Source: Centroscyllium fabricii (taxonomy: Eukaryota). From it: a DNA stretch of 64,000 nucleotides. The position numbers and the translations under genes were made by a program. Below the pieces are notes generated by a model that was given only the letters and a program-made list of their open reading frames with translations, was not told the DNA's origin and did no database searches. Location of the stretch: assembly GCA_051313645.2 (NCBI GenBank), contig JBNRSN020000008.1, forward strand, positions 191,456,001 through 191,520,000. The letters are read 5' to 3'. Shown here piece by piece: positions 1 to 64,000 of the stretch (positions are counted from its first letter, which is position 1; the number at the start of each line of letters is the position of its first letter).

Positions 1-158
1 GGGGGCGCTAGAGCTCGTCTCAGTATCCCCTGTGCTGGGGCGTGCCCACAATCTGCCACAATCCACAAGACTTCCAGTGAGTCTTACTGGACATCTGATC
101 ATATAAATGTCAAGGAAAATAGCCGGCTGATACACCGTCTAGACTAATGTGAAGGGCA

Positions 159-215
159 GGCAGTTGGGTGGGCTATGGGGAGGGCAGTTGGGTGGGCTAT
201 GGGGAGGGCAGTTGG
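159..215. repeat. Short tandem repeat, 24-bp unit, about 2.4 copies
   Basis: GGCAGTTGGGTGGGCTATGGGGAG starts at 159 and 183, with a partial copy at 207. Confidence 0.85.
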
Positions 216-384
216 CAACAGTCGAACCTTAGCCCAGCAGGAGTCTGTGTTCTCAGGAGAGATGGGGTGAAAATTGGTGTAAATAAATCATGCAACAATG
301 GAAGGCGTTGCATACCAAATTAAGGCTTCCCAACACCCACTCGTCTTAGTCGAGAAACCCAGTTGGAACCGCCATGCTTTATGG

Positions 385-639
385 CAGGGGTCCCCAACCT
401 TTTTTGGACCGCGGACCATTTTGGGCTTGTCAATTTTTTCCACGGACCGGGGGGGGGGGGGGGGGGGTTGCTGGCGGAGTTTTTTTGAATGACTGGGGGG
501 TGGGGGGGGGGGGGGGGTGTCTTCCGTCTGTGCCTCGTTGAATGTCTTCCGTCGGCGAATGATCTGCGCATGCGCCGAGGCGCAGACCCTTCCGCGGCCC
601 GGTAAAAATGTCCCGCGGACCGGCGGTTGGGGACCGCTG
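385..639. mobile_element. hAT (Charlie-like) MITE
   Basis: TIRs CAGGGGTCCCCAACC...GGTTGGGGACCGCTG. Perfect 8-bp TSD CTTTATGG at 377-384 and 640-647; 8-bp TSDs are diagnostic of hAT. Confidence 0.9.
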
Positions 640-1221
640 CTTTATGGAGACAAACTGAGGTCTTTCAGGGCCAAAGGAGGCCATTCGCTCACTCAGCCAT
701 CGAGTCACGATTACCCATTTCAGTGCAGCTCCATTCAGCCCTTAGTACATCCAAAGCCATTCCACCTCCAGTTATCTTGGCAGCAGATGGTATACAAAGT
801 TAAAAGCAAAAAAATGCTGGTGCGATTCAGAGTAAAGCAACATGGAGGAACTTCGCATTGATTTTAAGTTTCACCTCCTTGGAATTCAAGATGTTTGGTT
901 TTTGGCATCCCCGTTACTGACAGCTGTTTGATCACTCCGAGAATTGATTAATTGCCGATGGCAGTGCTGCTGGTTTCTGGGAAACTTCACCTGCAGAGGT
1001 AACATCCATGTTTACCTCATGGGCCATAATTCTGAGCCAAGGTTCAGTCGAATCAAAAATTTGAACCAAGGATCACTTTTCTACAGTAGGTATTCTTGAA
1101 ACTGGATCAGCAGCTTTCTATGCCAGCTTAACCCAGTAGCACTCTTTACGTCAGATCGCAAGGTTGTCGCATCAAGGCCCGTACCTGGATATGAGCTCAA
1201 TCTAAACGAGCACCTGTACTT

Positions 1222-1822
1222 CGTATGGCTGGTGTAGCTGTAGAGCAACAGCTAAAATGTTACATTTAGGTGGTTAAGCCGGATAATTTCGTCAGGAGTA
1301 GCGGAGTTTATTGTTGTGATGCCTCCTTCATATTTGTGAATTGCTTATTGAGTTGTTGTACGTTCCACGGTCTGTTCTGGGTGACCAGTCATACACTGGA
1401 GAGTATTTAATTCTCCATTTGTGCATCGAGTGTCCGCATCTGCCATGGTTTGTACAGATGCGGTTTAGGGTTTGTTTGTGATTTCTTGTGAAGTCCATTT
1501 AGCTTTCCAAGCATCATCAGGGTTGAAGTCACATTGTCGAAGGTTAAGTGCCTGGGTCCAAAAGGGCCTGTGCGACTTCGAGCGGTGGTGAGGTATGCTG
1601 TTGAGAGCCTGGTGGATGGGGAGGCGTTTGTTTTCCATGATTCGCTGAACTTCCCGGAGGGTTGCGGTATCGCGGCGAATGGATGGGGGAGCGATGTGCA
1701 ACAGCACGGGCAGACAGGGTGCTAGGGTCGACTTCAGGGTTCCAGTGATTCACAGCATTGCAGTGTTCAGCTGGACATCAACAAGTCGAGTGTGGCTACT
1801 TCTGGTCCAAACTGGTGCATAG
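1222..1822 (-). mobile_element. Decayed 3' part of an I-group (Ingi/Vingi-like) non-LTR retrotransposon
   Basis: Minus-strand translation across stops and frameshifts gives APVWTRSSHTRLVDVQLNTAM..ITGTLKST..LPVLLHIAPPSIRR and LNRICTNHGRCGHSMHKWRIK..D(C)GHPEQTVE, typical post-RT and C-terminal Cys/His motifs. The clade assignment is from memory of these motifs. Confidence 0.65.
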
Positions 1823-1991
1823 TGTATGTCTATGGAGTGCACAAGGACCATCGCGGAGGTACTGAAGGAGGTACTCTACGTTGTCAGAGGTGCCACCCTT
1901 TGGATGATTCATTAAGCTGATGTCCCATCTGCCTGCTCGGGTGGACCTTAAAGATTCCATGGCACAATTCAAAGAAGACAAGGATGTTCTC

Positions 1992-2127
1992 CTGACGAAA
2001 GGTCATCAACCTGAAACGTTAACTCTGTTTCTCTCTTCACAGATGCTGCCTGACCTGCTGAGTATCTCCAGCATTTTGTGTTTTTATTTCAGATTTCCAG
2101 CACCTATAGTATTTTCTTTTATATTAG
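1992..2127 (+). mobile_element. Penelope-like element 3' remnant starting at a hammerhead core
   Basis: CTGACGAAAGGTCATCAACCTGAAACGTTAACTC...GATGCTGCCTGACCTGCTGAG matches the copy at 19611-19740. Flanking duplication TGTTCTCCTG at 1985-1994 and 2128-2137. Confidence 0.75.
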
Positions 2128-2280
2128 TGTTCTCCTGGTGTCCTGGCCAACATTTCTCCCTCAACCAACAGTGCCAAAAATAGATCAACTATCACTGATC
2201 CCATTGCTATTTGTGGGTCTTTGCTGGTGTAGAATGACTGCTGTGTTTGTCTATATAATACTCACTGCTCTCCAAGTAAT

Positions 2281-2616
2281 GGAGCTGATGTCCCTCAGCT
2301 GAGGTGTGATGTGAAACAACTGGAGAGACCACATTGTTATCTCTCTCTATATATGCTATGTTTAAATGAAACACTTAAAATATGTTAATAAGCCTTTGTG
2401 TGTCTATCTCTACTGAGGTGAGATGTGGGAGATATCGGATTTCTTCCTTCATCACATATGTGCGTTCTTTAAGTCAGTCTCTCTCTTTCACCTTGACGAA
2501 GGAGCAGCGCTCCGAAAGCTTGTGATTTAAAATAAAACTGTTGGACTATAATCTGTTGTTGTGTGACTTCTTGCATTTGTCCACCCCAGTCCAACACCAG
2601 CACCTCCACATTATGG
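2281..2616 (+). mobile_element. Penelope-like pLTR remnant, second family
   Basis: Same sequence family as 40768-40925. 11-bp TSD CTCCAAGTAAT at 2270-2280 and 2617-2627. Confidence 0.75.
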
Positions 2617-2649
2617 CTCCAAGTAATTCAGTGAAGTGTTGAGACTTTT

Positions 2650-2943
2650 CATAGAATCATAGAATCTCTACAGTGCAGATAGAGGCCATTTCGGCCTTTC
2701 GAACCTGCATCGACACACATCACACCCTATCCCCGCAACCCCACATATTTAATCCCCCCAACACTAAGGGTCAATTTATTCTGGCCAATCAACCTAACCC
2801 GCACATCATTGGACTGTGGGAGGAAACCGGAGCACCCGGAGGAAACCCACGCAGACACGGGGAGAATGTGCAAACTCCACACAGACAGTACCCGAGGCCG
2901 GATTTGAACCCGGGCCCCTGGCTCTGTTAGGCAACAGTGCTAA
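2650..2943 (-). mobile_element. HE1-like V-SINE, short-tail form, 5' truncated
   Basis: Reverse complement of the V-domain (GGGTTTCCTCCGGGTGCTCCGGTTTCCTCCCACAGTCC) and an ATTCTATG tail. Confidence 0.85.
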
Positions 2944-3235
2944 TGGACATGATAATGCAGGATATAAATGCAATTTTATTTTTCTATCATTCTATTGTGT
3001 AGTAAGCATACCTAAGCCAGACTGCGGTTCTTTGACTATTTTAAATTGATGGCCTCTCAATCACTAACTCCCAATCAGAGGAAATAGCCTTTCCCTATTC
3101 AATTAAAACCCTTCATAATTTAAAAAAACCACCTCTGAACCTTCTGTGCTCCAATAAGGCTAAAGCAGCTGCACCAGTGGTAGAGTGGGGAGCAAGGAGT
3201 AGGCTGGTGTTGGAGCACCGGAGGGCAGCGACAAA

Positions 3236-3376
3236 GGGGGCAATTTTAACCTGATGGGATCGGGTGCAACACCAGCACCTGATTTTACTCTCCAGGGAAG
3301 TCAAGATAGAGTAATATTGGGCGTGGTGTAAAAGCGGCGTTCCACCCAACCCGCGAGTTCGGTTAAAATTGCTACC
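3236..3376. mobile_element. Small palindromic MITE (PIF/Harbinger-like)
   Basis: TIRs GGGGGCAATTTTAACC / GGTTAAAATTGCTACC, with AAA on both sides (3-bp TSD). Confidence 0.6.
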
Positions 3377-3379
3377 AAA

Positions 3380-3650
3380 GAGTTGGAGGAAATTGTCGAG
3401 AGGGGAAAAGGTCATGGACGGATTTGTAGATGAGGACAAGGATCTTCAAGCCAATTCTCTGGGAGAAGTGCAGCCTAGCAAGGACTTAGCGGACAGGTGC
3501 ACAGAGCTTTGTGTGTATGAAACACGAGCAGTAATGCTCTGGACGGCTTGTAGTTTATGGAAGGTGGAGCCAGGAAGGCGAGCAAGGAGAGCACTGGAGA
3601 AATCAGTAACCATGTGATAAAGGCATGGATAAGGGTTTCAGCATCAAAAG
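3380..3650 (-). mobile_element. Old L2 LINE fragment
   Basis: Degenerate similarity to the L2 fragments at 45.9-46.1 kb and 56.3-56.55 kb. Confidence 0.5.
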
Positions 3651-3661
3651 GGGAGAGATAG

Positions 3662-4385
3662 ATGCCTATATTCTCTGGAGTTTAGAATACGGGGCGGCAC
3701 GGTGGCACAGTGGTTAGCACTGTTGTCTCACAGCACTGGAGACCCGGGTTCAAATCCAGCCTCGGGTACTATCTGTGTGGAGTTTGCACATTCTCCCCGT
3801 GTCTGCGTGGGTTTCCTCCGGGTGCTCCGGTTTCCTCCCACAGTCCAAAGATGTGCGGGTTAGGTTGATTGGCCATGATAAATTGATCCTTAGTGTCAGG
3901 GGGATTGAATATGTGGGGTTACGGGGATAGGGTGGGATATGTGTCGATGCAGGCTCGATAGGGATATGGGGAGAGGGTAGGGGCGGGGTACTGGGTTTGG
4001 ATGATCAGCCATGATCTCATTGAATGGCGGAGCAGGCTCGAAGTGCCGAATGACCTACTCCTCCTCCTAGTTTCTATGTTTAGAAGAATGAGAAGTGATC
4101 TCATTGAAATGTATAAAATTCTTAAGGGACTTGACACGGTAGATACAGGGAGGATGTTTCCCCTGGCTGGAGAGTCTAGAACCAGGGGTCACAGTCTCAG
4201 GATAGGGGGTCGGCTATTTAGGACTGAGATGAGGAGACATTTCTTCACTCAGAGGGTGGTGAATCGTGGGAATTCTATACCCGAGGGCTGTGGAGGCTCA
4301 GTCATTGAGTATATCAGCCATGATCTTACTGAATGGCGGATCAGGCTCGAAAAGCCTACTCCTGCTCATATTTCTTATGTTCTCA
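3662..4385 (+). mobile_element. CR1 LINE 3' fragment interrupted by a V-SINE
   Basis: Encodes RRMRSDLIEMYKILKGLD..TRGHSLRI..RHFFTQRVVN, the CR1 ORF2 C-terminus. GTTTAGAA is duplicated around the SINE. Confidence 0.85.
3691..4078 (+). mobile_element. HE1-like V-SINE, long-tail form
   Basis: tRNA-like head (TGGCACAGTGG A box, GGTTCAAATCC B box), V-domain and CR1-derived tail. Confidence 0.92.
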
Positions 4386-4667
4386 TCAGGGAGGAGTAGA
4401 GGGAAAAGAAAGCAGTCTTGGTGGCCAATTGGATTTGGAGAAGGAACCCGAGTTGAGCAGATAGCTCATAGGCTGGAGACATGTCGGTGTTTGTGGGAGC
4501 CAAAGAAAATGATTTTAGTTTTGCTGGGACTGCGCTGGAGTAATTGAAGGATCATCCAGACCCGAATGTTGGTTAGGCAGCTGGACAGTGGCAAAAGTCA
4601 TGGGGTTGATGGGCGGGTTGGAAAGGTAGAACGGAGCGCAATTGATATACATGTGGAATTGTCCCTC

Positions 4668-5082
4668 GGGCGGCATGGTGGCACAGTGGTTAGCACTGCT
4701 GTCTCACAGCACTTAGCACTGCTGTCTCACAGCACTGGAGACCCGGGTTCAAATCCAGCCTCGGGTACTATCTGTGTGGAGTTTGCATTCTCCCCGTGTC
4801 TGCGTGGGTTTCCTCTGGGTGCTCCGGTTTCCTCCCACAGTCCAAAGATGTGCGGGTTAGGTTGATTGGCCAGGATAAATTGACCCTTAGTGTTAGGGGG
4901 ATTGAATATGTGGGGTTACGGGGGTAGGGTGGGATATGTGACTTGATAGGAATCGAGGGATATGGGGAGAGGGCAGGGACAGGGTACTGGGTTTGGATGA
5001 TCAGCCATGATCTCATTGAATGGCGGAGCAGGCTCGAAGAGCCGAATGGCCTACTCCTGCTCCTATCTTCTATGTTTCTATG
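4668..5082 (+). mobile_element. HE1-like V-SINE, long-tail form, with an internal head duplication
   Basis: Same structure as 3691-4078; TTAGCACTGCTGTCTCACAGCAC is tandemly duplicated. Confidence 0.92.
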
Positions 5083-5520
5083 TCCCCCATGCTTCTAGAT
5101 TACGTTATCAAGGTGCAGCCTGTAAATGATGAAGGAAAAGGCATGTACTCCATCATACACCATGGGAGGAGAATCCACCTGAGGTGATGTAGTGTAGACA
5201 ATGCGACAGGTAAGGACACAACCATGAGAGGGCAATGCCAAGGAAGTGGATTGTTGAGGGGTGATGTGCGAGAAGGAGTGGTTGACGGTGCGGACAGCAA
5301 CAGTGAGGAGACAGTGAGCCAGTGTCACGTAGGATGATGCTGGTAACTTGGACCAGTATAGTGCAGGTAATTGAATGGGAGGAATCAGAGGAGGCAGCAG
5401 AAGCAGACACCCTCAAATTTTAACAGTTATGTCCCTCTAGGCGGCCCCTCTCATGGCTGAAAAGTCTAGCCTTTCCTCATTACGTGTGCCTCTGATGCTG
5501 GGTATCAGCATCAGAACCCT

Positions 5521-6012
5521 TCATAGAATCAGAGAATCTTACAGCACAGAGGAAAGCCATTCAGCCCATTGTGCCTATGCCGGCTCTTTGAAAGCAGCCC
5601 AATTTAGTCCCACACCCTAGCTTTTTTCCTCATAACCTTGCAAATGAGTCCTCTTCAAGTCCATGTCCAATTGCCTTTTGAAAGTTACTGTGGAATCTGA
5701 GTCCACCACTCTTCCAGGTAGTGCACTCCAGATCTGAACAACCCGCTGTGTGAAGAAATTTCTCCTCATTTCCCCTCTAGCTCTCGTCAATTATTTTAAA
5801 TCTATGACCTCTGGTTGACGACCTACTTGCCAGAGGAAATAGTTTCTCGCTACTTGCTCTATCAAACACCTCATAATTTCGAATACCTCCATTAGGTCTC
5901 CCCTTAACCTTCTCTGTTCCAAAGAGAACCCTTCTACGCACCAGTTCCAGGGCTTGCCTATTTCCCTTGATGACCAGAAACGAGTACAGTACTCATGATG
6001 TAGCCTGACCAC
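5521..6012 (-). mobile_element. CR1 LINE 3' fragment
   Basis: ORF 5791..6012 contains FSLEQRRLRGDLMEVFEIMR; CR1 tail present. Confidence 0.8.
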
Positions 6013-6636
6013 AGCTTCAGCACAATAACCTCAGACTTGCATCCTGTACCTCAAAACGCCTTTGATAAGCTACTGTATAGTAGACTTGGGACTAAGGTCA
6101 GAGCATGTGGAGTCGGGGTCAAGTAGCAAGAGTGGATAGCAAGCTGGCTACAAAACAGAGGGTGGGGTTAAAGGGAGTTACAGACTGGCGGAAGGTGGGA
6201 AGTGGTGTTCCACAAGGGTCGGTACTGTTGTTCACCATTTATGTAAATAATTTTGGTTCAGGAATCGGAAGTACAATATCAACATTTGCATATGACAGCA
6301 AATTGGTGAATACTGAGGAGAACTGTGAAAACATACCAGATGTTAACAAGCTTGCAGAATGGCCGTGTAATTGACAAACTCGTTTTAAAATAGATAAGTG
6401 TGAGGTAGTGCATTTTGGCAGGAGGAATAAGGAGGTCACACTGCATGGAAAATAAAAGTCTAAATGTGGTCGAGGAGCAAAGGTGTCTGGGGTCCAGATA
6501 CACAAATCATTAAAAGTCGCAATGCAGGTTAATAAGGCCACAAAAAAGTAAAGCAAGCACTGGGTTTCATTTCCAGAGGAATTCAAAAACGCAGAAGTTA
6601 TGTAAAATTTATATTAGTTTAAACTTGGTTAGACCA

Positions 6637-6895
6637 TGATGCACGATCAATTACCACGAGTCGACGAAGTAAAGTAACTGAGGCTTTTATTAGCAAAGAA
6701 CTGGAGTACAGGTCTTGTCACTATCTGGTCCTGGAATGCCACGAGGTCAGCAGGGCTGCCACCTTTATACAGCCGTCTGTGGGTGGAGCCAGGAGGCGGA
6801 GCCGGCTGAGGCATCCCAGGTGGGCAAGAGGTCACTATGTACAATACAGAGACTATGTACAACACAGCAGTATTAGTGGTAAATGGTTTACCACA
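6637..6895 (-). mobile_element. Solo LTR, 259 bp
   Basis: TG...CA ends and 5-bp TSD GACCA (6632-6636 and 6896-6900). TATA-like and AATAAA motifs on the minus strand. Splits the CR1 LVRPHL codons. Confidence 0.85.
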
Positions 6896-7255
6896 GACCA
6901 CACTTAATACTGTGCACAGTTCTGGTCGCCATATTACAAAAAGGACATCGAAGCACTGGAGTAAAAGATTCACAAGTTTGATACCAGAACTGAGAGGATA
7001 CATCTATCAGGAAAGTCTAAACAGGTTCGGGCTGAGAGGTGACTTGATAGAGTTCTTTAAAGTTATGAAGGGGTTTGCTAGGGTAGACATATGAAAGATG
7101 TTTCCACATGTGGGGTAGACCAGAACTCGGGGCTATAAATATAAGATAATCCAATGAGGAATTTAGGAGAAACTTCTTAACTCAGAGTGATGAGAATGTG
7201 GAACTTGCTACCACAAGGAGTAGTTGAGGCGAATAGCATAGATGTATTTAAGATT

Positions 7256-7640
7256 GGGGTGGCACGGTTGCATAGTGGTTAGCACTGTTGCCTTACAGCA
7301 CTGGAGACCTGGGTTCAAATCCAGCCTCGGGTACTATCTGTGTGGAGTTTGCACATTCTCCCCGTGTCTGCGTCGGTTTCCTCCCACAGTCCAAAGATGT
7401 GCGGGTTAGGTTAATTGGCCATGATAAATTGACCCTTAGTGTTAGTGGGATTGAATATGTGGGGTTACGGGGATAGGGTGGGATATGTGTCGGTGCAGGT
7501 TCGATAGGGATCGAGGGATATGGGGACAAGGCAGGGACAGGGTGCTGGGTTTGGATGATCAGCCATGATCTCATTGAATGGCGGAGCAGGCTCGAAGGGC
7601 CGAATGGCCTACTCCTGCTCCTATCTTCTATGTTTCTATG
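7256..7640 (+). mobile_element. HE1-like V-SINE, long-tail form
   Basis: Head, V-domain and tail as in the other copies. Confidence 0.92.
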
Positions 7641-8878
7641 TGATGCTGGATAAACACATGAGGGGGGAGAGAATAGGATATGTTGATGGAATGAGATGAA
7701 GTAAACACAGTGGGAGAAGGCTTGTGTGGAGCATAATTGGACTGTTCCTGTGCTGTAAATTCTATCTATGACCATTCAGAGCTGATCTGACGAGATGATT
7801 CTAGTTTTAATTCCCAGTCTGTGTTGAGTTAGCCGATTTCAGCAGAGGCATCAAAAGTGGGTCAAGAGAGGGGACAATCTGCCCGGCTTACTGATGGTCA
7901 CCAAGTGACCCTGAATGAATTTTGACCCGCGTGGACCTATCAGGCATGGCTGTGATTTCTGTCCCCACCCAAGTGTCAAATAACCTGCCACTACTTCAAT
8001 GTCCAGACTCTCACATGTAAGATGGGCAATTGGGCATTGTACGAGAGGGTGAGCAACCTGTGAAAAATATACTCAGTAACCAACTAACATCTTCAGGGGA
8101 AGCGAAGGAGAGAGAAGTTGTGGGAGGGGAGCGGTGAAAAGAAAGAGGCCAAAGTTCACAAAAATACAAGTTTATTTAATGCGTGTTGGACAAGACTGCT
8201 GCATATGTTACATATTTATGAATTAAGATGATCAGAGGAGCAGATGTTGCAATGGGCTGCTGGAACTTTCAACTTCGTGGCTTGTTACCTAGTGAATAAT
8301 TAGCGGAGCGAAGGGGGGGCTGGATATTGTTTCAGTTGAACACTGCCTGGAATAGCTCAAAATAAATTACAGAAACACAGATCTCGTGTACAAGATCAAA
8401 TCCAACAGTACTCACACATCTGGGGAACCGCAGCTATGCAGATGAGACGGTCCCATCAGGAACCATGCTAGTGGTTTTCATTACTTTTCAGAGGCATGTT
8501 ACCGGGTCAATTTCAGGGGGGGGGGGGAAAGAAAGAGAGTATTCCCCTAACTTGACTCAATCAGTCTAGAATTTACCACACCTTTCCACAATTGATTGTC
8601 AATTCAACTTTCATTAAAATACTTTTAAAAAATCTTGTGGGGAATTAATACCAGATTTGAAAACTCCTGGCTTAGATGGTCCAAACTAATTTTACTAAGG
8701 ACTCTTCATGGCAGAGATTTTGCAGCCAGTGGTGAAGGAATGGCGTGCATGGGCTTTTGCGCAGAAACGTTGGGTTACGAGAGATCCTCCACCGAGGGTC
8801 TGTGGCATGTGTGAGCAGCAGAAGCAACGGAGTTGCTCTTCAATCAAGCAGACTGAAGAATCCTGGTGGAGACACGCA

Positions 8879-9404
8879 GGCCCCGATATTTACAGGGCCA
8901 TGCGTGCGGAGTGGGGCGGGGAGGAGTTATGGACGGGAAACCCGGAAGTACAAGTTACCTGAACTTTGAGTTTTTTCTCCAGGTTTCCCACCCGACAGGC
9001 AGACTAAGTGACTTGCTGCTTCTTTGGGCAGTGCAGGAGTGCTGCCGCCGCAGTGCACTGCCAGGCTCTCTCAGGGCGACAGGAATCCCACTGGTTGACC
9101 ACCAAGCATGCGAAATGAACCCCTGCAGAGGAAAATAGGTTGGTTGGTCGGGAGGGGGCGGGCGGACAGAGTTCTGGGGAGGGGGGGGGGGGGGAACTCA
9201 GAGGAGGGTGGGCGGAGCTCAGAGGGGGGCGGGCGGAGCTCAGAGGAGGGCGGGCGGAGCTCAGTGGGGGGGCGGGCGGAGCTCAGTGGGGGGGCGGGCG
9301 GAGCTCAGTGGGGGGGCGGGCGGAGCTCAGTGGGGGGGCGGGCGGAGCTCAGTGGGGGGGCAGGTGGAGACAGTGGGGGCGGGCGGGGGCGGAAGTCCTG
9401 GCCC
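8879..9404. mobile_element. GC-rich Harbinger-type non-autonomous element (putative)
   Basis: Ends GGCCCCGATATTTAC...GGAAGTCCTGGCCC resemble the ends of the 17595 and 46272 elements; TSD not clear. Confidence 0.45.
9194..9361. repeat. G-rich minisatellite, about 22-bp unit (GGGCGGGCGGAGCTCAGTGGGG), about 7 copies
   Basis: Tandem units directly visible. Confidence 0.9.
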
Positions 9405-9461
9405 ATCGGAATGCCAGCCAGTGATGTCACTGAGCAGCAGCGTGTAAGTGAGGAACAGGAT

Positions 9462-9780
9462 GGGCGGCACGGTGGCATAGTGGTTAGCACTGTTGCCTCA
9501 CAGCACTGGAGACCTGGGTTCAAATCCAGCCTCGGGTGACTATCTGTGTAGAGTTTGCACATTCTCCCCGTGTCTGCGTGGGTTTCCTCCGGGTGCTCCG
9601 GTTTCCTCCCACAGTCCAAAGATGTGCGGGTTAGGTTGATTGGCCAGGATAAATTGACCCTTAGTGTTAGGGGGATTAAATATGTGGGGTTACAGGGATA
9701 GGGTGGGATATGTGTCGGTGCAGGCTCGATGGGCCGAAATGGCCTCTATCTGCACTGTAGGGATTCTATGATTCTATGAT
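9462..9780 (+). mobile_element. HE1-like V-SINE, short-tail form
   Basis: Ends GGGCCGAAATGGCCTCTATCTGCACTGTAGGGATTCTATGATTCTATG. Confidence 0.92.
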
Positions 9781-10884
9781 CTGCGTGGAATGCCAGGGAG
9801 CACTTCCAGGGGAGGGGAACCAGTGAGTGTAGAATTGAACACAGCCAGAGTCAGCACTTTCAGCGGACAGGAGAGTGTGGGATCCAATGAGTGAAGCTCT
9901 GTTAAGTGCCAGAGGTGAGCATGTGGAAAGACATACACACGTAAGCATTTTAGATTATACACATTTAAATTCATCTTTCTGCACAGTGCATAAGAATCCT
10001 CCAAGGTATCTACAACCGCAGTTACAAACAAACTTATGGTTGTTCTTTAATGATTTACTAGTGGGTAACAGTGCTCTTCATCCAGCTCCTTGAGGAAGCC
10101 ATCAGTCAGCAAAATTTTATGAAGAATACTGCTTCATGTATATTGATTGGAGTTTACGGTGCAAGGTATTAAGATTCGAGATTGACGAACCTACAAATAT
10201 ACGACAATGGTCTTCGCCCGCAGTGTAGCAGTCCCTGCTGCTGTCTCACAGGACTGTGTTGGGAGTATCCAATAAATGATGCAGGAGCCTTAAATTAGAG
10301 ATGCAGCTCTATACCGTGGTAGAGCGACTGGCAAGGTCAGTCTCCAGAAGGCTGTGCTGAGTATTCCGGGATTACAGTGACCAACACTGTTAAAGTCAGA
10401 CAGCCACTTAAACCTGGAGGGCCCAGGGGCTGCATTGGAGACCGGCTGTGAAGAGAACAAAGGAGCAGGTGCACCAGACAGTCTGGGGCATCGCGCCGTC
10501 GTGTACTGACGCCCAACCAGAGGGCTGAGGTGGAGTCCAATGTCCCCTCTAATTTTATTTTGTACTGAGCAGGCCATGTACTCCTTTGAGCGCCACCATT
10601 GTGTCTGTGGGCAAATTTTGCAACAACTTTTACAACAAGAACCACTTAAAAGCATGTATACAGTAATGCCATATTGCCACCCCACCGTCTCAAACCATGA
10701 GACAATCAGACAAACTCTTAAAAATCAGGTGAGCCTTTATTTAGTGGGAGCATTCTTCCCCCCCACCACTCAGTTAAAAAGTGAAGCGTTCGAGCCCCAC
10801 TGAAGAAAACCCCGGCGATTGAAGTCTAGAATATGGTCTCTAAATACGGAGTTGACTTCCTGCGGGATGCTCAAGTCCAGGTTG

Positions 10885-11200
10885 AGTGACCACTGGTTCA
10901 GTGGTAGTATTCCTGCCTGAGTCAGAAGGATTGGGTTTGGGCCCCACTATGGACAACTCTGGTGAGCGTAGCACTGGGACTCTGAATACTGGGTTGGCAT
11001 CCAGCAGGGGTACTTGAGTCCGATGTGTGCGGGTGCCCCTCTACATCGTAAAAAGGTCGGTGGGGCTCTTTAGTGTTGGTTGCAATGCAGCCCACCTCGG
11101 AAGACAATGACCCGTGAGGAAGGCAACAGGAAACCAGCTGAGCTACTCTCTCCGAGCAAGTGGCTGAACAATCTCATGTGCGTGACTCCAGTTAGGACCT
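10885..11200 (+). mobile_element. Old tRNA-derived SINE with an RTE-like tail (putative)
   Basis: Degenerate A-box head (TGGTTCAGTGGTAG) and GAGGAAGGCAACAGGAAACCA, which resembles RTE-associated SINE 3' ends. Confidence 0.35.
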
Positions 11201-12748
11201 GCTCTAGGGCAGAACATTCACAATTAGAAGTTTTAATTAATTCCAAAATCCTGAAAACAATTAAGATAAAGATTAAAATAAAGATGTCTGTCTTTGCAGT
11301 CTGTTAAGCATGACCTGGGCGGAATGCACAAGGGAAAATCTGGCAGAGAGGATTGCATGTCTCTCAGAGCCAACTGGATTTTTTCTTTTGATTTCTTACA
11401 ATAAAAGGAAATTTAGCCAGGTTCCGTTACTGGCATACAATCCTCCCCACCAGATTTTCCTTTCTGCTCTCCGTCCAAACAATGTTCAGCGTCGGGTGGG
11501 AAAGATGAAAATCTTCACCAATATGTCAATATTGTAAAATGGTCAAAGTTAAACCAATAAACTTTTATCGGCGTGTTATAAAAAGTTCTATAGTCTTTCA
11601 CTTTCTGATGTTAACAGGCAATCCATTTTTGTATATGTAACTTTTTTTTAAATCCTAGTATTCATTACTCATTTTCATTGAAGTTATTTTGTTCTATAAA
11701 ATCACAAGTAAATGTCTGATACTGTAGTGCAGCCCATACACACTGCAAAATAATCACCCTGTTCCCACTTTTGTAAATGCCACTCTGTTAACTGTTCATC
11801 AAAATGAGTCTTATCACCTTCTTGTTTATTACTGGAATCGTTGGCAAAATGTCAATTTTAAATGATTTCATTCATGTTGTGGTAACTAAAACATTTTAGT
11901 CTGCTTTTGTTCACAGTACGTATTGTCCAAATTATACATTTTGTACTACAGTGTACTTGGATGAACTTCTCTGAATGGGTATGCCTGAGATAAGTGTGCA
12001 GGAAGAAGCTGTAGTTACGAGGGATGCACTGTGTTGTAGGTTAATTTTTCAAACTAAATCACCCTAAACAACTACAGACTCCCTTCATCTGCATTATCAA
12101 CATCATATACATTGACTTGGAGAGAAACAATCTTATTGTAGTCTTACACACAATAGACTGTTAGAATGGGTCCCTACAGTCTTTGGGACTTGTTCCAATT
12201 CTTTAATCAAGTTGCGAGGATGTCAGTTAAATCTTTAAATAAACAGGGTGAGGGTTATGTTATAATCTATTTCTATGGATCACAAATGACTTTTGCGACT
12301 TGAATCCATTTTGTGTTTCTTACACAGTGGATTACTTTTTGCAATGCGCCATTGTGTTATCGATGAAGTAATTTGTTTAATCTCTGTCTCTAAACTGTGT
12401 GACCAGGAAAGACTGGACCTTGTATTTTAATAATTGCATTAAATACTATCATTTCAAAATACAACTTAACGACTTACAGTTGAAGAAAGGGACAAATGTC
12501 ACCTTCAATAAAAACTTTCTAAACATTGACTTGGTGGAACGATCCATTTCCATACTGCATTTAAGTTAATGTCACATATTCTGGGCATTCTTTAAAAGGC
12601 ACACCTAATATCTAATGCGATCAAGCAGCTTTTAAACGTTGTATGCTCATACAAGAGGGACGATTGTCCCTCCTACTCTTACTAATAAACCACAAGACTG
12701 CATTTCCTTGAGGATTACTAAAGATAATTTTTCAAAGTCGAAAATACC

Positions 12749-12966
12749 TCAAAACAAGGCGGTTGAGTCCTGGCTGTGCGTGGTGCTTATCCCTGCGTCA
12801 GAGTCGGTGTTGTTCACATCAGAAGGGGAGGGACGATCTGAGCGACTCCCAGATTTCTTTACACTCTTTTGCAGCAAACTACACTTGTCCAAATCCTTAC
12901 AAATCCCAGTCCCCGGGACTTCACTCTCCCCAGCCTCTGGAAAGTGCAGTAACTTCAGTTGTTCGA
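12749..12966 (-). CDS. Candidate terminal coding exon of an unidentified gene
   Basis: Pyrimidine tract and AG (TTCCTTCATCTTCACTTAG) followed by the open frame EQLKLLHFPEAGESEVPG...DSDAGISTTHSQDSTALF*. About 1.5 kb of repeat-free AT-rich sequence follows on that strand. No homolog recognised. Confidence 0.3.
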
Positions 12967-13387
12967 CTAAGTGAAGATGAAGGAATCGGCGCCTGCGCAC
13001 TGAAGTCCGCTCTCCCGTGCGCCTTGAGAGCTGGATCCCAGGAGCTCCTGTGGGACTGTGCGGCCTGCAACCCGTGGAGCGCAGCACCCACGAGATAGCT
13101 GCGTGGCCGCACACGTGCGCAGCTTAGGGAGAACAGTTGTTGAGTCCCAGGGCCGCCTGCCGTTCAAATGTGCTCTTCCTTTTGAAAAGCTTTAACCAAC
13201 CCATTAGATGGGGGAGTCACAAGTTGGAGGGGGAGGGGCAATATTTTAGGTGGGGCAGAGCGAGACAAATCACAATCGTCCATTTTGGTCACTGCACCAA
13301 AGTAACAAATAAAGGTGATCAAACGCACCCTGGAGCATGATAGTTCCTGTGCTGTGGGCACCATGGAAGTACCATGCCAAGAAAAGC

Positions 13388-13782
13388 AGGTGGCACGGTG
13401 GCATAGTGGTTAGCACTGTTGCCTCACAGCACTGGAGACCCGGGTTGAAATCCAGCCTCGGGTACCATCTGTGTGGAGTTTGCACATTCTCCCCGTGTCT
13501 GCGTGGGTTTCCTCCGGGTGCTCCGGTTTCCTCCCATAGTCCAAAGATGTGCGGGTTAGGTTGATTGGCCATGATAAATTGACCCTTCCTGTTAGAGTGA
13601 TTGAATATGTGGGGTTACGGAGATAGGGTGGGATATGTGTTGGTGCAGGCTCGATGGGGATGTGGGGAGAGGGCAGGGGCGGGGTGCTGGGTTTGGATGA
13701 TCAACCATGATCTCATTGAATGGCGGAGCAGGCTCGAAGGGCCGAATGGCCTACTCCTGCTCCTATCTTCTATGTTTCTATG
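13388..13782 (+). mobile_element. HE1-like V-SINE, long-tail form
   Basis: Head, V-domain and tail as in the other copies. Confidence 0.92.
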
Positions 13783-15797
13783 TCTATTGTGGTTAGTTGG
13801 ATATTCTGAAACTTTTCTTCATTTACTATTGCTAATTGAGGGAGGAGATGACAACAAATTTAGCAGAATATTTCCAATTTTTTTTTTTAAACGGAAGTGA
13901 AAAAGCCCGAGGCCTACAACACACAGCTCAAGAAGGATCTTTGAAGGAAAATTGTACAGCAGGACAGGGAAAATAGGAGCCAATGGAGTGGAGATGAAAG
14001 GAAAACATCTGCACTACGGGAGAAAGTCAGAATAATGTTAAATTTTAAAAAACCTAAAAGGACTTCCAAGGAAATGGTCACAACACCTTTTGATTCAAGG
14101 AGCTGATATTGGTCTTAAGTGGCTCCAGATAAGCAAGATAGTTCAACAGCTGAGTGGCCATGTAATTGTGGTGTAGCTTTGCTTGTCTCAAACACTGAGG
14201 GTCATTCGAGCCCCCTGATGAACAGTGCTGACTGGTGCTCTTAACTCACTAAACGTACAACTGCCAGCATCAATCACGTCTTGAGTGAGCTTAGTGCCAA
14301 GTTCCAACAGTGCTGCTGCCAACCTCTTCTGGTTTGTCTCCTTACCTTGCAGAATGGAAACTCCCCATTTTGTCCTTGTACGGTGAAAATAATCATAGGA
14401 ATCTGTTGCAAAGGCCAATCAGTGTCCTGGTATGGCGACCTTTACATTTAAAGCATTTATTTTTAATACACGAGGAAGGAAAAAGATGGAGTGCATCTTA
14501 ACATTAAGTGGGACACGTCAGGGAAGAAGGCAGCCAGCTATCTAGCCTAAAGCACAGACCTGTAATAAGAGCTCTCCCTCTGGCAGAACTCCGTCCGCCA
14601 ATCCCGACACTTTCCTGTTGCCGTGGTTACCATTTCCGTCGGCTATCTTGTTACAGCTGTGGTTCTTGAAGGCAACTGCAATGAAGCACAGTAATGGGTT
14701 TAGCACAAACATAATATTTACAAAAGCACTGCTGTGCACGTCAAAATCTTTCAGTCCATTGGGTTTTGCACACCATGCAGTTTGCTGTGAGTGACAGCAA
14801 TGCATACATCTTCTCCCAAGGATTAATCTGAAATCTAGAGGTGTGTTCATTACAACTTAAACTCAAATGGGGCCTACAGGCAACTGTACTGTGCGACATG
14901 GAGTAGGCAGACAGGAGTTACACTGTCGGCTCCACACCGCCCTCACCTAGTAAGAGCGTAGTTCGGAGAAGCCGCGCTTGTACCTGCCCACCAGCTTCCC
15001 ATTGTCAGCTGGATTGTAATGTTGGCAGGATTGGCACTTCTCTGCCAGTATTAGAAAGATTCAAACTAAGTTGGAAGACTGCTGAATGGCAAAGACAACT
15101 CCTGACTTATACTACCATTAATTCACTTTATTTTATTGCATTGGTTGCAACAGAAGGTTTCCTGTATAGCATAATTGCAAATCTAAATAAACTGTATACA
15201 ATTTCATTAGAAATAGCGCCCAGAGAAAACCTCCCCACCCCCAATATGTTGGTGTATATTGCATGGTCTGGTTGGTACATTGTGGTAGTGAGCAAGCTTT
15301 ACTGAGTGGCTGGGGCAGTGGACAACCCTGGCGGCCGATTCCAGAGAGTGACACGGACAGTGACGCTCGTGTGAACTGTGGGTGATTCCGGTTCTGTGTC
15401 ACTGTGCACCTGAAACCCCTCTGAACCCCTGCAAAACCAGTATAACTGGACCGCAACAAAGCTGAAATGTGCAAGGATCTCCCCCAAGTTGGTTTTATTG
15501 AAGATCCTGCTTTCTGTAAAATTCATAGTGCCTGAAGTACACACACACCCATTTTCCTGACAAACTGACTTTCAAATCCAACAAAAATGAAATGTGTACA
15601 ACTTCATTTTTTATGTATTTCAGTCTGGTTTAACAGTCGTTTCCCAGGGGGGTGGGGAATCCAGTATTAACCATTAAAGGGGCACTGTCCTCATGAAAAA
15701 GTGCTTGGCATATCTTTCTTCAGTGATTTACAAATCTTGTTGAAAAGCATGATCCTATTATTAGTGCATCATGAAAGAGACTCACCCCTTTCCCACT

Positions 15798-16191
15798 ATA
15801 GAAACATAGAAGATAGGAGCAGGAGTAGGCCATTCGGCCCTTCGAGCCTGCTCCGCCATTCAATAAGATCATGGCTGATCATCCAAACCCAGTACCCTGT
15901 CCCTGCCTTGTCCCCATATCCCTCGATCCCTATCGAGCCTGCACCGACACATATCCCACCCTATCCTTGCAACCGCACATATTCAATCCCTCTAACAGGA
16001 AGGGTCAATTTATCATGGCCAATCAACCTAACCCGCACATCTTTGGACTGTGGGAGGAAACCGGAGCACCCGGAGGAAACCCACGCAGACACGGTGAGAA
16101 TGCGCAAACTCCACACAGATAGCCACCCGAGGCTGGATTTGAACCCGGGTCTCTAGTGCTGTGAGGCAACAGTGCTAACCACTATGCCACC
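15798..16191 (-). mobile_element. HE1-like V-SINE, long-tail form
   Basis: Reverse complement of the full head, V-domain and tail. Confidence 0.92.
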
Positions 16192-16679
16192 CCTATAGTC
16201 TCTATCTATGCTAGTCTCTCTTTTTTCTTGATTTATAGAAATAGTAATGGGTAGATAGTAAGATGTACTGCAAACTATCTACTCTGAGAAAGCTTATATA
16301 AAACTTGGAATTGTGAGAAATCAAAATACTTCCAAGGTTAGTCATCTTTTCTGCTTTATTGCGTATAAGTGCACGCAAGCAGCCAGAAAGGCCCCAGAGT
16401 CCGTCTCGTCACAGCATCTAGCTATTTAAATAATTCCAGATTCTGCCTCTACTACCAGATTCCATTCCATGTGTTGATTACTCTTTGTATGAAGACCAAG
16501 TTCTTGACACTGCTTCTAAATTTGACGTTCATGAGTTTCAATCTATGCCCCCTTGTCATAGATTCATCGGCTTGTACAGCACAAAAGGCAGCCATCTTTC
16601 CCACAACTCCATGTTTGAATCCCTCCAATCAGGTTTCCACCGCTGCCACAGGACAGAAACTGCTCTCATCAAAGTCACA

Positions 16680-16749
16680 TTTCGTTGTTCATGTACTTGT
16701 ACATTGTATAATGACAATAAAGTTGAATTATTATTATTATTATTATTAT
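16680..16749 (+). mobile_element. Rex1/Babar-type 3' end with a (TTA)n tail, inserted in L2
   Basis: TTTCGTTG...AATGACAATAAA resembles the end at 54440-54498; it interrupts the L2 LIKVT|NDIL motif. Confidence 0.55.
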
Positions 16750-17594
16750 ATGACATCCTTTGTGACTGTAACAAAGGTAAACTATCCCTACTCATCCTTC
16801 TTGACTTGTCTGCAGCCGTTGACAACGGTTGACCACTCCATCGTTCTCCAACACCTCTCCACCGTCGTCCAGCTGGGTGGGACTGCACTCGCCCGGTTCC
16901 ATTCTTATCTATCTCATCGTAGCTAGAGAATCACCTGCAATGGCTTCACTTCCTGATCCTGCATCGTTACCTCTGGTGTCCCCCAAGGATCTATCCTTGG
17001 CCCCATCCTATTCCTCATCTACATGCTGCCCCTTGGCGACATCATCTGAAAACACAGCATCAGTTTCCACATGTACGCTGGTGACACCCAGCTCTACCTC
17101 TCCACCACTTCTCTCGACCCCGCCATGGTGTCTAAATTATCAGACTGCTTGTCCGACATCCAGTTCTAGATGAGCAGAAACTTTCTCCAATTAAATATTG
17201 GGTAGACCAAAGCCATTGTTTTCGGTCCCCGCCACAAACTCCGTTCCCTAGCCACTGACTCCATCCCTCGCCCTAACAATCTGTCCGAGGCTGAACCACA
17301 GTTCGCAACTTTGGTGTCATATTTGATCTTCTGCGGCATAACTAAGACCACCTATTTCCATCTCCTTAACATTGCCCATCTCCGCCCTTGCCTCAGCTCA
17401 TCCGCTGCTGAAACCCTCATCCATGCCTTTGTTACCTCTAGACTTGACTATTCCAACGCACTCCTGGCTGGCCTCCCACATTCCACCCTACGTAAACTTG
17501 AGGTCATCCAAAACACGGCTGTTTGTACCCTAGCTCACACCAAGTCCCGTTCACCCATCATCCGGATAAACAGCACCTCGATTTCAAAATTATC

Positions 17595-18381
17595 GGCCCA
17601 AAAATTAGCCTTGGAACCTTGCCGCGAGTGCAAGCTTCAAACCTACACTTATGCAGCGCACCTGCCGTTGTTCTCTTCTGGGATTTGAACTCCCGATTCT
17701 CTGGCCGGCTCCAAGCTCCACGTGCCGTGCTGAGGCAACTCAGTGTCGTAGTTAGTTGGGAAGCTCCGCGCGGGACCACGTGGTCCACAGGGAGCCAACC
17801 ACTAACAAGGATCCTCCATTCATAACTTTGACAGACAGATCTGTCAAAGTTATGAAATGCAAGAGCCCCAAAAACACACCAAACAATAAAATAAATTTAA
17901 AAGAAGCACCACATTTTTTAACATTACTATCACTAACAAAAATTACCTATTTTAAGCAAAAACTAAAAATTTTGTAAAAATATTTAATGTTTTTAACTGG
18001 GCCAAAAAACTACTTACCTTTGTTTAAATTATTTAGAAATAAAAAACCTGTGAAAGAAATACATACATTGAATAAAATAGAGCTTACCTGCTAAAAATGG
18101 GTAGTTATCTTTTCCGATACTTACCCTGATAAAAAAACTTCCAAAAAAATCCCGTTGTGTGACTTCTTGGATTTGTCCCCCCAAAAAATCGGAAGTACAC
18201 TGCGCACCAGGCCAATGTGCTCCGGCTCTTGGACCCGCCCCCGCAGAGCCGGCATCGGAAGCACTGGTTCTGTGCGCATGCTCGGTGCACGCACAGAACC
18301 AGCACTTCCGAGGGCCGCACGCATGAGTACCCGCTCCGTACTCACGTGTTTGGCCTCGGGGGCCATCGGAAAATCCGGCCC
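17595..18381 (-). mobile_element. Harbinger-type non-autonomous DNA element inserted in L2
   Basis: Ends GGCCCAAAAATTAGCC...GGAAAATCCGGCCC. Homologous in reverse orientation to 46272-47017. The L2 sequence resumes on both sides. Confidence 0.7.
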
Positions 18382-18572
18382 AATATCTTTGTTTGCAAAT
18401 CCCTCCCCATCGCTAATATCCTCCAGCCCCACAACACCACACTACCCCTCTCCCTCCCCCCCGATATCTGTGCTCCTCTAATTCTGCCCTCTCTGATTAT
18501 AATTGCTCGACCATTGGTGGCTGCGCCTTCTGTTGCCCAAGCCCTAAGCTCTGGAATTCCCTGCCTAAGCCT

Positions 18573-18905
18573 CATAGTTGATCTGTATCTTAACTCAATC
18601 TACCCACCTTGGTTCCGTAACCCTTAATACCCTCTTGCCTAATTTTTTTTTATCAATCTCAGTTTTGAATCTTTCAATTGACCCCCAGCCTTAACAGCTT
18701 TTTGGGGGGAGTGTTCCACATTTCCACTGCCCTTTGTGGGAAGAAGTGTTTTCTGATAACACTCCTGAACAGCCTAGCTCTAATTTCTAAATTATGCTCC
18801 TTGTTCTGGATTTCCCCCCCCCCCCCCACCAGAGGAAATAGTTTCTCTCTATCTACTCTTTTAATCATCTTAAAACATCACCCCTTAATCTTCTATACAC
18901 AAGGG
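18573..18905 (-). mobile_element. CR1 LINE 3' fragment
   Basis: ORF 18674..18868 contains RVDREKLFPLV..HNLEIRARLFRSVIRKHFFPQRAVEMWN. Confidence 0.75.
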
Positions 18906-18944
18906 AATACGAGTCACTGGTTCATCCTATTCAATACTGTATGG

Positions 18945-19128
18945 CCAATTGACGTCTTCAGTGACACCTTGTTAACAATAACTTCAGAGACATAATCGGA
19001 CAACAAAGAGCCAAAGGAGGAGATATTAGTAGGGGTGACCAAAAGCTTGGTGAGACCGGTGTTTTTTTTTTAAAGCAGGGCCTTAAAGTATAAGAGGGAG
19101 GCGTGGAAGTTTAGGGAGGGAATTCCAA
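18945..19128 (-). mobile_element. L2 3' UTR fragment
   Basis: Similar to the fragment at 45600-45730. Confidence 0.55.
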
Positions 19129-19306
19129 CACTTGGAACTCAATGAGCTCTACTGTAAAGGCTGCACAGCATTAGTAATCCGGTTTGCATCCGATTAGCAA
19201 ATTCCAAGAATGGCAGTAAAGAGAGTAACGCTCTCCCCGTCAGTCAGTCAGTCATTGCTTTTACCAACTGAGCTATTTAGCAGGCTTAAAATGAGTTTAT
19301 GACTGG

Positions 19307-19740
19307 AGATTAGGCACTCTACAGCCCTCTGGATTAAACATAGAGTTCAACAATTTTAGATCATAACCTCGGCCCCTATCACATATATATATATATATAT
19401 TCTCTCTTTTTTCAATCCACACTTTCATCTGGGCTTTTTTCTTTTCTCTGCCAGAGCCGTTCACACCTCCTCCTTGAATTTCTCTCAATGTCTCTTAATC
19501 TCCCCTCCCTTCTATCCTGTCGCTGACCTTCCCTTTTGTTCTTTCAGCCCCCCCCCCCCTTTCCCCAGCCCCCGCTTGCTTTAAAATCTATCCCCTCTCC
19601 TGGTTTCTCCAGTTCTGACGAAAGGTCATCGACCTGAAACGTTAACTCTGTTTCTCTCTCCACCGATGCTGCCTGGCCTGCTGAGTTTTTCCAGCGTTTT
19701 CTGTGGTTATTTCGGATTTCCAGCATCCGCAGTTTGCTAT
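19307..19740 (+). mobile_element. Penelope-like element 3' end (GIY-YIG ORF tail plus pLTR)
   Basis: 19307-19366 encodes RLGTLQPSGLNIEFNNFRS*, a typical PLE ORF C-terminus. A pyrimidine-rich tract and a hammerhead-containing end follow. Confidence 0.8.
19611..19647 (+). ncRNA. Minimal type I hammerhead ribozyme motif (PLE-associated)
   Basis: AGUU-CUGACGA-A-AGGUC-AUC-GACCU-GAAA-CG-UU-AACU. Both core boxes are present, with helix I AGUU/AACU, helix II AGGUC/GACCU and palindromic AACGUU for a dimeric helix III. Confidence 0.7.
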
Positions 19741-20869
19741 TGTTAAACTGAGTATACCCTGGTGCTAAGGAAGCAATTTTAATTAGTCTTGCTGTTGAAC
19801 GGTCTGTCGCTATCCCATCTGATTTCAGGAGGGAATGTGGAGGAAATTCCAGCCAGACAAGTTTATAAAGGCTGTATATACCAAACAATTTTGGAGAGAG
19901 ATTGTATTAATCAACTCCTCAAAAATAAACAATAAATTAACACAATCTCTGCCATAAATATCTGTTGTATTAGTTCTATAATCACTTGTTCACCTATTGA
20001 TCAATAAATTTGTCTCATAGTTGAAGTCGTAAACACGGTCTGAAGTTGTGATGCAGGAAGGTTTTCGGTTTGTTAATCTGAGCATGCCATCTGAAACTTT
20101 CTACAGCTATCAGGACCAGTGAAAATACCGGAGACTGTAGACAGGTAAGATTTACTGATGAGAGGAATTTACAATCCAGAAGACAAAGTATCTACAATAA
20201 GAGGGGCGGGAAAGACAAAACCTTAACAGCAAAATCATCTGTAATCTGGTGGTAAAGCACGTATATCCTATCAAACAAATCTTGCAGTGTGTCAATGCAC
20301 GGAGGGTTGCAGGAGAAACCGTTGGGCCAAATGGCCTGTTTCTGTGCCGTGTATCCTATCCTATGTAAACTCCTGCTGTGTATGCAGGAAGGTGATGGGT
20401 GCACTGCAGGTACGAGAGGGTGGAGGGGCTGTGCTTATGGTCAGATGTCTGAAGCGCGATGAGCAGCCTTTAACATTGTGCAGCCCCCACCCAATCCCAC
20501 TTCAAATGCATTTCACTGCCTGCAATCTGCTCTGCTGTTCATTATCCGTGTCTTAAATGTACTCTTTTCAATGTAGCCAAAATACACAGATTGCCCTTGT
20601 AAAAGCATTTTCTCATACATGTCTTGCACAGCTTGGGAAGAGTGAAAATGGATCCAGCCATACTCAATTATTTAAGCCGAGACTCCTCCCCCCCACCTCA
20701 ACTACAGATCTTAAAAGCTTCAAGCACGAGCGGTTTCCTTCTAGTTTTGCAGGCACCGACTGATGCTGGGGTGCGGGGCTACGGGAGCCTGCAGCCCTCG
20801 GATACCTCGCGCAAGTGCCCATTCGTCACGTGTGAATCTGGAGGTCAACCCTCCACCCAGCCTGAGTGC

Positions 20870-21090
20870 TGCATTGTCAAAGTGGCTGCCTGTCTGTCAG
20901 CTGAGATGTTACGCTGAGGCTCCGTCTGTCTGTTCAGGAGGTGCAAAAGATCGCCAGGCACTACTGGAAAAACAGCTGGAGAGTTCTCCCCGTGACCTGG
21001 CCGACATCTGACCCTCAATCAGCTGCACCAGAAAGTGATTGTTGGCTGGACTGTGTTACGCACAAATTGGTTGCTGCATTCACATACATA
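20870..21090 (+). mobile_element. Old Deu-SINE fragment
   Basis: Degenerate match to the body of 58076-58500. Confidence 0.5.
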
Positions 21091-21114
21091 ACAGAGCTTG
21101 CGTTTCAAAAATAG

Positions 21115-21504
21115 ACAAAGACTTGCATTTATACAGCACCTTTCACGACCATCAGACACCCCAAAGCGCTTTACAGCCAATGAAGTCCTTTTTTGAAGTG
21201 TAGTCACTGTTGTTATGTGGGAAATGCGGAGCTAATCTGCACACAGCAAGCTCCCACAAACAGCAATGTGATAATGACCAGATAATCTGTTTCAGTGATG
21301 CTGATTGAGGGATAAATTGGCCAAGACACCCAGGGAGAACTCCGCTGCACTTCTTCAATATAATGCCGTGGGATCGTTTGCGTCCACCTGAGAGAGCCGA
21401 CAGGGCCTCGGTTTAACGTCTCACCCAAAACAACATTGGAGTGGGACTCGAACCCACAACCTTCTAACTCAAAGGCGAGAGTGCTGCCCACTGAGCCACG
21501 GCCA
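21115..21504 (-). mobile_element. Deu-SINE (SacSINE1-like)
   Basis: tRNA-like head, Deu domain and L2-like tail GGTGCTGTATAAATGCAAGTCTTT on the minus strand. Confidence 0.8.
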
Positions 21505-21641
21505 ACACCAGTGCTACTTCCCTGGGAGGTGATCTGAACTAAACTGAAATAATGAAAGCCTATGCCATTCCCAACGTTTTGCTATTTAGAAAGCAGTCCT
21601 ATCAACTGGCCTGCTGACTGGCTGAATAAAGACACCGTCTG

Positions 21642-21873
21642 GTGTAGCACTACACCGCACAGGCCAGCAAGTGTAGCCCTACACCACACAGGCCAGCAAG
21701 TGTAGCCCTACACCGCACAGGCCAGCAAGTGTAGCCCTACACCGCACAGGCCAGCAAGTGTAGCCCTACACCACACAGGCCAGCAAGTGTAGCCCTACAC
21801 CGCACAGGCCAGCAAGTGTAGCCCTACACCGCACAGGCCAGCAAGTGTAGCCCTGCACCACAGGCCAGCAAGT
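21642..21873. repeat. Minisatellite, 29-bp unit GTGTAGCCCTACACCGCACAGGCCAGCAA, about 8 copies
   Basis: Near-identical head-to-tail units. Confidence 0.95.
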
Positions 21874-22811
21874 CCCTATGTAAATGCCAGTTATTGTTTT
21901 CTTTCTTTTCCCAATGCCAAACGAATGCAGCAAGTCATAAAGAGAAAAGCATCTGATGATGTTAATTAAACATCTGAAGGAGAACATCGCTGAAGTGAAA
22001 TCATTTACTGGAATAAATCCCGATGGCTGGATTCCGATTTTGAATCTGATTCACCCGCCATTTTTAAAATGGCTGCATCATCAGGAGAGGTGCTATACAA
22101 CCGTCTCCCAGGGCTTCCCTCAACAACAGCAACATAACTCGCTCTGTTCAAATTTTAGAACAGCGCAAAATTAACTTTAAGGATGTGAAATAAGGTTCAA
22201 TACAGAGGTGTCAAGGCTATCCTCAAAAACAACAAATAAAGAGTGATCTGAGCCGGATTTGAGGTCTTCTCCTGGACCTAGGTTCAAATCCAGCCCAAGC
22301 ATCTGGCCCACAAGTCTCTACCTAGGTCCTGTGTAGGGTTAGTCCGACTCTGTAAATGACCCATGCTACCCCTGACCCTAACCTGGAAACTCTCGGTGGC
22401 CACTCTGGAAGCAAAATGTTGGAAAAAAGGTTTCATTTCTGAGGAACGGACATCCTTTACCTTGATGGGAATAAAGTTCATCCAAAGAAATGGGAGGGTG
22501 GCGAGGTGGAGTTTCCCTTCTATGAACCCATGCTTGGCAACCTTTACGTTACAATGAAACCCTGTGTGAGCATTACTGCCACTTCAGTTGGTCGGTTTCC
22601 TCTATCATCTGCTGGACAGATGGGACTTGTTGACAGAGCAGATTATGCTGCTGGTATCTCTCACATGGCTCCTGAACATTACAGGGATTTATTCAGTTGA
22701 GAACAGACCCAACCCAATTGGGATGATTGGCAGGGTAATATATAAAGCACAGAGTCTCCAACTGTACACAATACCAAATAAGATGTACTTCGTTGCTGTT
22801 ATATTCCTGTT

Positions 22812-25518
22812 GGTCACAGTAATAACCCACAGCACTACAGTCGCAGTAATAGCCCACAGCGCTACAGTCACAGTAATAGCCCACATCACTAGTCACAGCA
22901 ATAGCCCACATCACTGGTCACAATAATAGCCCACAGCACCAATCATAGTAATAGCCCACAGGGCTAGTCAAAGTATTAGCCCACAGCGCCAGTCACAGTA
23001 ATAGCCCACAGCGCTACAGTCACAGTAATAGCCCACATCACTAGTCACAATAGCCCACATCACTAGTCACAATAATAGCCCACAGCACCAATCATAGTAA
23101 TAGCCCACAGCGCTAGTCACAGTAATAGCCCACAGCGCCAGTCACAGTAATAGCCCACAGCGCTAGTCACAGTAATAGCCCACAGCGCTACAGTCACAGT
23201 AATAGCCCACAGCGCCAGTCACAGTAATAGCCCACAGCGCTACAGTCACAGTAATAGCCCACATCACTAGTCACAACAATAGCCCACATCACTAGTCACA
23301 ATAATAGCCCACAGCACCAATCATAGTAATAGCCCACAGCGCCAGTCACAGTAATAGCCCACAGCGCCAGTCACAGTAATAGCCCACAGCGCTACAGTCA
23401 CAGTAATAGCCCACAGCGCTAGTCACAGTAATAGCCCACAGCGCCAGTCACAGTAATAGCCCACAGCGCTACAGTCACAGTAATAGCCCACAGCACTAGT
23501 CACAGTAATAGCCCACAGAGCTAGTCACAGTAATAGCCCAGAGCGCGTCACAGTAATAGCCCACAGCGCTACTGTCACAGTAATAGCTCACAGCGCTACA
23601 ATCACAGGAATAGCTCACAGCACTACAATCACAGTAATAGCTCACAGCACTACAATCACAGTAATAGCCCACAGCGCTAGTCACAGTAATAGCCCACAGT
23701 GCTAGTCACAGTAATAGTCCACAGTGCTAAAGTCACAGTAATATCCCACAGCGCCAGTCACAGTAACAGCCCACAGCGCTACAGTCACAGTAATAGCCCA
23801 CAGCGCTACAGTCACAGTAATAGCCCACAGCGCCACAGTCACATTAATAGCCCACAGCGCTACAATCACAATAGCCCACAGCGCTACAACATCACAATAG
23901 CCCATAGCGCTACAATCACAATAGCCCACAGCGCTAGGCACAGTAATAGATTACAGCACTAATCACAGTAATAGCCCAGAGTGCCAGTCATAGTAATAAC
24001 CCACAGCGCTAGTCCAGGAATAGCCCACAGCGGTAGTCACAGTAGTAGCCACAGCGGTAGTCACAGTAATAGCCCACAGTGGTAGTCACAGTAATAGCCC
24101 ACAGTGGTAGTCACAGTACCTGTAATAGCCCACAGCGCAACAGTTCCAGTAATAGCCCATGGCGCTACAGTTCCAGTAATAGCCCACAGCACTAGTCACA
24201 GTAATAGCCCACAGCGCTAGTCATAGTAATATTCCACAGCGCTCCAGTCACAGTAATAGCCCACAGCGCTAGTCAAAGTAATAGCCAACAGCACTAGTCA
24301 CAGTAATACCCCACAGCGCTAGTCACATTAATAGCCCACGTCGCTACAATCACAGTAATAGCTCACAGTGCTAGTCATTGTAATAGATCACAGCGCTACA
24401 GTCACGGTAATAGCCCACAGTGCTAGTCACAGTAACAGCCCATGGCGCTACAGTCACAGTAATAGCCCACAGCGGTAGTCACAGTAATAGACCACAGCGC
24501 TAGTCACAGTAATAGCCCACTGCGCTAGTCACAGTAATAGCTCAGTGCTACAATCACAATAGCCCACAGCGCTAGTCACAGTAATAACCCACAGCGCTAG
24601 TCACAGTAATAGCCCACAGCGCTAGTCACAGTAATAGCCCACAGCGCTAGTCACAGTAATAGCCCACAGCGCTAGTCACAGTAATAGCCCACAGCGCTAC
24701 AGTCACAGTAATAACCCACAGCGCTAGTCACAGTAATAGCCCACAGCGCTAGTCACAGTAATAGCCCACAGCGCTAGTCACAGTAATAGCCCACAGCACT
24801 TCTGTCACAGTAATAGACCACAGAGCTAGTCACAGTAATAGCCCAGAGCGCCAGTCACAGCAACAGCCCACAGCGCTAGGCACAGTAATAGCCCACAGCG
24901 CTCCAGTCAAAGTAATAGCCCACAGCGCTGCAGTCACAATAGCAGCCCACGGTGCCAGTCACTGCAGTAGCCCACTGCGCTAGTCACATTAATAGCCCAC
25001 AGCACTACAATCACAATAGACCACAGTGCTACAATAACAGTAATAGCCCACTGCGCTAGTCACATTAATAGCCCACTGCGCTAGTCACATTAATAGCCTA
25101 CTGCGCTAGTCACATTAATAGCCCACAGCGCTACAATCACAATAGCCCACAGCACTAGTCACAGTAATAGCCCACAGCGCCAGTCACAGTAATAGCCCAC
25201 AGCGCTGGTCACAGTAATAGCTCACAGCGCTAATCACATTAATAGCCCACAGCGCTACAATCACAGTAATAGCTCACAGCGCTACAATCACAGTAATAGC
25301 CCACAGCGCCAGTCACAGTAATAGCTCACAGCGCTACAATCACAGTAATAGCCCACAGCACTAGTCACAGTAATAGCCCACAGAGCTAGTCACAGTAATA
25401 GCCCAGAGCGTGTCACAGTGATAGCCCACAGCGCTACAATCACAGTAACAGCTCACAGCGGTACAGTCACAGTAATAGCCCACAGCGCTACAGTCACAGT
25501 AATAGTCCACAGCGCTAT
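22812..25518. repeat. Large minisatellite, 22/24-bp unit AGTCACAGTAATAGCCCACAGCGCT(AC), left arm
   Basis: More than 100 tandem units with variants. Confidence 0.97.
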
Positions 25519-25835
25519 TGTAGAAATCGGCAGATTTCTAACCAAAGAATGAAGTCTACACAGAGGAGCGATTTAAAATAGGTCTTTACTCAAAGCTGTC
25601 GTCGATGGGACTGGCTGTGCAGTCCTGCGCGCAACGTGATGACGTCATCACATGGGCCCGCGTTTTACCGCGTTCTTAAAGGGGACACGCCCCGCACATC
25701 CAAAAGATACATTAACAGTACACTGATGCCTAACACCATGGCTGAATGTCCGGCTGGTTTTAGGACTCTGTTGAAGAGAATTATGTACATTAGAATTATC
25801 TACAATTATATACAACAGACGGTGGACCTGCCACA
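25519..25835 (-). repeat. 3' LTR of the Gypsy element
   Basis: TGTAGAAATCGG...GGACCTGCCACA; direct repeat of 29289-29603. Confidence 0.95.
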
Positions 25836-25869
25836 TGCGCACCCCCAGAATTCTCTTTAATGGACAGAG

Positions 25870-27247
25870 TCAAACGTTGAGGAGATCTGACGAGCCTGCC
25901 CGAACGGCTTCTATCTTCAGAAGGCGGAGATTGCGGTGTGGCTGGTGGGTAGGCACGACGGCGGACAGTCTACCTCGCCTCGGCGGCTGTGCTGTCTGGA
26001 CAGGGGAGTCGGGATCCAGATGAGCCGGCTTGAGGTGGTCGACTGAGACGTGGTTAGCTTTGCCTCCAACGTCGACAGTGAAGGACTTGTCACCCGTCTC
26101 CAACACGTGGAAAGGGCCGGGATATGGGGCCTTGAGAGGATCCCTGTGGGCATCATGCTGAATGAAGATGTATCCAGCGTCATGAAGTTCCTTGGGGACG
26201 TGGGAGCGCTGATGCCCGTAATGTGAAGTAGGAACTGGACGAAAACGTCTGGTGGCCTCCTGATGTTGGGCTAGCTGAGCCAATGCAGACCATGGCTTGG
26301 TAGTGGTTGGTATAAATTCACCCGGAACTCTCAGTGGCTGGCCGTACACCAATTCTGCCGAGAAAGTGTGAAGATCCTCCTTAAGGGCTGTATGAAGACC
26401 CAACAGGATCCACGGCAGCTTATCCACCCAACCTGCGTCCTGGAGACTGGCCCTCAGTGCGGCCTTCATTGATCGATGGAACTGCTCACAGAGGTCGTTC
26501 GTGTGAGGGTGGTAAGCTGTGGTTCGGTGCAGTTTGGTGCCAAGCCACTGGGCCACTGCGTTCCAGAGCTCAAAAGTGAACTGTGGGCCTCTGTCCGAGG
26601 AGATGTCAGATGAAACCCCGAAACGGGCGACCTACGTGGAGATGAACGTCTGGCCACATCCGCCGAAGTGGTAGAGGCGAGCAGGAATGCCTCTGGCCAT
26701 CTGGTGGCGCGGTCGACCATTGTAAGAATATGCGAGAAATCCTGGGATGGTAGAAGAGAGCCAACCAAATCCACTTTGACATGGTCGAACCGACGCTCTG
26801 GGACTGTGAAGGGTGCAAGTGGCACCTTGATGTGTCGATGTATTTTGGACTTTTGGCAGACTACACCGGTATTTGCCCAGTCTCGGACAGCTTTATGTCG
26901 GCCATGCCAGACGAATTTTGCTGACATCAGCTTCTGGGAGGCCTTCATGCCAGCATGTGACAACTCGCGGACAGCGTCGAAAACTTTGCGGCGCCAAGCG
27001 ACCAGCACGATGGGTCGAGGCTCTTGCACCGAGACGTCGCACAGCAGCGTGGTACCTGCGGAGTGGAAGTGGACGTCTGTCAGCTGGAGGCCTGTGGCAG
27101 CTGTCCTGTACGCCTGGACGTCCGGGTCTGTAACTTGATCCGCCGCCATGTGGGCATAATCGATGCCCAAATGTACAGTGTGGATGGCTGCTCGGGAGAG
27201 ACAGTCTGCCACCAGGTTGTCCTTACCAGCCATGTGCTGAATATCAG
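25870..27247 (-). pseudogene. Gypsy pol remnant: RNase H end, integrase and GPY/F module (frameshifted)
   Basis: DIQHMAGKDNLVADCLSR, RFDHVKVDLVGSL, TMVDRATRWPEA, TTAYHPHTNDLCEQFHRSMK, PYPGPFHVL. Confidence 0.92.
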
Positions 27248-27249
27248 TA

Positions 27250-27657
27250 CAGGTTGAGCACCGTTAATCCGGACACAGTTTGTCCGGCAACTTCAAACGT
27301 CCAGCACGAATCTGGCCGACTGGTGCGCGCATGCGCAAAATGGCCGCCGCGCTTGGCTGCGCATGCCCAGGCCTCTCCCCGACTGGTCTGCGCATGAGCA
27401 AAATGGCCACCGCGCTTGGCTGCGCATGCCCAGGTCTCTCCCCGACTGGTCTGTGCAGGCGCAAAATGGCCGCCGCGCCTGGCTGCGCATGCCCGGGCCT
27501 CCCCGATTGGTCTGCACATGCGCAATATGGCCGCCACGCTTGGCTGCGCATGCTCGGGCCTCTCGGCGAGTGCATGCGCAGACCATTCAATAATTTTGCA
27601 GTGGCCATTTTGAATGCTCTGCGCATGCGTTCGCCGAACTTCAATCATTCGGCTTTT
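27250..27657. mobile_element. pogo/Tigger-like MITE, right end deleted, inserted in Gypsy pol
   Basis: TA|CAGGTTGAGCACCGTTAATCCGG TIR and four internal repeats of about 63 bp; same family as 47125, 50313 and 61123. Confidence 0.85.
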
Positions 27658-28560
27658 TCCATCAGATGCTGGAAAGCCTGGGCATCATTCTTCAAGCCGA
27701 ACAGCATTCTAAGGAACTCAAAGAGGCCCAACGGGGTGCTGACTGCGGTCTTCTGGACAGCTTGTGGGTGCACTGGAACCTGATGGCAGCCCCGGACAAG
27801 GTCGACCTTGGAGAAAATGGTATTGCCTGCCAAATGGGCAGAGAAATCTTGGATATGGGGGATCGGGTAACGATCCGGTGTGGTGGCATCGTTCAGACGA
27901 CGGTGGTCACCCCAGGGCCGCCAGCTGCTGCCAGGTTTCGGGACGATGTGGAGCTGCGAGGACCAGGCACTATTCGACCAGCGAATAATCCCCAGCCGCT
28001 CCATCGTCGCAAACTCCGCCTTCGCGACTGCCATCTTGCCGGGTTCGAGGTGTCGAGCCCGCGGGGGGCCGCTGGTGGAGATGTGGTGTTCCACTCCATG
28101 TTTGGCGGATGAGGAGGAGAAAGTGGGCTGTGTAAGGCCGGGGAATTCACCCAGGAGGTGAGCAAAATCATCGGGGGTTGGCAACGCACAGGAGACCGTG
28201 TGTGCTGTCGTGTTACTATGAACACGGCAGTGAATTAAATATTGTCGCTTTGAACAACCGCAGATTCCGGACGTCAACCAGTAGGCTGTTGGCGCATAGA
28301 AAATCCGCACCGAGGAGGGACTGGGAAACCTTAGCCGCGACGAAATCCCAGTGGAAGCGCTGGCCACCGAAACACACTTCAACCCGCCGCCTGCCGAAGG
28401 TCTGGATCGTACCGCCATTGGCCACTTCGAGGGTGTGTCCGCGGTGCCCTGCCTGGATGTCGAGGGTGGACGCGGGCAGAATGCTGCACTGCGCACCGGT
28501 GTCGCCAGAAACCGTCGGTCCGAAAGGGAGTCAGTTATAAAAAGTAGCTTTCGTGCACAG
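27658..28560 (-). pseudogene. Gypsy protease and N-terminal RT remnant
   Basis: DTGAQCSILP (frameshifted aspartic protease), HRRLNDATTPDRYPIPHIQDF, IFSKVDLVRG.HQVPV, KTAVSTPLGLFEFLRMLFGLKN; ends before YxDD. Confidence 0.92.
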
Positions 28561-28590
28561 ACGACCGCCATTGCTGCTGCGGGCAGCTTG

Positions 28591-29243
28591 CTAAATCTGG
28601 TCTGCTGTGGTAGCGGCGTCAGTTGGGCAGGTTTTATTTTGAGGAGAACGTGCAGCAGGGTGGCAGCGCTTCGTGCCGAGCTGCGCATGATAAAAGCAGA
28701 GGCCCACAGCTTGACGAGCTGGGGCATTGTCAGTGGGGGCTGAGTGCCTCGTGGCAGCGCAGCAGTGTCGAGTGACCGCGAAAATTTTATCGGCCTCAGC
28801 CGCGAGGTCGGCGATCGAGGAGCCAGCTCGGGTGGCTTGCACCTGTTCGGGTAGCTGGCTAAGGAATAACTCTCGGAAGAGAAAACATTGCAGTTCGGAG
28901 TCCAGGAGCGTGAGGCATTTGGCTCATTAACTCTGAGGGCTTGGAGTCCCCGGGGCCGGGCATCGAGAGCAGTCGACGAGCGCGCTCAGCTTCGGAGAGG
29001 CCGAAAACTTGGAGTAATCGCGTTTTCAGAGCTTCATACTTGCCATGATATGGGGGACTTTCCAGGAGGCTGATGACCCAGGAGACTGTGGAGCTGTCGA
29101 GGGCGGCGACCACGTAAAGAAATTTGGTCTGATCCGCCACGATGTCTCGCAGTGCGAACTGGGCCTCGACTTGCACAAACCACGCAGGCGCCTGCTGCGC
29201 CCAGAATTGCGGCAGTTTCAGGGCCACAGCGTTTGCTGCCATC
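28591..29243 (-). pseudogene. Gypsy gag remnant
   Basis: MAANAVALKLPQFWAQQAPAWFVQVEAQFALRDI...GDSKPSELM and LAAEADKIF...LCFYHAQLG; frameshifted. Confidence 0.88.
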
Positions 29244-29288
29244 TTCTTGGAATAGTCGGTGAAAGCGTTCACCAACTCGGGTCACCAA

Positions 29289-29603
29289 TGTAGAAATCGG
29301 CAGATTCCTAACCAAAGAATGAAGTCTACACAGAGGAGCGATTAACAATAGGTCTTTACTCAAAGCTGTCGTCGATGGGACTGGCTGCGCAGTCCCGTGC
29401 CCAACGTGATGACGTCATCACATGGGCCAGCGTTTTCCCGCGCTCTTGAAGGGGACACGCCCCATACATACAAAAGATACATTAACAGTACATTGATGCC
29501 TAACACCATGGTTGAATGTCCGGCTGGTGTTAGGACTTTGTTAGAGAATTATGTACATCAGAATTATATACCGTTATATACAACTGACGGTGGACCTGCC
29601 ACA
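29289..29603 (-). repeat. 5' LTR of the Gypsy element
   Basis: Direct repeat of 25519-25835; the PBS is adjacent at about 29277-29288. Confidence 0.95.
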
Positions 29604-30135
29604 CTACAGTCACAGTAATAGCCCACAGCGCTACTGTCACAATAATAGCCCACAGCACCAGTCACAGTAATAGCCCACAGCGCTAGTCACAGTAATAGCC
29701 CACAGCGCTAGTCACAGTAATAGCCCACAGCGCTACTGTCACAGTAATAGCCCACAGCACTAGTCATAGTAATAGCCCACAGCGCCAATCACAGTAATAG
29801 TCCACAGTGCTACAGTCACAGTAATAGTCCACAGTGCTAGTCACAGTAATAGTCCACAGCGCTAGTCACAGTAATAGTCCACAGCGCTAGTCACAGCAAT
29901 AGTCCACAGCACTACAGTCACAGTAATAGCCCACAGCACTAGTCACAGTGATAGCCCACAGCGCTAGTCACAGTAATAGCCCACAGTGCTAGTCACAGTA
30001 ATAGTCCACAGTGCTACAGTCACAGTAATAGCCCACAGCACTAGTCACAGCAATAGTCCACAGCACTACAGTCACAGCACTAGTCACAGTAATAGCCCAC
30101 AGTGCTAGTCACAGTAATAGCCCACAGCACTACAG
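29604..30135. repeat. Large minisatellite, right arm (same unit as 22812-25518)
   Basis: Resumes in register after the LTR. Confidence 0.97.
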
Positions 30136-30344
30136 TAGCAGTCACTTGGCACAGCAGTGCCCACCTGCTGGTCATTTACTACAGTGCTACACCAATGTCA
30201 GTCACACGGCATGGTTGCTGATGCCTACGGAGAGAAACTTACCTTCCAGATCCCTGACCAATTTCACCAAGAACAGCAAGTGCTGTTCTACTGGAACAAG
30301 ACCGTGACCTGCAAAGTATTTCCACTCAACTTATGTCTTTTCCC

Positions 30345-30922
30345 AGAGGTGCTGATCCTTGCTGGAATATGGTCCCACGGGTGCCATTTCTTGCTGGGAT
30401 ATTGTTCCATGGGTGCCATTTCTTGCTGGGGTTTGGTTTCACGGGTGCTGATCCTTGCTGAGGTATGGGCTCACGGGTGCTGATCCTTGTTGGGATATGG
30501 TCCCACGGGTGTTGATCATTGCTGGGATAATGGCCCACGGATACTGATGCTTGCTGGGATAATGGCCCACAGGTACTGATGCTTGCTGGGATAATGGCCC
30601 ACGGGTACTGACCTTGCTGGGATAATGGTCCCATGGGTAGTGATGCTTGCTGGGATAATGGCCCACGGGTACTGATCCTTGCTGGGATAATGGCTCGCGG
30701 GTACTGATCCTTGCTGGGATAATGTCTCACGGGTACTGATCCTTGCTGGGATAATGGCCCACGGTGCCATTTCTTGCTGGGGTATGGCCCCCACGGGTGC
30801 TGATCCTTGCTGGGGTTTGGTTTCACGGGTGCTCATCCTTGCTGGGATTTGGTCCCACGGGTGCCGATTCTTCCTGGGGTATGGGCCCACGGGTCCTGAT
30901 TCTTGCTGGGGTGTGAGCCCAC
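30345..30922. repeat. Minisatellite, about 32-bp unit GGGTACTGATCCTTGCTGGGATAATGGCCCAC, about 18 copies
   Basis: Tandem diverged units. Confidence 0.92.
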
Positions 30923-31697
30923 AGATGCCGAGCACACTCCCGTAATTCACCCAAAGGGCCACGCTTCGTCAGTCGACTTAAGACAGTGATTGTCGGCAGG
31001 TTATTAAACTGCAGGGGGCATCACGGCCAAAGCGGAGTCAGTTGCTCATCATTCACATTCTAATGAACAGCAGGCAACACAGCTGCGATTTTAACCCCTT
31101 CCAATGCCCAGAGTCCAAAGGCCAATCCTAGCAATCCCAACTACACTGCCCTAGCTGAGATCAGCTGACTCAATACAGGCAGGGGATCAATCCTGGCACC
31201 TTCCATGGATTCACAGCTGAGTTGGACACTCAGTGTATTTACCAACCAAGCCACTGGGGGGGCTCTTTTTGTGCACCATTCAATAACCACTAATTATCGA
31301 GGACACAATATACGGCGTCATCATTTCTGGGTGTCGTTTGCAAATGGAACGATGCTCTGAAAAGGGAGCACAGAAACCATGTAATGACTGCACACATAGA
31401 ATGGGCATAACTCACCTTACCCAAGCTTAAAATTTCCTTAGCGGTTTACTGGCCCTGCGAGCAAATGTCTGTGCAGAGCTTGGCTGAATGCCCTCTGCCC
31501 TCTGCCTGCCTGCCACCCCCCCCCCCCCCCACCCACCCCACAGTGGACTAGCTTGCTGACAATGTCTAGTCTCACACACAAAGGGTCAACCCGTGGGCCA
31601 GGTATCCCGCTGGAAAGTGCAGGTGTTGATATTCTGCGAGGACAGAATTGGGCTCAGCTGTGATTCACGTCATGTTTGACTAGCCTGCTAAAGAAAC

Positions 31698-32058
31698 ATC
31701 TAAGATTCTGAGCGGGCTTGACAGGGCAGATGCTGAGAGGTTGTTTCCCTTGGCTGGAAAGTCTAGAACTAGGGGTCATAGTCTCAGTTTAAGGGGTCAG
31801 CCATTTAGGGTTGAGATGAGGAGAGATTTTTTCACTTAGTATGTGAATGTTTGGAATTCTCCACCCCAGAGGGCTGTGGATGCTCAGTCATTGAGTACAA
31901 GACTGAGATCGATAGACTTTAGGATTCTAAAGGAATCAAGGGATATGGAGATCAGGCAGGAAAGTGGAATTGAGGTCGAAGATCAGCCATGATCTTATTG
32001 AATGATGGAGCAGGCTCGACGGGCCGTATGGTCGACTCCAGCTCCTAATTCTTATGTT
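31698..32058 (+). mobile_element. CR1 LINE 3' fragment
   Basis: TCTAGAACTAGGGGTCATAGTCTCAG...GATCAGCCATGATCTTATTGAATG tail. Confidence 0.85.
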
Positions 32059-32784
32059 AAAGCTCACTCTCACGACTCATAGATGAAGAACAAGTCACTT
32101 CAATGAGGAGGTTGTGGGTGTCTGTGGAGTGCACTCAAGGAAGGGCAACGCCTTCAGGAGAAGGAGGGAGATACACTGGGGACCGGGGGGCTGGGGGGAG
32201 ATGGGGAAACAAAACAACATCTTTCAAGTCAGTCACTGAAGTAAACACCCTGCTACAGCAATTCTTCAATCAAAAAATTAGCAGAGTGAACTTAGTTCAG
32301 TAAACTGCCTTCCTGGAACATCTCACTATAAATAGCAGCTTGCAGTCCATCGGCCCACATACTCAGCAGAAGCTGTCACAACAAATCTGTTCAACCAGCT
32401 TTAGACGAGCTGCAGGACCGATAATGGTATCCTTCTCATTCCATTCGCAGTCAGCCCATCCTGTCTGGCTCTTCCTTTCGCACTCGTGTCTCAGAAACAC
32501 AAAAAGCTGTCTGGGGAGTGGCCGCTGACCTTTGGAGTACAACAGTCCGTATGTCGTGCGTGGTCAAAGGTGCAGAAGAATCCAACCAGCATTTAGAACT
32601 CAAAACTAAAGACCGTTTTAACCCCAGATGAGAAAAGGAGGCAGGAATTTTACCCGGTGACCATTTAACCCAAGTTCAACTGTCCGGATTTCATTTTAAT
32701 GCTCATTAGGAAAGTAGCACGTAGTTTCAGCTTATTATGAGGAAGGCAATACTCTGCTTCATCTATAAGTAGAACTGAATAAAT

Positions 32785-32940
32785 CACTAACAGCACTGTG
32801 GGACTACCTTTACCACACGGACTGCAGCAGTTCAAGAAGGCAGCTCGACTCACCACCACCTTCTCAAGGGCAACTAGGGATGGGCAATAAATGCTGGTCC
32901 TCTCAGCAACGCCCACATCCCGAGAATGAAGAAAAAAATA
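32785..32940 (+). mobile_element. LINE/SINE 3' tail fragment (same tail as 44425-44590)
   Basis: GGACTGCAGCAGTTCAAGAAGGCAGC...GGGCAATAAATGCTGG...CCCACATCCC followed by poly(A). Confidence 0.7.
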
Positions 32941-33195
32941 ACAAGCATCACCGTGTTCTACTCTCCCCTCTTCCTCCTGCTTCCCGATTCTTGTAATTTG
33001 GACAATTCTTCCATAGGGGGACTAGGCGATCATGAGACTCCAAGTAGTGTTAATATACCATACACTGACTCATAACATCCAACTAAAACTTGCACTTATG
33101 TAGGGCATTATTATATCAAAATGCCTGAGTGTTTCATGGCCAGTAAATTACCTTTTGACGTACAGTGACCCCAAGTTAGGCAAACTCACACAGAT

Positions 33196-34482
33196 TTGAT
33201 AAAGTCCCGCATAGAAGACTGGTCAAGAAGGTAAGAGCCCATGGAATCCAGGACACCTTGGCACACTGGATCCAAAACTGGCTTAGTGGCAGAAGGCAGA
33301 GGGTGATGATCGCAGGTTGTTTTTCAATTCAATTCAATTTTATTGTTATTGCAGTGTACTGGTACAATACAACGAAACGTAGACTCGCCGCTCCCGAGAG
33401 TAATGCAAATAAGTTACATAACATGGGTTGCATACAATAAAGTGCATTTCAAGTGTGCAGATAATGGAGGGTTTTTTTGTGACTGGAAGCCTGTGTCCAG
33501 TGGAGTACCGCAGGGATCGGTGCTGGGTCCCTTGCTGTTTGTAGTCTACATTAATGATTTGGATATGAATATGATCAGTAAGTTCGCAGATGACACGAAA
33601 ATTGGTGAGGTGGTAAATAGCAAGGAGGGAAGCCTCAGTCTACAGGACGATATAGATGGGTTGGTCACATGGGCGGAACAGTGGCAAATGGAATTTAATC
33701 CTGAAAAGTGTGAGGTGATGCATTTTGGAAGGACTAACAAGGCAAGGGAATACACAATGAATGGGAAGACCCTAGGAAAGACAGAGGATCAGAGGGACCT
33801 TGGTGTGCATGTACATAGATCCCTGAAGGCAGCAGGACAGGTAGATAAAGTGGTTAAAAATGGCATATGGGATACTTGCCTTCATTAGCCGAGGCATAGA
33901 ATATAAGAGCAGGGAGGTTATGATTGAGCTGTAAAAAACGCTGGTAAGGCCACAGCTGGAGTACTGTGTGCAGTTCTGGTCGCCACACTATAGGAAGGAT
34001 GTGATTGCTTTGGAGAGGGTGCAGAGGAGATTCACCAGGATGTTACCTGGCCTGGAGTGTTTAAGCTATGAAGAAAGACTGGACAGGCTGGGGTTGTTTT
34101 CCTTGGAGCAGAGAAGGCTGAGGGGGGACCTGATTGAGGTGTACAATATTATGAGGGGAATAGATAGGGTAGATAGAAAGGAACTTTTTCCCTTAGTAGG
34201 GGGGTCAATAACAAGGCATAGTTTCAAAGTAAGGGGCAGGAGGTTTAATGGGGATTTGAGGAAGAACTTTTTCACCCAGAGGGTGGTTGGAATCTGGAAC
34301 TCACTGCCTGAAAGGGTGGTAGAGGCAGGAACCCTCAACATTCAAGAAGCATTTAGATGAGCACTAGAAATGCCATAGCATACAAGGCTATGGACCAAAT
34401 GCTGGAAAATGGGATGAGAATAGACAGGGCTTGATGGCCGGTGCGGACGCGATGGGCCGAAGGGCTTCTTTATGTGCTGTAA
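33196..34482 (+). mobile_element. CR1 LINE RT and 3' end, 5' truncated
   Basis: SGVPQGSVLGPLLFVVYINDLD, ISKFADDTK, QFWSPHYRKDVIALERVQRRFTRM; closely related to the copy at 39577-41100. Confidence 0.95.
33323..33466 (-). mobile_element. Rex1/Babar 3' end inserted in CR1
   Basis: Its reverse complement ends CAATAACAATAAAATTGAATTGAATTGAA, like 54470-54498. Confidence 0.7.
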
Positions 34483-34485
34483 AAA

Positions 34486-35219
34486 GAGCATGAAATTCGC
34501 CTGTTAGCACCTTAGGCGCGAATGGGCCAGCGCCGAATTAGCGCCAAAATTAGCGCCCCGCGCTAAATTCAGCTGGCCGCTAAACTGGGGGCTAACTGTT
34601 AGCGCCCCAATTAATTTAGCACCCAGCTGGACGTCCTCAATGATGTCATCAGGCTGCGCAGCGCCTGGGAGGCACTGCTGCCCGAAATTGGGCAGCGGCC
34701 GACATTTTATCGCGGCGCTCTGCCCACGTCAGCTTTTTTCTGTGCAAACAGCGGCACCCGAGCGCTGCTTAAAGGCAGGTGCGGCGGTCGGCCATTTTTA
34801 TTGCTGGCCAACCGCCAGCACCTTCCCCCTCTTCTTGCCCCAGCCTCCCCGGCGGGGTGAGGCTTCCCTCAGCTGAGCCTGGCACTTCCCCGGAGTGCCG
34901 GGCTCGTTAGGCGTCTCCCGGTCCCTCGGCGGCCCGGCGGGGCTCTCGCTGCAGCCACGCTAGGCCCCGCCCCTTTAATGGGGTAGGCTGGTCTGCCGTT
35001 CCGCGGGCCACCGCTGTGGTCTCCCTCGCACAGCGCGGCACCCAGGTATTCGGCCACCTCCCACAAAGAGCGAGGCGGCCCGCCTGATTTAGCGCCCGCC
35101 CAAAAGGAATGGGTGATGCGGCGAATATCGCCATTTTTGGCGCCAGCAATGAGCTGGTGCTAAAAATAGCGTATCGCCCAGGTCAGCGCCACTTTTTGTG
35201 CGCTGACCAATTTAGCCCC
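34486..35219. mobile_element. CpG-rich Harbinger-type non-autonomous element (putative) in a CR1 tail
   Basis: Imperfect TIRs GAGCATGAAATTCG / CCAATTTAGCCCC and repeated TTAGCGCC subterminal motifs. The CR1 tail (TATGACTC)n resumes at 35220. Confidence 0.55.
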
Positions 35220-37633
35220 TATGACTCTATGACTCATTCATACCAGCGCTGTTCCACAAGCAACAATTAGATGACCATAAACTAAATGATAGTGTTGGAC
35301 TGAGAGAAGAGTGTTGACTCAGACACCATTTAGAACTCACTGATCATCTTTGAATAATGCTGTGGGCTCTTTAACATCCATCTGAACATTGGTCTAACAT
35401 CTTGCCAGGGCAATATTATAAAATCACAAGACCATGTATAATTTCCCCTCAAATGGATTATAACTCTGCTTATTTAACCTCAAAAAAGTTCTGCATAAAT
35501 ACTTGCCTAATTCCAGAGGTAAAGAAGCAGAATGTCATTAATCATCCATCCTCACATCTTCATTATTCAAACTGACCAGCTGCCGCCCATACACATCCCT
35601 GACCCTCAGCAGATCTACCATCATGACTCGTGTAGTATTTCACCAGCTCAGTCTGCATCCATCACACAGCCACCAATTCCACATCTCAATGTTTATCCAG
35701 ATGTTTATTTATAAATAAGTTAAATTCTTCACAATGATAAATAAAGTGCTGCAATAAGGGAGCTCAGCCTCATATCCCACAACGATATGCCCGAGGATGT
35801 AAATACACAGACACCTGCTGTGTGGACTCCTCTGTGTCTACAATGAAAACCCATGCCAGACCAAAAACAGGAAATAAATCCAGCCTCTTAAGCTCCATTT
35901 AACAAAAAGCAACAGATATAAGGGAGTCATTTCAAGGCTCTCTCATCCCAGTATCTTGAAGTTACATACTTTGCACTTGTATTTTGATATATAGACCCCT
36001 GAATCAGATTGCACCCTATAACCCACTTTCTTACAGTATTACAGGTGCACTGTCTTCACCCAAAAACAAAGAGGTTTGCCAAATAATTTTTCATAAAGAC
36101 AGTATCTCTTTAGTCCTGCACAGAGATTCAATAAATCAGTCTGCAAACATTCTAATATAGATAAATGGTCATTATTCAAAAAAATCTTTCAAAAACTGGG
36201 TTGAATTCCACAATAAACTAACATACTTGTGCAATCAATTAATGGATTGAAGCCAGCACCCATCCAATAGCTCAAGGTTTTATTTTCTGTTTCACTGTCA
36301 TTGACTATAATGATCTAGAACAATTTAACAAAAACAACAAACCCTTAAGCTAACTGAAGGCTCTGGTCGTGTGCATGTGCGTGCGCCTGTGCGCGCTGCG
36401 CATGCGTCTGCATCTTGTGTGCTTGTGTTGAGAGAGATTGTGTGGGCTCCCCCAGTACCTCATCTACTAAGTGTGCTGACCAATATGGAACTGAGCCATA
36501 CAGATTCAATAGGTTCCAGGTCTCACACAGTGTGTGCCACGTTGCTCATCTCAAGCAGCGGCAGAAAGACACTGTCATTAGCCTCGGTGTGCTTGGACAG
36601 GGGGCGGGGGGGGGGGGGGGGGGGGAATGAAAAAAAAAAATCAACCGTGCTCCCCACACTCTTGATTATTTTCCATTGAACCCTGCTGGAAAATGGAGAT
36701 CCATGGACACTAGGTGAGGACATCAAACGTAACTGTGGTCAAACAGTCTGCTGGCAAGCACTCAATGCCAGAGCATAGAGAGTCCTCTTAGGCAAAGCGC
36801 GAGAGGACTGCCGCCTCTGGGACTGGATCTGTTGCCAAGCAAGGATCAGCTCCATCAAGAGAGAAGGGAGCGAGGTGGTGGGGTGGGGGGGGGGGGGGGG
36901 GGGGGGAATGGAAAGAAAAATAAAGCAGGGTCCAACCATCGCTGCAGCCATAAACAATTTAAACCAGAGCTTTTATTCAGTTTTGACACGTGTGGTCTGT
37001 TTGTGTCATATTGGAGACTTCAGATTCTGTGTGTTTAAAATAAAATGAATAGTCTCTGCGCTGGAACGCTTCAGGCACCACTCTCAAGCATGAAGGAGGA
37101 GACAGTAAAATACAAGAGCCCTGTCTCCTGAGGGCAGTGCGCATCCATATTATTAAACAGAACAACACCGTCTGCAGCGGCAAACTATTGACCTGATGGC
37201 TTGAAAGGGGGAAAAAAAGAGTTACTTGAGTTTATGTTCTCATACCAGAGGCCCAACGTGCACTTTCACAGGCCCATTACCCACATGCCACACATATGGT
37301 GGCAGCACACTACAACACCGCACATGTAAACGTGCGCGCTCCAGACGGACAGCTCCACCATAGTGTGCTGACTTGGGAGCAGAGTTACTGCCCCCAGCAG
37401 CACAAGGGGGCTTTACTGCGATTGGTCATTAATACAGGGCACTGGCCCGGAGGACACAACTGAGCCCGACAGCGCTATGGAGGTAGGCTGACATCAGTAG
37501 ATACACATTCAGTAACACAAGGGGCCCACGGTGAGATGTTACCGTGCTTAGCAGGGTGAGGAAGCAGCATTAACATCAATAGAAATAGTCAGTAACACAG
37601 GCTGCTTCAGGGATTGTGAGGATCAGTAACTAC

Positions 37634-38361
37634 GGACGGCACGGTGGCATAGTGGTTAGCACTGTTGCCTCACAGCACCGGGGGCCCGGGTTCAAATCCA
37701 GCCTCGGGTGACTATCTGTGTAGAGTTTGCACATTCTCCCACCCAGTGTCTGCGTGGGTTTCCTCCGGGTGCTCCGGTTTCCTCCCACAGTCCAAAGATG
37801 TGCGGGTTAGGTTGATTGGCCATGATAACTTGACCCTTAGTGTTAGGGGGATTAAATATGTGGGGTTACGGGGGTAGGGTGGGATATGTGTCGGTGCAGG
37901 CTCGATGGGCCAAAATGGCCTCTATCTGCACTGTAAACATAGAAACATAGAAACCAGGAGCAGGAGTAGGCCATTCGGCCCTTCGAGCCTGCTCCGCCAT
38001 TCAATGAGATCATGGCTGACCATCCAAACCCAGCACCCCGCCCCTGCCCCCTCCCCATATCCCTCGATCCCTATCGAGCCTGCACCGACACATACCCCAC
38101 CCTATCCCCGTAACCCCACATATTCAATCCCCCTAACACTAAGGGCCAATTTATCCTGGCCAATCAACCTAACCCGCACATCTTTGGACTGTGGGAGGAA
38201 ACCGGAGCACCCGGAGAAAACCCACGCAGACACGGGGAGAATGTGCAAACTCCACACAGATAGCACCCGAGGCTGGACCTGAACCCGGGTCTCCAGTGCT
38301 GTGAGGCAACAGTGCTAACCACTGTGCCACCGTGCCGCCCTGTAGGGATTCTATGATTCTA
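37634..38361 (+). mobile_element. HE1-like V-SINE, short-tail form, with its tail split by a second SINE
   Basis: Body at 37634-37935; the tail GGGATTCTATGATTCT resumes at about 38345. Confidence 0.88.
37937..38339 (-). mobile_element. HE1-like V-SINE, long-tail form, nested antisense
   Basis: Full-length reverse copy with CTGTA on both sides (37931-37935 and 38340-38344). Confidence 0.9.
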
Positions 38362-38363
38362 TA

Positions 38364-38763
38364 GGGGTGGCACGGTGGCATAGTGGTTAGCACTGTTGCC
38401 TCACAGCACTGGAGACCCGGGATCAAATCCAGCCTCAGGTACTATCTGTGTGGAGTTTGCACATTCTCCCTATGTCTGCGTGGGTTTCCTCCGGGTGCTC
38501 CGGTTTCCTCCCACAGTCCAAAGATGTGCGGGTTAGGTTGATTGGCCATGATAAGTTGACCCTTAGTGTTAGGGGGATTGAATATGTGCGGTTACGGAGA
38601 TAGGGTGGGATATGTGTCGGTGCAGGCTCGATAGGGATCGAGGGATATGGGGAGAGGGCAGGGGCGGGGTGCTGGGTTTGGATGATCAGCCATGATCTCA
38701 TTGAATGGCAGAGCAGGCTCGAAGGGCTGAATGGCCTACTCCTGCTCCTATCTTCTATGTTCT
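38364..38763 (+). mobile_element. HE1-like V-SINE, long-tail form
   Basis: Full head, V-domain and tail. Confidence 0.92.
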
Positions 38764-40693
38764 ACCCTTGACCAGTGCCATGATGGTGTGATCAACATCA
38801 GCACTTACGGCTCCAAATTTTTTTTAGAAATTGATACAAAACAGATAACAAGATTACTGAATAAATGTACTCTTATTCATGAGAATTTAAAGGATGTTGA
38901 TCAGATGGTATTTAAGAAAAGGCAAAAAGAAATTAAACCCAATGAGCCCTGGCTGCTTTGGTTTGATCGCTACCATACATTCTCCCCAGATCCCCATCTC
39001 CTCTTTCTGCAGAAACACATCCCATTGTCTCTTAAACCTATTTTTTCAATTTGGGCATTACAGGTCTTGGCTGGTCTTTATGCCCTCTATCCTCAGTGTG
39101 AAATATGTTGCCCAGAGTCCCCAATGCCCCTGTTCTTACCTATACGTGACTCCTGCCGCACACCAATGTGGCTGACTCGTAACTGCCCACCACCACCTGC
39201 TCCAGATGACTAGGCATGGGCAATAATGGCCAGCCTTGCCAGCGATGCCCACATCCCTGAGAATGAATAAAAAATAAGGCCACAAAGCTTCCAAGGTAAT
39301 TACACCATGAATGCTTGCACACACAAACACAGCCTTCTTTATTAGTGTTGAAAGCCATCTGGGAGGCTCAAGTCCAGAGACAACCATTTCACACCTTTTC
39401 TGGCCCTGCGTGAAATCCTTTATTAAAGAGTCTGGAAGGTAAAGGGAGGGTGGGGAGGGGGAAGAGTTGTAAAGTGGAGCTGGCCGGTCTAGAAATCCAT
39501 GCTTACGGTGGCTCAAAGGCCTCCCAAGACACTTACTGACTGTTGAGAACATTGGGGGAACTCTTCTGATACACAGAGTCAGAGTTATACAGCACAGAAA
39601 GAGGCCTTTCGGCCCATCGCGTCCACGCCGGCCATCAAGCCCTGTCTATTCTCATCCCATTTTTGAGCATTTGGTCCGTAGCCTTGTGTGCTATGGCGTT
39701 TCAAGTGCTCATCTAAATGCTTCTTGAATGTTGTGAGGGTTCCTGCCTCTACCACCCTTTCAGGCCGTGAGTTCCAGATTTCAAACACCCTCTGGGTGAA
39801 AAAGCTCTTCCTCAAATCCCCTCTAAACCTCCCGCCCCTTACCTTGAAACTATGCCCCCTTGTTATTGACCCCTCTACTAAGGGAAAAAGTTCCTTTCTA
39901 TCTACCCTATCTATGCCCCCATAATTTTGTGCACCTCAATCAGGTCCCCCCTCAGCCTTCTCTGCTCCAAGGAAAACAACCCCAGCCTGTCCAGTCTTTC
40001 TTCATAGCTGAAGCGCTCCATCCCAGGTAACATCCTGGTGAATCTCCTCTGCACCCTCCCCAAAGCAATCACATCCTTCCTATAGTGTGGCGACCAGAAC
40101 TGCACACAGTACTCCAGTTGTGGCCTTATCAGCGTTTTTTACAGCTCCATCATAACCTCCCTGCTCTTATATTCTATGCCTCGGCTAATGAAGGCAAGTG
40201 TCCCATATGCCTTTTTAATCGCCTTAACTACCTGTCCGCTGCCTTCAGGGATCTATGTACATGCACACCAAGGTCCCTCTGATCCTCTGTCTTTCCGAGG
40301 GTCTTACCATTCATTGTGTATTCCCTTGCCTTATTAGTCCTTCCAAAATGCATCACCTCACTCTTTTCAGGGTTAAATTCCATTTGCCACTGTTCCGCCC
40401 ATCTGACCAACCCATCTATATCGTCCTGTAGACTGAGGCTTCCCTCCTCGCTATTTACCACCCCACCAATTTTCGTGTCATCTGCAAACTTACTGATCAT
40501 ACCTTTTACATTCATATCCAAATCATTAATGTGGACTACAAACAGCAAGGGACCCAGCACTGATCCCTGCGGTACCCCACTGGACACAGGCTTCCAGTCA
40601 CAAAAACAACCTTCGACCATCACCCTCTGCCTTCTGCCACGAATGCAAGAAGTCACACAACACCAGATTATAGTCCAACAGTTTTATTTTAAA

Positions 40694-40731
40694 TCACAAG
40701 CTTTCGGAGCTTTTGCCCCTTCGTCAGGTGA
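40694..40731 (-). ncRNA. Minimal hammerhead ribozyme motif, minus-strand copy
   Basis: Exact reverse complement of 40797-40834. Confidence 0.65.
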
Positions 40732-40796
40732 AAGAGAGAGACTGACTTGAAGAACGCACATAGTTCTTGTGCGTTCTTCAAGTCAGTCTCTCTCTT

Positions 40797-40834
40797 TCAC
40801 CTGACGAAGGGGCAAAAGCTCCGAAAGCTTGTGA
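40797..40834 (+). ncRNA. Minimal hammerhead ribozyme motif
   Basis: UCAC-CUGACGA-A-GGGGC-AAAA-GCUCC-GAAA-GC-UU-GUGA, with helix I UCAC/GUGA, helix II GGGGC/GCUCC and palindromic AAGCUU. Confidence 0.65.
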
Positions 40835-41479
40835 TTTAAAATAAAACTGTTGGACTATAATCTGGTGTTGTGTGACTTCGTGCATTTGTCCACCCCAGTC
40901 CAACACCGGCACCTCCACATCACATCTTCTGCCACTAAGCCAGTTTTGGATCCAGTGTGCCAAGGTGCCCTGGATCCCATGGGCTCTTACCTTCTTGACC
41001 AGTCACCTATGCGGGACTTTATCAAAAGCCTTATTGAAATCCATGTATACCACATCCACTGCACTACCCTCATCCACACACATAGTCACCCCCTCGAAAA
41101 ATGTGTCACTCAGATCAGTTAATTGCATGGAGCGAGTTCCTCGTTGAAATGAAGATATAAATAAACAGGGTTTAACACATCTCCAGCAGATGCCCTTTGG
41201 TCAGTAGCAGTCTGCAGTCAGTACAGTAGCAACAGTAGCATCTTCCCTTAGACTTCTTTGTTGGATGGAGTTTCTAATGTCGTCTTGTCTACCTAGCAGA
41301 TGGAAGAATGTACGCTTACCAGTGCAAGGCTGTACCCATTACCAGCAGAGATAAGTGTGCCATTTCACTGTGCAAGTAAGTGTCCGAGATTAAGGAAGCT
41401 GAGAGACGAGCCCAGCTGGCTCAGGTACCGTTCTCGTGCAAAAGGTGGGTTCAGCCGGAACCAAAGATCTACGGTTACA

Positions 41480-41860
41480 GATATAGGGATTTGAACACCA
41501 GAATGAGAATTTTAAAATTGAGGCGTTGTTGGACTGGGAGCCAATGTCGGTCAGCGAACACAGTGGTGATGGGTGAATGGGACTTGGCGCGAGTTACGAT
41601 GCAGGCTACGGAGTTTTGGACGAGCTCAAATTTGCAAAGGGTGGTAGATGGGAGGCTGGCCAGGACAGCACTGGCATAATATGGGATTGAAGCTCTGGAA
41701 TTCCCTCGCTAAACCTCTCTCTCCTCCTTGAAGACCCTCCCTGAATCCTACCTCTTTGACCAAGCTTTTGGTCACCTGTCCCAATGATAATGCTCCTGTG
41801 AAGCACCCTGGGACGTTTTTCTCAGTTAAAGGCGCCATATAAATGCATGCTGCTGTTGTT
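41480..41860. mobile_element. Two L2 fragments in opposite orientation (about 41480-41672 minus; about 41690-41860 plus)
   Basis: Match the L2 body at 45880-46070 and the L2 3' end at 51490-51708. Confidence 0.7.
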
Positions 41861-42394
41861 GTTGGTTCCTTAATAACGAATTAAGTGAGGGTGTTATGGA
41901 TTTGGCATATATTTGTTGGGATGCCGAAACCCAGTTTTCTTCCAGAGCAACGGAATATGTGCGCGCTGTTGCGGGAGGGTCGGTCGGAATTTGTTGTGGA
42001 ACCTGAACCCGTCAGATTTCCACCCCTCAAGATCCCCCTAAGAAAGTGTGTACTGAGAGTGTAGGTGCTTCTTCATCTGCCCTCCTTACATTCATCGAAG
42101 CATTTCCAGGCTTCTTCAGGGAAGCCCAGCAGGACTTAAAGCTGCAGAGAGCAGGCGCATGTCCCATTGTGGACCTAAAATGGGGCCTGAAGCAGCAACG
42201 GCAAATGGCAGAAGGATCGTTTGTTGTCACGACAAAGCCATACATCACCATAGTGGAAACAAAATAAAATTCAATTCTTGACTTCGGTTTTCAGTCCAAT
42301 CCAAACCGTAGGCGCCCCTCTATCGGAGCGGCAGAGTGCTGATCTGACTATTGGCTGTCTCAGTGGGTGCCTGCTCAAATCATGGTGATCACCC

Positions 42395-42659
42395 TGTCGT
42401 AAAACACGACTTCCGAAATAACCTAGGAAGAGTTACTGGTCGGACTTCCAAAGCAACCTAGGAACAGTTACTGGTCGGCCAGCTGAGGGCACCGACCAGG
42501 GAATATAAATACTGGGGCCTGAGCCCCAGTTTAGACAGAGATACTCTGGAACTAGGAGGCTAGTGACTGTAAACTAGTTCTCTCTCTTTATGTTATGTTT
42601 AAGTTGAATAAAGCCTTGCTTTATGTTCACCAAGAGCTTGGTAAATCTTTATTACAACA
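42395..42659 (+). mobile_element. Solo LTR, 265 bp
   Basis: TG...CA ends and 5-bp TSD CACCC (42390-42394 and 42660-42664). TATAAATA at about 42503, AATAAA at about 42607, and a duplicated U3 block AACCTAGGAA(G/C)AGTTACTGGTCGG. Confidence 0.85.
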
Positions 42660-44424
42660 CACCCTATCCCCAGGATGGGTTCATCAGGAGGCCAATGGCA
42701 CAGTTGCTCCTAGTTTTTGAACACATCACCTTTACCAATTGTCCCCCGCCTCCCAATGTTTCCCCCTCCTGCTGCCACCTTGTTGAACTGGCTATTCTTC
42801 ATTTATGAGCCTTGGGGAGTATTGGCAAGTTATGGAGGCAGAACGCAAGACTGTCCTCGTGCATTTCTTGGTGCTGAATAGTGATCAGATGCAGGCAAGC
42901 GGCTGCTTTACCTCCTCTCAAGTCATACTACTATTGGTGCTGCTCCACGCAGATCGCCAACTCCGCAGAGAGCAGGGTGTCAAACCTCAATCCGACTGGT
43001 CTGTACGGCCCAGCACCCCATCACCTGGTGCCCTTACCTACCAAGCCTTCGGGAAACTCGGTTTCCCATCACCTTCATCATTTTGAAAGCTTCTGTTAGC
43101 TTACCTCAGTCTCATTCTCCACCCACCGCCTCCCAAACAAAAACAATTCCAATTTCTTAACCTTTCCTCTGTGGAGGCCCTACACTGCATTCTTCAAATG
43201 GAGAACATCCTTCACGTGGCAAGTGTAGTGCACAGTACTCTAGGCTGCTTCATGTTAAATTAACAATGGAATATCTTCCTCAATTCAGTCGCATTAGCGG
43301 GAAGCTAAATGTAAGTTAGTAAGTTAGAAAGCAGTGTCATTAGTCACCAACAAAAGCAAATGGAGGACAATATATACCTTAGTCATGACAGGGGGCTTCC
43401 ACTTCAAAACTAAAACCCTAATCAGCAAAAAAGGTGGACACATTATAAAAGATTGTGTTAGTATTTCTGACAGTGTCCTGCTGTTGAAGGTCTAGTAAGC
43501 CCCATCTGTTGAACAGGTCAAGTGGATTGTTTGATAGAGTCCCCTAATGACACTAAGTAAATTCAATTTATTTGAACAATATATTATTCATGCAGTGGTT
43601 GTACTTGCATCTAGAATGAAAACAGAGGTGGCCCATTAATGTGTACACTTTGTATAATGGATGAATAGGTTTACATGTATAATTGATGGTGCAACATCTG
43701 ACTCGCTGGTGGAATGAAGGAAGGCATGTGTAGAGACCCTGTCACTACTCGCCATGTTGAATCAGAAATGCATAGGCACCGTCAGCAGTCTCTGTTTGAT
43801 GTGCCATTAGTAGTGAGAATAATTAAATCACACCTTGCCTAGGAGGCTGTTGAATGTAACACAAGGACACCCTATGGACTCACCTGTGTATTACATTGAG
43901 GTGAGTATTGACACCACTGCGTCAGCCAATAAGTTGGAGGTGGGGCAGGACTCAGAGCAAACAGTCTATTTTACAGCAAACAGGGTCTGTTTAAACAAAG
44001 TCTCTACGAACTACAGCAAAGTCTCCCGATAAAAGCAGGATTAATTCTCCAGCAAAATGCAGTGAGTGGAGGATAGTTACAAATTCTGTGCGTAAAATCA
44101 ATCCCAGTCACTTACAGCAGTGCTGTCTCTAGGTGTGACTGACAGGGAAATTGGTGTGACTGACAGGGAAATTGCCCAATCATCTCCATTGTGGCCGGGA
44201 ATAGTGGTGTCACTATGTGCAGCCATACACACACACACACAACTCCACTTATGGTAGTTCTACAGCTGCAGCAAGTTCTCCAAAGTCCTGCCCAAGTGAC
44301 CATTCTTCATGTGTGAACATAGACAGTGAGTGTCGGCAGCCTATTTCACTCCAACATCCACACACAGGGTCCACACACAAGGTCACTGGATTGTGATCTA
44401 TAGCAGGAACGCAGGATCATTTCT

Positions 44425-44962
44425 TCCTTTTTTTAATTCATTGATGGGATGTGGGCGTCGCTGGCTGGCTAGGCCTGCATTTAGTGCCCATCCCTAATTG
44501 CCCTTGAGAAGATGGTGGTGAGCTGCCTTCTTGAACTGCTGCAGTCCATATGGTGTACGTACACCCACAATGTTGTTAGGAAGGGAGTTGGTCCGTCCGG
44601 TTTTATTCTTATTGGTTTTCATAGCGGTTGTTTACAACTGAGTGGCTTGCTAGGCCATTCCAGAGGGCATTAAGAGTCAACCACATTGCTGTGGGTCTGG
44701 AGTCACATGTAGGCCAGACCAGGTAAGGACGGCAGATTTCCTTCCCTAAAGGGCATTAGTGAACCAGATGGGTTTTTGCAACAATCGACAATGGTATCAT
44801 GGTCGCCATTACTAAGACTATCATTTTAATTCCAGAAGTAAATTGAATTGAATTTAAATTCCACCAGCTGCCGTGGTGGGATTTGAACCCATATCCTCAG
44901 AGCATTTGACTGAGCCTCTGGCTTACTAGTCTAGTGATATAACCACTACGCCACCGCCTCCC
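44425..44962 (-). mobile_element. tRNA-derived SINE with a LINE-like tail (not the V-SINE family)
   Basis: The minus strand begins GGGAGGCGGTGGCGTAGTGGTT (A box)...GGGTTCAAATCCC (B box). The tail is shared with 32785-32940 and about 39190-39275. Confidence 0.75.
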
Positions 44963-45537
44963 CTTCCCTGGTTCACGGCTGCTGAGGTCGACCCAGCAAA
45001 CCCAGCACAGAGCAGGGCTCAAAACTGGGGCCATCCAAGTCCATGTGGCTCAACCTCTCACCACGGTGCTTTTATTCACCAAGTTACTCCTAGTAGGAGT
45101 ATTACAAGTGTTCTCATTGGACCTGGTTTCATTCTCAACTAGCAGCATTGTGAGCACAAGCGGGCTGATCCATCTCCACATCCTATCTATTGAGACCAGC
45201 CTATTCTTTGTAGAATACAACAGAATTTTTATTGAATCTCTGAGCTGCACAAGTTGGGAGGCACCAAGTGGAGTCTGCCACATCTCCCAGCAAGTGTTGA
45301 GGAAGCGGGTATTAAATCAGAGGGAGAGCCAAGCTCAAGAGGTCCTCAGCGACTCCTAGCTGACAACTACTGGGGCACTGTCATTGTCTGGGTACAGGCC
45401 TTGCACCTACCTGCCGGCTGTGAAGGCCACAGGATTAGACAGACAAAGACATGAATAAAATTAGAGGGCAAGGGGGTGAGGGGAACTTACCAAAAATATA
45501 TTTTTTTAAATGGTGGTGTTTTTACTATAATCCTGTA

Positions 45538-46180
45538 ACAACAAGAAGTATGTATACAGCACCTTTAACGTACATCCCAAGGCACTTCACAGGAGAATTA
45601 TAAAATTTGACACCGAGCCACATAAGGAGAAATTAGGGCAGCTGAACAAAAGCTTGTTCAAAGAGTTAGGTTTTATGGAGCATCTTAAAGAAGGAAAGAG
45701 AGGCGGAGAGGTTTAGGGAGGAAATTCCAGAGCTTAGGGCCTAGGTAACAGAAGGCACGACCACCGATGGTTGAGTGATTATAATCAGGGATGCTCAAGA
45801 AGCTAGAATTAGAGCGCAGATATCTCGGGGGGGTTGTGGGGCTGGGGGGAATTACAGAGATAGGGAGGGGCGAGGCCATGGAGGGATTTGAAAACAAGGA
45901 TGAGAATTGTAAAATCAAGGAGTTGCTTTACCAGGAGCCGGTGTAGGCCAGCGAGCACAGGGGTGATGGGTGAACGGGACCTGGTGGGAGTTAGGACACA
46001 GGCAACCAAGTTTTGGCTGACCTCAAGGTTACACGGTGTAGAATGTGCGAGACCAGCCAGGTGTGTGTTGGAAGAGTCAAATCTAAAGTTAACCAAGGCC
46101 TGGATGAGGGTTTTAGCAGCAGATGAGCTGAGGCAGGGGCAGAGACGGACAATGTTACGGAGGTGGAAATTGGCAGGCTT
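45538..46180 (-). mobile_element. L2 LINE 3' fragment
   Basis: ORF 45809..46219 contains FHLRNIVRLCPCLSSSAAKTLIQALV..RSPITPVLAGLH.L. Confidence 0.88.
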
Positions 46181-46271
46181 AGTTATAAGATGATCAGTTA
46201 TTTTTAGATAAACTAACAAAATCTTTTTCTAACTCCACTGATGGTACCACAGTTTTTTGGAGCTACACATT

Positions 46272-47017
46272 GGCCCAAAAATTAGGGTGACCGCGGGCCG
46301 TTCTGGAGCCGGGTGTTCACGCGTGTGGGCTCCGAATTGCAGGTAGATGCTTTATCCCGGTGCTACCTGCAATTCCGATGAAGGCCAGTGGGGGCTCGCG
46401 AGCTGAAGCGCGTTCGCCTGCGCACCAGGAGGTGCGCAGTAGTATTCGAATTTTTTTTTAAAGAATTTTTTTATCTGTGTAAGTATTGAAGATTTTACGC
46501 TGAAAAATATCAGCCGTAACGACCCCTTTTTAGCAGGTAAGTCTTTATTTTATAGAATTTAAGTATTTTTTTCAACAGGTTTTTAATTTTTTAAACTTTA
46601 AAGACAGGTAAGTATTTTTTTAGGCCAGTTAAAAACTTTTTTAAAAAATCTAAATTTAAATTTTTTCTTTAAAATAGGTAATTTATGTTCGAGTATTGTT
46701 AAAAAATGCGGTGTTTTTTTAATTTTATTTTTGTGTTTAGATGTGTTTTTGAAGCTCTTCCTTTTCATAACTTACACAGATCTCTCAGTGTAAGTTATGA
46801 ATGGAGGATTGCTTCCATTCATTGGCTCCCTGCAGATTACGTGGTCCCGCGCGTGCTCTCGCACTAACTACGACGCTGAGTTGCCTCAGCACAGCGCCTG
46901 GAGCAACACTCCAAATCGGGATTTCACATCGCAGAATTGGAGAATGGCAGGAGCGCAGGGCAAGTGGACCTCGGAGGCATACACGCGCAGGAAGCCTCCA
47001 AGGCTAATGTTTGGGCC
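46272..47017 (+). mobile_element. Harbinger-type non-autonomous DNA element
   Basis: TIRs GGCCCAAAAATTAG / CTAATGTTTGGGCC and 3-bp TSD ATT (46269-46271 and 47018-47020); homolog of 17595-18381. Confidence 0.8.
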
Positions 47018-47124
47018 ATTAAGATAACAGTCACAGCAAGGACAAGCTTAAAGCAGCATTCAATTCCTTTTCCTGATTAATGGAGAAGCTGTATGCAAGG
47101 TGCAGGGGACCAGACATCAAGGTG

Positions 47125-47489
47125 CAGGTTGAGCACCGGTAATCCGCTAACTTAAGTCGCCCGGAACGAATCCGGCCGACTGGTCTACGCATGCGCAAAA
47201 TGGCCGCCACGCTTGGCTGCGCATGCCCGGACCTCCCCGAACGATTGACGCTTCGGCGAGCGCATGCGCAGACCATTCAAAATGCTTCGCGGTGGCCATT
47301 TTGAATGGTTCTGAACGATTGATGCTTCGGCGACCGCATGCGCAGACCATTCTAAATGGCCGCTGGCCTTCGCGGCGGACATTTTGAATGGTCTGCGCAT
47401 GCGCTCGCCGAAGCTTCAATCGTTCGGAGTTTTCACTTGTCCGGCACCGGCCAGGTCCCGCCCGTGCCGGATTAACGGTGTCGGACCTG
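47125..47489. mobile_element. pogo/Tigger-like MITE
   Basis: CAGGTTGAGCACCGGTAATCCG...CGGATTAACGGTGTCGGACCTG|TA; the left flank is TG. Confidence 0.85.
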
Positions 47490-47964
47490 TACAACGATTC
47501 AGTCTGACCTGGTGACATATGGCAGTAACAGCGACAATGGCTACTTGTCACACTGACAATGTGAGATTATTAATTATTATTACATATGAAGTTCAATGAA
47601 CATTTAATGTATTAAGTATAACTAGTTTTGCTTTTGATGGGGAGGCAGTTTTTTTTGCGCTAGAAACACAAGTTTCAGTTAAATAAGAGTGATAAATGGA
47701 CGTGTTAAGACAACAGGGACTATAGTACACAAGGCTGTCATTATAGGAACCTCAAATACACAATCAGAGTTTCTACTACATTATCCATCAGCAGCCTGCA
47801 GAGAAACCCTTGCAGCAGGAGAACATAATCTAATTTATTACAAATTAGAAATGTTTAAAACTCGATTAAAATTCCTGTTGAAACATCAGTGCATCAGTGA
47901 ATGACATGACCAGTCGGTTTTATAAACAAGCTAACTTCAACTCCAGTTAAACAGTTTGTTAATA

Positions 47965-48127
47965 CAGGTCCGACACCGTTACTCTGGCACCGTCGGGACC
48001 AGGCCGGTGGAGTGAAAAATCCGAATGACTGAAGCTTCGGCGAGCGCATGCACAGACCATTCAAATTGGCTGCCGCGCATGCGCAAACCATTCAAAACAG
48101 CCGCCACGCACACCGGTGTCGGACCTG
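47965..48127. mobile_element. Mini pogo/Tigger-like MITE, or left part of a composite element ending at 48969
   Basis: TA|CAGGTCCGACACCG...CGGTGTCGGACCTG, a perfect 14-bp TIR pair. Confidence 0.75.
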
Positions 48128-48807
48128 CACGTTGGTATTTACTCAACGTGTTGCCGACTACTGTACCAGCAAAATTCTGAGTGGAAGTGGAAGTTGGTTG
48201 GGGTAGTTCTTGCCCGTGTGGGATTAAGTGGCGTCTACATCCAAGTACTCATGTGCCTCTAGATTGTTCTGCATGTTGAAGAGTTTGGTTGGTTTAATAT
48301 ACAAAATAAGTAATTAATTTGCTTGAATTTGAATCCTGAACAATATGGTTTGTAAATCCGGGGCTACAGTATCGATGTTGCATTGTGCTGCACATCCCAC
48401 TGAAATGACAAACTGCCTCATGCTGCTTTGCATATTCAGTAGTACAATTAGTTATTGCAACACAGTAATTAGTTACGTTATCTTGCACAAAGGTAGTTTT
48501 AAAGACGGTTTGTCAGCATGTCCAGAATGTTGTTCAAGATGTGACCATTTGACCTTTATTCACATTCCCGTTTAATGTAGATATTGCTTTTGGATTGCCT
48601 AAACATTTGTATTTGTTTTGTGAAAGCCCACAACTGAAATTATAAGACTAGGTCTATTTATAATTTTTTTAAAGATAGTAACCTGAACAATACGAAGTAG
48701 TGAAAGGTCAAATTTAACTTCTTTCTTTAACTTTTTACAGAAATTGTGGACTTCCTGCATGAGCAAATAATTCCACAACTGGAAGCACTGCTACGGAAAG
48801 AAAAGGT

Positions 48808-48969
48808 CCACCAATCGGGGAGAGGCCCGGGCATGCGCAGCCAATCAGAGGCGCGGTGGCCATTTTGAATGGGATGCGCATGCGCAGACCAGTCGGGGAG
48901 AGGCCCAGATCATGCAGGACAACTGAAGTTTCCGGATTAACGGTGTCCGGATTAACGGTGCCGAACCTG
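48808..48969. mobile_element. pogo/Tigger-like MITE terminal fragment
   Basis: Ends CCGGATTAACGGTGCCGAACCTG; reverse complement of the start of the 27250 copy. Confidence 0.75.
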
Positions 48970-49435
48970 TCGGCAGAATCCCACAACAGAAATAGAATTC
49001 TCACAAAGGAAAAGGGAGACTCTTCCCCAAACACAGCTTCCCAAGTGATTACAGGACGCACGTAGCACCTCATGCGGATCTGGCCCATTCAAGCAGACAG
49101 CTCTCGGGTTCAGCTCCCAGCCAGTTTGGAGTTTGTTGATCCCAGTCAGGTCAGCATTAGGAGTGTGCGTCATTCAACTGGCCTCAGCAACCCCAGGAGT
49201 GGCAAGAGGCACTTGGATTTCCTCAACCGCAGATGTTGCTTTTTCCTTCCCCCATCAAACTTCCTCCTTCCTCAGTGTAACGGATGCCAATCACACTCCG
49301 GTGCTTCACTCAAGTGGCCATTCTCCACACGCGTCTGCACACCCGAGTGTTGGAAGGCTGCTTGATTGAGGAGGGGGCACCACCAGCATTTCCTAATCCT
49401 GCCCTCAACCCAATGTCCACACATGTACACTTTAC

Positions 49436-49872
49436 ATAGAATTACTTAGGAGAATACACAGCACAGAAACAGGCCATTCGGCTCAACCAGTCCATGGCGG
49501 CCTTTATGCTCCATTCAAGCCTCCTCCCATCTTTCCTCATCTAACTATCAGCTTAACCCTCTATTCCCTTCTCCCTCATATGCTTGTCCAGCCTCCCCTT
49601 AAATGCATCGATACTATTCACCTCAACCACTCCCTGTGGTAGCGAGTTCCACATTCTCACCACTCTCCGGGTAAAGAAGTGTCTCCTGAATTTCCTGTTT
49701 GATTTCTTGGTGACTATCTTATATTGATGGCCTCTAGTTTTGCTCTTCCTCACAAGTGGAAACACTCTCTCTGTCCACTCTATCAAAACCTTTCAAAATT
49801 TTAAAGACCTCTATTAGGTTACCCTTCAGCCTTGCCTTTTCTAGAGAAAAGAGACCCAGCCTGATCATCCTT
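49436..49872 (-). mobile_element. CR1 LINE 3' fragment
   Basis: ORF 49553..49786 contains KTRGHQYKI..RRHFFTRRVVRMWNSLPQGVVE. Confidence 0.85.
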
Positions 49873-50106
49873 CTAACAAGAGTTGGCAGTTAGTAACCAG
49901 GAACAGAGATCCCAAAGCCAAAATATAGCAGCACAGGCCCGGCTTGAATCAGTGAACTCAGCACAGACTGAGGCAGGGAAAGAACCTTCCTGGTCTGCAT
50001 GGCTTAGTTCCACACAAGAAAGTAGATTTCTCAAACGAGTCACAGGGAAGCTAATGAGTGAATTCCCAGCATTAAATAATGTAAAGCAGGGTAGTTTAAA
50101 CTAAGT

Positions 50107-50109
<3 letters not shown>

Positions 50110-50165
<56 letters not shown>
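50110..50165. repeat. (TG)n microsatellite followed by a poly-G run
   Basis: Directly visible. Confidence 0.95.
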
Positions 50166-50167
<2 letters not shown>

Positions 50168-50312
50168 CTGCAGTTCCTTGGCTTTAACAGTAAAGCACTC
50201 CGAAAACTCCAGCAACACCTGCAAAATATGTCCAAAAATCTCCATGGAATACAGACACCTGACAGGTGGTAGATCTTCTGGAAATGCCTGGAGCAATGTA
50301 ATTATTGTCATA

Positions 50313-50781
50313 CAGGTTGAAGTTCGTTAATCTGGCACCCGAAAAACTGGCAACTTCGAACGTCCGGCAATAATTTCCCCGACTGCCCTGCGCATGCGCA
50401 AAATGGCCACCGCGATCGATGCTTCGCCGAATGATCTGCGCATGCGCCGCCAAACGGCGAGCACATGCGCAGATCATTCACAATGGCCGAGCCAATCCCG
50501 AGCCGAGCCTGGCCGCTGCGAGCCTCTCCGAGCCTGGCGGCTGCGAGCCTCCCCAAGCCTGGCCGCTGCGAGCCTCCCCGAGCCTGCGCGCGGCGAGCCT
50601 CCCCAAGCCTGGCCTCCCCGATCAGCGCATGCGCAGACCACTCAAAATGGCCGCCGGCCTTTCGCGACGGCCATTTTGTATGGTCTGCGCATGCGCTCAC
50701 CGAAACTTCAATCGTTCGGGATTTTCACTTGTCCGGTACGGGCCTGGTCCCACCCGTGTCGGATTAACGAACTTCAACCTG
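50313..50781. mobile_element. pogo/Tigger-like MITE
   Basis: Perfect 20-bp TIRs CAGGTTGAAGTTCGTTAATC with TA on both sides; internal CGAGCCT repeats. Confidence 0.92.
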
Positions 50782-51309
50782 TAATAAGATTCATCCAGCC
50801 CTGAGGTGCTTGACAAACATTCTTTAGCACTCTTTTATTACCTACTTCCCTCTCATTTTTACAAACACCTATGCTTAATTTAGTTTCCCCCCTCCTCATT
50901 ATCTTTGCCAGTTTCTGTCCCTCCCCTCCAATAGAATATTCCATCTTTTTGGGGGTGGGAGTGAAAAAGAATCACGGTCAACCCTGTCCTCACCTAATTT
51001 CTACACTCATACCTCCAGCAAAGGGTGAGGTAATATATAGCAATTGACAACTCCGGACAGTTTATTGCCCAGGGACATGGCCAACTGCTGCTCCCGCGAA
51101 CTCAGAGCAGACTGCAGATCAAACCGAGGACCTTCCTGGGTTTAATGACTCAGTTATTCACTGATTTAACCAGCAAAACCGTGACATTCAATAGCAAGGG
51201 TCAAGCAGCTGCCCTCCAGCAACCATTCTTCATGAGTTGGCCCAGGGTTTGTGGGAAGGCAGGTGGGATAGAAAGAAATCACACCCAAGCCTGGTTCTGC
51301 CTTGGTTGA

Positions 51310-51708
51310 TTTAAAAATGATCATCCTTGTTTTCAAATCCCTCCATGGCCTCGCCCCTCCCTAGCTCTGTAACTTCCTCCAGCCCTAGAACCCTCCGAGA
51401 TATCTGCGCTCCTCTAATCCGGTCCTCTTGCGCATTCCTGATTTTAGTCACTCAATCATTGGCGGCTGTGCCTTCAGCTGCCGATGGCCTAAGCTCTGGA
51501 ACTCCCTCCTAAACCTCTCCGCCCTCTACTTCTATCTCCTCCTTTAAGACACTCCTTAAAGCCGACCTCTTGGACCAAGCTTTTGGTCATCTGCCCCAAT
51601 ATCTCCTTATGTGGCTCGGTGTAAAACTGTATTTGATAACGTTCCTGTGAAGCGCCTTGGGATGTTTTAACTACATTAAAGGCGCTATGTAAATGTAAGT
51701 TGTTGTTG
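51310..51708 (+). mobile_element. L2 LINE 3' end
   Basis: TTTTCAAATCCCTCCATGGCCTCGCCCC...AAAGGCGCTATGTAAATGTAAGTTGTTGTTG. Confidence 0.85.
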
Positions 51709-52087
51709 TCTATCGCGCACACACGTACACCTTCCGGCCGTGGTTAGTGATCAGGAGCAAGAACCCTTCGACTATGTAGCACCACCATCACTGGCCTGGC
51801 TGAGATCAACAAATGCAGCACAGACCAGGGCAGGGGATTGGCGTTTTGCAACTATTCCTTAATGCAGAAAGTAAGCTGGTGAAATGCACATAGCCCGCGA
51901 TGCCTGCAGGCTTTTTTGTGCCGCACACAGACTCCCAGAACCGCCAACAGTCTTTTCCCAAATCCTTTTACTGAAGGGCCCTGCTCATTCTCATATGCTC
52001 AGCAGTAAGCAGGCTTAACCTTTGGTACCAACAATATAGTTCTCCGTCTATATATGCTGTGTTTAAATGCAGCTCTCTTACACCTTC

Positions 52088-52165
52088 CCAAGGAGCAACG
52101 CTCCGAAAGCTTATGATTTCAAATAAAACTGTTGGACTATATATAACCTGGTGTTGTGTGACTTC
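52088..52165 (+). mobile_element. Penelope-like pLTR fragment with a partial hammerhead lacking the CUGA box
   Basis: AAGGAGCAACGCTCCGAAAGCTTATGATTTCAAATAAAACTGTTGGACTATA matches 40807-40880. Confidence 0.7.
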
Positions 52166-52679
52166 CAACAATTTAATAGCAAGTGCTGGCATTCGACTCT
52201 GGTGAGCCCCTGTCCCTCTCAAAAAGCAGCTTCCAGTGGCTAATTGGACAGGAGCCTCAGCTAAGCACTACATGAATATTATGCAGACCATTAAACACTG
52301 CGAAGGGCATGTAATGTCAAGTGAAAGAATGGGAAAGGATTACAGAACGAACAGAGCAGCATTCACAGCAAGCATAATCCATCAACAGAGCCCAACACCC
52401 ATGATCCCATCGCAACAGGGTGACTGCACAAGCTGAGGAACATGCATTTCTGCAACTACCTGGTGTTAGTATACGTAACTCCAGGAGCTTAACACAGCTA
52501 AAGTTCGGATTAATCAACCCTCTCCTCCCTCCCACTACCCGCCATTTGTAGACACATACACTTAACGTCGCAGTATGGTGGCCTTAGTCAGTGGAAAAAA
52601 GGGCACTTTTCTCCCCTCCTGCTGTGAAAGTGCCGATTCATTCCGTGGTCCTCCCATACCTCATTTCCGCTGGTTGCGG

Positions 52680-52948
52680 AGTCTCGAACTAGAGGGCATA
52701 GTCTAAAAATCAGAACCAGGAGTGAAATTGGGAAACATTTCTACAGGCAAAGGGTGGTAGAAGTTTGGAACTCTCTTCTGCAAGCAGCAATTGATGCTAG
52801 ATCAACTGTTAATTTTAAATCTGAGATTGATCGATTTTTTTATTAACTAAAGGTATTAAGGGATACGGGGCAATGGCGAGCATATGGAGTTAGGTCGCAG
52901 GTCAGCCGTGATCTCATTGAATGGCGGAGCAGGCTCGAGGAGCTAAAC
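52680..52948 (+). mobile_element. CR1 LINE 3' fragment
   Basis: GAACTAGAGGGCATAGTC...GATCTCATTGAATGGCGGAGCAGGCTCGAGG. Confidence 0.8.
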
Positions 52949-52949
52949 A

Positions 52950-54498
52950 GCTGAGCCCTGTCCTCTACTCCCTCTTCACCGTGATTGTGTGCCTGGCCAC
53001 GTCTACAACACCATCATCAAGTTCGCGGACGACACCACGGTGGTAGGCCTGATCACCAACAATGACGAGTCAGCCTACAGAGAAGAGATCCAACATCTTG
53101 TGACGTGGAGCGCTGACAACAATGGTGGGTGAGACTAGGACTAGGGGGCATAATCTTAAAATAAGGGGCTGCCATTTCAAAACTGAGATGAGGGGGAACT
53201 TCTTTACTCAGAGGGTGGTGGGGCTGTGGAATTTGCTGCCCCAGAGAGCTGTGGAAGCTACTACGTTGAATAAATTTAAAACTGAGATAGACAGTTTCCT
53301 GGAATTAAAGGGAATTAGGGGTTATGGTGAGCGGGCAGGTAAGTGGACGTGAGGCTAGGTTCAGATCGGCCATGTGATCTCCTGGACCAGTTTTCGATCG
53401 CCTAGATGGGTCGGAGAGGAATTTTCCTGATTTTTTTCTCACAAATTGGCTACTGGGTTTTTTAATCTGGTTTTTCGCCTCTCCCAGGTGATCACATGGG
53501 TCTGGGCAGGGTGGAGAGTAAAAATAAAATTGAGGTTAGGATCAGATCAGCCATGATCTCGTTGAATGGCGGAGCAGGCTCGAAGGGCCGATTGGCCTAC
53601 TCCTGCTCCTATTTCTTATGTTCTTAACAACCTATCCCTCAACACCAAGACCACCAAGGAGCTCATTGTGGACTTCAGGAAGTCCAGAGGCGGCAGCAGG
53701 CACACCCCCCCCCCCACCCCCCGCCCGCATCTACATCAATGGGGCTGAGGTGGAAAGGGTCTGCAGCTTCAAGTTCCTGGGCATCCACATCACAGAGGAC
53801 TTCTCATGGTCCCTCAACTCATCCTTTTTAGTGAAGAAAGCTCAGCAGCGCCTACACTTCCTGCGGAGACTGAAGATAGTTAACCTGTCCTCCCAGCTTC
53901 TCCCCAACTCCTGCCGCGGCACAATAGAAAGCATCCTGACGAACTGCATCACGGTGTGGTATGGCAGGTGCTCCACCTCAGACAGGAAAGCCCTTGCAGC
54001 GAGTAGTCAAAAACTGTCCAGTACATCACCGGCACCCAGCTACCTGCCATTCAGGACATTTACCAGAAATGTTGCCTGCGGAGACCACTCAGCATCACCA
54101 GGGACCCCACCCATCTCAGCCACAGACTGTTTGCCCCCCTGCCATCTGGGAGGCGCTACAGATGCATTCGAACTCGCACGACCAGGCTCAGGAGCAGATT
54201 CTTCCCTAGGGCTGTTATCCAGCTGAACTCGGTCACTCACCACTAACACTGCCTACCATCGGCAAACCCCTTCCCCCCCCCCCACCCCCTGCACTATCCG
54301 CCCATTTGCACCCCAGCCCTTGCTCATCTGCTCTTTGAACTGCTATTTGCACTCTTTATTTATTTATTATATATTTATAACTCTGTATACTTTGTGACTT
54401 AATGACTGTTACGCTGTGTCTTGGGAGCTTGCGAGCTCACTTTTCGTTGTGCTGTGCTTGTGGACTGTGCAATGACAATAAAATTGAATTGAATTGAA
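52950..54498 (+). mobile_element. Rex1/Babar LINE RT and 3' end, interrupted by a CR1 fragment
   Basis: LSPVLYSLFTRDC..IIKFADDTTVVGLITNNDESAYREEI, LNTKTTKELIVDFRK, VERVCSFKFLGIHI, KKAQQRLHFLRRLK; (TTGAA)n tail. Confidence 0.9.
53122..53625 (+). mobile_element. CR1 LINE 3' fragment nested in Rex1
   Basis: ETRTRGHNLKIRG..RGNFFTQRVVGLWNLLP; AACAA occurs at both junctions. Confidence 0.85.
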
Positions 54499-54767
54499 TG
54501 TTGCTCATCCTAATGAACTGTTTTCATGCATGGGCATGACTGTCAGCAAGAGAACTGTCCACTGGGGTCACTGCAGATGACCTCCATGCAGTCCTCAGTG
54601 GATGTGCACAAAGGCATACCTTTCAGCACAAGTGGCCAAAGATCAGAACTGGCGAGTATTTTCCCTCTCCCCTAATCCAGCGGTGCCAAGGCCAAGTGCA
54701 GCTCTCCTACAGCCAGCCCCCACTGACATCAGCTCACTCAACACCGACTAAGGGTCAAACCTGAAGC

Positions 54768-55113
54768 GTATGAAGTTCTTAAGAATGCTTGACAGGGTAG
54801 ATGCAGGGAGGGTGTTTCCCCTGGCTGGGGGGTCTAGAACTAGGGGTCACAATCTTAGAATAAGGGGTCGGCCATTTCGGACTGAGAGGAGGAGAAATTT
54901 TTCCACTTGGAGGGTGGTAAACCTTTGGAATTCTCTACCCCAGAGGGCTGTGAAGACTCAGTTGTTGGGTATATTCAAGACAGAGATCGATAGATTTTTG
55001 GATACTAGGGAATCAAGGGATATGGGGATAGTGCAGGAAAATGGAGTTCATGTAGAAGTTCAGCAGGCTTGAGGGCCGCATGGCCTGATCCTGCTCCTGC
55101 TCCTAATTCTTAT
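54768..55113 (+). mobile_element. CR1 LINE 3' fragment
   Basis: ORF 54770..55072 encodes the CR1 C-terminus. Confidence 0.85.
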
Positions 55114-55949
55114 AGCTTATCTGTTTCATGAGTGAAGCATACAGAAGTTGTAATAAATTAACTTAAATTAATTGAACTGTGCCTTGATTCCTCTCAGAAA
55201 CCGCCAGTTCACGTATAGTCTCACATATTCTCACTTATTCACCTGTTACAGGAAAAATTTTGCCATATGGTTTCAGCTCTTGTTAAATTCTAGTGTATAG
55301 GTCTCACCCTTCTGGAGGTTTCAAACTCCAGATATGCTTTACAAAGCAGAATTTGTTTTAAATAAAAGGTAACACGTCAACACCAGCAGGTAAAACAAAA
55401 ATGACGGCCAATGTTGAAAACTGAAGAGAAAATGCTGGAAATACACAACTGATCCATCAGCATCTAAAAAGTTAAAATAAAATGAGTTAACATTTCTGGT
55501 TACAAAACTGACAGAAGGGTCTGCACCGGAAATACTAAACCATCGCTCTTCAATAAAGTAACAAGGGCTGCTAGTTACACGGCATTGTGGCTTATATGCT
55601 GAATTGTATGGTAATTACTCATCAATAAATTCCCTCTCAGTTATTACATTCCTGTCTCAGTGCCATATGGTAATGTGGAAAGTTGTCCTCCATGTTTGTA
55701 CTTGCCGCTTCGAGTCTTGCTCAAGATATGACTGGGTGCCACTGGGTAACCATGGCAACAGCCTCACCATACATTTGCAATACAGCATGACAAGGTGTTA
55801 ATCCGTGCTGAACCTCAATATCCTGTTTCAGCATAGTGTATGTAACTGGTCCCAAGTAGTGTCTTAACAGTTATATCGTACAGGAACGCCTGGAATTAAC
55901 GCCAATGATTAAATGTTCTAAATGGGGCATTAAACCAATGATAATACAA

Positions 55950-56595
55950 CTACAACAACTTGTATTTATATAGCACCTTTAACGTCATAAAACGACCCAT
56001 GGTGCTTGACAGGAGCATTATCGGACAAAATTTGACACCGAGCCACATAAGGAGATATTAGGGCAGATATCCAAAAGCTTGGTCAGAGGTAGTCTTTAAA
56101 GAGCACCTCAAAGGAGGAGAGGTAGAGAGGCGGAAAGGTTTAGGGAGGGAGTTCCAGAGCTTAGGGTCTTGGCAGCTGAAGGCACGGCCGCCAATGGTGG
56201 AGTGATTAAAATTAGGGATGCACAACATGTCAAAATTGGAGGAGCGCAGAGATCTCTGAGGGTTGTAGGGCTGGAAGAGGTAACAGAGACAGGGAGGGGC
56301 GAGGCCAGGGAGGATTTGTAAACAAAGATGAGAATTTTTAAATTGAGGAGTTTCTTAACCGGGAGCCAGTGTCGGTCAGGGAGCACAGGGGTGGTGGGTG
56401 AACAGGACTTGGTGCGAGTTAGGACACGGGCAGCAGAGTTTTGGATGACCTCATATTTACAGGGGGTAGAATGTAGGAGGCCAGCCAGGAGTACGTCGGA
56501 ATCGTCAAGTCTAAAGGTAACAAGGCATGGATGAGGGCTTCAGCGGAAGAGCTGAGGCAAGGGCGGAGTTGGGTGATCTTATGGAGGTGGAAATA
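55950..56595 (-). mobile_element. L2 LINE 3' fragment
   Basis: Closely similar to 45538-46180. Confidence 0.85.
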
Positions 56596-57040
56596 AAGCA
56601 AACAGTAGCCAATGTCTGCCAGGAACAAGGGTAGTGAAACAAAATGAGGACTTTGCTTCACTGATTTCCACAAAAAACCGGCACAGAGCCATCATTATCA
56701 CATTGAGTGCTGAGCCGAATAATAGCCAGTGCCGTATTGATCATCAGTGCCCATTGGCATGGATCTCAACACCCTGCACCAGAAATACCAGCATCCTACT
56801 GAGGGCCAGCAACAGTTTGCACCAGTGTTTACGAAAACACGAAAGCGAGAGCTGTAAGTTGTGCCACACCTCTGAGTCAAAAAGCAGAAACTGAACAAAT
56901 GAATACAGACCATGGGCTAACAGTAAGGTCAGAACCAACTAGGTAGACTCAGAAATAGCAAACTGTTTCTGAAGGGCACTGGAACCTTTATTTCCTGTAA
57001 TTTGCAGGTTGAGCACTTCTTTTTCATCAACAGAGAGTGT

Positions 57041-57120
57041 ATCGATGAACAATCAATGCAACATCTGGAGCTGATGTGGCATCGATGAACAATCAATGCA
57101 ACATCTGGAGCCGATGTGGC
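57041..57120. repeat. 40-bp tandem duplication with one mismatch
   Basis: ATCGATGAACAATCAATGCAACATCTGGAGC(T/C)GATGTGGC occurs twice. Confidence 0.95.
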
Positions 57121-57180
57121 ACTATGTGCACTAATGTCCTTACACATGCAAACCAAAGGAGTCTGATTGATAAGCTAATA

Positions 57181-57973
57181 CAGGTTGAACACCGTTATAC
57201 CGGCACGGGCGGGACCAGGCCCACCCCAGTATAGCGAAAAAAACAGAAGAACGAAACCGTCCAGCGCGCATGTGCGCACCATTCAAAATGGCCACGCGCA
57301 TGTGCCGCCAAACAAACAGGCAAACTGATTGTAGGAGTCGAGGATGCCCCCGGTGCAACATCAGATTCCAGAGAAATTGATTCTGCAATTGCCCATTTGT
57401 TCCACAGGTATTTCAAATCAGATACTCCTTCCTGCTCAATTCACGGGCAATTTAATCAGAACAATGTTGGTTCCATGAACTTTTGAGTTGGACTGGATTG
57501 TATTGAAAAATAGAAGAGAGATTTCATGATAGCTCTGTTAACTGTGGTGGTGCAGTTGGAGATTTGTCAGGTTACTTCCTGGACGCTTGTGTGCGTGAGG
57601 ATTTTTTTTTCGGGGGGGGGGGTTGAAATTTCTATTCTGCTTTTTGCAACTCGAGAGAGAGTGACGAAAACTCGTGACTGAGTTCCACTTTAAAATGGTT
57701 GACGCAGCAGATTATTGTAAACATTTTTTATTAGCAGCAGGGAAGTGGTGAGGCCAAATCGGCGACAAATGGGCAGCGTTGTGCTGACGAGAGGGGAATG
57801 GGCAGTGAGTAGTGAAACACTCCCTGAATGAGGAGGCAAAGGTCAGTCCAGCCGTTCGGCGGCGCATGCGCAGATCATTCGCCGAAGCATCAATCGCGGC
57901 GGCCATTTTGTGCATGCGCAGGGCAGTCGGGGCAATTTATGCCGGACGACTGAAGTTGCCGGTCTTCAACCTG
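57181..57973. mobile_element. pogo/Tigger-like element with about 540 bp of non-family internal sequence
   Basis: TA|CAGGTTGAACACCG...CTTCAACCTG|TA; the two ends correspond to the two different ends of the 50313 and 61123 copies. Confidence 0.7.
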
Positions 57974-58075
57974 TACAACAGTTATTGCTCTCTAATGAAA
58001 AACAGTGTCCAACACAACACAGGGTTGCAACCTATACTGCAAGATTGACCAATACGCCGGATCTGACCATACTTA

Positions 58076-58500
58076 CAGCCGTGGCTCAGTTAGTAGCACG
58101 CTCGCCTCTGGTTGTGGGTTCAAGTCCAAGGACTTGCGCACAAAAATCTAGGCTTAGACTCCAGTGCAGTGCTGAGGGAGTGATGCACTGTCGGAGGTGC
58201 CGTCTTTCAGATGAGACATTAAACCGAGGCCCCGTCTGCTCTCTCAGGTGGACATAAAATATCCTATGGCACTATTTCGAAGAAGGGCAGGGGAGTTATC
58301 CCCAGTGTCCTAACCAATATTTATCCCTCAATCAACATCATTAAAACAGATTATCTGGTCATTATCACATTTGCTGTGTGCAAATTGGCTGCTGCTAACA
58401 GTGACTACATTTTTTTTTAAGTACTTCATTGGCTGTAAAGGGCTTTGGGATGTCTGGTGGTCATGAAAGGTGCTATAGAAATGCAAGTCTTTCTTTCTTT
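58076..58500 (+). mobile_element. Deu-SINE (SacSINE1-like)
   Basis: A and B boxes (TGGCTCAGTTAG, GGTTCAAGTCC), Deu domain GTCGGAGGTGCCGTCTTTCAGATGAGAC and an L2-like tail. Confidence 0.85.
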
Positions 58501-59117
58501 AATAGATTCACAAATTACAAGAATGACTGCTATTTCAAAGAGTCGGCACAGGCACAACGGGCCGAATGGCCTCCTTCTGTGCTGTAAGTAGCTTTGATTC
58601 TAAATTGCCTTTTTACTGACAATTTAAAAATGTTGAATAAATCTTCACAATGTCCCACTGACTTACAGCCCTGCTCTGGTGTGGAGGCTGATAATTCATA
58701 GTTACTACTGGTAAAACAGTGCCTACTTATTTTCATAACGATAAGATTCTCGGAGAATACTGCTCACAGGGAGCGCCAGTTGGGAAATCGTAGGAGCACA
58801 GTGTGTGATTTTCCGTGGGCATAAAATCACAGTTACGTGTCTACAATTCCACAAGATGTGTTCCCTGGGGTCCCCACATCCTGTCGGGAGGGAGTGCCAA
58901 TTCACAGAATCACCCCTTCATTCTCGGCCGCTTTTTCCAAGTCGCTATATATACCACCTTAACCCAACACCATTGCACTTAAAGAATGGCAGCAGTTCAA
59001 GAAGGCAGCCTGCCACTACTTTCCACAAGTGGCCAGGGATGGACAATAAATATGGTATTATGATGTGATGAAATATAAAACTACATACACCAAGAAAATC
59101 GAATATGGGTCCATTAC

Positions 59118-59338
59118 CCTTGGTAAGAAAACCTTCGGCGCAAGTACAAGTATAAATGTTTTTGTAGATACATAAGAATTCTCATTTCTGGCATGGCAAG
59201 TATAGCTAGTTTCCTCCTCAATTATTTGCTCTTGAACAGGATAGGTTTGAGAGATCGCAGATGATTCAAACGGCAACTTTTTAACCTCGTAGCAGTCAAA
59301 CCCAACATTTGCGTTCCATTTTTTGAAAAACTCACCAC
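59118..59338 (-). CDS. Candidate exon with an Ig-like C-terminal motif
   Basis: Acceptor TTGGCTCTTTAG|G, then an open frame containing EEETSYTCHARNENSYVSTKTFILV (YxCxAxN). The donor is uncertain. Confidence 0.3.
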
Positions 59339-59478
59339 CTAAAGAGCCAACAAACTTAGAACTCATCAAGAAACCATTGCCTTAGCATTGAATTCCCCAG
59401 CCGGAGGACAACTTGAACTTGAAGTGTGCAAGGTCCCCTCAACAAAAGTCATCAGAAACAACTGCTTTCCCTCTTTTA

Positions 59479-60153
59479 GGCTTTGATAATAATGGGGAAG
59501 CGGGAATGGAGCGGGGGCGGAAAGGAGAATTTGGCAGCTGGGAAAACCAGAAGTATAGAATTCCCAGAGGTCCTGACGACTTTAACAGCAGGATCTGATT
59601 TGAATTTTACGAAATGGTTTCCCGGGCGCAGCCAGATAGAGTCTGTCCATCTGTCGGGCAGATAGACAGCTGTGTAAGGGAGCGGCGGAGAGTTGGACAG
59701 CAGGTGTCGAAAATCAGGGGTCCGATCATGGGGGGGTGGGCCGATCTAGGGGGGTCGGATCGTGAGGTTGTTTACAGGATGACTTGAGGGGTCGGGGGGG
59801 CGGGGGAACGCACGCCTGCTCCTCCTGGCCCACAAGCAGTGCTGAAACGCCACTTACCTGGTCCACCCAGCCGTTCTCGCCTCCCTTCATTTGCCGGATT
59901 TCCAGAGGCCAAGAAAACTCAGCCCCTAGGAGTTAAAAGTGAAACAGGTTAAATTTTCAGGCACACAGCCTCAGTAAAATATTTTAAGAACGGACCTGCA
60001 TCCAGACAGCAGGTTGGTCGTGACCCCACCACCCCCCAAAACCAGCTTCCGTTAAAACCGGAAGTGGACGCGTTGGAGTTGGGTTGGGGTCAGGTTTGCC
60101 ATTGTTTTATTTTGAACACCGCACCCGCCTCTCCTTGGGGTTATACTTCCCCC
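59479..60153. mobile_element. Old GC-rich non-autonomous DNA element (putative Harbinger-type)
   Basis: General similarity to 8879-9404 (GGGAAA.CC.GAAGTA) and an internal CACTTACCTG; ends unclear. Confidence 0.35.
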
Positions 60154-60449
60154 TTTTACTGTCTAGACGCAATTCTGAATGGGCACAGGCCCATCACACA
60201 GAACTGCCACTAATTAAACAAGTGGCAGACATGCTGCGCGGGGGCCACAAGATAACTGGTGTGGGAACTGGACACACCACAATGGCTCAGTAAGAAGAGC
60301 CTTTCAGACGCTGGAGCTGAAGCACACTGCCGTGACAAAATGGATGGAGTTTTGCTCGGCACCTAACCTAACCGGAGAGTGCTCGAGAACAGTAGGTGCC
60401 TGCAATAAAAAGTATTCTATTCTCCAGCATCAACACTCCTCACCTTGCT

Positions 60450-61660
60450 GTGCACAAAAATCATTAAAAGTAGCATCACAAGTTAGTGGGGCCGTAAAAA
60501 GTGCACACAAAGCACGGAGATTAATTTCTAGAGGAATTCAAAAGCAGAAATGTTACGTTGAACTTGCACAGAACCTTGGTTGGACCACACTTGGAGAAGT
60601 GCGCACAGCTCTGGTCTCCGTATCACGAGAACCATACAGAAGCACTGGAGAAAAGATTTACAAGGATGATACCAAAACTGAGAGGTTATAATTACCAAGA
60701 AAAATTGAACAAGCTGGGGCCCATTTCTCTTGCAAAGAGAAAGCTGAGGGGTGACCCGATAAAGGGCTTTAAAATTATTAAAGGGTTTGATGGAGTGGAC
60801 ACAAGGGCAGAGGTTCCCAGTTCTGGGGGTGAACAAAACTAGCAACTATAAATATAAGGCAGTTGCTAATAATTCCAATAGGGAATTCAGGAGAAGCTTC
60901 TTTACTCAGAGGTTGGTTAGAATGTGGAACTCGCCACCACAGGGAGTAAAAAGAAAATAACTTGCATTTATATAGCGCCTTTCACAACCTCAGGACGTCC
61001 CAAAGTACTTTATAGCCAATGAAGAACTCTTGAAGTCTAGTCATTGTTGCAATATATTTCAGGTGAACAGCAGAGAGGCATTTAAGGGGAAACTAGCCAA
61101 GTGCATGAGGGAGAAATGAATACAGGTTGAACACCGTTAATCCGTTACCCGAAAAACCAACAGCATGCGCAAAATGACCGCCACGATTGCTGCTTCGGCG
61201 ACTGATCTGCGCATGCGCCGAACGGTGAGTGCATGCGCAGATCATTCACAATGGCCCTCCGAGCCCAGCCTCTCCGAGCCCCGCCCAACCTCTCCGAGCA
61301 CAGCCCCGCCTCTCCGAGCACAGCCCCGCCTCTCCGAGCCCAACCCCTCCGGGCCTCTCCGAGCCTCCCCGAACGACAAGCACATGTGCAGACCACTCAA
61401 AATGTCCGCCGGCCTTTTGCGGCGGCCATTTTGAGTGGTCTGCGCATGCGCTCGCCGAAACTTCAATCGTTCGGGATTTTCACTTTCCCGGCACGGGCCT
61501 GGTCCTGCCCGTGCCGGATTAACGGTGCCCAACCTGTAGCAGGATATGTTGATGGGGTGAGAGGAAGTAAAGGGAGTGTGAGGGGGCTTTTGAGAAGCTT
61601 AAACACTGGCAGAGACCTGTTGGGCAGAATGGCCTGTTTCTGTGCTGTAAATTCTGTGTA
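60450..61660 (+). mobile_element. CR1 LINE 3' fragment interrupted by a SINE/L2 tail (about 60950-61050, minus) and a MITE
   Basis: TLVGPHLEKCAQLWSP..RFTRMIPKLRGYNYQEKL..RKLRGD. Confidence 0.8.
61123..61536. mobile_element. pogo/Tigger-like MITE
   Basis: TA|CAGGTTGAACACCGTTAATCCG...CGGATTAACGGTGCCCAACCTG|TA; the CR1 tail resumes afterwards. Confidence 0.9.
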
Positions 61661-63594
61661 ATACAAACTAATTCCCCTCTCTTTACACTTTTAATGGGAA
61701 CAAAACTTTTTTCCTTTGCCTGCTACAATGTGAGGCTGGATTGCAGATCTGACTTACCCATCGACAGAAGTTCAGCGGTCACTATGATTTAATTCATTGG
61801 GACTGGGCAGTTTGCTGTCACTCTTGGTTTTGATACACTCAGCCTGAGTTATAACTTTAGCTGCTCTCCTTGTCACAAGAAGTCTATTCACATTTAACTG
61901 GCATCTTCTGTCATGCAGCTAATGAAGGTGCGCAAGTTGTTTGTACCTATCCAGCACCTTAAAGAGGGGTTATTAGTACTGGTACCCTTCTGAAGTATTA
62001 GTTACAGAGATCGCATTTTTCAATGTTCGTGCTTCATGTCTGGTCATTTGTTTGTCAAGATGGGAGGGGGAGGGAAGAGGAGAAGACTAAATGCAATGGT
62101 GCAGGCGGGGTGGATTAATACCGGTAGACAGTCAGTAACACAGGACGCTGACTGGGAGGAATTACCGAGTCCAATACTGGACAACTGGATTGACATCAGT
62201 AGAGAGACCGTCAGGAACACAGGATGCTGCAACAACCGTATAATTTCAATCGAGTACATTAATTCAGCTCCTTCACACAGCAAAGCTCGATAACCCCTCC
62301 AGGACAATTCTCTGGTGACAGCGATTCGGTTCAATACTGAATACCATCAGGAAATTAAACAAATGCTTAGTGGGCTGGAGGGTGGGGGGTTGTGGGGAGA
62401 ATAGGAAACTAAATAAAGTTAACTTTTTGTAAGCCATTCGCTTTTTCCTAAAAAGTTGCAGTGATTGCAAGTTTTTGATCAGTTTTCCCTCTTGGTCTCT
62501 CCCCCGCTTCCCCCCCCCCATTAAAAATCCCTTCATCAATAGTCCTCCTCTGTTCTATTGCAGAACAATTATACAGCGATGTTCAGGCAAACTGAAATTC
62601 TTGGCCACTGTGCATTTCTGATTACTAGCAGTACAAAAAGAGGGAAAAATCAAACAAGGCAAATTGTACACATCCTTAAGGAATGGGCTCAAATTGGGAC
62701 AGTTCCACAGGCACAAACGGCTCTTCAGTATCTGGTCCAAAGGACACTTCCTCACATCTGATCCTAGACAACGGCCCAGCTATTATACAGAGACAGTATC
62801 ACAGCCGGGCCCAACCCTCTCCTCACCTGGGACTTTTCAGGACGATTTTTATACTGCCTTCTGAACCCAGGAACACTGAGCAGTAATTGTAACAGCCCTG
62901 CTCCCGACATAGTCGAGACCAGCTAACTCCGCACAGACCATCTTTCAATTATACAGCACGAGTTCCACCCTCAACTTAAATTAAATGCAATGCACTTGGC
63001 CAAGTCCTTTTTGATGCGCAGGCCTCCTATTGTCAACATACTACTAAACCAGAAATAGGTGGAACTGCTCAGCAGGTCAGAAAGCATCTGTGGAGAGACA
63101 GAAGTCGGAGCGTATAATCATTGCTTTCCTGCGATCAAAACAAGTCGGACTAGAAGCTCCATAATGCCCACCAACAGGGTCCCAACTGAATGGGGTCGCT
63201 CAATGTAATGTGGCATTTTTTTGTATGCCATACATATTTTTAAAGCAGTGCCTTAAAAACCTCTTGCCATCACCAGTCCCCTCCCACTTCTAGCTTAAAG
63301 CATCAACTCCATGCTGGGGTATAGTTGGTCTTGCTGGAATGTGTTCAGTTGCAAGCGTTGGATAAGGATAGGATCCAGTTTGGCTGTGATCCTCCCCACC
63401 TTCCCTCCCAACGCCAAAATAACCTGGCAACACTCTTAGGAACAAGGGGAGGCCAATCAGCCCCTTGAGCCTGTCCTGCTATTCAATCAGACCATGGCTG
63501 ATCTACATCTCAACTCCATTTACCCACTTTAGTTCCGTAACCCTTAATACCCTTAACTCAGTCCTTTAGCTCACAATGGAATAATAGGGCAAGA

Positions 63595-63812
63595 TAGTGC
63601 ACTCCTCCAATTCTGGCCTCTTGAGCATCCTCAATTTTAATTGCTCCACCATTGGCAGCCATGTCTTCAGCTGCCGAGGGCCTAAGCTCTGGAATTCCCT
63701 CCCTAAACCACTCCATCTTTCTACCTCTGCAATTTTGTCTGATTACGCTCCTATGAAGCGCCTTGAGGCATTTTACTACGTTAAAGGAGTTATATAAATG
63801 CCTGTTGTTGTT
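63595..63812 (+). mobile_element. L2 LINE 3' end fragment
   Basis: Matches 51410-51708 with an internal deletion. Confidence 0.75.
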
Positions 63813-64000
63813 CGGCACCTGGTACATTATATCCCAGCAAGCAGTTAACTACTTCGGGAGAGGATGGGTGGGGCAGGGGAATTATGGAGAAAGTGACTTG
63901 ATTCACGATTATGCCCCAGCTCTTCCCTGTTGGGTGCGGCGAGCGCTAAACGCCAGACTCTCCCCCTGGCGGTAGCATTTCCATTGCTGCTCCACTCGGC

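Follow-up and report, generated by a model that had tools for sequence, protein, structure and literature searches.

A 26-bp NRF1-motif module common to hAT and pogo/Tigger MITEs of Centroscyllium fabricii, probably passed from one clan to the other by template switching

Several described systems come close to an exchange of sequence between unrelated transposable elements. The nearest are the Pack-TIRs of animals (Tan et al. 2021, PMC8277862), for which the available part of the report describes TIR elements with filler DNA, breakpoints with microhomology (1-36 bp, median 2), template switching and spread by transposition, each with an apparent counterpart in the case presented here. In MER6, a MITE with a SINE V domain (Luchetti et al. 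2019, PMC6887750), the accessible text likewise describes how a MITE burst multiplied a module that stems from another, unrelated transposable element. Brassicaceae MITEs amplify E2F motifs, and in vivo binding of E2F to such elements has been demonstrated, according to the sections available of PMC5950925 and PMC7329337; the likeness is that of a host-factor motif multiplied by MITEs, and the available portion of the second paper proposes binding as a possible aid to transposition, leaning on a paper that is listed as retracted. Finally, the Ozma-derived MITEs (Yang et al. 2013, PMC3814204) are alike, in the part of the source at hand, in having a MITE structure set at short microhomologies. 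A literature search, judged from listings and with subscription journals mostly outside its coverage, found no report of NRF1 motifs common to MITE superfamilies, and a frog Harbinger MITE for which PMC12676858 names an NRF motif was discarded as a parallel, the work that this paper cites for it being on an ER-membrane protein of the same abbreviation.

The window, that is the whole stretch of 64,000 nucleotides of C. fabricii DNA analysed here, contains near its start a 255-bp hAT MITE without coding capacity, the frames across it being GC-rich and of low complexity (Table 1). The 8-bp target site duplication predicted for this element is indeed exact. Duplications of this length with at most one mismatch flank 27/31 hAT copies, and they are perfect in 139/164 copies of a sample kept for at most two mismatches. 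Across the 31 copies, position 4 of the duplication is T in 26 and position 5 is A in 28, and the 8-bp duplications with this central TA preference, which is Charlie-type, are the ground for the hAT assignment. The termini of human MER1/Charlie3 and MER46/Tigger4 may be similar to those of the elements here. No autonomous hAT partner with the same termini was found among 50 of 150 listed PF05699 loci (2,497 candidates); one candidate (L198) proved to be another module-less MITE next to an unrelated transposase.

Table 1. Coordinates of the hAT and pogo/Tigger elements in the window and of the parts that bear on the origin of the module.
Feature	Position	Strand	Remark
Target site duplication (8 bp) flanking the hAT MITE, left	377..384	.	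same letters as 640-647
Non-autonomous hAT MITE, 255 bp, subfamily A1a (one module)	385..639	+	15-bp terminal inverted repeats, one mismatch
Native hAT internal repeat	519..553	+	full unit of about 25 bp (519-543) and head of a second unit (544-553); occurs too in module-less sisters
12-bp native inverted repeat boxing the module	526..587	.	arms 526-537/576-587; weak predicted hairpin
26-mer of the hAT MITE	552..577	+	0 mismatches
Left-junction microhomology, 2 bp, native hAT repeat/pogo donor	552..553	+	continues the native repeat in 9/13 occurrences (7 P copies without the module)
22-bp tract foreign to the hAT lineage	554..575	+	identical to left subterminal sequence of pogo MITEs
Palindromic NRF1 consensus core, 10 bp	566..575	.	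equals the consensus in the available part of PMC10810270
Right-junction microhomology, up to 4 bp, native hAT right flank/one pogo subfamily	576..579	+	
Target site duplication (8 bp) flanking the hAT MITE, right	640..647	.	same letters as 377-384
pogo/Tigger-clan MITE, TA-flanked	50313..50781	+	module 50424-50449 (+, 1 mismatch), one arm of a strong hairpin
pogo/Tigger-clan MITE, TA-flanked, with foreign filler	57181..57973	-	exact module 57860-57885 (-, 0 mismatches)
pogo/Tigger-clan MITE, TA-flanked	61123..61536	+	module 61195-61220 (+, 1 mismatch)

The original prediction placed one 26-mer in the hAT MITE and three more in pogo/Tigger-like MITEs. A search of the window that allowed up to 3 mismatches returned exactly these four matches, while shuffled versions of the window returned none (0/100 shuffles), and each of the three copies outside the hAT element lies in a TA-flanked element of the pogo/Tigger clan. 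More specifically, the tract common to the hAT element and one pogo subfamily is longer than predicted, 28 bp (552-579). In the 7.2-Gb assembly the exact 26-mer occurs 13,903 times, so that the two clans together hold at least that many copies of one NRF1-containing word, and the reversed 26-mer, used as a control, is found nowhere in the genome. The three upstream bases typical of the hAT flank precede 1,837 of these occurrences, tandem units counted. Among the first 30 sites on one contig, pogo-type MITEs account for 27 and the hAT family for 3, with a third carrier family at none of the 30. Terminus matches number 105,743 for the pogo clan, both ends counted, and 9,746 for hAT right ends, with 2,439 matches to the left end of the window element itself. 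Contigs running across both junctions are present in public runs of 2 studies under 2 organism labels, one of which is possibly the source of the assembly itself, and they therefore date nothing. Elsewhere in the window, a head-to-head pair of near-identical LINE-like 3' ends occupies 37944-38761, with 397-bp arms that are 94% complementary and separated by 24 bases.

The module was present in all of the 31 best BLAST matches in which both hAT ends were found, a set picked by similarity. We therefore turn to samples drawn by their termini, whether or not the module was there. Of 97 right ends, 44 carry the module or a derivative of it (34 in full, 3 with its last 18 bp, 7 in diverged form) and 53 lack it; the left-end sample gave 19/29 elements with the module or a derivative and 10/29 without. 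The 26-mer, tested as a trait of the hAT family, is thus carried by a large part of it, and a one-off insertion or conversion is ruled out by the many module-bearing hAT copies with different target duplications. Indeed, target duplications differ from copy to copy across the clan, as multicopy spread by transposition leaves them. Nor are the two carriers one element type, since they differ in their ends and in the duplication made at the target. Two unrelated MITE clans have the 26-mer as a fixed component.

The pogo/Tigger MITEs end in inverted repeats and are flanked by a TA target duplication. From 6/30 DDE_1 (PF03184) transposase loci we recovered TA-flanked elements about 2.4-2.8 kb long, and by eye their ends resemble the right end of the pogo MITEs, which makes them relatives and at most a candidate mobilising partner; the TA duplications and the resemblance to this transposase family are the basis of the pogo assignment. 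In a sample picked by terminus, 19/29 elements carry the module, mostly 113 bases from the left TA, and subfamilies with different termini hold it at that one offset. The remaining elements comprise 3/29 with NRF1 cores but without the module and 7/29 without any core, 3 of these 10 having been read from one end only, including 2 of the 7 core-less ones. The hairpin in which the pogo module takes part is strong (-27 kcal/mol; 0/200 shuffles equally good). No NRF1 core was found in full-length pogo transposase elements with related ends (0 in 4/4), suggesting that the pogo MITEs gained their cores after derivation from the autonomous element.

The window holds further pogo-clan MITEs with NRF1 cores and without the 26-mer, at 27250-27660 (cut off on its right side), 47125-47491, 47966-48130 and about 48830-48900, in which motifs that we take to be YY1-like are also present. 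A pogo MITE subfamily of about 740 bp (L047, L048) includes a piece that is presumably a lookalike of a SINE fragment, an echo of MER6. At another locus (L309:1330-2300) the left end of a pogo MITE is broken inside the NRF1 core and fused straight to the middle of a pogo transposase gene; once considered as a MITE end on a transposase, it is a truncated insertion instead. Several transposase frames are open, of 558 aa for pogo (various places of G000 C967) and of 858-871 aa for hAT (L155-L159), and therefore recently active or domesticated transposases may exist in the genome.

The junctions of the module in the hAT element can be read against seven module-less sisters from the right-end sample, class P. 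These copies have the left internal repeat of about 25 bp and the right flank as in module-bearing elements, the two being separated by other sequence of at least about 45 bp. As both flanks are thereby native, only the 22 bp at 554-575 are foreign to the hAT lineage. The 28-bp tract common to pogo is present in 7/8 A1a copies, and in comparisons of 26 module-less hAT copies with 57 pogo copies the longest common tract was 11-14 bp. Given a shared 11-bp core, the chance of at least 26 identical bases is about 2.5e-7, over 16 core comparisons. Two observations count against a capture by template switching: the four bases 576-579 begin the native right flank in just 2/6 scored P junctions, and the 26-mer by itself is a weak hairpin (5/200 shuffles equally good), so its first 6 bases were possibly templated locally. 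The native inverted repeat around the module is predicted to fold at -15.9 kcal/mol (8/200 shuffles equally good).

We consider a one-time template switch from pogo to hAT at microhomology, followed by passenger spread through hAT transposition, to be the best explanation and a probable one. During repair or replication, one hAT founder copy would have copied from a pogo MITE, guided by 2 bp of microhomology on the left and up to 4 bp on the right; the captured module would then have ridden hAT transposition to over a thousand places, and later hAT lineages would have multiplied the unit or swapped its flanks, the NRF1 core being kept. That the event was single, its direction, the template-switch route and the near-neutrality of the module for the element are points that we infer. 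The direction is indicated by the empty P sisters together with the fixed offset and native hairpin of the module in pogo, and the pogo clan is a plausible donor in view of its excess of terminus matches over hAT right ends. The original prediction had offered two readings, a cassette moved between superfamilies by repair-type capture or a selected host-factor-binding module. The former stands and, on the basis of the P sisters, gains a direction and breakpoints with microhomology; the latter was not borne out beyond weak pointers.

The hAT lineages that carry the module differ around it, and the core is retained in all derived subfamilies: the right flank is changed in A2, a 50-bp unit is expanded to 1-12 copies in A3, the unit is inverted and diverged in A4, and in B the left part is swapped for about 170 bp of other sequence. 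The A3 arrays (L284, L225, L281), with one NRF1 core in each 50-bp unit and up to 12 units in a 797-bp MITE, are a minisatellite born from the captured module. Class B (L068:1751-1897 and L091-L120; 493 candidates) is a young subfamily with an insert about 98% alike, and many of its copies show an internal inversion. Two mosaic MITEs (L253, L262) join a class Q left end to a module-bearing A3/A4 right part within intact target duplications, as expected if subfamily exchange preceded transposition. The B inversions, these mosaics and the replacement of about 170 bp in B show that the hAT clan is readily rearranged. Class Q itself (L215, L222, L252, L265, L285; about 950-1040 bp; L226 and L231 are related) is module-less and holds about 500 bp of GC-rich foreign sequence, which makes the hAT clan, too, look like a Pack-type carrier; palindromic motifs in it are presumably CRE-like. 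At L208/L209, two copies of the hAT clan adjoin: the one with the module lies next to the cut-off left part of the one without it, or is nested there.

A tree of hAT ends was computed from 104 rows and 118 columns, leaving out deletion classes and the S copy, taking no more than 12 copies each of B, C and A1a, and setting the root by hand on a module-less R copy. On the tree so rooted, class P adjoins A1a. The module state needs 5 changes, as against 25.8 for shuffled labels, with many forks open; 3 of the 5 are forced by well-supported branches, two of the five are the mosaic copies, and a single change sufficed in 0/200 bootstrap trees. Groups C and Q, which lack the module, are placed weakly among the ends that have it. 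The case for a single origin is thus made by the shared junctions, and the tree does not resolve one gain.

The same capture may have been followed by selection at the level of the element, with NRF1 opening chromatin or aiding the copying of master copies in the germline, so that both clans keep and multiply the site. We regard this as unlikely, though it deserves weighing. The core is kept while its flanks are replaced (B, A4) or mutated (A3), and A3, with its 1-12 units per copy, is the largest class among right ends (20/73 complete copies); tandem expansion is seen, however, in native hAT repeats as well, and module-less lineages have been amplified too (53/97 hAT ends, 7/29 pogo elements without a core). 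NRF1 binding is methylation-sensitive, and bound, unmethylated copies, if such they are, would therefore be expected to show lower CpG decay in the core. In hAT, decay was 15/209 (7.2%) in the core and 48/870 (5.5%) elsewhere (p=0.41), in a small sample whose tandem units are not independent and from which one CpG covered by a subfamily variant was omitted; in pogo it was 15/116 (12.9%) and 53/265 (20%) (p=0.11), also in a small sample, so that core decay is not significantly lower. Among 29 pogo left ends, shared non-CpG variants were found in 0/26 module columns as against 29/89 neighbouring columns (p=2e-4), and with CpG changes included in 4/26 as against 35/89 (p=0.03), for rows that had to match the module at 20 of 26 positions and for columns that are not independent. 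This low variation may come from arm-to-arm correction in the strong pogo hairpin, from the match filter and from shared ancestry.

Core retention, tandem expansion and low pogo variation weakly indicate selection on the module. In its strongest form, such selection would make NRF1 sites a selfish accessory of vertebrate MITEs, in which host-factor binding helps a master copy to evade silencing or to get copied, a proposal that we hold to be doubtful. Equally doubtful is its extension, by which template switching hands the site across superfamilies and the elements then multiply it, up to 12 per copy. The module would rather be a largely neutral passenger of the hAT element, as 53/97 right and 10/29 left ends do without it and CpG decay shows no significant drop.

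A different kind of origin, which we judge quite improbable, would have both clans independently taking a snippet from one host promoter, or converging by fold-back around an NRF1 core. Foreign GC-rich fillers do occur in both clans, the 26-mer can self-fold (5/200 shuffles equally good), and the promoter-like insert of about 170 bp in type B directly abuts the last 18 bp of the module, as though B were the ancestral form from a host promoter. That form was rejected: in a limited search (40 of 493 candidates scored) the insert gave 12 matches, all of them MITE copies, with no host copy found by a filter that could miss one about one time in three. B ends are moreover nearest A1b and apart from the module-less P group, so B looks derived; and identity over 22 bp in both letters and spacing has a chance of about 4.5e-5 even given the core.

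The reverse transfer, from hAT to pogo, would suit the core-less full-length pogo transposase elements (4/4), by which the pogo MITEs too acquired their core from elsewhere, but it is the least probable of all and hardly to be entertained, as the pogo module, with several related cores around it, is part of a native hairpin and common to subfamilies with diverged termini, while the hAT module breaks up a native repeat and there are sister copies without it.

In conclusion, template switching from pogo to hAT, with later spread by transposition, would make this a well-preserved exchange of sequence across two cut-and-paste superfamilies, in which one genome still has the donor, the empty recipient and the junctions. 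It means that MITEs grouped by their internal sequence may be misclassified, and that host-factor motifs can be seeded in large numbers by one capture; if the site helps spread, this can be tested directly on the matched sister families with and without the module.

Set beside the known systems, the case is a modest variant of a known capture process, with another transposon as donor. Breakpoint microhomology (2 bp, and up to 4 bp, both within the span given for Pack-TIRs) and multicopy spread by transposition are found here as in Pack-TIRs, while the captured DNA, host and non-transposon in those elements, comes here from another MITE clan. As far as the available part of that report (PMC8277862) allows the comparison, the filler here differs in being 22-28 bp, in coming from another DNA-transposon superfamily and not from host DNA, and in its presence in over a thousand copies with later tandem expansion. 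MER6 has a SINE domain in a mariner-derived MITE (PMC6887750, from the accessible text); the present case concerns a very short stretch, both superfamilies involved are of the cut-and-paste kind and reside in one genome, and the empty sisters and the junctions survive. Ozma MITEs, in the portion of PMC3814204 available, arose by internal deletions within one family at 6-8 bp and without a foreign donor. Compared with what the available sections tell of the plant E2F MITEs, the putative NRF1 site is known here from sequence alone, and can be traced from one superfamily to the other.
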